Source: Flavobacteriales bacterium UBA6969 | GTDB taxonomy: Bacteria > Bacteroidota > Bacteroidia > Flavobacteriales_D > Sanyastnellaceae | Direction: 5' to 3' | DNA: 38,573 bases | NCBI GenBank assembly: GCA_002448555.1 | Contig: DJYV01000024.1 | Location: 2,496 to 41,068 of the forward strand | The notes under the pieces: generated by a model | What the model was told of the DNA's origin: nothing | What the model saw: the letters and a program-made list of their open reading frames with translations, nothing else | The model's database searches: none | Shown here: one piece after another, positions 1-38,573 of the stretch | How the letters are laid out: each line of letters begins with the position of its first letter | How positions within the stretch are numbered: the first letter of the stretch is position 1 | Made by a program: the position numbers and the translations under genes

Positions 1-260
1 TCAGCGTGACCTGGGCAGTCAACGTGCGCGTAGTGGCGGTTTGCCGTTTGGTATTCAACGTGCGAAGAGTTAATCGTGATACCACGCTCTTTTTCTTCTG
101 GTGCGTTGTCAATCTGATCGAATGAACGCGCCTCACTGTGTCCCGCGTCTGCGAGAACTTTTGTAATTGCCGCAGTAAGAGTTGTCTTACCGTGGTCAAC
201 GTGTCCGATGGTACCGATGTTTACGTGCGGTTTTGACCGGTCAAACGTTTCTTTAGCCAT
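1..260 (-). CDS. tuf: Elongation factor Tu, N-terminal 86 codons (3' part lies outside the window)
   Basis: The reverse complement from the ATG at 260..258 translates as [40 protein letters not shown]..., which carries the G1 P-loop GHVDHGKT. It is absent from the ORF track because it is truncated by the window edge. It lies downstream of the classic Thr-Tyr-Gly-Thr tRNA cluster. Confidence 0.95.
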
Positions 261-305
261 TGCCTAACTGTTTTAGTTACTGTTTGATTTCACATTAAAT
301 GTTCG

Positions 306-377
<72 letters not shown>

Positions 378-394
378 TTAACCCTTTCGGGCGG

Positions 395-467
395 AGCGGA
401 AGACGAGATTCGAACTCGCGACATTCAGCTTGGAAGGCTGATGCTCTACCAACTGAGCTACTTCCGC
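395..467 (-). tRNA. tRNA-Gly (anticodon UCC)
   Basis: The reverse complement is GCGGAAGTAGCTCAGTTGGTAGAGCATCAGCCTTCCAAGCTGAATGTCGCGAGTTCGAATCTCGTCTTCCGCT. The acceptor stem is GCGGAAG/CTTCCGC, the anticodon loop is CTTCCAA, and the T-arm is GAGTTCGAATCTC. CCA is not encoded. Confidence 0.9.
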
Positions 468-496
468 TTTTCGACCTTTCGCGTTCGAACGGTCTG

Positions 497-582
497 TGGT
501 GGGGGTAATAGGATTCGAACCTATTCAGTCAGAGACAACAGATTTACAGTCTGCCCCGGCTCTCCAACTCCGGCGTACCCCC
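497..582 (-). tRNA. tRNA-Tyr (anticodon GUA), long variable arm, CCA encoded
   Basis: The reverse complement is GGGGGTACGCCGGAGTTGGAGAGCCGGGGCAGACTGTAAATCTGTTGTCTCTGACTGAATAGGTTCGAATCCTATTACCCCCACCA. The acceptor stem is GGGGGTA/TACCCCC, the anticodon loop is CTGTAAA, there is a long extra arm typical of bacterial tRNA-Tyr, and the 3' end is ACCA. Confidence 0.9.
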
Positions 583-630
583 GTTTGCCATTCACTGCCC
601 ATCACACAGTGGATAGACGGCGAACAAATG

Positions 631-704
631 AGCCGATGGAGGGATTCGAACCCCCGACCCGCTGATTACAAATCAGCTGCTCTGGCCAACTGAGCTACAT
701 CGGC
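631..704 (-). tRNA. tRNA-Thr (anticodon UGU)
   Basis: The reverse complement is GCCGATGTAGCTCAGTTGGCCAGAGCAGCTGATTTGTAATCAGCGGGTCGGGGGTTCGAATCCCTCCATCGGCT. The anticodon stem is GCTGA/TCAGC with loop TTTGTAA. CCA is not encoded. Confidence 0.9.
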
Positions 705-752
705 AACACTTCAAAGAACTGGAGAGCGCAAACTCCCCGGTTTTCAGGACGG

Positions 753-783
753 CAAATGTATGAAAGAAATCGTTGGATACAAT
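753..783 (-). promoter_or_regulatory. Candidate Bacteroidota sigma-A type promoter for the tRNA-tuf transcription unit
   Basis: The minus strand reads ATTG-N19-TACATTTG, compared with the consensus TTTG-N19-21-TAnnTTTG. The -7 box lies about 49 nt upstream of the first tRNA. Confidence 0.45.
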
Positions 784-786
784 GCG

Positions 787-828
787 TTGAAGGGCGAATT
801 GTTTTGTGGAAAAACTCACCCCCTTCAA
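787..828 (-). terminator. Hairpin downstream of hpf, a possible weak terminator with no U-tract
   Basis: An 8-bp inverted repeat TTGAAGGG (787..794) / CCCTTCAA (821..828) has a loop of about 26 nt and begins about 20 nt after the hpf stop. It is not followed by a T-run, so its function is uncertain. Confidence 0.25.
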
Positions 829-847
829 TCAGTTGATTGGCAAGTGT

Positions 848-1150
848 TTAAGCCGTGGCTAAACGGGCCGTTTTCTGCTTGCGAATCTGGCGTCGAATGG
901 CCTCGACAACCTCGTCAATCCCCGCCTCAAAGCTCGGGGCTTTGCGCTTCGCGAAAAAATCGGCACCTGGCACGTGGATTTTTACCTCGGAAACCTTGTT
1001 GTCCCGGTCATCGCTTTTCTCCACCCGGAGGAAGACTTCACACGAGATAATCTGGTCGTGAAAAGTATTGAGTTTGCCGACCTTGTGTTCGACAAATTCG
1101 AGGAGTCGCGCGTCGGCGTCGAAATGGATGGAATGGATTTGCATCTGCAT
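848..1150 (-). CDS. hpf: Ribosome hibernation promoting factor / RaiA family, short form (100 aa)
   Basis: An ATG-initiated ORF translates as MQMQIHSIHFDADARLLEFVEHKVGKLNTFHDQI...KIHVPGADFFAKRKAPSFEAGIDEVVEAIRRQIRKQK. The length and pattern are typical of sigma-54 modulation protein/S30EA family members. The position between the recombinase and the tRNA-tuf cluster is conserved in Bacteroidota. Confidence 0.85.
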   Translation of the reverse strand: MQMQIHSIHFDADARLLEFVEHKVGKLNTFHDQIISCEVFLRVEKSDDRDNKVSEVKIHVPGADFFAKRKAPSFEAGIDEVVEAIRRQIRKQKTARLATA

Positions 1151-1162
1151 GGTTGTGAAGTA

Positions 1163-2059
1163 TTAATCTTGCGGTCGAACGTCCAACGGACTGTCCTGAT
1201 GCAACTCCTTCAACCGTGACAATGACTGATGCGTGTAAACCTGGGTAGAACTCAACGAGGAGTGGCCGAGCAAGTCTTTGACTGCCGATAGCTCCGCGCC
1301 GTTGTTCAACAAGTGCGTGGCAAAGGTGTGCCGCAACACGTGCGGACTGCTTTTGCGCAACGAACTAACCAAGGAGAGGTAATGGTGAACCCTGCGGTAG
1401 ACGAAGGATCCGTACAAGCTGCGGCCTGCATCCGTGACGAACAGGTGCTTGGACTTGAAGGGCCTTTCTTCGATGTGCGCTACAATGCTTGACATGGTTT
1501 CAGGGAGCAGAGGAATGCGTCGTTCCTTCGATCCTTTTCCTAGAACGAGAATTTCTTTCCGTTCCGTATGCAAATCCGAAACTTTTAATGCGACCAATTC
1601 ACTCAATCGAACACCGGTCTCGTACATCAAGGCAATGATGCTCCGGTCCCGACGTCCCTTCCAGTCATCGCTGAAGACTTCTTCTTCGAATAACTCCCGC
1701 ATGGCGTGTTCCGGCACAACGCTTGGTAAACGCTTGGCCAACTTGGGCAATGCAATGGAGTCTGCGGGATCCGCCTTCATCGAACCCTGCCGCTTGGCGT
1801 ACTTGACAAAGGTGCGGTATGCGCTGACTTTCCGGTGAATGGTGCGGGGAGCTTTTTGCATACGCATCATCTCCACCACGTATGAACGCAGCCATTCAGA
1901 TTTGACTTCTCGCAAGTCGGAACACCCGAATTGCTCGTCCATGAACTTCACCAATTGACCCAGGTCGGACCTGTAACAACGAAGCGTGTGTACGCTTCCT
2001 CTCTTCTCCTTGAGCAGATAGTCAAGGAAATCTTCGACGTGTGGCGGAATTTGGTTCAA
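1163..2059 (-). CDS. Tyrosine recombinase, XerC/XerD family
   Basis: The 298-aa ORF has an N-terminal SAM-like core-binding region (FLDYLLKEKRGSVHTLRCYRSDL) and C-terminal catalytic motifs (HVLRHTFATHLL, LLGHSSLSSTQVYTH). The start codon at 2059..2057 is TTG, and the first in-frame ATG is at codon 40. Confidence 0.85.
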   Translation of the reverse strand: MNQIPPHVEDFLDYLLKEKRGSVHTLRCYRSDLGQLVKFMDEQFGCSDLREVKSEWLRSYVVEMMRMQKAPRTIHRKVSAYRTFVKYAKRQGSMKADPADSIALPKLAKRLPSVVPEHAMRELFEEEVFSDDWKGRRDRSIIALMYETGVRLSELVALKVSDLHTERKEILVLGKGSKERRIPLLPETMSSIVAHIEERPFKSKHLFVTDAGRSLYGSFVYRRVHHYLSLVSSLRKSSPHVLRHTFATHLLNNGAELSAVKDLLGHSSLSSTQVYTHQSLSRLKELHQDSPLDVRPQD

Positions 2060-2062
2060 AAC

Positions 2063-2100
2063 AAAAAAGACGAAATGTCTGCTGACAATTTCGTCTTTTT
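2063..2100 (-). terminator. Rho-independent (bidirectional-type) terminator after rpsU
   Basis: AAGACGAAAT (2067..2076) pairs with ATTTCGTCTT (2088..2097), with extra inner GTC/GAC pairs. An A-run flanks the stem on one side and a T-run on the other. On the minus-strand RNA the stem is followed by UUUUUUGUUUU. Confidence 0.6.
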
Positions 2101-2122
2101 GAAATGAAAAACAAAGGATTCC

Positions 2123-2314
2123 TCAGTCGTTTTTCAGATTTAGTCCGTTTTTATATACGGCTTTCTTTCGCTGCTCTCGGTTCAAAACGCTCGGCTTCAC
2201 GAATTCGCGGCGCGTTCGGAGCTCGCGCATGCGCTTCGTGCGGTCAAACTTCTTCTTGAATCGCTTCAGTGCGCGTTCAATGTTGTCTCCTTCTTTTACA
2301 GGGATAGAAAGCAT
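2123..2314 (-). CDS. rpsU: 30S ribosomal protein S21
   Basis: The product is MLSIPVKEGDNIERALKRFKKKFDRTKRMRELRTRREFVKPSVLNREQRKKAVYKNGLNLKND (63 aa), which has the canonical S21 sequence pattern. I chose the ATG at 2314 rather than the 79-aa track ORF because a consensus promoter lies at 2333..2363. Confidence 0.9.
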   Translation of the reverse strand: MLSIPVKEGDNIERALKRFKKKFDRTKRMRELRTRREFVKPSVLNREQRKKAVYKNGLNLKND

Positions 2315-2332
2315 AGTGTCAGAATTGGACGG

Positions 2333-2363
2333 CAAATTTACACGATAAGATTCAAAGTACAAA
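2333..2363 (-). promoter_or_regulatory. Consensus Bacteroidota promoter for rpsU
   Basis: The minus strand reads TTTG-N19-TAAATTTG, an exact match to TTTG / TAnnTTTG. The -7 box ends 18 nt upstream of the rpsU ATG. Confidence 0.6.
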
Positions 2364-2378
2364 ACCCTTGCCGCCCAT

Positions 2379-3527
2379 TCACTCGTTGATAATTTCGCGC
2401 GAGATTACCAACTTCTGGATTTCACTGGTCCCCTCCCCGATGGTGCACAGCTTGCTGTCCCGGTAGAACTTCTCTGCGGGGAAATCCTTGGTGTATCCAT
2501 AACCGCCCAGTACCTGAACGCCTTCTGTGGCAACGCGCACGCACATTTCTGACGCTTGGTACTTGGCCATCGCCGATTCCTTGGTCATGGGCTTCCCGGA
2601 TTCTTTGAGGAAACACGCTTGCAAAGTCAACAAGTCGGCCGCCTCAATGGATGTGTGCATATCAGCGAGTTTAAATGCGATGGCCTGGAATTGACTGATG
2701 GCCTTTCCAAATTGTTCGCGCTCCTTGGAATACGCCTTCGCCGTTTCGTAGGCGCCTTTGGCGATGCCCAATGCCAATGAGGCAATGGAGATGCGGCCTC
2801 CATCGAGGATCTTCATCGCTTGGATGAATCCGTCCCCGACCTGGCCGAGCACTTGATCATCCGGCACGAAGCACCCGTCGAAAATCATTTCTGCTGTTTC
2901 CGACGAGCGCATGCCCAGCTTGTTCTCCTTTTTGCCTCCCGAAAATCCTTCCTGACCGCGGGTTACGACAAAAGCCGTGATGCCTCGGCTGTCCAACAGC
3001 TCGCCCGTGCGCGCCAGCACAACAGCCACATCACCCGAAATGCCGTGTGTAATCCAGTTTTTCGTTCCGTTCAGGACCCAGCCGCCGCGTGCTTCATCAC
3101 GAGCAGCTGTGCATTGCATGCGCATGGCATCACTTCCGGTGTTCGCTTCGGTGAGCCCCCACGCACCAATGGCTTGACCACTGGCCAAATCTGGTAGGTG
3201 CTTCTGGCGTTGCGCTTCCGAGCCAAACATGAGAATGTGGTTGGTGCAAAGGCTATTGTGGGCAGCCATGGACAGGCCGATTGAGCCACAGACCTTAGCG
3301 ATTTCTTCGATGGCAATTTTGTATTCGAAGTATCCCATGCCCGCTCCGCCTAACGCCTCGGGCACAAGCATACCCATCAATCCCAACTCGCCCATTTTAC
3401 TGAACAGGGCGCGCGGAAACACCTGGCCCTCGTCCCATTCCATGCGATGAGGCAGGATCTCTTTTTCCGCAAAATCACGCACCGTTGCACGGATGGCCCG
3501 TTGGTCTTCTGTCTCTCTAAAATTCAT
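2379..3527 (-). CDS. Acyl-CoA dehydrogenase (short/branched-chain type)
   Basis: The 382-aa product starts at ATG 3527 ([27 protein letters not shown]...). ACAD signatures include [29 protein letters not shown] and [19 protein letters not shown]. The start lies 1 nt after the apt stop. Confidence 0.9.
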
Positions 3528-3528
3528 G

Positions 3529-4095
3529 CTATACCGATAGAAGGGAGTGGAAACGTGCCGCGGGGCACTTCGCCTGTAGCCGCTCGCTCCCATTTAAAAC
3601 ATTCAAACTCATCAAAAACGAGAAGCCCCACAACTGGGCCCCACTGCGATTTACCAATGCCGCCCCCGCCGCCGCTGTTCCACCTGTGGCCAACACGTCA
3701 TCATGAATCAAAACTTCATCCGAAGAATCGAAGGCCCCCACTTGGCATTCCAACACCGCCGTGCCGTATTCCAATTCATACGACTCACTCACCGTTGGAC
3801 CGGGCAGCTTCCCCGCCTTTCTCAACGCGACAAATGGTACATTCAGCCGATCGGCAAGTGATATACCCATCAAAAACCCCCGGCTTTCGATGCCGGCAAT
3901 GGCCGTTGGTGTGCTACCTGTGGATTGAATCCATTCCGCCACTGCACTCACCGCTTTCGCCCGCAGATTTGGATTGGCCCAAACCGGGCTCAGGTCTTTA
4001 AATACGACCCCTGCTTGCGGAAAGTCTGGGACATCTTGAATGGCCGTCTTCAATGCATCCTCCAATGAGCGATATGAATTAATCGCGGTATTCAC
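3529..4095 (-). CDS. apt: Adenine phosphoribosyltransferase
   Basis: The product contains [25 protein letters not shown] and the PRPP-binding motif [16 protein letters not shown]. The start as listed is GTG at 4095 and overlaps the upstream ORF by 17 nt, so the exact start is uncertain. Confidence 0.88.
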
Positions 4096-4729
4096 AGAGC
4101 CTAAGATACGGACTCCACCTCCGAATCATGCTGTCGGTAATGGGAATCGCGTCCGCAAGTGCCTCAAGTGAATCCAGGGGGTGGTGCCGTCTGTAACGCT
4201 CGATTGCGCTGGCAGCCTTCGCATCGATGTAGGGGTGACTCTTCAACTCGAACCACGTAGCCGTATCCGCACAAAGCGTATGGTAGACCCCCTTGCCCGC
4301 ATGGAACATGGGCATCAACCGTTCTGCAGCTTCGGGTTTCAGGCCCCAAACCTCACGCAATTGTTCAACCGCATGAAACCCTCCCAGCGCATTTCGAAAC
4401 CGGCAAATACGGGCCGCTAGAACAGGACCGATGTAAGGCATTGCCTCAAGTGCGGCACTATCAGCAGCATTCAGATCAAGGACCCGTTGTTGGCGTTGTT
4501 GGGGCTGCTGTCCGGTACGCCGCAGCTGCTGAGACGCCTTCAGGCGTTTTCGATTGGACGGATGTGAACGCACCGTTTCCAATGACTCCAACAACCATGC
4601 GACCGGAACCGGGTGTTCCTCCGTCACATACATTCGATGGGACTTGTACCAGAACCCCACACGCACTCCCAATGCCAACCAAGAAATCAGGACGAAGCCC
4701 AACAGGGCGCGTCTTTCAGCTTTTTCCAT
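4079..4729 (-). CDS. ComEA-like helix-hairpin-helix DNA-binding membrane protein
   Basis: It has an N-terminal TM segment (ALLGFVLISWLALGV), a Q-rich linker, and two HhH-like units (LDLNAADSAALEAMPYIGPVLAARI; ELKSHPYIDAKAASAIERYR). The start is ATG. Confidence 0.6.
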   Translation of the reverse strand: MEKAERRALLGFVLISWLALGVRVGFWYKSHRMYVTEEHPVPVAWLLESLETVRSHPSNRKRLKASQQLRRTGQQPQQRQQRVLDLNAADSAALEAMPYIGPVLAARICRFRNALGGFHAVEQLREVWGLKPEAAERLMPMFHAGKGVYHTLCADTATWFELKSHPYIDAKAASAIERYRRHHPLDSLEALADAIPITDSMIRRWSPYLRLCEYRD

Positions 4730-4778
4730 CTCCTCTACTCACTCACTCCGTGTCGGACTACAACCGACGTGCTGTCTC

Positions 4779-6320
4779 TTAATCGTATCGCTTGATCTCG
4801 CCTGACTTAATGCGCTTGAAATAATCCGCAACATCCTGCTTCACCTCTCCCATCAGGAAATACAAGCCCAAAACATTCGGGAAGCACATGGCGAAAATCA
4901 TCGCATCACCAAAGTCGAATACGCTCTGTGCAGAAATCGCGGAACCGAGGATCACGAAGAGGCAGAACACGCCTTTGTACGACAGGTCCGCCACCTTGGA
5001 CTCACCAAACAAGAACGTCCAAGACTTCAATCCGTAGTAGCTCCAGCTGATCATGGTGGATAAGGCAAAGAGAATCACGGCAATAGAGAGGACCACAGGG
5101 AACCACGACATCGTCTGAGCAAAGGCACTGCTCGTCAACTCAATCGCTTGCAAGTCTTTCGCTTGCGCCAGTCCCAAGGCCGCTTCTTGCCCAATCGATC
5201 CGTAACCCGAAATCACGATGACCAATGCGGTCATTGTGCAAATAACCACCGTATCGATGAACGGTTCCAACAATGCAACGATGCCTTCACTGACCGGCTC
5301 GTTGGTTTTGGCCGCGGAGTGCGCGATGGAGGCAGAACCGATGCCCGCCTCATTGGAAAACGCCGCACGCTGGAATCCAACGATAAGCACCCCAATCAAT
5401 CCACCATACGCCGCATCCGCGGAGAAAGCGCTCGAAATGATGAGGCCAAATGCACTTGGAATCTCGGCGATATTTCCACCCAGTACGACCAACGCCCCGA
5501 GGACGTAAATGCCAACCATGAACGGAACGACCTTATCCGTAACACGGGCGATACTTTTGATGCCACCAATGATAATCAAACCTACCAGCATAGCCATCAC
5601 CACACCAAACATCCAGCTTTGACCTGCGAGGAAGGACTGCTCCCCACCGGTTACTTCGATGAGTTGCTTTGTCGCTTGGTTGACTTGCACCATACCGCCG
5701 CCGCCGAAACTCCCTCCGATGCAAGCAATGGCGAATAGCACTGCCAAAATTTTACCGAGCTGCGCTTTGCCTTGCTTCGCCAAGCCGTCTCTCAGGTAGT
5801 ACATGGGACCGCCCGAAACCGAACCATCATCATTTTCCTGACGGTACTTCGTTCCGAGCGTGCACTCCACAAACTTCGAACTCATTCCGAGCAGTCCTGC
5901 CACAATCATCCAGAAGGTCGCCCCCGGTCCACCCAATGAAACGGCGAACGCCACACCCGCAATATTTCCGACGCCCACGGTTCCGCTCAAAGCAGCGGTC
6001 AAGGCCTGGAAGTGGCTGACTTCACCGGCGTCGTTAGGGTCGTCGTATTTTCCTCTAACCACGTCCAACGCATGCCCAAATCCACGGATGTTGATGAACT
6101 TGAAGTAAAAAGTGAAAAAGATGGCTCCCGCAAGCAGCCAGATTAAAACGAAAGGCACGGATACGCCTGCGAACGAAACTTGAAAGAAAATGACTTTCAT
6201 GATCGCGTTGGTCAGGGGCTCCATGACCGAATTGATCTTCTCATCAACGGTTGACGCCTGGGCATAAACCGGCTGAATAAGGGCGCTCACAAGCGCAGCA
6301 AGAGGGAGGAATTTTCGCAT
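4779..6320 (-). CDS. Alanine/glycine:cation (Na+) symporter, AGCS family
   Basis: This multi-TM protein carries the AGCS hallmark [54 protein letters not shown] use the ATG at 6320 ([21 protein letters not shown]) rather than the TTG at 6338 given in the ORF track. Confidence 0.88.
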
Positions 6321-6380
6321 GAATCGAAGGGTTATCAATCGTTAGACTTCGAAGATACAAAGCAACTCAAACCCTGAACT

Positions 6381-7400
6381 TCAGAGCGAAGGACTTTGTA
6401 TACCGATGAAGTCGTTTAACCGCCGTATTTGGTCCGCCGTTCCAAGAACGAATAGCTTCATAGACGCTTGAAGGGTCGTGTCCAACGGTGGGTTGATGAC
6501 CATCTCCCCCGATGCCTTGCGCAATCCGATGACGTTGACACCGATGCGATTCCGTGCGTCAATTTCTGCAAGGGTCATGGACTGCAGCCGGTCGGGCAAT
6601 TGCTGCACTTCAATTTCTTCCAAGTTGACGGCGTCTGCACCTTGGATGCGAATGTGATCCAGGAACTCCACGACATCGGGAATGGCGACGAGTGAGGCCA
6701 TGTGCGCACCACCCACTTGGTCGGGCATGATGACGTTTTGGGCGCCTGCCACCTTCAGCTTGCTCACGGCATTGGCGTTGGACGCCCGACTGATGGTCAG
6801 CAGGTCTGGACGGCGTTCTTTCGCAGCGAGGACCACGTAGAGGTTTTGTGCGTCGTCTGGCAACGTGGTAATGAGTGCGCGCGCGCGATCGAGGCCCGCA
6901 TTGACCAAATTTTCATCCTCCGTCGCGTCACCCGCAAGCGCCCGGACGCCTGCATCTCGCAGCTTCTTGACGAGTTCTTCATTGGATTCAATGATTACCA
7001 CCTCGTGCGCGTGGTCCTGCAGTTCCTGGACTGCCTTCTCCCCTACACGACCGTGGCCGCAGATAATAACGTGGTTGTTCATCTCATTCATGATCCGCTG
7101 AATTCGCTTGGCCCGGAGGCGCTCCCGGTAGTCACCCTCGATGAAAAACTGGGTAACTGCCGTTGCTGCGAAGGTAAATGTGCCAATGGAACTGACAATG
7201 AGGATGGCAGTGAACAACATGCCTCCATCCGAAAGGCTGCGCACTTCGCCGAACCCAACCGTCGAAACCGTAATCACGGTCATGTAGATGGCTTCGAGCA
7301 AGGAGTAGCCTTCAATCCACATGAAGCCAACGCTTCCGAGGCACACCACACTTCCCAATAGAAGTGCTGCGATTCTCAGGCGTTTGGCGGATGGATTCAT
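6381..7400 (-). CDS. Two-TM potassium channel with a cytoplasmic RCK domain (TrkA-N / TrkA-C), MthK-like
   Basis: It has TM1, a pore helix and the filter TVSTVGFGE, then TM2. A Rossmann motif (VIICGHGRVGEKAV) and a TrkA-C-like C-terminal domain follow. Its ATG overlaps the pyrF stop in an ATGA at 7397..7400. Confidence 0.8.
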   Translation of the reverse strand: MNPSAKRLRIAALLLGSVVCLGSVGFMWIEGYSLLEAIYMTVITVSTVGFGEVRSLSDGGMLFTAILIVSSIGTFTFAATAVTQFFIEGDYRERLRAKRIQRIMNEMNNHVIICGHGRVGEKAVQELQDHAHEVVIIESNEELVKKLRDAGVRALAGDATEDENLVNAGLDRARALITTLPDDAQNLYVVLAAKERRPDLLTISRASNANAVSKLKVAGAQNVIMPDQVGGAHMASLVAIPDVVEFLDHIRIQGADAVNLEEIEVQQLPDRLQSMTLAEIDARNRIGVNVIGLRKASGEMVINPPLDTTLQASMKLFVLGTADQIRRLNDFIGIQSPSL

Positions 7401-8218
7401 GCGCTTGCTGTTCGGGTAAAATAAGGTGCAGTAGCTTCTTGCAACTTCTGCGCTTCTGACGCCGCTGACGCCGCATAGTCCTCCCCGGCGCTGGCATACA
7501 GGATGCTGCGAGAGGCATTGATCAGGAGCCCGCCGCCCCCCTCAATCCACCCTGCCTCCATAACGTCCTCGATGCGACCGCCTTGGGCGCCGACGCCGGG
7601 CACCAAAAAGAAGTGGTCCGGCGCCAAGCTTCGAATGGCGCGCAATTGCTCCGGACGGGTGGCGCCAACAACGAACATCAGTTCATCGGGTGTGCCCCAG
7701 GTTTGGCATCGCTCCACTACCCGTTCATACAAGGGCGGTGTTCCATGAAATTCAAAGTCATCGGCTCCTGCATTGGACGTCAAGGCCAGCACGATGGTCC
7801 ACCGATCCGCATAGCCGTCCATGAAAGGAGCCACACTGTCCTCACCCATATAAGGCGCGACGGTGATGGCGTGGGCGCCCAGCCCTTCGAACATGGCCTT
7901 GGCGTAGCGCTTGGCGGTGTTGCCGATGTCCCCGCGCTTGGCGTCGGCAATCACCAAAACATCCTCGGGCATGGCGGCTACGATGCGCTCAAGCGCTGCC
8001 CATCCGGCTGCACCGTACTGCTCAAAAAAGGCGAGGTTGGGTTTGAAGGCCGCCGCGTGCCGGTGGGTTGCTTGAACGATGCCGCGGCAAAACGCCTCCA
8101 TCGCCTCCACACCAGTACCCAAGTGCGCGGGAATTCGATCGGGATCCGGGTCCAACCCCACGCACAAGCACGAGGCTTTGCGCTTCATCATCTCGTACAA
8201 ACTCTGGCGATTGGTCAT
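7397..8218 (-). CDS. pyrF: Orotidine 5'-phosphate decarboxylase (type 2)
   Basis: The product contains LCVGLDPDPDRIP, the catalytic motif VIADAKRGDIGNTAKRYA, and LVPGVGAQGG. It is 273 aa with an ATG start. Confidence 0.9.
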   Translation of the reverse strand: MTNRQSLYEMMKRKASCLCVGLDPDPDRIPAHLGTGVEAMEAFCRGIVQATHRHAAAFKPNLAFFEQYGAAGWAALERIVAAMPEDVLVIADAKRGDIGNTAKRYAKAMFEGLGAHAITVAPYMGEDSVAPFMDGYADRWTIVLALTSNAGADDFEFHGTPPLYERVVERCQTWGTPDELMFVVGATRPEQLRAIRSLAPDHFFLVPGVGAQGGRIEDVMEAGWIEGGGGLLINASRSILYASAGEDYAASAASEAQKLQEATAPYFTRTASA

Positions 8219-8227
8219 GGGTCAAAA

Positions 8228-9310
8228 TTAGGTCTGCGCGGCCAATAATTCAGCCTGCTCCGCAAGCCGCAATGCATTGATGACGGCCTCGAGGTCTCCG
8301 CCCATGATGGCGGTCAAAGCGTGCGATGTGAATTGGATACGATGATCGGTGACACGCCCCTGTGGGTAATTGTAGGTGCGAATTTTGGCCGAACGATCAC
8401 CGGTTGAGACCAGCGACTTGCGCTGCTCTGCTTGCTCGGAGATTTGCTTTCCGCGTTCCCGCTCGAAGAGGCGCGTACGCAAGACCTCCAGGGCGTGCTC
8501 GTAATTCTGGTGCTGCGAACGGCCATCTTGGCATTCTACGACGATGCCCGTAGGCTCGTGGGTGAGGCGCACGGCAGATTCCGTTTTGTTGACGTGCTGG
8601 CCACCTGCCCCGCTTGCGCGGTATGTGTCGCGCCGTACATCGGTCAGATCCAGCTTCACGTCTACGTCTTCAGCCACCGGCAGGACCGCCACGGTCGCCG
8701 CACTGGTGTGCACGCGTCCTTGGGACTCTGTTTCCGGCACCCGTTGCACCCGGTGCACGCCGCTTTCGTATTTCAGCCAGCCGTATACGCCCTCACCCTC
8801 AACTCGCACAGTGATCTCCTTGAAACCACCCGCAGTTCCTTCATTGGCATTGACCAATTCCCAACGCCAGCCCTTGCCCTCGCAATGCCGTTGGTACATG
8901 CGATAGAGGTCACCCGCAAAAATAGCAGCTTCATCCCCGCCGGTTCCCGCGCGGAATTCCATCATCACGGGGCGGTCGTCTACCTCGTCTTTGGGCAACA
9001 ATAAAATGCGTGCTTCCTCCAGTCCTGCTTCAAGCTTGGACTTGATTTCAGGCAATTCTACTTCGGCTAACTCTTTAAAATCAGCGTCGTCTCCTGCTGC
9101 CCATTCTTCGGCTTGATCGCGGTCGGCGCGCCAGGCGGAGAGTTGATTAAAGTGGTCGACAATTGGCCCAAGGCGTTTGTACTCCCGCATCAAGTCCCGG
9201 TACTTGCGTTGGTCTGCGATTACCTCCGGGTCTCCGACTTGTTTTTCGACTTCTTGAAAACGGTCCGAGATGGAGGCCAACTTTTGCATCAAGGTGTCCT
9301 CTGCTTTCAT
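8228..9310 (-). CDS. prfA: Peptide chain release factor 1
   Basis: The GGQ motif is present ([19 protein letters not shown]). The RF1-type tripeptide region reads [18 protein letters not shown]. There is no in-frame TGA or frameshift of the kind found in RF2. Confidence 0.92.
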
Positions 9311-9318
9311 CTCGCCAG

Positions 9319-10491
9319 CTAATGGTTGTATTCAAAGGTTCCATGCTCGCCTGTCACGGTGACGCGGCGGCCTGTATGCGGCTCGCAATGACCAATGATC
9401 TGCGCATCCACGCCCATCGCTTTCGATTCGGCGATGATGGATTTAGCCGCTTCTTGGTCGGTGTAGATTTCCATGCGGTGCCCCATATTGAAGACCTTGT
9501 ACATCTCCTTCCAGTCCGTGCCTGAGCTCGATTGGATCATCTTGAACAGGGGTGGCGTCTCGAACAATTGGTCCTTGATGACATGGACATCATCGACGAA
9601 ATGCAAAACTTTGGTTTGAGCGCCTCCGGAGCAATGCACCATCCCGCTGATGCGGTGGCGCCATTCAGGCAAAATACGGGCGATCAACGGGGCGTAAGTC
9701 CGGGTTGGCGAGAGCACCAATTTTCCCGCATCCAATGGCACGCCGTCAACTGCATCCTGCAGCTCATGGGATCCGGTGTACACCCACTGCTGGTCGGTTC
9801 CGGGATCAAAACTCTCGGGGTACTGAGCCATTAACGATTTGTTGAACACGTCGTGGCGGGCACTGGTGAGTCCATTGGATCCCATGCCCCCATTGTATTC
9901 ACGTTCCCAGTTGGCTTGACCGTGGCTCGCCAATCCCACGATAACTTGACCCGGTGCAATTCTGGAGTTGTCAATCACTTCCGATCGCTTCATGCGTGCG
10001 ACGACCGTTGAGTCGACAATGACCGTCCGCACCAAGTCACCGACATCAGCCGTTTCGCCACCGGTGCTGCGGATGTCAACTCCGTGGCCACGCAGCTCCT
10101 CGAGCAATTCCTCGGAGCCTTGAATGATGGCCTTGATGACCTCGCCCGTAATCAAATGCTTGTTCCGGCCAATGGTACTCGAAAGCAAAATCGGACCGGT
10201 CGCCCCCACGCACAGCAGATCATCCAAATTCATGACCAACGCGTCCTGCGCAATGCCCTTCCAGACGGACAAATCGCCCGTTTCTTTCCAGTACATGTAA
10301 GCCAAAGAAGACTTGGTACCTGCCCCATCGGCGTGCATGACGACACAATGTTCGTCGCTGCCGGTCAAGTAGTCCGGCACAATTTTACAGAAAGCCTTGG
10401 GGAATAGGCCCTTATCCACCCCCTCTATCGCAGCATGTACCTCCTCCTTGCCAGCGGAGACACCTCTGCTTGCGTATCTCGATTCCTCCAC
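9319..10491 (-). CDS. purM: Phosphoribosylformylglycinamidine cyclo-ligase (AIR synthetase), long Bacteroidota form
   Basis: The product contains [33 protein letters not shown], and a PurM N/C-domain pattern. The start is GTG at 10491, and there is no nearby ATG. Confidence 0.88.
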
Positions 10492-10503
10492 GAAAAATGG
10501 TGC

Positions 10504-12504
10504 TTAGTTGCCCGGCTCGTAATCAAAACGCAAGATGCGGAACACCGTACGGCGGTTGGCCTGGTGAGCGCGTTCCTTTTCATCTTCGGTGCGCATCTTG
10601 GCGATGTCCGCATCAGAGACGAGCAAACGCTCCTTGCCGTGTCCCACTGCAACCAGACGATCGCGAGCTACGCCACGGCTGATTAGGTAGTCCACACATG
10701 TCTGAGCACGCTTCTGAGAGAGTTCTTTGTTGTAGCTCGCGTTACCACGGCTATCTGTGTGGGACTCGAGTTGCACCACGAATGTTTCGTTGCGGTCCAT
10801 AATGCTCAACAGGTAATTCAACGAGTCGGCGCTGTTGACTTCATCGTTGATGAGCAATTCAGATTCATTGAAAGGATAGAACACCAATGGCATGTCGTAC
10901 TCCACGTCCAAAACCACCTCCTTCATCGGGAATTCGCGGGTCATGGTGGTGCTGTTGCTCAACCCTACCGTTGAGAAACGATCACCAGTTACGATGTAGC
11001 CTTCGTATTTGACTTCAACATCGTACGTGGTGTTATTCTTGATTTCCTTATCACAAAGCGCGAACGTACCGTCGCCGTCAGCGGTCACCGTAAAGGAATC
11101 GCCGTTGGATCCGTTGATCGTCACTGTCGCTCCCAGCGGATTGCCGGTGTACGAATCAAAGACGTCGCCTTGATAGCAGAATTCCATCTCGGGAAGACGG
11201 AACGAATAGAGGTCGTCCTTTCCCTTTCCGCCGGGACGGCTGGAAGTGAAAATCCCTGCATCTTCATCGTCCTTAAAAATCATGCTGAAGTCGTCCCCAG
11301 AACTGTTGATTGGGTACGGCATCGGTTCGGCTTTTTCGAATTGCATCGTGCCCTCTGCAGGGAGCGCGCGAACAATGTCCAAACCACCCATTTTCCCAAG
11401 CGTTGTAGAGGCGTAATACAAAGCCCCGTCGTAACGCATCGCAGGGAACATCTCGTCACCTGCTGAATTCACATTGGGGCCCATGTTGACGGGCTCACCG
11501 AATGTATCCTCCTTGGCGTCGTAGGCGACATACCAAATGTCCTTGCCGCCAAAACCACCGTCCATGTCCGAAACGAACATCAAAAAGTCGCTGTCCACGG
11601 TGAAGCACGGGTGGCCCACTTGTGAGCTGTCGTCATCGTCGCGGTTGATCAATTCCACCACCTCGGAGGGACCGTACTTGTTGCCCATGGAGCTCGAACG
11701 GTAAACGTCACACGCGTACGAATTGTCCTCGTCGGAAATGCACCGCGTGAAGTAGATGGAACGGTAACTCTTGTCAAATGTCACCGTACCCTCGTTGTAC
11801 TCGGTGTTGATGGTGGAGTTGAGCGGCTCTGGTGTGCTCCAGTTGTCCTTTTTGTCTTGTTCGGCCTTAAACAAATCCATGTACCGCTGTCCCGTAATGG
11901 GATCCTCGCCAGAACCGGTGGACGATTCGCGTGATGAAGCGAAGACGATGGCGTCCGCCTTTTTGGAGGCAAATCCGGCACCATAATCGTAGCTGGTTGA
12001 ATTCAATCGCAGCAAGTTGTCCACGATGTAGCGGCTGGATGGCTCCATCAACTCGAGGGCGTCATTATCCGCTTGCTCAATCATGGCATCCGCCACAGAT
12101 GGATCGCCTCCGTTTTCTTTGTAAGTGATGTACCACTCAATGGCTTCGTCAAACTCCTGCTGCATGGACATCGCTTGTCCGTAGTGCAAGTAAACCTCTG
12201 GATTATCCGATCCGTAACGTAGACCGATGGCCTTATCGTACCACTCCTCAGCACCCGTTGGCTCCATCAATTTCAAGAAGCTCTCCCCCGCCATGAAGGC
12301 AATGCGGCCTTTCTCGTCGATGTCTTTGACCTTGGGGTAGGCCTTGATGTATTCTTGCAGGGATGTGCTGTAGGCACCTCGGTTGTAGGCCAAGTCCGCC
12401 TCTTCAGCCAAATCGCTTTGGGCTGAAACGAATCCGAAGGTGAAGAACATTAGCAAACCGAGAAGGCCGGTCCGCTTCCAACTTGCTTGCAGGTAGTTGT
12501 GCAT
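10504..12504 (-). CDS. Outer-membrane-associated OmpA-family protein (signal peptide, TPR, TolB-like beta-propeller repeats, OmpA C-terminal domain)
   Basis: It has the signal peptide LLGLLMFFTFGFVSAQ and PD40/WD40-like repeats. The C-terminal peptidoglycan-binding OmpA motif is ESHTDSRGNASYNKELSQKRAQTCVDYLISRGVARDRLVAVGHG. I chose the ATG at 12504 rather than the TTG at 12510. Confidence 0.8.
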   Translation of the reverse strand: MHNYLQASWKRTGLLGLLMFFTFGFVSAQSDLAEEADLAYNRGAYSTSLQEYIKAYPKVKDIDEKGRIAFMAGESFLKLMEPTGAEEWYDKAIGLRYGSDNPEVYLHYGQAMSMQQEFDEAIEWYITYKENGGDPSVADAMIEQADNDALELMEPSSRYIVDNLLRLNSTSYDYGAGFASKKADAIVFASSRESSTGSGEDPITGQRYMDLFKAEQDKKDNWSTPEPLNSTINTEYNEGTVTFDKSYRSIYFTRCISDEDNSYACDVYRSSSMGNKYGPSEVVELINRDDDDSSQVGHPCFTVDSDFLMFVSDMDGGFGGKDIWYVAYDAKEDTFGEPVNMGPNVNSAGDEMFPAMRYDGALYYASTTLGKMGGLDIVRALPAEGTMQFEKAEPMPYPINSSGDDFSMIFKDDEDAGIFTSSRPGGKGKDDLYSFRLPEMEFCYQGDVFDSYTGNPLGATVTINGSNGDSFTVTADGDGTFALCDKEIKNNTTYDVEVKYEGYIVTGDRFSTVGLSNSTTMTREFPMKEVVLDVEYDMPLVFYPFNESELLINDEVNSADSLNYLLSIMDRNETFVVQLESHTDSRGNASYNKELSQKRAQTCVDYLISRGVARDRLVAVGHGKERLLVSDADIAKMRTEDEKERAHQANRRTVFRILRFDYEPGN

Positions 12505-12580
12505 TTCCAAACGCTTTAATTCAATTCCCGAATGTAAGGCAAAGTGACCATTCGCGGACTCGCATCCCTGAAAAAGGTCA

Positions 12581-12615
12581 AACAGAAAACGGCCGGGATT
12601 GCTCCCCGCCGTTTC
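12581..12615 (-). terminator. Rho-independent terminator after the GS-III gene
   Basis: AAACGGC (12587..12593) pairs with GCCGTTT (12608..12614). On the minus-strand RNA the stem runs into UUUUCUGUUUG. The element starts about 24 nt after the stop codon. Confidence 0.55.
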
Positions 12616-12638
12616 CTATCGAAAGTGCATACCGAGTC

Positions 12639-14825
12639 TTAACGTGTGAACAGCAATTCAGAGAATTTCGGCAAAGGCCATTCCGCATCGTCGACCAAGG
12701 ACTCGAGTTGGGCGCAGATTTCAGCCGCGGCATCCATACTCGGCACCACCTTTTCAGCGAAGGCTTTGGCACTGGCCAGGGCGTCTTTTGCTGACTCGGC
12801 CTTGTCGTGGACCGCCTCCATATTGGCCGTTGCAGCGTAGAGATCTTGGATGAGTTGGCCGGCTTCCTTCACCATTTCGATTTGCGCTCCGGAGAACTTC
12901 GCCGCCTGCTTGCCGAGTACTGAGTTCAGTTGCTCCACATTCGCGAGCAAACCGTTTTGGTAACGGATGGCCGCAGGAAGTACGGAATTCTTGCACATGC
13001 CAAGAAGCACGCGGTACTCGATTTGCCGCTTCATGATGTAATTCTCAAGCTCGACTTCAACACGGGCAGCGAGTTCCTCTTTGCGCAAAACGCCGAGGAC
13101 TTCGAAGAGCGAAATCACTTCTTTGCGGCTGAATACCGCAAGGGCTTCAGGCGTGGTGCGGAGGTTCGACAACCCGCGCTTTTTCGCTTCCTTCACCCAT
13201 TCGTCGGAGTATCCATTTCCTTCAAATCGGATGACCTTGCTGTCTGCGATGAGCTTCTGCAGTTCCTTCAAAATGGCGTCGTCCTTCTTGTCTCCGCCTG
13301 CGATGCGTGCGTCCACCGCGGCCTTGAAGTCGTTCAACTGCTCTGCAACAATCGTATTCAACACGGTCATCGATACCGCGCAGTTGGCTGTACTGCCCAC
13401 CGCACGCAATTCGAATTTGTTGCCAGTGAAGGCGAATGGAGACGTCCGGTTGCGATCGGTGTTATCGAGCAAAACCTCGGGAATGCGACCGATTTCCAGT
13501 TTCAACGCGGTCTTGTCTTCAGGCGTCAGTTTGCCGGCCTTGATGCTGGTCTCGAGCGCATCGAGGAGTGAAGACAGCTGCGAACCGATGAAAGCACTGA
13601 TGATGGCCGGAGGTGCTTCGTTGGCGCCCAAGCGGTGGTCGTTGCCCACCGATGCGATGGCTGCACGGACGACATCTGCTCGCTTGTGCAATGCCGCGAG
13701 TGTGTTGACGAAGAACGTCAAGAACCGCAAGTTTGTCTTGGGGTTGTTACCCGGCTTGAGCAAGTTCACCCCGGTGTTGGTACCGAGGGACCAGTTGTTG
13801 TGCTTGCCCGAGCCATTGAGCCCTGGGTAGGGCTTTTCGTGCAAGAGCACGCGGAAGTTGTGCTTGCGAGCTACCTGCTCCATCACCTCCATGAGCAGGA
13901 GGTTGTGGTCATTGGCGAGGTTGGCCTCTTCAAAAACGGGTGCGCACTCAAATTGGTTGGGCGCCACCTCGTTGTGACGCGTCGTCACGGGAATGCCCAA
14001 CTTGTGGCACTCCAATTCAAACTCCTTCATGTACGCCGTGGCACGTGCAGGAATGCTGCCGAAGTAATGATCGTCGAGCTGCTGTCCCTTGGCAGGTGCA
14101 GCACCGAACAGCGCACGACCAGTCAACTGCAGGTCAGGGCGCGCGGCGTGGAGCGCCTTATCTACCAGGAAGTATTCCTGCTCCCACCCCAACGTCGCCA
14201 CCACCTTCGTAATGTTCTTGTCGAAATATTGGCACACGGATGTTGCTGCCTCGTCCACTTTGGCCAAGGCCTTCAGCAGCGGGGTTTTGTTGTCCAATGC
14301 AAAACCAGTGTAGCTAATGAAAATGGTGGGGATGCACAAGGTATTTTCCCAAACAAACGCCGGCGATGTGGGGTCCCACAGTGTGTAACCTCGCGCCTCA
14401 AACGTGTTTCGAATGCCGCCATTCGGAAACGAACTGGCATCGGGTTCCTGTTGCACCAGCAGCGAACCGTCGAATTTCTCAATCACCCGGCCATCGGAAG
14501 TTGGGGTGATGAAGCTGTCGTGCTTTTCAGCCGTCGCTCCTGTGAGTGGCTGGAACCAGTGCGTGTAGTGGGTTGCACCCCGCGAAATCGCCCATTCCTT
14601 CATAGCCGACGCGACCTGATCCGCGATGGCTCGGCTGATGGAGGTATGGTTTTCCATCGCATCCACAATGCTGTCGCACGCCTCATCGGTGAGGTACTCC
14701 CGCATCATGGTGAGGTTAAATACGTTCTCTCCGTAGTAATTGGAGATTTTGTTGTCCGGGCGCTCGACCGAGCGTGGCGTGCGTTCCAGGACGTCTTCAA
14801 GGGCTTTTTGGCGCGAAATGCTCAT
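12639..14825 (-). CDS. glnN: Glutamine synthetase type III
   Basis: The product is 728 aa from ATG 14825 (MSISRQKALEDVLERTPRSVERPDNKISNYYGENVF...). It shows the GS-III pattern, including NGSGKHNNWSL and the NRTSPFAFTGNKFELRAVGS motif. The size is typical of Bacteroidota GS III. Confidence 0.92.
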   Translation of the reverse strand: MSISRQKALEDVLERTPRSVERPDNKISNYYGENVFNLTMMREYLTDEACDSIVDAMENHTSISRAIADQVASAMKEWAISRGATHYTHWFQPLTGATAEKHDSFITPTSDGRVIEKFDGSLLVQQEPDASSFPNGGIRNTFEARGYTLWDPTSPAFVWENTLCIPTIFISYTGFALDNKTPLLKALAKVDEAATSVCQYFDKNITKVVATLGWEQEYFLVDKALHAARPDLQLTGRALFGAAPAKGQQLDDHYFGSIPARATAYMKEFELECHKLGIPVTTRHNEVAPNQFECAPVFEEANLANDHNLLLMEVMEQVARKHNFRVLLHEKPYPGLNGSGKHNNWSLGTNTGVNLLKPGNNPKTNLRFLTFFVNTLAALHKRADVVRAAIASVGNDHRLGANEAPPAIISAFIGSQLSSLLDALETSIKAGKLTPEDKTALKLEIGRIPEVLLDNTDRNRTSPFAFTGNKFELRAVGSTANCAVSMTVLNTIVAEQLNDFKAAVDARIAGGDKKDDAILKELQKLIADSKVIRFEGNGYSDEWVKEAKKRGLSNLRTTPEALAVFSRKEVISLFEVLGVLRKEELAARVEVELENYIMKRQIEYRVLLGMCKNSVLPAAIRYQNGLLANVEQLNSVLGKQAAKFSGAQIEMVKEAGQLIQDLYAATANMEAVHDKAESAKDALASAKAFAEKVVPSMDAAAEICAQLESLVDDAEWPLPKFSELLFTR

Positions 14826-14846
14826 TTGGCAGTTTTTTGTTCTACG

Positions 14847-14854
14847 CAAAATTA
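14847..14854 (-). promoter_or_regulatory. Candidate -7 box (TAATTTTG) for the GS-III gene
   Basis: An exact TAnnTTTG match ends 21 nt upstream of ATG 14825. No good TTTG -33 element sits at N19-21. The box abuts the inverted-repeat element at 14852..14928. Confidence 0.35.
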
Positions 14855-14928
14855 CCCCCTAAATTCATAGGGTTAATCACCAAAAACACCAAAATGTTAC
14901 GAACACCCCCTCATTTTTTAGGGGGTAA
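14852..14928. repeat. Perfect 12-bp inverted repeat with two nested local hairpins (four-segment element)
   Basis: TTACCCCCTAAA (14852..14863) and TTTAGGGGGTAA (14917..14928) are exact reverse complements. Each arm also has a local partner. CCCTA/TAGGG (14857..14861 / 14868..14872) forms one hairpin, and ACCCCCT/AGGGGGT (14905..14911 / 14920..14926) forms the other. Confidence 0.7.
14905..14926 (-). terminator. Candidate terminator hairpin after the T9SS cargo gene
   Basis: A perfect 7-bp G/C-rich stem with an 8-nt loop starts 12 nt after the stop at 14938. The U-rich stretch (UUUUGGUGUUUUU) begins only about 12 nt after the stem, so this is non-canonical. Confidence 0.35.
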
Positions 14929-14937
14929 ACTTCAAAA

Positions 14938-17900
14938 TCACCGTTTTTGAATCCACTTACTCAACTTTTGACCTCGTTCATCGAAACAGACAAGGGCATA
15001 CGTTCCAGTGGGCAACGTTGACAGATCCACGGTTTGCAGCAGTCCGGATTGAACGCGCCACTGGCCCGATTGAACAAGCCGGCCCATGGCGTCGTAGCAC
15101 TGCCAGTCGAGCCCTTGCCCAGCCTGAAGTCCACTGAGGAATACCTGGAACACGCCGTCTGACGGGTTCGGGAACACCACCATCGAGGCAGGCGAAACAG
15201 GCAACTCCTCCTCCACTGCAACCAAGTTCGTCTGGAAGAAGAAGGCTTGTGAGATGTAGCGACCGAAATCCGGTTCGAAGTTGATGAAGTTCCCCCCGGC
15301 CACTTTTTTCAGGCGCGTGTACCCGGAACCGTCGCTGTTGGCCCAGAAGCTCTGACCATCATCACCGACATCGTTGACAGTGAAGCGGTAGCAACCTTGG
15401 TTCAATGACAGGGTGTCCTTGAAGGTCGTGTTGGCCGTGGGGTACCCGCGCTCCCATACCACATTTCCGGCAGCGTCCAGTAACTCAACGGAGGTCTCCC
15501 ACGCCACCTGGTTGGTCTTGGTCCACACGATGAGTCGGTTGTCATCCAAATCGGGATAGGACCACGTCGGCACGCGGTGGAATCGGGAATTCGCTTTGTT
15601 GTTACGCGGCTCCTCGTCGACCATGCCGTTGGGCTGGTTGACTTCGACTTCAAACAGCACCCACTCCTCGTCGTCTCCTTCGTACAACGTCGGATCGTCG
15701 TACGGCAATTCCACTTCCACCGACTCGAGAAAGGCCAGGTTGCCCGTCCACTCGTATGTGGCCATGGCGCCGCCTTCAATGCCGTAACTAAACTGGCAAG
15801 AGGTCAACAGCTGGGAACCGTTGTTGCGAATGCGCACGGTCGGTGATTCACAGATGGGGTTCCACCGCGACTCCAACTTGTCGTCGGAGGGCGAAAGGAT
15901 TTGGCTGATCTCCACATCGTATTCCATGTTCGGCTCGCCGTACGCGACGATTTGTCCCTCAAACCGGTAGTTCCCGTCGGGGTCATAGGTAATGTCGTAA
16001 TCCACCGAGAAATCGTCCTGACCAGCCACGAGCGGCGTCAATTCGAAATCCTTCGTATCCACCACAGCGCCCGGACACCAACCGGCCCGGTCGTAAATCC
16101 ACGTACCGCCCTGAGGATACAGAGCGTTGTCCGCGCATTCGCGCATGATTTCCCAGCTCCACTGGGTATCGCCATTGACCTTCACGGAGTGCGTGTTGTA
16201 GCAAAACTCAGCACAATTGTTTCCAGAACCGAAGCCGTGCCCACTCGCGCGGGTTTTCAGCCGGAACATGGACTCACCTTCTTCCGGGATGAATGCGTGA
16301 TCGGTCACGTTGCCGTCAAATGTCGAGAGGGCGTATTGGCCTTTCCAAAAGGCGTCCATACGCTTCACGTCCCGCGGTGGGGTGCCGTGAATGAATGCGA
16401 ATTTCATGTCCAACAGCTCTTGCCAGTTGCCCGCTTGCAGTTCGACACTGTCGCGCAAGAGGTGCACGTAATCGGATACGTCAAAAATCCAGGTCCAGCC
16501 GTCATCATCCAACGTCAGTCCAATGCCATAAGGCGTAATGTATCGGGCCAATTCATAGCGATCCACGACTTCGAAAGGCACCGAGAAATACGTTAAGGTG
16601 TCGTTCAAGAATGCCGTAGCCTCGCCCTCAAGCGGATACGTCGCGAGCACCTCTCCCTCGGGGGTGCGGGTCGTGCGAAGGGTTTCTGCCGGCCATCCAT
16701 AGTCCAGTGATTCCCACGAAACGGCGTTGCCTTGCACCGCCCACTCCGCAATGCTGGTTGCCGGAATGGCTTCCACGTGGTCCACGACCACGGGGTCCTC
16801 CACAACTGCGTCGCCACCCGACCACCAAATCAGCCCCGGGCGCACGCTTTGCGGCATCTCCCCGGGGTGCCAAAATGCTTCATTCGCCGCATACGGCCGT
16901 GTACCGGCATTGCCGTGTGAGAAATGGGTTACTCCATCGCCGATGGCGTGGAGAACCGGGTTGATGTCCATCGAGAGATCGATCAACAAGTCGTCCGCAT
17001 TGGGATGAGATTCGTCCAGGGAACGATCAAAGTATGCGGCTACCGTGGTCGGCGTCAATGCCGCGTTCCACATCCGAAATTCATCGACATCCCCTCGGTA
17101 GTCGTTGCCCCCGTTTCCATTGCATCCGATATGAAAGCGGACCATCTCCCCGAACAGGTTGTCTTTGTCGGTTCCAGAGTGCCACAAGGCCCCATCGAAG
17201 TAGATGGCCATGGTTTCCGTCACCACGTCTTTGGTGAAGGCCCAATGGTGCCATTCGCCCTCGTACTGGTTGGCACTGGCCGCTTGATCGATGCGATCGT
17301 AGCCTCCTTGCCCCCCGGCATCCCAGTAAATACGGCCATTGGACCAAGGCAGGTGAATGTTGATTTCGCGCTGGTTACTGGCGTTCATGCCTTCGCAAAC
17401 CGAGTTGTTCTCCGGCTGGAATTCAGGCGTCCCGCGGGACCAAAACTCAACCGTCACAGCGTCTTCAATGGCGTTGATTTCCTCCACCGCGACCTCGATT
17501 CGGTCGTTGCCATCAAAATGCACATAGCTCCCAGCAGTTCCAGCCTGCCACGTCTTTTGGGGAGCCGCATCACCCACCCAATCGCTTTCCCAATCGGGCG
17601 CATCATCCAATTGCATCAACACCTCAACGACGAGGTGGCTGGCGCCGTCCCACTCCAGCGGAGCATCCAACACAAAACGCCCCGGAGTCGAGGCATCCGA
17701 CACCTTGCTCGATGCGGCTACCGGCCCCGTGTGGAAGCCGTCAAGCGTATCGACCTCCGACCAGTAGAGGTTCCATTGCACCGCATCCCGTGCATCCACC
17801 AGCGATGCCACGGCAGGCCATTCAACGCCGAGACCCGGTGTGCCGTTCCACCCCATGGCTTCCAGTTCTTCCGCTGTCCACAGCCATTGCATTCGTCCGC

Positions 17901-18414
17901 GATCACTTTCCCATCCGAGTTCAGATGATGTTCCCGTGGAGCTGCCGTTTACTGCTCCGGTGGATACCGCTCCGGATAGCGCGTAGTTGGTGTACGTCCA
18001 GCGCACCGTGTCCACAGGAATTTCCGCCACTTCAGTAACCAACGTGTCCGACATGAAATCGAGGTCGTCGATCAACCAATGCGGATGGGTAAGCAAATTG
18101 CTATCCAACATGCCCGTGTGGTCAAACAAATACGTGTAGGTCAAGTAATCCCACTCGCCACAGGCATACCCGAGGTTGCCCGCAGTTCCGTCCTCAAAGC
18201 ACTTGAGGTTGTAGTACATCAGCACTTTTTGATACGACGTATCGTTATCACTCGCTGGGAAATCAAACCAGCGGCGACCCGGGCTATCGTACGCTGTTGC
18301 CGGATTGTTTTGGGCTTCCCACGTGTAGGTCTGAACCCATGTGGTATCGGGGTTTTGGGCAAAAGACTGCGTACACAACAGAGCACTGAATAGGAAAGTA
18401 AGGGCGATTCGCAT
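14938..18414 (-). CDS. Large secreted T9SS cargo protein with a LamG/concanavalin-like domain, PNGase F-like modules and a type-A T9SS C-terminal sorting domain
   Basis: The ATG at 18414 gives the signal peptide MRIALTFLFSALLCTQSFAQ. The LamG-like block is VEFWSRG...EWHHWAFTKD...AIYFDGALWHSG...YRGDVDEFRMWNAAL. The PNGase F-like blocks are YELARYITPYG, IFDVSDYVHLL, NCAEFCYNTHSV and DRAGWCPG. The C-terminus is VVFPNPSDGVFQV...LSTLPTGTYALVCFDERGQ, a Por secretion tail. Confidence 0.8.
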   Translation of the reverse strand: MRIALTFLFSALLCTQSFAQNPDTTWVQTYTWEAQNNPATAYDSPGRRWFDFPASDNDTSYQKVLMYYNLKCFEDGTAGNLGYACGEWDYLTYTYLFDHTGMLDSNLLTHPHWLIDDLDFMSDTLVTEVAEIPVDTVRWTYTNYALSGAVSTGAVNGSSTGTSSELGWESDRGRMQWLWTAEELEAMGWNGTPGLGVEWPAVASLVDARDAVQWNLYWSEVDTLDGFHTGPVAASSKVSDASTPGRFVLDAPLEWDGASHLVVEVLMQLDDAPDWESDWVGDAAPQKTWQAGTAGSYVHFDGNDRIEVAVEEINAIEDAVTVEFWSRGTPEFQPENNSVCEGMNASNQREINIHLPWSNGRIYWDAGGQGGYDRIDQAASANQYEGEWHHWAFTKDVVTETMAIYFDGALWHSGTDKDNLFGEMVRFHIGCNGNGGNDYRGDVDEFRMWNAALTPTTVAAYFDRSLDESHPNADDLLIDLSMDINPVLHAIGDGVTHFSHGNAGTRPYAANEAFWHPGEMPQSVRPGLIWWSGGDAVVEDPVVVDHVEAIPATSIAEWAVQGNAVSWESLDYGWPAETLRTTRTPEGEVLATYPLEGEATAFLNDTLTYFSVPFEVVDRYELARYITPYGIGLTLDDDGWTWIFDVSDYVHLLRDSVELQAGNWQELLDMKFAFIHGTPPRDVKRMDAFWKGQYALSTFDGNVTDHAFIPEEGESMFRLKTRASGHGFGSGNNCAEFCYNTHSVKVNGDTQWSWEIMRECADNALYPQGGTWIYDRAGWCPGAVVDTKDFELTPLVAGQDDFSVDYDITYDPDGNYRFEGQIVAYGEPNMEYDVEISQILSPSDDKLESRWNPICESPTVRIRNNGSQLLTSCQFSYGIEGGAMATYEWTGNLAFLESVEVELPYDDPTLYEGDDEEWVLFEVEVNQPNGMVDEEPRNNKANSRFHRVPTWSYPDLDDNRLIVWTKTNQVAWETSVELLDAAGNVVWERGYPTANTTFKDTLSLNQGCYRFTVNDVGDDGQSFWANSDGSGYTRLKKVAGGNFINFEPDFGRYISQAFFFQTNLVAVEEELPVSPASMVVFPNPSDGVFQVFLSGLQAGQGLDWQCYDAMGRLVQSGQWRVQSGLLQTVDLSTLPTGTYALVCFDERGQKLSKWIQKR

Positions 18415-18475
18415 GGTCGGTGATTCTGGTTTGGCAGGGAAGATACAAATGCGCTTCCGCCTGCCCAACCTTTGA

Positions 18476-19675
18476 TCACTTCACCGTGCCCGGGTACACA
18501 GACAAGGCCACTCGGAGGCAGGTTACTGCCTTCTCAATTTCCTCACGCTCCAGGACATACGCCATGCGGACTTCTTGCTTGCCGAGGCCTGAGGTGGCGT
18601 AGAACCCTGTATTGGGCGCCATCATAACCGTCGCTCCCTCGTGTTCGAATGACTCCAGCATCCACTGGCAAAACGCATCCGCATCGTCAATGGGCAGCTT
18701 GGCGACCGCGTAAAAGGCCCCGCCCGGCTTTGGGCACGTTACCCCGTCGATGGCTGCGAGCCCATCGACGAGTGTGTCGCGTCGGTCGCGGTAGGAAGAG
18801 CGTACCTCTTGGAAGTAGGCCTCTGGCGTATCAAGGGCGGCTTCAGCGGCGATTTGCGCCAGCGTCGGCGGACTCAATCGGGCCATGGCGAATTTCATCG
18901 CCGCGCGGCGGACTGCTTGGTTCCGGGTCACCAAAGCACCGATGCGCGCACCGCACATGGAGTAGCGCTTGGAGACGCTGTCAACAACCACCGCGTGCTC
19001 CTGCAGTCCGGGAACCGTCAATATGCTGCGGGCATTGGACCCGTCATAGGTAAACTCCCGGTAGACTTCGTCCGCGAACATGAACAAGTCCTTCTCCTGC
19101 ACCAGTGCAGCCAATGCCTCCAAGGCTGAATCGGGGTACTTGGTTCCTGTCGGATTGCCCGGGTTGCAAATCAAAATGGCTTTGGTGCGATCGGTGATGG
19201 CCCGCTCAAATTCGGCCATGGGCGGGAGCGAAAACCCGTCTTCAATGCGCGCCGTTACGGGCACAATTTTGATGCCTGCCAGCGTAGCGAAGCCGTTGTA
19301 ATTCGCATAAAACGGCTCGGGAATGATGACCTCATCTCCAGCGTCCAAGCACGACATGAAGGCAAACACCAACGCCTCTGAACCGCCCGTGGTGACCAGG
19401 ACTTCATCGGCCGTCACGTCCACCCCGACACCGTTGTAGTAGCGAGCCAGCCGCTCTCGGTACCGAGCGAATCCCTCGCTCGGGCTGTATTCCAATACGG
19501 TGCGGTCCACGTTGCGCACCGCATCCATTGCCACCTCGGGCGTCGCGATGTCCGGTTGGCCGATGTTCAAATGAATGACGTGCGTGCCGCGTTCTTTGGC
19601 AGCGTTCGCGAAAGGGGCAAGCTTGCGAATCGGGCTATCAGGCATGGCCTTGCCCTTGGCAGAAATCTCCGGCAT
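18476..19675 (-). CDS. Pyridoxal-phosphate-dependent aminotransferase, class I (aspartate/aromatic type)
   Basis: The N-terminus is MPEISAKGKAMPDSPIRKLAPFA. The PLP-lysine region is VVDSVSKRYSMCGARIG, and NPGNPTG is present. I chose the ATG at 19675 because the TTG at 19696 in the track lies inside a TAAATTTG -7 box. Confidence 0.85.
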   Translation of the reverse strand: MPEISAKGKAMPDSPIRKLAPFANAAKERGTHVIHLNIGQPDIATPEVAMDAVRNVDRTVLEYSPSEGFARYRERLARYYNGVGVDVTADEVLVTTGGSEALVFAFMSCLDAGDEVIIPEPFYANYNGFATLAGIKIVPVTARIEDGFSLPPMAEFERAITDRTKAILICNPGNPTGTKYPDSALEALAALVQEKDLFMFADEVYREFTYDGSNARSILTVPGLQEHAVVVDSVSKRYSMCGARIGALVTRNQAVRRAAMKFAMARLSPPTLAQIAAEAALDTPEAYFQEVRSSYRDRRDTLVDGLAAIDGVTCPKPGGAFYAVAKLPIDDADAFCQWMLESFEHEGATVMMAPNTGFYATSGLGKQEVRMAYVLEREEIEKAVTCLRVALSVYPGTVK

Positions 19676-19693
19676 CGATTGAATGTGTGCGGG

Positions 19694-19701
19694 CAAATTT
19701 A
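19694..19701 (-). promoter_or_regulatory. Candidate -7 box (TAAATTTG) for the aminotransferase gene
   Basis: An exact TAnnTTTG match ends 18 nt upstream of ATG 19675 and overlaps the GNAT stop codon (19699..19701). I did not see a clear -33 TTTG. Confidence 0.35.
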
Positions 19702-20157
19702 GAGCTTCAGCGCCATCATCCGGTGGGGTCCGATCTCCGGGACGTGATAGCCCTCAGAAACAAATTTGAACCCCATGCGCTCGTAGAACGGAAAGGCCAC
19801 TTCGCGGGCGTCGCACCACAGCCAAACAGCCCCCTGCTCACGGCTCCATTTCGCTGCATACCGCACGATGGCTGCCCCTGCTCCACGGCCGCGGACTTCG
19901 GGCAAAGTGCCCATGACACGCAACCGGTAGACGTCATCATCGACCGGAAGAGCTGCTGGAAACCGGTCCGATCGCTGGCGAAACAGGGAGCACACTCCGA
20001 CATGCTCACCCTTCGCATTAAACGCCCCGACGTGATGCGCGTGCTCCGCTTCGTCCACGTCAATGGTGCAGACATCGGGGCTCGGTTTGTGCGGCCACAG
20101 CACCCGGTGGCGCAAAGAACGCGTTTCAGCAGCGGCAATGGAACGGGCTTCGAACAT
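19699..20157 (-). CDS. GNAT-family N-acetyltransferase
   Basis: The product is 152 aa from ATG 20157 (MFEARSIAAAETRSLRHRVLWPHKP...). The acetyl-CoA-binding motif is RLRVMGTLPEVRGRGAGAAIV, and the C-terminal region reads ARE-VAFPFYERMGFKF. The 235-aa track ORF is an unsupported N-terminal extension that overlaps the S4 gene. Confidence 0.8.
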   Translation of the reverse strand: MFEARSIAAAETRSLRHRVLWPHKPSPDVCTIDVDEAEHAHHVGAFNAKGEHVGVCSLFRQRSDRFPAALPVDDDVYRLRVMGTLPEVRGRGAGAAIVRYAAKWSREQGAVWLWCDAREVAFPFYERMGFKFVSEGYHVPEIGPHRMMALKL

Positions 20158-20167
20158 GGGGCGTGTG

Positions 20168-20530
20168 TTAATCCTTGAAGTACTTCTCCCAATCGCGGCG
20201 ATCGTGTTTGGTCGGCCGGCCGACCGGTCGCATGAGGTCGCGTTGTGCCGCGCGGATTTCTTCGAGTTTATGGCGTTGGGATTCGGGCGTGATGTCCCGC
20301 GCGTAATCCGGCACAAGCGCCGCTGATACGCGACTCTTTGGAAAGTCGACCACCTCCCATTCGAAGTAAACGGCTCCTTTGCGGACCCGAATGACATCGC
20401 CTGCATGGACTTCTTGAGCGGGCTTTACCGCCTTCTCGCCCATAAACACCTTACCTTCCCGACAGTGGTTGGTCGCCAGGGAACGGGTCTTGAACGCCCG
20501 AATGCACCAAAGGAATTTATCGACACGCAT
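20168..20530 (-). CDS. S4-domain RNA-binding protein (Hsp15/HslR-like)
   Basis: MRVDKFLWCIRAFKTRSLATNHCREGKVFMGEKAVKPAQEVHAGDVIRV is a typical S4 alpha-L motif. It is followed by a basic C-terminal tail. The protein is 120 aa. Confidence 0.75.
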   Translation of the reverse strand: MRVDKFLWCIRAFKTRSLATNHCREGKVFMGEKAVKPAQEVHAGDVIRVRKGAVYFEWEVVDFPKSRVSAALVPDYARDITPESQRHKLEEIRAAQRDLMRPVGRPTKHDRRDWEKYFKD

Positions 20531-20533
20531 GGC

Positions 20534-20986
20534 TCAGCAGTCAAGGGTTTGTCTAACGGCGGCCAAAGCGCTATGCGCTAAATGCTGATCAGTGAAATCA
20601 TGGAGCGGATGCCAGCGACCTTGCTCATCTTGCCATTGCAATTCCCACGAGTCGATCTTGACGGAGCGCGGCGCCACTCGGCGGTTCATCATCGATTCCC
20701 GGGTGCGTTCCAATTGCACGGCCGAAGCGGTGGGTACGGCCCTCCATTTCCCCCATGCCACGAGTTTGCCCCCCACAATCCACCCGGTATACGAGCGGCC
20801 CCGTCGCGCCTCGGCGTCCCAGACAAAACCGGACTCACACCCCATGAACGCCAGCCCCAAGACCAGCGGCGCAGCGGACCACGCCACCCCCATGTTCGCT
20901 TGGATCCAAAAGGTCAATGCGAAACACGCCACCGCGTGCGGCAGGCACGACCAACTTTGTCCTTCGCTCCAATGCTCATTGTGCAT
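20534..20986 (-). CDS. Hypothetical Trp-rich membrane protein (no family recognised)
   Basis: This 150-aa ATG ORF is wedged with 3-nt gaps between the TonB-receptor stop (20990) and the S4 gene start (20530). It has two predicted hydrophobic segments (AVACFALTFWIQ, APLVLGLAFMG) followed by a soluble tail. Confidence 0.5.
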   Translation of the reverse strand: MHNEHWSEGQSWSCLPHAVACFALTFWIQANMGVAWSAAPLVLGLAFMGCESGFVWDAEARRGRSYTGWIVGGKLVAWGKWRAVPTASAVQLERTRESMMNRRVAPRSVKIDSWELQWQDEQGRWHPLHDFTDQHLAHSALAAVRQTLDC

Positions 20987-20989
20987 GCA

Positions 20990-23407
20990 TCAAAGTTCGA
21001 CAATCAAGCCCAATGCCGGCAAGACGGCGCCCGTGCTTGGATCCAATTCGCGCGCATCGTAGTACCCGGGCTGGGTGACGGACGGCACGGGTTGGCCATT
21101 GAGCGGATTGCGCACCACGTCGATGAACGTGGGCTGCGGAACGGCCGCACCCGTGGCGTTTTGCACTTCAACGAAGACGTCAAGCGACCACCGCTCGAAA
21201 AACCACTTCTTGTCAATGCGGATGTCCAACTGGTGAAACGCACCGTTGCGTTCGGTGTTGAGCAGGCTGTAATCCAGCAATGGTCGCCCGTAAAAGTTCC
21301 ACGTTTCGACCGCAAGCGATTCCATGTCGACGGGCGTATAGGGCAGTCCTCCGCTGAAGAGCAAGCGCGAGCCAATTTCCCAACCGCCTTTGAATTTCTT
21401 GCCGCCCGTGACACTCAAGATATGCCGGTTGTCCCAGCTGGAAGGCACGTATTCTCCACCATCCACGGCATACTCGCTGCGCACAAACGTGTACGCCAGC
21501 AAGCCGTAAAACCCCTGGTAAAGTCGTTGCTGGAGGAGCACCTCTGCCCCGTAGGAGCGTCCGGTGCCATTGAAGGCCACGGCTTCATTTCCAACCACCC
21601 CAAAATCTGCCCCCAAGTTGGCGAGCGGTAAGCCTTGCCGCATGCTCACGGGCGCATTTTGATAGCCCTTCCAAAAGCCTTCAAGGGAAGCCACGATGTT
21701 GCGTTTGCCCCCCTCCCAGCGAATGCCAGCAACGGCCTGCGTGTTGCTCAAGTACCGAGCGTCGGCTCCTGCATTGATGCGCTCTCCGTCCTCTTCATAC
21801 CCGAGGATGGTGTAGGCGGGCAATTGGAAGTAGCGGCCAGTGTTGGCATTGAGCGTCCATCCGGGGGCGAATGCGTATGATGCCGAAAAACGCGGAGATA
21901 ATTGCTGAAGCGGGTTGCGCAGGCCCTCGCCCAAGGTGGATCCGTTGGCTCTAAAACCCGCTGATAACGTCAAACGCTCGTCCAAAACCTTGCGGTTGAC
22001 GGTGCCGAAGACTCCGTACTTGTGCGCCTTCAAATTCGAGGCAAACGCCACGGAATCCAACGTGCCTTCGGCGGGATTGTACCGCTGCTCGGAGGTGCTG
22101 TTATTGTACTTGACGTATTCATACCCCGCTCCCAACGTGGCCTCCCAGCCCTCATCTCCGAAGAGTTTGCGCTCCACGCGGAATTTGTTCTCAATTTCCT
22201 GCGAGAGGTAGTCACGGATCAGCGGAGCATCCTCGTCGTTATCGAGGTGCTTGAACGCACGGTTGTTCAGCATGTTCCGGCTGGCCACCAAGGTCCATTT
22301 GCCGTTGTCCCGGTAGTTGTCCCACCGGATACCCTGGGTGTAATTCCACTGCTTTTGGACATCCAAAGCGCCCAGGATGGCGACCTGATCAATATAATTG
22401 GTCGCCGAGGTATCGTCCGCTATGCCCAAGTTCAATTTGAAGTCATCGAGCGCACCAAGACCAATGACCGTGATGGCGTTTTTGTCGTCGGGGCGCGCAG
22501 TCCACTTGAATTGGTAGTCGTTGTAAATGGGCAAAAACGGGAGCCCCAATGCTTCAAAAACAAATTGTAGGTAGCTCCTGCGCATGCTTAAGATGAGCGA
22601 GGAATTCTCACCGGTCGGCCCCTCCAACGTCAGGCCGAGGTCGCTGGTTCCGACGACCATGTTCGCCGTCCATTCGTCCGTACGGGCCTCTTTGAAACTG
22701 AACTCCATCACCGAGCTGAGCGCGTTACCGCGGGCGGCTGGAAAGGCCCCTGCGTAGAAATCGATGTTCTCCACCAAATCGACGTTGATCATCCCCACCG
22801 GTCCGCCGCTCGCGCCTTGGGTTGCGAAGTGGTTGATGTTGGGGATCTCAATGCCGTCGATGTAAAAACGGTTCTCGTTCGGTGCGCCGCCACGGATGAC
22901 GATGTCGTTGCGGAAACTCGGAATGGCTGCCACACCCGGCAAGGTGCGCAGGGCACGGCTGATGTCACGTCCGCCGCCCGGGTTTCGTTTGATCTCATTG
23001 GTGCCAAGGCTGCGAACACTCAGCGGCGCTTCTGCGACATTGGGCCGGCGACTGCCAACCACTTCGGCCTCTTCTATCGCGATCGAGGCCGGCTTGAGGA
23101 CCACATTTACCACGGCCGGACGCGCCGGCGTCACCTCGATTTCGAACACTGTTTTGGGCTCGTAGCCCACGAAGCTGACTTGGATGTTTTGGATGCCTGC
23201 GGGCACATCCACCAGCTCGTAGTTACCATCAAAATCAGTCGTTATGCCCGCTGTCGACCCTTGCAAAATCACATTGGCAAAAGGGATGGCTTCGTTCGTC
23301 TGTTCATCGTTTACCCGGCCTCGGATAATGCCCAAGGATTGGGCCGCTGCAGAGGCGGTCAAACAGAACAAAGCAGTTCCGATGGCGGCGAGCAATTTCC
23401 AATTCAT
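20990..23407 (-). CDS. TonB-dependent outer-membrane receptor with an N-terminal carboxypeptidase-regulatory-like domain
   Basis: The signal peptide is MNWKLLAAIGTALFCLTASAAAQ and the CarbopepD_reg-like region is GRVNDEQTNEAIPFANVILQGS. Plug motifs are present (RALRTLPGVAA, IRGGAPNENRFYIDGIEI). A beta-barrel follows, ending in LGLIVEL. Confidence 0.85.
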   Translation of the reverse strand: MNWKLLAAIGTALFCLTASAAAQSLGIIRGRVNDEQTNEAIPFANVILQGSTAGITTDFDGNYELVDVPAGIQNIQVSFVGYEPKTVFEIEVTPARPAVVNVVLKPASIAIEEAEVVGSRRPNVAEAPLSVRSLGTNEIKRNPGGGRDISRALRTLPGVAAIPSFRNDIVIRGGAPNENRFYIDGIEIPNINHFATQGASGGPVGMINVDLVENIDFYAGAFPAARGNALSSVMEFSFKEARTDEWTANMVVGTSDLGLTLEGPTGENSSLILSMRRSYLQFVFEALGLPFLPIYNDYQFKWTARPDDKNAITVIGLGALDDFKLNLGIADDTSATNYIDQVAILGALDVQKQWNYTQGIRWDNYRDNGKWTLVASRNMLNNRAFKHLDNDEDAPLIRDYLSQEIENKFRVERKLFGDEGWEATLGAGYEYVKYNNSTSEQRYNPAEGTLDSVAFASNLKAHKYGVFGTVNRKVLDERLTLSAGFRANGSTLGEGLRNPLQQLSPRFSASYAFAPGWTLNANTGRYFQLPAYTILGYEEDGERINAGADARYLSNTQAVAGIRWEGGKRNIVASLEGFWKGYQNAPVSMRQGLPLANLGADFGVVGNEAVAFNGTGRSYGAEVLLQQRLYQGFYGLLAYTFVRSEYAVDGGEYVPSSWDNRHILSVTGGKKFKGGWEIGSRLLFSGGLPYTPVDMESLAVETWNFYGRPLLDYSLLNTERNGAFHQLDIRIDKKWFFERWSLDVFVEVQNATGAAVPQPTFIDVVRNPLNGQPVPSVTQPGYYDARELDPSTGAVLPALGLIVEL

Positions 23408-23516
23408 GGTTTGATAACAAGCCCCTGCAAGGTGCGTTCAATTGTTCGTGCAAAAAAGTCGACAATTTCCAGTGCAGGACGCAACTCGACCGGAATGAAG
23501 ACACTCGGATGCGGTA

Positions 23517-25292
23517 TCAAGCCAGCAAGTCGAGGTCCAATCGCTTGCGCAATTCCTCCAGCTTTGGGTTCTTCTTCACCATCTCATCGTACCGCTCGCG
23601 GTCGTTCATGAATTCCGTGGAAGCCGTCGCGGATTCGAGCTCAGCCATTTCAATAACCAACTTCAAGGTGTCGTTTTCAAGCTGGTCAGCGAAGTATTGA
23701 TTCAGACGCAACTGGACCTCCCGAATCTGCTCCGTTTGCAATCGATTGAGCACGGTCAAGGTGATGGTGGAGTCGTTAAAACCCATGGTGGTCGCCTTGA
23801 GCGTCGTGTGGAGGTTGAACTGCCCTTCCGCCTCGACGGTCACGATGAACGCTTCCCATGCCTTTTCCACGGCCTCTGCGGTGACCGGTTGTTCTCGCAC
23901 AGCAGCGGGCTCAGCCGCCTCTGCGGGCTTCGCCACATCCATCAAGGTTGAAGGGGCGGCAATGCCAAGCGACGGAACCGCTTGCACCGTTGGCGCTTTC
24001 GGTTTTTCGCGAACCGAGGCTGGAGCTGGCGCCGGCTGGTGCGGCTCTTCGGCTTTGGGTTGCTCTGCAGCGGGCGCAGGCTTGGGCTCAGGGTCTGGTA
24101 TCGGGGCGGGCGCAGGCGGCGCGGAAGTGGCAGCGGGGACAGGATTCGCCGGAGCTTTCGGTGATGGAGCGTCGGCAGACCATGCACCGGCTTCAATGGG
24201 CGTCAGTTCAGGCTTTTTTTTTTCGGCCTCCGTGAAAGAAGCGAGCTGCATTAAGGTCAATTCGACAAGCAGCCTTTGGTGGTTACTCCCCTTGTATTGC
24301 ACGTCGGCTTGGTTGACCGCATCCAATGCTCGCACCAAGAACCGCAAGTCCACACTCGCGGACTGGGTGCTGAATTGCGCCTTGACATCGTCTGTCACTT
24401 CCATCAAGGCTACCGTGCTCGAATCCTTGCTCATAAGCAGGTTACGCAAGTGCGCCCCGAGCCCCGAAATGAAGTGGTGCGGATCGAAGCCGCGCGAAAT
24501 GATGCCATCGAGGATGAGCAGCGCTTTGGCGACTTCCGCTTCTCGGACGGCGTCGACCACATCGAAGTAGGTTTCTTGGTCGAGGACGTGCAGGTGTTCT
24601 GCAACGGTCGCGTAGTCGAGTTTCTTGCCGGCGAAGGCGACCAGCTGATCGAAAATGCTCAACGCATCGCGGAGCGCGCCATCTGCCTTAACGGCCACTA
24701 CATGCAGCGCAGCTTCTTCGGCTTCTATCCCCTCCTTCGCGCAGATGCCCTTCAGATGTTCCACCATGTCCGGCACGGTGATGCGGTGGAAGTCGAAGAT
24801 TTGGCATCGCGACAAAATGGTCGGAAGAATCTTGTGCTTTTCGGTTGTGGCGAGGATGAAGACCGCATGTGGCGGTGGTTCTTCGAGCGTCTTCAAAAAC
24901 GCATTGAAGGCCGCCTGTGAAAGCATGTGCACCTCATCGATGATGTAGACTTTGTATTGTCCTTGTTGCGGGGGGATGCGCACCTGATCCACAATCGACC
25001 GGATATCCTCGACCTTGTTGTTGGAAGCGGCATCCAGCTCGAAGACGTTGAACGCGTAATCCTCCTGGTCGTTCGCTTCAAACCCATTGATGGCACGGGC
25101 GAAAATGCGAGCCGACGTGGTCTTGCCCACGCCCCGGGGACCGCAAAAGAGGTAGGCTTGAGCTATTTGCTCTTGGTCAATGGCCTGCTTGAGGGTGCGC
25201 GTGATGCTGTCTTGCCCGACGACCGCGTCCCAGTGTTGCGGGCGGTACTTCCGTGCGGACACGGTATATTGCGGTTGTTGAGCGGCTTCCAT
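23517..25292 (-). CDS. dnaX: DNA polymerase III subunits gamma/tau
   Basis: The N-terminus is ARKYRPQHWDAVVGQ and the Walker A motif is GPRGVGKTT. The DEAH-like motif IIDEVHML and the sensor motif TTEKHKILPTILSRCQ are present. A Pro/Ala-rich linker precedes a tau-specific C-terminal domain. The full product is 591 aa. Confidence 0.93.
   Translation of the reverse strand: MEAAQQPQYTVSARKYRPQHWDAVVGQDSITRTLKQAIDQEQIAQAYLFCGPRGVGKTTSARIFARAINGFEANDQEDYAFNVFELDAASNNKVEDIRSIVDQVRIPPQQGQYKVYIIDEVHMLSQAAFNAFLKTLEEPPPHAVFILATTEKHKILPTILSRCQIFDFHRITVPDMVEHLKGICAKEGIEAEEAALHVVAVKADGALRDALSIFDQLVAFAGKKLDYATVAEHLHVLDQETYFDVVDAVREAEVAKALLILDGIISRGFDPHHFISGLGAHLRNLLMSKDSSTVALMEVTDDVKAQFSTQSASVDLRFLVRALDAVNQADVQYKGSNHQRLLVELTLMQLASFTEAEKKKPELTPIEAGAWSADAPSPKAPANPVPAATSAPPAPAPIPDPEPKPAPAAEQPKAEEPHQPAPAPASVREKPKAPTVQAVPSLGIAAPSTLMDVAKPAEAAEPAAVREQPVTAEAVEKAWEAFIVTVEAEGQFNLHTTLKATTMGFNDSTITLTVLNRLQTEQIREVQLRLNQYFADQLENDTLKLVIEMAELESATASTEFMNDRERYDEMVKKNPKLEELRKRLDLDLLA
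24203..24233 (-). other. Candidate recoding site in dnaX (A10-G slippery run with flanking out-of-frame stops)
   Basis: The minus strand reads ACGGAGGCC GAA AAA AAA AAG CCT GAA CTG ACG. The heptamer A-AAA-AAG is in the same register as the E. coli dnaX shift site. The -1 frame reads GCC TGA and the +1 frame reads AGC CTG AAC TGA. A GGAGG lies 7 nt 5' of the heptamer. Confidence 0.55.
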
Positions 25293-25366
25293 TGGTCATG
25301 CGAATATCGCACGCATTCGAATGCATCGCCAAACCGCTTTATGAACAGGTTTCCCACGGACAAACC

Positions 25367-25398
25367 CTTGGTTTTTAAGGTTCTTCTCTGTACTTTTG
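25367..25398 (+). promoter_or_regulatory. Candidate Bacteroidota promoter for rpsF-rpsR-rplI
   Basis: The sequence reads CTTG-N20-TACTTTTG. The -7 box ends 26 nt upstream of the rpsF ATG. Confidence 0.5.
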
Positions 25399-25424
25399 CC
25401 CCCCATTAATTAAATCCGTTCTAC

Positions 25425-25793
25425 ATGAACCGTTACGAAACTGTTTTCATCATGACTCCCGTGCTATCTGCCGAGCAGGTAGCGGAAACAGTAGAGAAGT
25501 ACAAGGCGTTTCTCAAAGAGCACAAAGGAACTATTGTGCACGAGGAAGCCTGGGGATTGCGGAAGCTGGCTTATCCCATCCAGAAAAAATCAACTGGTTT
25601 CTACCAGTTGCTGGAGTTTGAAGCCGATGCATCTGTTGTCCTGCCCTTCGAAACTGAATTCCGTCGGGACGAGCGCGTCATTCGCTTTTTGACTACGCGA
25701 ATGGACAAGTACCACGTTGCCTACGCTGAATCGCGTCGCAACAAATCCAAGGAGGCTCCTGCCCCCGCTCCCGAAACCACCGAAGAGGCTTAA
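25425..25793 (+). CDS. rpsF: 30S ribosomal protein S6
   Basis: The product begins [30 protein letters not shown]...[18 protein letters not shown] and ends in an acidic/Pro-Ala C-terminal tail. Confidence 0.93.
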
Positions 25794-25812
25794 TTCTTAA
25801 AACGACACTACC

Positions 25813-26076
25813 ATGGCTGACAAGAACGTACGTTACCTGAACCCCATCAGCATTGACACGCAAAAGGAGAAGTACTGTCGCTTCAAGAAGAAGGGCATCA
25901 AGTACATCGACTACAAAGACGCGGACTTCCTGCTGATGTTGTGCAACGAGCAAGGCAAGATTTTGCCCCGCCGATTGACTGGAACTTCATTGAAGTACCA
26001 GCGCAAGGCGTCTCAAGCAATTAAAAAAGCACGCCACCTGGCCTTGATGCCTTACGTGGCGGACAACCTCCGATAA
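25813..26076 (+). CDS. rpsR: 30S ribosomal protein S18
   Basis: The product contains [61 protein letters not shown]. Confidence 0.93.
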
Positions 26077-26088
26077 TCCTCAACGATC

Positions 26089-26535
26089 ATGGAAATTATT
26101 CTCAAGCAAGACGTCGATCGACTCGGCAGCAAGCACGATACCGTGACCGTGAAGAGCGGATACGCCCGCAACTTCCTCATCCCCCAGGGCATGGCGATAG
26201 CGGCGACACCATCCGCCAAGAAGGTGGTTGCAGAGGTGACCAAGCAGCAAGCGCACAAAGCCGCGAAAGCGATGGAAGAAGCGCAGGCATTGGTCACCAA
26301 GCTCGAAGGCTTGTCGCTTAAGATTGGAGCGAAGGCTGGTGAGAGCGGAAAGATTTTTGGTTCTGTCAACTCCATTCAAATCGCGGAAGCCATCCAGGCA
26401 GCCGGATACGACGTGGAGCGCAAGACGATCAACATCGCAGAAGACAGCATCAAGGAACTCGGCGAATACGAAGCAGTTGTAAAGCTGCACAAAGAAGTCA
26501 CGGCCACCGTGAAATTCGAAGTCGTCGCCGACTGA
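26089..26535 (+). CDS. rplI: 50S ribosomal protein L9
   Basis: The product begins MEIILKQDVDRLGSKHDTVTVKSGYARNFLIPQGMAI and has a C-terminal globular domain. It is 148 aa. Confidence 0.93.
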   Translation: MEIILKQDVDRLGSKHDTVTVKSGYARNFLIPQGMAIAATPSAKKVVAEVTKQQAHKAAKAMEEAQALVTKLEGLSLKIGAKAGESGKIFGSVNSIQIAEAIQAAGYDVERKTINIAEDSIKELGEYEAVVKLHKEVTATVKFEVVAD

Positions 26536-26557
26536 TTCTGCAGTATTGAAAGGAAAA

Positions 26558-26583
26558 GCCAGGCCCTGGGTCTGGCTTTTTTT
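26558..26583 (+). terminator. Rho-independent terminator of the rpsF-rpsR-rplI operon
   Basis: GCCAGGCC (26558..26565) pairs with GGTCTGGC (26569..26576), including one G-U pair, around a 3-nt loop. Seven T residues follow at 26577..26583. The element lies 22 nt after the rplI stop. Confidence 0.75.
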
Positions 26584-26594
26584 GTACCCGACCG

Positions 26595-26627
26595 TTTCCC
26601 CTCGGCTGCCGCCCCGCCCTACCTTTG
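26595..26627 (+). promoter_or_regulatory. Candidate promoter for uvrB, very close to the start codon
   Basis: The sequence reads TTTC-N21-TACCTTTG. The -7 box ends 6 nt before ATG 26634. Only about 50 nt separate the rplI terminator from the uvrB start. Confidence 0.35.
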
Positions 26628-26633
26628 TTTCAG

Positions 26634-28655
26634 ATGAAGTTCGACCTCAAAAGTGAATACCAGCCGGCCGGCGATCAGCCCCAGGCCATCGCAGAATTGG
26701 TGGAGGGGGTCAACAACGGAACCCAAGCGCAAACCCTCCTCGGGGTCACGGGGTCCGGCAAGACCTTCACGATGGCCAACGTCATCGCAGAGACCGGACG
26801 GCCCACCTTGGTCCTGAGCCACAACAAGACCCTCGCCGCTCAGCTTTACAGCGAGTTCAAGGAGTTCTTCCCCAACAACCTCGTGGAGTACTTCGTCAGC
26901 TACTACGACTACTATCAGCCCGAGGCGTACATCCCCACGACCAACACCTACATCGAGAAAGACCTCGCCATCAACGAGGAAATCGAAAAGCTCCGACTGA
27001 GCACCACCTCGGCTCTGCTCAGCGGCCGACGCGACGTTATCGTCGTGGCCTCCATCAGCTGCATCTATGGCATCGGCAACCCAGTGGAATTTCACAAGAG
27101 CGTGATTCCGTTGAAGGTGGGACAGAAATGGGGCCGCAACGCCTTCCTCCACACACTAGTGAGCGGGCTGTACAGCCGCACGCGTGCGGAGTTCAAGCGC
27201 GGAACCTTCCGGGTCCAAGGCGATACCGTTGACATTTTCCTCGCCTACGCCGACCATGCGTTGCGTGTGCATTTTTGGGGCGATGAGATTGAGCAATTGG
27301 AAACCATTGATCCGGAATCGGGGTCGCGGCTGCACGGGTTTGACGACATCATCATTTACCCAGCTAACCTGTTTGTCTCCAGCAAATCCACCACCGATCA
27401 AGCCGTGTGGGAAATCCAGCAGGACCTCGAAAAGCAAAAGGAATTCTTCACCGAACAAGCCAAATACCTCGAAGCCAAGCGCCTCGAGGAACGCACGCTG
27501 TACGACCTGGAGATGATCAAGGAAATCGGCTTCTGCAACGGCATCGAGAATTACAGCCGCTACTTCGACAGGCGACAGCCCGGTGAACGCCCGTTCTGTC
27601 TGCTCGACTACTTCGCCGATGACTTCTTGCTCGTCGTTGATGAGAGCCACGTGACGGTGCCGCAAATCGGTGCGATGTTCGGCGGGGACCGTTCGCGCAA
27701 GACCTCGTTGGTGGAATACGGATTTCGCTTGCCATCTGCCTTGGACAACCGCCCACTGAAGGCGAATGAATTCGACACCATCACCAACCAAGTCGTCTAC
27801 GTCTCCGCCACGCCGGCGGATTACGAACTGGAGCAGTCCGAGGGCATCATTGTCGAACAGGTCATCCGCCCCACCGGCTTGCTCGACCCACCGATTGATG
27901 TGCGGCCCTGCACCCACCAGGTCGACGACCTGATCGGCGAGATACGCACCACCATCGAGCAAGGCGACCGCGTGTTGGTCACCACCCTGACCAAGCGCAT
28001 GGCCGAAGAGCTCACCAAGTACCTCGACCGACTCAACATCCCCGCTCGGTACATCCACTCTGATGTGAAGACATTGGACCGCGTCGAAATCATCCGCGAA
28101 CTGCGGGACGGCGTGTTTGATGTGCTGGTCGGAGTGAATCTATTGCGGGAGGGCTTGGATATCCCCGAAGTTTCGTTGGTCGCCATCATGGACGCCGACA
28201 AAGAAGGCTTCCTGCGCTCCGACCGTTCCCTGACCCAAACAGCGGGACGAGCTGCGCGGAATGTCAACGGCCGCGTCATTATGTACGCCGACTCCATTAC
28301 GGAATCCATGGCGCGCACCATCGACGAGACGCAGCGGCGGCGCAAAAAGCAAGAAGCTTTCAATGCGGAGCACGGGATTGAACCGCAGCAAATCCGCAAG
28401 CAGAAGAAGACCATCTTCGAGCAGAGCCCGCAAGTGGATGACCGCCCACGGCACATTGCAGCCGAACCCGCACCGGCACCAACCGATCCGGTGTGGGAGA
28501 CCATGACCGACGAGGCCCTCGAAAAGTCCACCTTGCACACCAAGCAGCGCATGGAGGCAGCGGCAAAAGAATTGGACTTCATGGAAGCAGCACGCCTCCG
28601 AGATGAGTACTTTGCCTTGAAGGAAATCATGGATAAGCGAAAAGCCGCGCAATGA
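26634..28655 (+). CDS. uvrB: Excinuclease ABC subunit B
   Basis: The N-terminus is MKFDLKSEYQPAGDQPQAI and the Walker A motif is GVTGSGKTF. DESH (VVDESHVT), helicase motifs and a C-terminal UVR domain (MEAAAKELDFMEAARLRDE) are present. I prefer the ATG at 26634 over the TTG at 26625. Confidence 0.93.
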   Translation: MKFDLKSEYQPAGDQPQAIAELVEGVNNGTQAQTLLGVTGSGKTFTMANVIAETGRPTLVLSHNKTLAAQLYSEFKEFFPNNLVEYFVSYYDYYQPEAYIPTTNTYIEKDLAINEEIEKLRLSTTSALLSGRRDVIVVASISCIYGIGNPVEFHKSVIPLKVGQKWGRNAFLHTLVSGLYSRTRAEFKRGTFRVQGDTVDIFLAYADHALRVHFWGDEIEQLETIDPESGSRLHGFDDIIIYPANLFVSSKSTTDQAVWEIQQDLEKQKEFFTEQAKYLEAKRLEERTLYDLEMIKEIGFCNGIENYSRYFDRRQPGERPFCLLDYFADDFLLVVDESHVTVPQIGAMFGGDRSRKTSLVEYGFRLPSALDNRPLKANEFDTITNQVVYVSATPADYELEQSEGIIVEQVIRPTGLLDPPIDVRPCTHQVDDLIGEIRTTIEQGDRVLVTTLTKRMAEELTKYLDRLNIPARYIHSDVKTLDRVEIIRELRDGVFDVLVGVNLLREGLDIPEVSLVAIMDADKEGFLRSDRSLTQTAGRAARNVNGRVIMYADSITESMARTIDETQRRRKKQEAFNAEHGIEPQQIRKQKKTIFEQSPQVDDRPRHIAAEPAPAPTDPVWETMTDEALEKSTLHTKQRMEAAAKELDFMEAARLRDEYFALKEIMDKRKAAQ

Positions 28656-29170
28656 CACCGAACCGACTCACCCCTGATACCTTTCGCGACGCACCTAAAA
28701 CGCAGGTGCGCGTCGTGCTGGAGAACATCCGTTCGGGCTTGAATGTGGGGGCGTTCTTTCGCACCGGGGACTCCTTCCGCATTGACGGCATCGACTTGTG
28801 CGGGTACACCGCGCATCCACCGCAACGCGACATCCTCAAAAGCGCGCTCGGCTCCACTGAACACGTCGCGTGGACGGCGCACGAAAACGCATTGGATGCC
28901 ATCGCCGGGCTGCGGGAGCAAGGATTTGCCATCGCTGCCATTGAGCAGACCGTGAACAGCACCTCCCTCCAAGATTGGCACCCCGAACCCGGCAGCAAAT
29001 GGGCCTTCATTTTTGGCAATGAAGTGCGCGGGGTTGAGGCCGACACGGTGGACGCCTGCGATGTGGCGTTAGAAATACCGCAATTCGGCGTCAAGCAGAG
29101 CCTGAACGTGAGCGTTTGCGGCGGCATCGTGTTGTGGGACGCCGCTCAGAAAATCGGTCTGCCCACGTAA
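28652..29170 (+). CDS. SpoU/TrmH-family RNA 2'-O-methyltransferase
   Basis: SPOUT motifs are present: VVLENIRSGLNVGAFFRT, FIFGNEVRGV and IPQFGVKQSLNVSVCGGIVLW. The ATG overlaps the uvrB stop in an ATGA at 28652..28655. Confidence 0.82.
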   Translation: MTPNRLTPDTFRDAPKTQVRVVLENIRSGLNVGAFFRTGDSFRIDGIDLCGYTAHPPQRDILKSALGSTEHVAWTAHENALDAIAGLREQGFAIAAIEQTVNSTSLQDWHPEPGSKWAFIFGNEVRGVEADTVDACDVALEIPQFGVKQSLNVSVCGGIVLWDAAQKIGLPT

Positions 29171-30496
29171 TCAATCGGCGAGGCTGCCGGTTACCGGCAT
29201 GCCCAACCACCGTTCCAAGTTTGCTTTTACTTCGTCTTGCTGCTCATCCGTCATGTTGCGGATGCGCGCGGTGCCGTGGCTTTGGTCTTCCAAGAAATAG
29301 TACAATGCGTCCCGTGCTTCGTTGGGCGGCATGGCGGTGGCACTCCAGGTGTCCAACGCGCCGTTGATGTAGATAAAGGCATCCCCGTTGGCCTGCACCC
29401 AGTCGTAAACGTTTTGGGCCAGCTCGCCCCCGTCGTACGGCACCTCCATGCGCTCGGGCGTGAAGATGGCTGATGGGTGTGGTGACATGGGCAACGCCCT
29501 CAGCAGACCTTCTAAGGCTTCCGTTTCATAGCTATAGTATCCGTACTCCACCGCACATTGGTAGTAATGCGAGGCGTAGTCTTCCATGCCATCGTCCGAG
29601 AAGAAGGACAGTCCGCTCACGTCGAGAAAATGATCCAAGACTTCATCAAGCGGGCCGTCCGCATCTGGAATGGCATCGCAATCCGCCCCCCATTGCCAAA
29701 ACGAGAACGGATACTCCAACACCGCATACTCAAACGCCTCCTCGACGGATAAGTAGTTGAACCGCAATTCTTGCCCCTTGGCGTGCCAACGCAAGCGCAA
29801 CAGGCTCTCATCGTAATCGGTCAAGATGCGCCGTTGGATGGCTTCAATGTTCTTTCGGCATTTGCGCGAGCCCACGCTGTTGAGGAAGGCGTAGATCCGT
29901 TCGTCCTCCAGCGCCAAGTTCACGGGCGCCACGTACGGCACGCTCGCTGCGACATCTTCCGGGAAAAAGTACCGGTAGAAAATGGTCGTCTGTCCTCCTT
30001 TGCTGATGCCGGAAGCCACCCAAGGTCCTGTGAAATATTCACCGAGCACTGTGCGGATGCGGTGCAAGTCCTGCGCGGCCTGCGTGATGTTCAAGTACGC
30101 ATAGTCCATCGAATCGGGCACGCTTTCTCCGTAATACCGGTGCTCAACGATGACCTGATTGGCTCCAATTGACGTCGCCAGTTCACTCGGGTAATTGATG
30201 CTGCGATCGTACCCTTCTGTCACCAGGACCGTTGGACGGGCGGGATCCATTTCCGTTACGTACACGCGCTGGTAAAAACTCCCTGCCTCCGGATTGGAGT
30301 GGTCCAAGGGCTGTTCGAACTGCAGCGCCCACGCTGTTTCGGAAGGAGCCCACGGGGCGGCCATTGGTTCAAACCGAATGCCGGGCATATCAAACAAAAA
30401 CGCTTCGCAGGAGCGTCCTTCATCTTGCGTCCACGAGGTGAACGGAATGGCGACAACCATCGCAGTAAGCACCATCCATCGAGCCGCTTGAATCAT
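29171..30496 (-). CDS. Secreted serine peptidase, alpha/beta-hydrolase fold (S28/S37-like aminopeptidase)
   Basis: The protein has a signal peptide (MIQAARWMVLTAMVVAIPFTSW) and the nucleophile-elbow-like motif WVASGISKGGQT. Its length (441 aa) and overall pattern resemble Bacteroidota S28-family annotations. The family call rests on memory only. Confidence 0.5.
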   Translation of the reverse strand: MIQAARWMVLTAMVVAIPFTSWTQDEGRSCEAFLFDMPGIRFEPMAAPWAPSETAWALQFEQPLDHSNPEAGSFYQRVYVTEMDPARPTVLVTEGYDRSINYPSELATSIGANQVIVEHRYYGESVPDSMDYAYLNITQAAQDLHRIRTVLGEYFTGPWVASGISKGGQTTIFYRYFFPEDVAASVPYVAPVNLALEDERIYAFLNSVGSRKCRKNIEAIQRRILTDYDESLLRLRWHAKGQELRFNYLSVEEAFEYAVLEYPFSFWQWGADCDAIPDADGPLDEVLDHFLDVSGLSFFSDDGMEDYASHYYQCAVEYGYYSYETEALEGLLRALPMSPHPSAIFTPERMEVPYDGGELAQNVYDWVQANGDAFIYINGALDTWSATAMPPNEARDALYYFLEDQSHGTARIRNMTDEQQDEVKANLERWLGMPVTGSLAD

Positions 30497-30534
30497 GGAG
30501 TCAAGGTACCTTACTCCGACCGGCCCTGCAATAA

Positions 30535-30563
30535 AAAAGCCCCAGCGGTGTGCCGGGGCTTTT
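30535..30563 (-). terminator. Bidirectional-type rho-independent terminator after the TPR lipoprotein gene
   Basis: AAAAGCCCC (30535..30543) pairs with GGGGCTTTT (30555..30563). On the minus-strand RNA the stem is followed by UUUUUUAU. The element starts about 20 nt after the stop at 30584. Confidence 0.65.
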
Positions 30564-30583
30564 CAAATTCGTTTCAGGAGTCC

Positions 30584-32296
30584 TTAGAGACCGATGGCAT
30601 CCCGCATGTCGCGGAATTCCAAATCCTTCTCGGCCTTCTGGCGGAGGTTGGGATCCTTCGCCAATGCCTCGCCCAAGTGTTTTTTCACACCGTCAGAATC
30701 GTTCAAGCGCGCACAGGCAACGGCCATTACGTAGCTCGCAACTGCGCTATCGTCATCGGCGTTTTCCAAGGCTGTCTTCGCTCCGGCAGCATCGCCGTTC
30801 AGCATCTTAGCCAATGCCACATTCACAGAGCTCGTGCGGCCCATGTTCGAAATGGCAGACGCGTAATCGCCCTTTTGGATGAGGATGATTCCCTTATTGT
30901 AGCCCACTTCAGGACCGGCACCCGCCGCCTCATTCAATAACTTCATCGCTCCGTCGATGTCACCGTTTTGGCGCATCAGCGCCGCCACGTTGTTGACGAC
31001 AGCTTTGTTGCGCTCCAACTCGAGCGCTTGCTGGAACACCTCGCCTGCTTGATTCATGCGGCCCATCTGCGCCAAGCACCAACCGGCGTTGTTGTAACCA
31101 CGGAAGTCGTCGGCGTGAACACGCGCGGCACTTTGGTAAATGGTCAACTTGTCGTTGACGTCTGCGAACAAGGTAGCAGCGTAAAGCAGCTCATCAGCGG
31201 TCAATGAATCCGGCATGCTCATGCAGTAATCCATCAACTCCTCGTCGGTGTATCCCTCAACATCGTACGAGACAACTACCTGCGAACGACGCAGCGCAGG
31301 AAGGATTTCCTTCTCAATTGCTTTGTACGTCTTGGCGATGTTTCGAATTTCTTCTTCGCGCTTGTTTTTGTCCGAGTACATTTCGAGCACGCGCAGAATC
31401 AAGTTCTTATCTTCGATGTCAGACGTCTGCATCAAGGACTTGAATCCCTGCCAGTCTTCCCCGTTGGGAACCAAATCGTAGAAGGCCTCATCAGCGGTCA
31501 ACTGCTTACGCTTCATCTCGCGGGTCATGGACGCTGCTGCAGAATTTGCGCGGTCGCTGGCCAAATCCTCATTCAAGGTGATTTCTCCTTCGGGAGATGC
31601 ATAGGCTTCAATGCGTGCTCCAGTAATGGTGACGCTATCGGCGTCTACGGAGAGTTGAACCAACTCCTTCAATGCTTTCCAATCAGCATCGCGCAGCTCA
31701 CCCGAACGCACGGCTGATGAATTGACACTGTAGTTCACCGTCACCTCCTCCGTGTACGTGATGACCCGCTGGAAATCGTCTTCCACGGGAATGAATTGGT
31801 CGTCAGCTTGCACCCATAGCGAAGTGGTGATGACTCCGGCTCCAACAACATAGGGAGCGAATGTGGCGCTCTTGTTGCCCTGCGTTCCTGAGATGACAAC
31901 AGCCAACTCGGCGGCGTCCTCCATGGCTGGATCAAACGGTACCGATGACGAGTAGGAAAAAGACTTGCCCGACTCAAACGGCACGACCGTGAAGTTACCA
32001 GCAGCATCCTCGCCTTGGAAACCCTCGCTTTCGAAGGAAGCACTACCGCCTTCCCAGGTCAGAACCGGGGTGGCTTCCACGCTGACCTTCTTGCCGAAGT
32101 ACTTCGCTGGGAATCGACCCGTAACTTCCAATTCAACTTGGTCGCCACGGAGAATGAGGGGCTCAGGAGAAGCCTCGAGGCCCATGGCTTCGATTTCTTT
32201 TTCCATGCTGCCCAATCCGGCGCAGCCCGCTAAAAACAAAAGAGAAGCAAAGAGGCCTGCAAAGGACCACTTGCTTGGGTTGGTGTAACAGTTCAT
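30584..32296 (-). CDS. TPR-repeat lipoprotein
   Basis: The ATG at 32296 gives MNCYTNPSKWSFAGLFASLLFLAGC, which has a lipobox (LAGC). The C-terminal half contains repeated TPR-like units (YNNAGWCLAQMGRMNQAGEVFQQALEL; GYNKGIILIQKGDYASAISNM; MAVACARLNDSDGVKKHLGEAL). Confidence 0.7.
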   Translation of the reverse strand: MNCYTNPSKWSFAGLFASLLFLAGCAGLGSMEKEIEAMGLEASPEPLILRGDQVELEVTGRFPAKYFGKKVSVEATPVLTWEGGSASFESEGFQGEDAAGNFTVVPFESGKSFSYSSSVPFDPAMEDAAELAVVISGTQGNKSATFAPYVVGAGVITTSLWVQADDQFIPVEDDFQRVITYTEEVTVNYSVNSSAVRSGELRDADWKALKELVQLSVDADSVTITGARIEAYASPEGEITLNEDLASDRANSAAASMTREMKRKQLTADEAFYDLVPNGEDWQGFKSLMQTSDIEDKNLILRVLEMYSDKNKREEEIRNIAKTYKAIEKEILPALRRSQVVVSYDVEGYTDEELMDYCMSMPDSLTADELLYAATLFADVNDKLTIYQSAARVHADDFRGYNNAGWCLAQMGRMNQAGEVFQQALELERNKAVVNNVAALMRQNGDIDGAMKLLNEAAGAGPEVGYNKGIILIQKGDYASAISNMGRTSSVNVALAKMLNGDAAGAKTALENADDDSAVASYVMAVACARLNDSDGVKKHLGEALAKDPNLRQKAEKDLEFRDMRDAIGL

Positions 32297-32325
32297 ACTT
32301 TTATTGTGAATCTTCAAATTCGAGA

Positions 32326-32333
32326 CAAAACTA
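32326..32333 (-). promoter_or_regulatory. Candidate -7 box (TAGTTTTG) upstream of the TPR lipoprotein gene
   Basis: An exact TAnnTTTG match ends 29 nt upstream of ATG 32296, in the 55-nt accA-TPR spacer. I saw no -33 TTTG at the expected spacing. Confidence 0.3.
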
Positions 32334-32351
32334 CGGAATCTCCGCACATCC

Positions 32352-33305
32352 TCAGCTATTTACAACGCCCATGGAGGCAAACTTTCGGATGCGCTGGTCA
32401 ATTCGCTTATCGGCGTCCATCGGCACCAGCTTGTTGAGGTGCTTTTTGATTTCCTTTTTGACCTGTGCAAACATGGCGTCACGGTCGGCATGCGCGCCGC
32501 CAAGCGGCTCGGGAATGATGCCGTCTACGAGGCCCAATTTCTGCATGTCGGTACCGGTCAGTTTCAATGCTTCTGCCGCTTCCATCTTGTGGTCCCAGTT
32601 GCGCCAGAGGATGGACGAACAGGACTCAGGACTGATGACGGAGTACCACGTGTTCTCCAGCATCAACACGCGGTCACCGATGCCGATGCCCAAGGCACCT
32701 CCGGAAGCCCCTTCGCCGATGACAATGCAGATGACTGGTACGCGCAATTGGCACATTTCAATCAAGTTGCGGGCAATAGCCTCGCCCTGTCCGCGCTCCT
32801 CAGCCTCCAACCCGGGAAAGGCCCCCGGGGTGTCGATCAAGGTCACGATGGGGCGGTTGAATTTCTCCGCCAATTTCATGAGGCGCAGGGCCTTGCGGTA
32901 GCCTTCGGGGTTGGCCATGCCGAAGTTTCGGTACTGGCGCATCTTCGTGTTGACGCCTTTTTGCTGGCCGATGAACATGACGCTCTGGTCGTCAATGAAT
33001 CCAAATCCACCCACCATCGCCTTGTCGTCCTTCACCGTTCGGTCGCCGTGGAGCTCCATGAAGTTGCCTTCGGTAAGCGCTTCGATGTAGTTCAAGGTAT
33101 ACGGACGATCCGGGTGACGGCTGACTTGAACGCGCTGCCACGGCGTCAAGTTCGAATACACCTGCTCGGTGACTTCGCGGATTTTGCTTTCTAAATCTTG
33201 CGCGAGCGACTCCATGTCAACGTCGCTCTGTTCCTGCAAGTCGCGTGCCTGTGTGAGCTGTTCACGCAGCTGACGAATCGGCTCTTCAAATTCCAAGTAA
33301 TTCAT
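32352..33305 (-). CDS. accA: Acetyl-CoA carboxylase carboxyltransferase subunit alpha
   Basis: The product is [17 protein letters not shown]...[13 protein letters not shown]...[26 protein letters not shown]...[13 protein letters not shown] chose the ATG at 33305. Confidence 0.92.
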
Positions 33306-33365
33306 GCATGGAAGGTTTTGCAAGATCAAAGATGCAACAACTTTCTAAGCCGAAAGCATCCGGAA

Positions 33366-33965
33366 TCATTGGCTTGCTAACAAGGTCTCCACCATATTTC
33401 GGACGGCAATTCCGCGGTGGCTGATGGCGTTTTTTTCGGCGGGACTCATTTCGGCAAACGTGCGGTTTTCTCCTTCCGGAATGAATACCGGGTCGTAGCC
33501 AAATCCATCGGCCCCGCTCCGCTTCTGCGCGATGCGCCCCTTGCATGTACCCTCGACTCGCTCCTCAACTCCGCCGCGCACGAGGCAAATCGACGTTCGG
33601 AATTGCGCTACACGGTGCTCGGTACCGTCGAGTTCCTCCAACAGCTTGGCCATATTTTGATCAGCATCGGCGTTTTCCCCAGCATATCGCGCGGTGCGCA
33701 CTCCGGGGCGGCCGTTCAACGCCTCTACCTCGAGGCCGGTATCGTCGGCAAAACAATCCAATCCATAGTTCTCCACCACGTGCATGGCTTTGATGCGCGC
33801 ATTGCCTTCGAGCGTCTCCGCCGTTTCGGGAATGGCTTCGTGGCACCCGATGTCGGTGAGGGTCTTGATGGCATACGCGTCCCCCAGCATTTGCTGCACC
33901 TCGCTGGCCTTGTTGGGGTTGTGCGTGGCAAACACCAGCACGGGTTTTTCTGCGGAATTGTTCAT
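33366..33965 (-). CDS. rdgB: Non-canonical purine NTP pyrophosphatase (RdgB/HAM1 family)
   Basis: The product is MNNSAEKPVLVFATHNPNKASEVQQML...FADDTGLEVEALNGRPGVRTARY...GFGYDPVFIPEG...KNAISHRG. The ATG at 33965 forms an ATGA overlap with the menE stop. The longer track ORF is an unsupported extension. Confidence 0.88.
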   Translation of the reverse strand: MNNSAEKPVLVFATHNPNKASEVQQMLGDAYAIKTLTDIGCHEAIPETAETLEGNARIKAMHVVENYGLDCFADDTGLEVEALNGRPGVRTARYAGENADADQNMAKLLEELDGTEHRVAQFRTSICLVRGGVEERVEGTCKGRIAQKRSGADGFGYDPVFIPEGENRTFAEMSPAEKNAISHRGIAVRNMVETLLASQ

Positions 33966-34999
33966 GTTCTTGGTCGTTTCCATTTGCCGCTCGCGGTGGT
34001 TTCGAGGGGCATCCATTCGATGCGCTTCGGGGCGCGGTGTGGCGGTAAGTTCGTCTGCGCCCACGCAGTGATGCGTTCGCGTTCCGCGCTGGCATTGGCG
34101 GGTTCGCATGCCGCGTGAATACGCAGCACCAGGACTTGCCCCCACTTCGGGTGGGGCTCGCCGTAACACTTGAAGGGCCCGTCGATGGTGGAGGCCAGGT
34201 CGCGCTCAACAGCTGTAGGATGGATTTTGATGCCCCCGGAATTGATCACGTCGTCCATTCGACCAAGCCAACGAAACGAATCCGCGCTCTGCACTTCGGC
34301 CGCGTCGTTCGTCTGAAGTGTTCGACCGTCCGGACCTTCAATGCGCAGGGCGTTCCGATCATCGGTTGAGACGGTAAATCCAGGAAGGCATTGAAAGGTA
34401 TCTACGTGCTTTGGATGCAGTTGGCGCACTGCAAAATGACTGATCGTTTCCGTCATGCCGAACCCCTCATAGACCACCGGACCTCCTTGAGCTCCTTTGA
34501 GCCAAGCTACCGGGGCTTGACCACCTCCAACGAGCAGCTGTTTGCAGCTGGCCCATTCGTCCGGATACGCCTGCTGCCACGCCTGCGCTTGTGCTGGGGT
34601 CAGCGCTGCGAAGTCCAGGTCGGCGCCCAACTGCGGGGTCACTTGGGGCTGCACTGCGGTGAGGTTCCATCCGCCCACATCTGCGCGCACCACCATCATC
34701 ATGCCTCCGACGAATTGAACGGGCATTGCCAATCCCGCCTGCGTGCCGGGTGTCAATCCGAAGTGAGCGATGGTGCGGCGGGCGCTTTCGACCATGTCCG
34801 ACTTGGCATGCGCTAGCGGTTGGGGTTGGCCAGTTGAACCCGAGGTGTGGACACCGATGGTCACTTCTTCCCCCCACCAACGCTCCAGAAAATCCACTAT
34901 GGCTCCTTGCCACGGCGCCTGCACGGCGTCACGCATAGAACCCAGGGAGGCAGGCTGCATGGGCCAGGTTCGGCCGGCAAATGTCAAGGATCCATTCAT
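33962..34999 (-). CDS. menE: O-succinylbenzoate--CoA ligase-like adenylate-forming enzyme (short form, 345 aa)
   Basis: AMP-binding motifs are present: HTSGSTGQP, YEGFGMTET and INSGGIKIHPTAVE. It sits directly downstream of menC in a men cluster. The ATG at 34999 forms an ATGA overlap with the menC stop. Confidence 0.75.
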   Translation of the reverse strand: MNGSLTFAGRTWPMQPASLGSMRDAVQAPWQGAIVDFLERWWGEEVTIGVHTSGSTGQPQPLAHAKSDMVESARRTIAHFGLTPGTQAGLAMPVQFVGGMMMVVRADVGGWNLTAVQPQVTPQLGADLDFAALTPAQAQAWQQAYPDEWASCKQLLVGGGQAPVAWLKGAQGGPVVYEGFGMTETISHFAVRQLHPKHVDTFQCLPGFTVSTDDRNALRIEGPDGRTLQTNDAAEVQSADSFRWLGRMDDVINSGGIKIHPTAVERDLASTIDGPFKCYGEPHPKWGQVLVLRIHAACEPANASAERERITAWAQTNLPPHRAPKRIEWMPLETTASGKWKRPRT

Positions 35000-36084
35000 G
35001 GCTGAGTGAAAAAATCCGTCAGGTTGGGCCACTGGCCGCCCAGGTGGTTCATCAATTGGCCGCCTTTCACTTCAAGGGTGCCAGGCAGGTTGTTGGTGAA
35101 GAGCCCCCCGGTTCCCAAGCCCTGGAGTAGCAATGGATTGCGCGTGCGTACACCGTCCTTGGCCCATTGAGCGATGGCGTACAAGCCGAGGTTGGATTCC
35201 AAAGCGGAGGTTGCCCACCACCCCATTCCGCGTTCTTCCGCGAGGTCCACCCATTCCTGGCTTTCGGCAAAACCGCCAAGCAAACTGGGTTTTAAAATGA
35301 CAAACTGAGGACGGATCGCGTCGAGCAGTTCTGTTTTGCTGTCACTGCCGCGCACACCAATGAGCGATTCATCCAACGCGATGGGCAGCGGTGAGGTGGC
35401 ACACAGCGCAGACAACCCGCTCACGTCAGACGGGCGCAGCGGTTGCTCAATCGAGTGAAAACCCAATTCGGCAAGGGCCTCCAACTTCTGAAGGGGGCTC
35501 CAACCCACTTCATCCTTGGAAAAAGCCCCGTTTGCATCCGTGCGCAATACAACGTTGGGTCCAGCTTCATTGCACAAGGCGGTCAGCCATTCCAACTCAG
35601 CCTCGAACGGTAGAGTTCCCACCTTCATTTTTAAGGTGGTGAATCCGTTGCCCAACAAACCGCGGGCCTGATCCAGCATGCCCTCGGCATCCGCCATCCA
35701 AATCAATCCGTTGATGTCAATCGGCGACTGGCCCTCGGTAAACAATCCCGGGAAGAAGCACAGTTCATCGCCGTTGCGCAGGCCGTTCAGCGCCATTTCG
35801 AACGCAAATTGAACCGCTGGGAGCGACTTCGGAATGTCCGCTGCATCCTGCGGCGGATGGGCTCGGGCCTCCGATAGGAAAGCAGCAATCGCCGCCGGAT
35901 CGTCCAGGCTCAATCCTGGGATGATGCTGCACTCGCCCCACCCTTCACGACCGTTTTCGTCGGTCAATTTGATGAACCAGGAGGGCTTGTGGGTCAAGGT
36001 GTCCCTCGAAGTTTTGGCGGGGCGTTTGAACGCGAGGTTCCAAGGGAACACGTCAACGTGGGCAATCCGTGGTATCGAGGTCAT
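34996..36084 (-). CDS. menC: o-Succinylbenzoate synthase (enolase superfamily, MR/MLE type)
   Basis: Enolase-superfamily metal-ligand and catalytic pattern is present: LKMKVG, RTDANGAF, IEQP and ALDES. The gene is flanked by menA and menE. The ATG at 36084 forms an ATGA overlap with the menA stop. Confidence 0.8.
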   Translation of the reverse strand: MTSIPRIAHVDVFPWNLAFKRPAKTSRDTLTHKPSWFIKLTDENGREGWGECSIIPGLSLDDPAAIAAFLSEARAHPPQDAADIPKSLPAVQFAFEMALNGLRNGDELCFFPGLFTEGQSPIDINGLIWMADAEGMLDQARGLLGNGFTTLKMKVGTLPFEAELEWLTALCNEAGPNVVLRTDANGAFSKDEVGWSPLQKLEALAELGFHSIEQPLRPSDVSGLSALCATSPLPIALDESLIGVRGSDSKTELLDAIRPQFVILKPSLLGGFAESQEWVDLAEERGMGWWATSALESNLGLYAIAQWAKDGVRTRNPLLLQGLGTGGLFTNNLPGTLEVKGGQLMNHLGGQWPNLTDFFTQP

Positions 36085-37019
36085 GCCGCGCCACCGGTTT
36101 GAGCCAACAAAATGAAGAGGGCAGCCACCGCTGTGGACAGGGCCACGCGCTTCAATTCAGGATCCAGCGCAGCCGGGTCTTCGCAGCGCCACACCCGCCA
36201 TGCGTGCGTAAAGTGGAAGGCATTGATGATGGCGATCCACCCCATTCCCCGCCACTGACCCGGTTCCGCCGCCAAGGCAAACGCCCACCAAGCAGCCCAA
36301 CCGATCACAAAACACGCACCATGGTACACCTTGGCTCGGTCCCAGCCCATTGCGACGACAACGGTTCGCTTTCCGGCTTTTTCATCTTTCTCGTGATCGC
36401 GCATGTTGTTCAAATTCAACACCGCCGTACTCATCAATCCGGTCCACGTCCCCGGCAGGAGCCACGCGAAGTCCCATTCCCCCGCCAGCAAAAAAGCTGT
36501 TCCCCCAACTCCTACCCAACCAAAAAACACCAGCACCATCAGGTCGCCCAGACCCCGGTAGCCATATGGGTTTTTACCCGCCGTGTAACGGTAGGCCGCG
36601 CCAATGGCCAACACACCCAGCCCCACCATGACCAGCGCCTCAACAAACAACGAAGAACCCCAAAACGCCGCACCGACTGCGGCATGACCGCAACCAAAGG
36701 CCAGCACCCCCAAGGCGACGATGGCGCGTTTCATGACCGCCGGTGAGAGCTGGCCCGAGGCCACCATGCGATCGGTGCGTTCCGCTCCATCGGCCCCGTT
36801 TTCATAGTCGCCCAAATCATTGGCCCAATTGCTCAGGATTTGCAGCAACACAACGGTCAACAGAATCAGTCCAAAGACGCGCCAAAATGCGTCTGTACCC
36901 TCGTTGACGGCTATTATCCGAGGGTAAGCCACTGCCGCTCCGACCATAACGCAGGCCGAAGCCAAGGGCAACGTGCGCAGACGAGACGCGAGCAGGAAAG
37001 CTTGAATAGAACCGTTCAA
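36081..37019 (-). CDS. menA: 1,4-dihydroxy-2-naphthoate polyprenyltransferase (UbiA family)
   Basis: The protein is polytopic with the N-terminal motif RLRTLPLA and the Asp-rich motif NDLGDYENGAD. It sits in a men-cluster context. The start as listed is TTG at 37019, so the exact start is uncertain. Confidence 0.82.
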   Translation of the reverse strand: MNGSIQAFLLASRLRTLPLASACVMVGAAVAYPRIIAVNEGTDAFWRVFGLILLTVVLLQILSNWANDLGDYENGADGAERTDRMVASGQLSPAVMKRAIVALGVLAFGCGHAAVGAAFWGSSLFVEALVMVGLGVLAIGAAYRYTAGKNPYGYRGLGDLMVLVFFGWVGVGGTAFLLAGEWDFAWLLPGTWTGLMSTAVLNLNNMRDHEKDEKAGKRTVVVAMGWDRAKVYHGACFVIGWAAWWAFALAAEPGQWRGMGWIAIINAFHFTHAWRVWRCEDPAALDPELKRVALSTAVAALFILLAQTGGAA

Positions 37020-37026
37020 AGCGGGG

Positions 37027-38573
37027 TTAATCTGGGGTTTGAATGCGTTTCAGAGCCTCGGAAATCGCGGCCAATTTGGATGCTAAAAATTCAGCCGAAG
37101 CCGCACCGGGCGTTTGGATTTCTAACAACCCTGGCGCGTCATTGTTGAGCCATGCTGCGAACGCAACTTCCAACGATTCCCAATCCTGTGCGCAGGCATA
37201 TTCCAAGCCGAGTTGCTGGGCACTGGCCGAGACATCGGCAGCGAAACCGGCCTCAAAATGCGCTTCGAGTAGGCCGGTTTCCTCCGGCCCTTTCAGCCAC
37301 CTAAAAATGTTGCCACCGCCGTTGTTGATGACAATGATTTTCAGCTTCTTTGGCCGCGGATTCACGTGCAAGCCATTGGTGTCGTACAACCAGGCCGCAT
37401 CTCCCGCGATCAGGACCGTCTGTGCATCGGGGTTTTGCAACGCATCCCCTACCGCCGTGCTCAAGCATCCGTCGATGCCGGCCACGCCTCGGTTGGCGTG
37501 CAACGTGCTGCCCTGCCAGTCGAACCACTGCGCATACCTCGCCGACGTGGAATTGGCAAAATGAATGCGCGATGCGGCGGGCAATTGAGCAGCAAGCCAA
37601 CGGTACACTTCGTAATCCACCCATTCGTTCCCATGCGACGCCTCATTTGCCACTTCGAGCTGAGACTTGCGGACCGACCAAGCTTGCGCGTAGGCATTGA
37701 TCGCAGGTGCAGCATCCATCAATTCAGCGAGCCCTGCTTTGGTGGAAATCTTCCAGCGGTTCACGGGCGTTTCAAACATATCCCAACTGAGGGCCTCCGT
37801 GCCGATGTGAAAATGCGGCACGTTCCAGCGCGTGAGCTGTGCCCGGAAGGCTTTGTCCATCGGGGGCAAACCAACCGTTACAATGGCCTGCGGAGCGAGG
37901 GATGTAGCGCACGTTTCGTCCCACCCACACATCCAACGCATGGTACTGCTTTCGGCATCGGGTTGTGTGCAAGCAAAAGCATCAACCACCAGCGCAAACC
38001 GTTCCTCCAAGGCCCGCACACCGTCTGCATCCAATTGGCCTTCGCCGAGGGAACCTATGTGAACCAAGACGCGTGGATCGTGGTAACTCAATGCGTCGAG
38101 CAATTCCTCGGGCATGGGCGTTTCCTCTGCTCGGATAACAGGCACACTGGCGGACGTCGGGGTTACCTCGACCGTTCCGTACAGGGGCTCTTCGAATGGG
38201 ACATTGACGTGGACGGGGCCTTTGGCCGTTGCCACCCAGGCCGCCAAAGCCTGTTGTTCGATCTCGGCTGCACCTTGATTGGCCTCGTCAACTTCCAGCG
38301 ACAACACCGTGTGGGCCGCGAATAAATTCGTCTGGTGGACAACTTGTCCTGGGCCAGTGGGCCGCGAAGCGACCGACCGATCGGCCGTTACGCTGAGCAA
38401 GGGGACGCCACTGAAGTATGCTTCTGCCAATGCCGGACCGTGGTTGACAGCGGCAGTGCCGGAGGTGCTTACCACCACAGCAGGCCGCCGCGTCGACAAG
38501 GCCATCCCGAGGGCCATGTGAGCAGCGCAGCGCTCGTCCAGTGCTGTGACCAGCCGAATTTCAGGATGGGCGT
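37027..38573 (-). CDS. menD: 2-succinyl-5-enolpyruvyl-6-hydroxy-3-cyclohexene-1-carboxylate synthase, 5' end outside the window
   Basis: It is a ThDP enzyme with the patterns TSGTAAVNHGPALAEAYFSGVPLL and GIDG...IAGDAAWLYDTNGL...IVINNGGGNIF. The reading frame stays open upstream of the listed Met (…ALDERCAAHMALGMA…) to the window edge. Confidence 0.88.
   Translation of the reverse strand, partial: AHPEIRLVTALDERCAAHMALGMALSTRRPAVVVSTSGTAAVNHGPALAEAYFSGVPLLSVTADRSVASRPTGPGQVVHQTNLFAAHTVLSLEVDEANQGAAEIEQQALAAWVATAKGPVHVNVPFEEPLYGTVEVTPTSASVPVIRAEETPMPEELLDALSYHDPRVLVHIGSLGEGQLDADGVRALEERFALVVDAFACTQPDAESSTMRWMCGWDETCATSLAPQAIVTVGLPPMDKAFRAQLTRWNVPHFHIGTEALSWDMFETPVNRWKISTKAGLAELMDAAPAINAYAQAWSVRKSQLEVANEASHGNEWVDYEVYRWLAAQLPAASRIHFANSTSARYAQWFDWQGSTLHANRGVAGIDGCLSTAVGDALQNPDAQTVLIAGDAAWLYDTNGLHVNPRPKKLKIIVINNGGGNIFRWLKGPEETGLLEAHFEAGFAADVSASAQQLGLEYACAQDWESLEVAFAAWLNNDAPGLLEIQTPGAASAEFLASKLAAISEALKRIQTPD

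What the first reader, a model, noticed from the sequence alone, without database searches (positions are those of the whole stretch)
24203..24233. dnaX carries an A10-G slippery run in the E. coli register, with stops in both alternative frames at the gamma/tau boundary
The minus-strand codons 357-360 are GAA AAA AAA AAG (E-K-K-K). This contains A-AAA-AAG, the same heptamer in the same register as the E. coli dnaX -1 frameshift site.

- **-1 frame:** immediately downstream it reads GCC TGA, i.e. one extra residue then stop. That is the E. coli logic of Lys-Lys-Glu-stop.
- **+1 frame:** it reads AGC CTG AAC TGA.

Any slip, either ribosomal -1 or RNA-polymerase stuttering on the A10 tract as described for the Thermus thermophilus dnaX A9 tract, would therefore give a product of about 361-363 aa.

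That product ends exactly after the clamp-loader core (domains I-III). It stops before the Pro/Ala-rich linker and the tau-specific C-terminus of the 591-aa full-length protein.

A GGAGG lies 7 nt 5' of the heptamer. I could not find a convincing downstream stem-loop, which favours the transcriptional-slippage model.

Two closely spaced out-of-frame TGAs right after a 10-nt homopolymer, at this domain boundary, are hard to attribute to chance.
Basis: partly seen in the sequence, partly recalled or inferred. Interest (0 to 1): 0.72.

Follow-up and report, generated by a model that had tools for sequence, protein, structure and literature searches.

The report
Programmed slippage tract in dnaX
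A run of ten A's in the DNA-replication gene dnaX of a marine Flavobacteriales bacterium is very probably a deliberate 'slippery' site that lets one gene make both a long (tau) and a short (gamma) clamp-loader protein; this trick is already known from Thermus and predicted for related bacteria, so it is a good new example, not a new kind of thing.

Summary
dnaX (25292..23517, minus strand, 591 aa) has codons 357-360 GAA AAA AAA AAG. The A10 (24214..24223) is the only homopolymer longer than 7 in the window. A TGA lies in the -1 frame 6 nt after the run and in the +1 frame 11 nt after it. Pfam domain III ends at about residue 356.

The tract is not chance. In 68 of 80 named Bacteroidota genomes, and 47 of 80 metagenome relatives (36-63% identity), an A9-A13 run sits at the same domain boundary. 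It is usually exactly A10. It occurs in every codon phase and is followed by C, G or T. One frame stays open for tau and the other two close within 3-44 nt.

About 40% of run-bearing genes are 'split': gamma stops in frame and tau needs a slip. Slippage at A10 must therefore work in this phylum.

RNA-polymerase slippage (Thermus type) fits best. There is no downstream stem-loop. The GGAGG is not conserved even in 91-97% relatives, and Bacteroidia ribosomes ignore SD sequences. Many relatives instead carry a hairpin directly upstream of the run.

Prior art exists (Larsen 2000; Antonov 2013). No transcript or protein data exist. Verdict: new member of a known kind, moderate interest.

The parts
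23517..25292 (-). dnaX ORF. The full-length 591-aa product is tau, the zero-frame product of unslipped (A10) mRNA or of mRNA changed by three A's.
   Evidence: ORF list. NCBIfam PRK14971 and TIGR02397. Pfam DNA_pol3_delta2, DNAX_ATPase_lid and DNA_pol3_gamma3.
24214..24223 (-). A10 slippery tract (T10 on the + strand, which is the template strand for this gene). It falls in codons 357-360, GAA AAA AAA AAG.
   Evidence: It is the only homopolymer longer than 7 in the window. A tract in the equivalent position occurs in 68 of 80 GTDB Bacteroidota genomes, 61 of them exactly A10.
24208..24210 (-). TGA in the -1 frame. It is read after insertion of one A (or loss of two, or a -1 ribosomal shift). 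The product is 361 aa ending ...EKKKA.
   Evidence: In single-ORF relatives the -1 stop ends 3-29 nt after the run.
24203..24205 (-). TGA in the +1 frame. It is read after loss of one A or gain of two. The products are 362 or 363 aa ending ...KKSLN.
   Evidence: In single-ORF relatives the +1 stop ends 4-44 nt after the run.
24211..25292 (-). Region shared by tau and the predicted gamma: clamp-loader domains I-III plus the Lys residues encoded by the run.
   Evidence: Pfam domains span residues 27-356.
23517..24213 (-). Tau-only region: a Pro/Ala-rich linker and the C-terminal domain (precomputed Pfam PF28557/DUF8439). Every slipped product lacks it.
   Evidence: Translation. Precomputed Pfam list for homologues. 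In split relatives this part is a separate ORF. The C-terminal 147 aa have no sequence match in the PDB.
24226..24242 (-). Weak candidate nascent-RNA hairpin GCUUCU-uucac-GGAGGC that ends 2 nt before the run.
   Evidence: -6.1 kcal/mol, rank 0.36 among same-gene controls, so not distinguishable from background here. Much stronger hairpins occupy this position in many relatives.

Best explanation
The A10 tract is a programmed slippage site that lets one gene make two clamp-loader subunits.

Proposed mechanism:
- RNA polymerase transcribes the T10 template and forms an all-rA:dT hybrid about as long as the 9-10 bp transcription hybrid.
- The nascent RNA realigns, so a fraction of mRNAs carry A11, A12, A9 and so on.
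- Ordinary translation of A10 mRNA, or of mRNA changed by three A's, gives full-length tau (591 aa).
- mRNAs with one or two extra or missing A's hit the TGA 6 nt or 11 nt after the run. They give a gamma-like protein of 360-363 aa that ends at clamp-loader domain III and lacks the tau-specific linker and C-terminal domain.

Shown here: the tract, the stops, the domain boundary, and deep nucleotide-level conservation of the arrangement.

Inferred: that slippage occurs, that it is mainly transcriptional, its efficiency, and that the short product is used as gamma.
For: 1. Anatomy as described.

2. Conservation. An A-run of 9 or more lies at the end of domain III in 68 of 80 GTDB Bacteroidota genomes (61 exactly A10) and in 47 of 80 metagenome relatives at 36-63% identity. 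The genomes span Flavobacteriia, Sphingobacteriia, Cytophagia, Chitinophagia and some Bacteroidia.

3. Nucleotide-level, not protein-level:
- All three codon phases occur, and the following base is C, G or T.
- GC-rich genomes that prefer AAG still keep A10.
- Run-less relatives have no KKK at the boundary.
- 118 of the 146 A/T runs of 9 or more in 481 kb of loci are this tract.

4. Frame bookkeeping. Among the 160 scanned relatives, 75 are single-ORF genes (36 metagenome, 39 GTDB), and both alternative frames stop within 44 nt of the run (median of the farther stop 16 nt, computed with the window and two close relatives included, n=78). In 40 split genes the zero frame stops 3-19 nt after the run, one other frame carries tau, and the third frame is closed.

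5. The split genes must slip to make tau: 29 of the 68 run-bearing GTDB genomes, including cultured Flavobacterium, Chryseobacterium and Myroides. A10 slippage is therefore operative in the phylum. Four split genes have tau in the +1 frame, which -1 ribosomal frameshifting cannot reach.

6. No 3' stimulator. The window's downstream fold has z=0.01 and -0.08. Across 116 loci the median downstream rank is 0.57.

7. An upstream hairpin abuts the run. 39% of run loci rank in the lowest 5% of same-gene controls, against 2.5% of run-less loci (Mann-Whitney p=2e-7), with 33 distinct sequences. A nascent hairpin 5'-adjacent to a slip motif is a known stimulator of RNA-polymerase slippage (Penno 2015, described in PMC5009743 section 43).

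8. Precedent. Thermus thermophilus dnaX has an A9 followed by GCCTGA and stops in both frames, and transcriptional slippage there was shown experimentally (PMC1088944, PMC5009743). Bacterial RNA polymerase slips efficiently on 9 A's or T's.
Against: - There are no transcript, proteomic or reporter data for this organism or any Bacteroidota dnaX. Run-length variants found in public data (A8, A9) come from DNA assemblies, not RNA.
- Any A10 contains an in-register A_AAA_AAA or A_AAA_AAG heptamer in every phase. A translational contribution (-1 frameshift, or ribosome sliding on poly(A), PMC4363877) therefore cannot be excluded, and most split genes need exactly the -1 frame.
- The window's own upstream hairpin is weak and not distinguishable from background.
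- The hairpin statistics are not corrected for phylogeny or for coding constraint. About 20 of the 44 strong hairpins are one Flavobacteriaceae type.
- 12 of 80 genomes (mostly gut Bacteroidales) lack the tract, so gamma made this way is not universal.
Confidence: 0.72

Rival explanations
1. E. coli-type -1 programmed ribosomal frameshifting on the in-register A_AAA_AAG is the main source of the short product, which would terminate at GCC-TGA.
For: The heptamer is in register and the -1 stop follows one codon later. Most split relatives (36 of 40) carry tau in the -1 frame. A few Bacteroidota (L156, L052) do show a genuine E. coli-like cassette with only A6, an SD-like box and a strong covarying 3' stem, so the mechanism may exist in the phylum.
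Against: - There is no 3' stem-loop in the window (z=0.01 and -0.08) or in run-bearing relatives generally.
- Rfam RF00382 scores 13.7 bits against a gathering score of 35.
- The GGAGG is 7 nt from the heptamer, is lost in 91-97% identical relatives, and Bacteroidia ribosomes do not use SD pairing (PMC7797042, PMC10798248).
- A heptamer does not explain a tract fixed at 10, a free 3' base, closure of the +1 frame, or the four genes with tau in the +1 frame.
Confidence: 0.1
2. Ribosomes slide on the poly(A) stretch during translation (Koutmou-type sliding on iterated AAA codons) and enter either alternative frame, where the nearby stops end synthesis.
For: Sliding on homopolymeric A has been shown with E. 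coli ribosomes (PMC4363877). It would explain why both alternative frames are closed and why AAA rather than AAG is kept.
Against: The upstream-adjacent hairpin enrichment has no known role in sliding. The tract length is fixed close to the RNA:DNA hybrid length. In the one dnaX homologue with this layout that was tested, Thermus, the mechanism was transcriptional. Split genes would need efficient, directional sliding to make the essential tau.
Confidence: 0.07
3. The tract is a DNA-level contingency (phase-variable) site or a sequencing or assembly homopolymer error, with no programmed role for the RNA or protein.
For: Public assemblies of this same lineage contain A8 (a pilon-polished long-read contig, L165) and A9 (a Tara Illumina scaffold, L163) versions. 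These encode exactly the predicted truncated proteins.
Against: A10 is found in independent assemblies and EKKK is encoded in almost all of the 120 close clusters. The tract is conserved across classes, including cultured isolates. dnaX is an essential replication gene, which makes on/off switching implausible. Long-read homopolymer error explains the A8.
Confidence: 0.04
4. The tract is a chance or protein-driven poly-lysine patch in the linker with no recoding function.
For: EKKK is a plausible linker sequence. Given EKKK and this genome's codon usage, the probability of the all-A spelling is 0.07.
Against: Run-less relatives have no KKK at the boundary. The encoded residues differ with phase. 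The flanking stops are closer than at 99.4% of positions in the gene. Split-gene relatives cannot make tau without slippage.
Confidence: 0.02

Closest known systems
Thermus thermophilus dnaX programmed transcriptional slippage (Larsen et al. 2000 PNAS; summarised in PMC1088944 and PMC5009743)
   Same: Tau is encoded in a single ORF. A homopolymeric A tract in the sense strand lies after the clamp-loader core, with stops close by in both non-zero frames. Even the 3' context is identical (A-run followed by GCCTGA; PMC3711429 Fig. S3). No 3' stem-loop is required.
   Different: The tract is A10 here, not A9. The phylum is different (Bacteroidota, not Deinococcota). Slippage here is inferred and has not been demonstrated. 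Many relatives carry an upstream hairpin; the sources read here describe no such feature for Thermus dnaX.
'Two-ORF' dnaX of Flavobacterium, Cytophaga, Capnocytophaga, Chlorobi and Coraliomargarita (Antonov et al. 2013, PMC3711429)
   Same: The same phylum and the same A10(-G) tract at the same boundary. Those authors predicted the same transcriptional realignment mechanism. The same type is seen here in 29 of 80 GTDB genomes.
   Different: In those genes gamma is the zero-frame product and tau needs the slip. In the window tau is the zero-frame product and gamma needs the slip. The disrupted-ORF search used in that study cannot detect the window's layout (stated in PMC4066793).
E. coli dnaX -1 ribosomal frameshift cassette (Rfam RF00382)
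   Same: An A_AAA_AAG heptamer in register, a -1 stop one codon later, a purine-rich box upstream, and the same biological outcome of gamma and tau from one gene.
   Different: There is no 3' stem-loop, and the Rfam score is far below threshold. The SD-like box is at the wrong spacing, is not conserved, and the ribosomes are SD-blind. The tract is longer than a heptamer, and the +1 frame is also closed.
Hairpin-stimulated RNA-polymerase slippage in Roseiflexus IS630 (Penno et al. 2015, via PMC5009743)
   Same: In many relatives a nascent-RNA stem-loop ends 0-3 nt 5' of the slip motif. This is a terminator-like geometry.
   Different: The slip motif there is T5C5 and slippage depends strictly on the hairpin. 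Here the motif is a long A-run that should slip on its own, and the window's own hairpin is marginal.

Membership tests
Thermus-type dnaX transcriptional slippage site | Homopolymeric A run of 9 or more in the sense strand inside dnaX | tested here: met
   A10 at 24214..24223.
Thermus-type dnaX transcriptional slippage site | Tau is encoded by one uninterrupted ORF through the run | tested here: met
   591-aa ORF at 25292..23517. The zero-frame stop lies 697 nt after the run.
Thermus-type dnaX transcriptional slippage site | Stop codons close by in both non-zero frames, so every non-triplet slip gives a truncated product | tested here: met
   TGA 6 nt after the run (-1 frame) and 11 nt after it (+1 frame). 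Only 3 of 537 positions in the gene do as well.
Thermus-type dnaX transcriptional slippage site | The site lies after clamp-loader domains I-III and before the tau-specific part | tested here: met
   Pfam domain III ends at about residue 356 and the run starts in codon 357.
Thermus-type dnaX transcriptional slippage site | The mRNA population is heterogeneous in A number, and both gamma and tau proteins are produced | not testable with these tools
   No transcript or protein data are available. The exact-sequence look-up found truncated forms only in DNA assemblies.
Thermus-type dnaX transcriptional slippage site | The tract and the frame closure are conserved in relatives beyond codon-level expectation | tested here: met
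   68 of 80 GTDB genomes and 47 of 80 metagenome loci carry it, in all codon phases, including GC-rich genomes.
E. coli-type dnaX -1 PRF cassette (RF00382) | A_AAA_AAG heptamer in the zero-frame register with a nearby -1 stop | tested here: met
   GAA AAA AAA AAG followed by GCC TGA in the -1 frame.
E. coli-type dnaX -1 PRF cassette (RF00382) | Stimulatory stem-loop a few nucleotides 3' of the heptamer | tested here: not met
   Downstream folds have z=0.01 and -0.08, and the rank among same-gene controls is 0.86. Contrast L156 and L052 at -14.9 and -17.5 kcal/mol.
E. coli-type dnaX -1 PRF cassette (RF00382) | Functional internal Shine-Dalgarno about 10 nt 5' of the heptamer | tested here: not met
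   GGAGG lies at 7 nt. It is replaced by TGAGG or TAAGG in close relatives. Bacteroidia ribosomes sequester the anti-SD (PMC7797042, PMC10798248).
E. coli-type dnaX -1 PRF cassette (RF00382) | Match to the Rfam covariance model at the gathering score | tested here: not met
   13.7 bits against 35, E=1.1. There was no hit at gathering threshold.
E. coli-type dnaX -1 PRF cassette (RF00382) | A single tRNA-Lys(UUU) decodes both AAA and AAG, which is the basis of the high shiftiness of AAG | not tested
   The window holds only Thr, Gly, Tyr and Thr tRNAs. The genome's tRNA set is not available.
Split ('two-ORF') dnaX of Antonov et al. 2013 | Zero-frame stop directly after the poly-A, with tau continuing in another frame | tested here: not met
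   The window's zero frame stays open for 697 nt. The feature is met in 29 of 80 GTDB relatives and in the A9 variant L163 of this lineage.
Hairpin-stimulated RNA-polymerase slippage (Penno 2015) | Stable nascent-RNA stem-loop immediately 5' of the slip motif | tested here: inconclusive
   The window has a 6-bp stem with two G-U pairs, -6.1 kcal/mol, ending 2 nt from the run, rank 0.36. It is clearly present in 39% of run-bearing relatives.

The most novel reading that the evidence does not exclude
Bacteroidota dnaX may carry a conserved, terminator-like 'hairpin + A10' cassette that sets the gamma:tau ratio by RNA-polymerase slippage. Which subunit is the default product would then flip by single-nucleotide indels, repeatedly across the phylum and possibly as a standing polymorphism within this marine lineage (A10 single-ORF and A9 split versions both occur in public metagenome assemblies). 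A minority of lineages (L156, L052) would have replaced the cassette with an E. coli-like ribosomal frameshift cassette despite SD-blind ribosomes.
Probability: 0.3. Interest if true: 0.55.

Novelty: new member of a known kind. Interest (0 to 1): 0.36.

Why it matters
Annotation: automatic pipelines will call only the 591-aa protein here. In split relatives they will call a 'truncated' dnaX plus an orphan DUF8439 ORF, or a pseudogene.

Recognising the tract gives three things:
- The replisome composition (tau and gamma) can be predicted for a large, mostly uncultured phylum.
- It warns that homopolymer 'errors' at this site in MAGs may be biologically meaningful.
- It offers a natural series for studying how transcriptional and translational recoding interchange at one site: A10 single-ORF, A10 split, and A6 plus stem-loop.

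The single-ORF form cannot be found by disrupted-ORF screens (PMC4066793). Its prevalence in Bacteroidota (39 of 68 run-bearing genomes sampled here) is therefore probably under-appreciated.

Tried and rejected
1. Exact-sequence look-up of the predicted slipped products, hoping for transcript-derived assemblies. The hits were DNA assemblies: a Tara METAG scaffold with A9 and a pilon-polished long-read contig with A8. This gives no evidence on transcription.

2. Downstream stimulatory structure. Single-sequence folds and a 116-locus rank test found nothing. The first version of that script timed out.

3. Rfam at gathering and at permissive thresholds. Only a sub-threshold RF00382 match appeared, driven by the A-run.

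4. PDB sequence search with the C-terminal 147 aa, to tie it to a solved tau domain. There was no meaningful hit.

5. The exhaustive representative search. It confirmed the family and showed the lineage is isolated (nearest 50%-cluster representative 56% identical), but added nothing on the tract because it returns no DNA.

6. The poly-lysine-patch and chance explanations were rejected.

7. Literature searches for Bacteroidota-specific dnaX recoding experiments. Nothing was found beyond Antonov 2013. The original Larsen 2000 paper is not held and is cited through reviews.
Full report
**1. The observation**

On the minus strand the window reads ...ACG GAG GCC GAA AAA AAA AAG CCT GAA CTG ACG.... 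The surrounding ORF (25292..23517, 591 aa) is dnaX:
- NCBIfam PRK14971 at E=2e-192, and TIGR02397 at 390 bits against a cutoff of 250.
- Pfam DNA_pol3_delta2, DNAX_ATPase_lid and domain III, with domain III matching residues 228-356.

The A10 occupies window 24214..24223 and starts at position 2 of codon 357. The -1 frame reads GCC TGA (TGA at 24210..24208). The +1 frame reads AGC CTG AAC TGA (TGA at 24205..24203).

Editing the run in silico gives these products:

| Run | Length | C-terminus |
|---|---|---|
| A8 | 360 aa | ...EKKA |
| A9 | 362 aa | ...EKKSLN |
| A11 | 361 aa | ...EKKKA |
| A12 | 363 aa | ...EKKKSLN |
| A13 | 592 aa | one extra Lys |

**2. Is it more than chance?**

- The window is 56% GC. 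All other homopolymers are 7 nt or shorter, and about 0.016 A/T runs of 10 or more are expected.
- Only 3 of 537 codon positions in this gene have stops in both alternative frames as close as here.
- AAG is the preferred Lys codon: 63.5% over 18 long ORFs, and 23 AAG to 7 AAA in dnaX outside the run.
- The tract is not an artefact of this assembly. Two independent assemblies of 91-92% identical relatives have the identical A10-GCCTGAACTGA. EKKK is encoded in almost all of the 120 closest protein clusters.

**3. Comparative evidence**

Source names for the closest proteins place the organism in uncultured marine Flavobacteriales; one cluster member is named Crocinitomicaceae by NCBI. I scanned two collections with the protein and, for each hit, located the end of domain III and tabulated A-runs and the stops in all three frames.

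Metagenome contigs (80 loci, 36-63% identity):
- 47 loci have an A-run of 9 or more at the boundary: A9 in 4, A10 in 33, A11 in 9, A12 in 1.

GTDB species genomes (80 loci):
- 68 genomes have the run, and 61 of them have exactly A10.
- Run-bearing genera include Maribacter, Kordia, Mariniflexile, Aquimarina, Flavobacterium, Chryseobacterium and Myroides.
- They also include Pedobacter, Mucilaginibacter, Dyadobacter, Hymenobacter, Taibaiella, Saprospiraceae, Paludibacter and Sunxiuqinia.
- That is five NCBI classes of Bacteroidota.
- The 12 genomes without a run are mostly gut Bacteroidaceae and other Bacteroidales.

The conservation is at the nucleotide level, not the protein level:
- The first A falls in codon position 1, 2 or 3 in different lineages.
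- The base after the run is C, G or T, and the flanking sequence is unrelated between orders.
- GC-rich genomes keep A10, for example Hymenobacter at 64% and L102 at 59%.
- Relatives without the run have no KKK at the boundary.
- Of 146 A/T runs of 9 or more in 481 kb of fetched loci, 118 are this tract.

**4. Frame bookkeeping**

Run-bearing genes come in two layouts.

- Single ORF, as in the window: 39 GTDB and 36 metagenome loci. The zero frame continues for 470-880 nt to the tau stop. Both other frames stop within 3-44 nt of the run (median of the farther stop 16 nt).
- Split: 29 GTDB and 11 metagenome loci. The zero frame stops 3-19 nt after the run. Tau continues in the -1 frame in 36 genes (one extra A needed) or in the +1 frame in 4 genes. 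The third frame is closed.

In every case exactly one frame is open. The split layout is the 'novel dnaX organisation' of Antonov et al. 2013. Their Supplementary Fig. S3 lists A10-G tracts for Flavobacterium johnsoniae, F. psychrophilum, Cytophaga hutchinsonii and several Chlorobi, aligned to Thermus A9-GCCTGA.

By established knowledge of the replisome, tau carries the polymerase-binding and helicase-binding regions. Split genomes must therefore slip at A10 to make it. This is the strongest available evidence that the tract is operative in this phylum. It follows by inference that the same tract in the single-ORF layout diverts a comparable share of expression to a truncated, gamma-like product.

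Layouts switch between close genera, for example Mariniflexile (single) and Flavobacterium (split), while the tract stays at 10. This fits the remark in PMC5009743 that one nucleotide can reverse the roles when efficiency is near 50%.

**5. Which mechanism?**

The *E. coli*-type cassette has three parts: the heptamer, an SD about 10 nt upstream, and a 3' stem-loop (PMC3711429 Fig. 1; PMC5009743). The window meets only the first.

- No downstream structure exceeds shuffles: z=0.01 over 106 nt and z=-0.08 over 48 nt. The rank among same-gene controls is 0.86.
- Across 116 run-bearing loci the downstream segment is unremarkable: median rank 0.57, with 4.3% in the lowest 5%.
- Rfam RF00382 scores 13.7 bits against a gathering score of 35.
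- The GGAGG is TGAGG or TAAGG in relatives 91-97% identical.
- Bacteroidia ribosomes sequester the anti-SD and do not respond to SD sequences (PMC7797042; PMC10798248).
- A heptamer does not explain a tract fixed at 10, the free 3' base, closure of the +1 frame, or tau lying in the +1 frame in four genes.

An upstream hairpin is enriched instead.

- The 32 nt before the run fold better than 95% of same-gene control segments in 39% of run-bearing loci. The figure is 2.5% for run-less loci at the equivalent position (Mann-Whitney p=2e-7).
- The stem ends 0-3 nt from the first A.
- 33 distinct sequences are involved, from Flavobacteriaceae (CTCYATCA-nnnn-TGATGGAG), Pedobacter, Hymenobacter, Paludibacter, Schleiferiaceae and others.
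- A nascent-RNA stem-loop directly 5' of a slip motif is a known stimulator of RNA-polymerase slippage. The transcription hybrid is 9-10 bp (Penno et al. 2015 as described in PMC5009743 section 43).
- A hairpin followed by an A10 therefore has terminator-like geometry.

Taken together with the experimentally shown slippage on A9 in Thermus dnaX (PMC1088944, PMC5009743), the best-supported mechanism is transcriptional slippage.

Caveats:
- The window's own hairpin (GCUUCU-uucac-GGAGGC, 24242..24226, -6.1 kcal/mol) is indistinguishable from background.
- The enrichment test is not corrected for phylogeny or coding constraint.
- Every A10 contains an in-register A_AAA_AAA or A_AAA_AAG heptamer, so -1 frameshifting or poly(A) sliding (PMC4363877) may contribute.

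**6. A failed attempt at direct evidence**

I looked up the exact predicted slipped proteins among about 15 billion sequences. The A8 product exists. Its 90% cluster also contains several 360-, 361- and 362-aa proteins ending ...EKKA...EKKSLN and similar.

Their contigs are DNA assemblies. One is a pilon-polished 2.3-Mb long-read contig with A8 (L165). Another is a Tara 'METAG' Illumina scaffold with A9 (L163), in which gene callers predict a 362-aa gamma ORF followed by a 207-aa DUF8439 ORF.

These are either homopolymer errors or real population indels that convert this lineage to the split layout. They say nothing about transcripts.

**7. Comparison with what is known, and novelty**

- The window's gene works like Thermus thermophilus dnaX and meets every sequence-level criterion of that type. 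The expression criterion cannot be tested here.
- It is not an *E. coli*-type cassette: three defining features were tested and not met.
- It is not the Antonov split type, although it is evidently the same tract in the alternative layout.
- The literature held here contains no experimental work on Bacteroidota dnaX recoding.
- Disrupted-ORF screens cannot see the single-ORF layout (PMC4066793). Its prevalence in the phylum (39 of the 68 run-bearing genomes sampled) may therefore be undocumented.
- The kind of system is nevertheless known, so I rate the finding a new member of a known kind, with an interest score of about 0.36.

**8. Confidence**

| Explanation | Confidence |
|---|---|
| Programmed production of two products, mainly by transcriptional slippage | 0.72 |
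| Mainly -1 ribosomal frameshifting | 0.10 |
| Poly(A) sliding by ribosomes | 0.07 |
| DNA-level variation or artefact | 0.04 |
| Chance or a lysine patch | 0.02 |

The remainder is unassigned.

Noticed in passing
Relatives, e.g. L086:2235-2264, L127:2323-2359, L133:2266-2298; window 24226-24242 (weak): A stable hairpin ends 0-3 nt upstream of the dnaX A-run in 39% of run-bearing Bacteroidota genes, against 2.5% of run-less genes at the same boundary. 33 distinct sequences are involved. The geometry is terminator-like (stem followed by a 10-nt homopolymer) and suggests a stimulator of RNA-polymerase slippage. I found no description of this for dnaX in the papers searched.
   Followed up: partly
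L156:2307-2357 (Bacteroidota MAG) and L052:1419-1469 (metagenome): These dnaX genes have only A6. They show an E. coli-like cassette: GGAGGG, 10 nt, A_AAA_AAG in register, a -1 stop one codon later, and a strong 3' stem starting 5-6 nt downstream (-14.9 and -17.5 kcal/mol; z -1.7 and -4.2). The stem arms differ between the two loci (GCCCCA/TGGGGC against GTCCCC/GGGGAC). There is no nearby +1 stop. This may be a ribosomal-frameshift variant inside an SD-blind phylum. Rfam RF00382 does not detect it.
   Followed up: partly
L163:1929-1937 (Tara METAG scaffold, A9); L165:2570-2577 (pilon-polished 2.3-Mb contig, A8); proteins P0121-P0135: Public DNA assemblies of the window's own lineage carry run lengths other than 10 and so encode exactly the predicted 360- to 362-aa truncated proteins. 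The A9 version is effectively the split layout. This could be homopolymer error or a real polymorphism. The data here cannot tell which.
   Followed up: partly
L072:1345-1356: This dnaX has no long A-run. It reads GAG GGA AAA TAA, with tau continuing in the -1 frame. That is a G_GGA_AAA heptamer directly before a zero-frame stop. It could be a different (ribosomal) way to make tau, or a decayed tract. A truncated RNase P RNA gene lies at L072:1-190 on the minus strand (98.7 bits).
   Followed up: no
L140:2281-2298 (uncultured Bacteroidales RUG539): An in-frame TAG sits at the domain III boundary (…VVNNP*IARSPQ…), and the tau-like Pro/Ala-rich sequence continues in the same frame. This could be stop-codon readthrough, a sequencing error or a pseudogene. 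It remains unexplained.
   Followed up: no
L135:1262-1280 (Pontibacter rugosus): This gene has only A7 at the boundary, preceded by a purine-rich GGAAGGAGAAGGA, yet stops lie in both alternative frames 5 and 10 nt downstream. It may be a shortened version of the tract, close to or below the length at which polymerase slippage is expected.
   Followed up: no
window 305-704 (minus strand): There is a cluster of four tRNA genes. In transcription order they are Thr(TGT), Tyr(GTA), Gly(TCC) and Thr(GGT). From memory, this is the same order as the E. coli thrU-tyrU-glyT-thrT cluster that precedes tufB. Any tuf gene would lie at or beyond the window's left end.
   Followed up: no
window 20990-23407 (-) and 25425-26535 (+): The neighbourhood of dnaX is conserved in close relatives. 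rpsF-rpsR-rplI lie divergently upstream, and an 805-aa TonB-dependent receptor (CarboxypepD_reg, Plug and beta-barrel domains) lies downstream. The arrangement is the same in L001, L002 and L165.
   Followed up: partly
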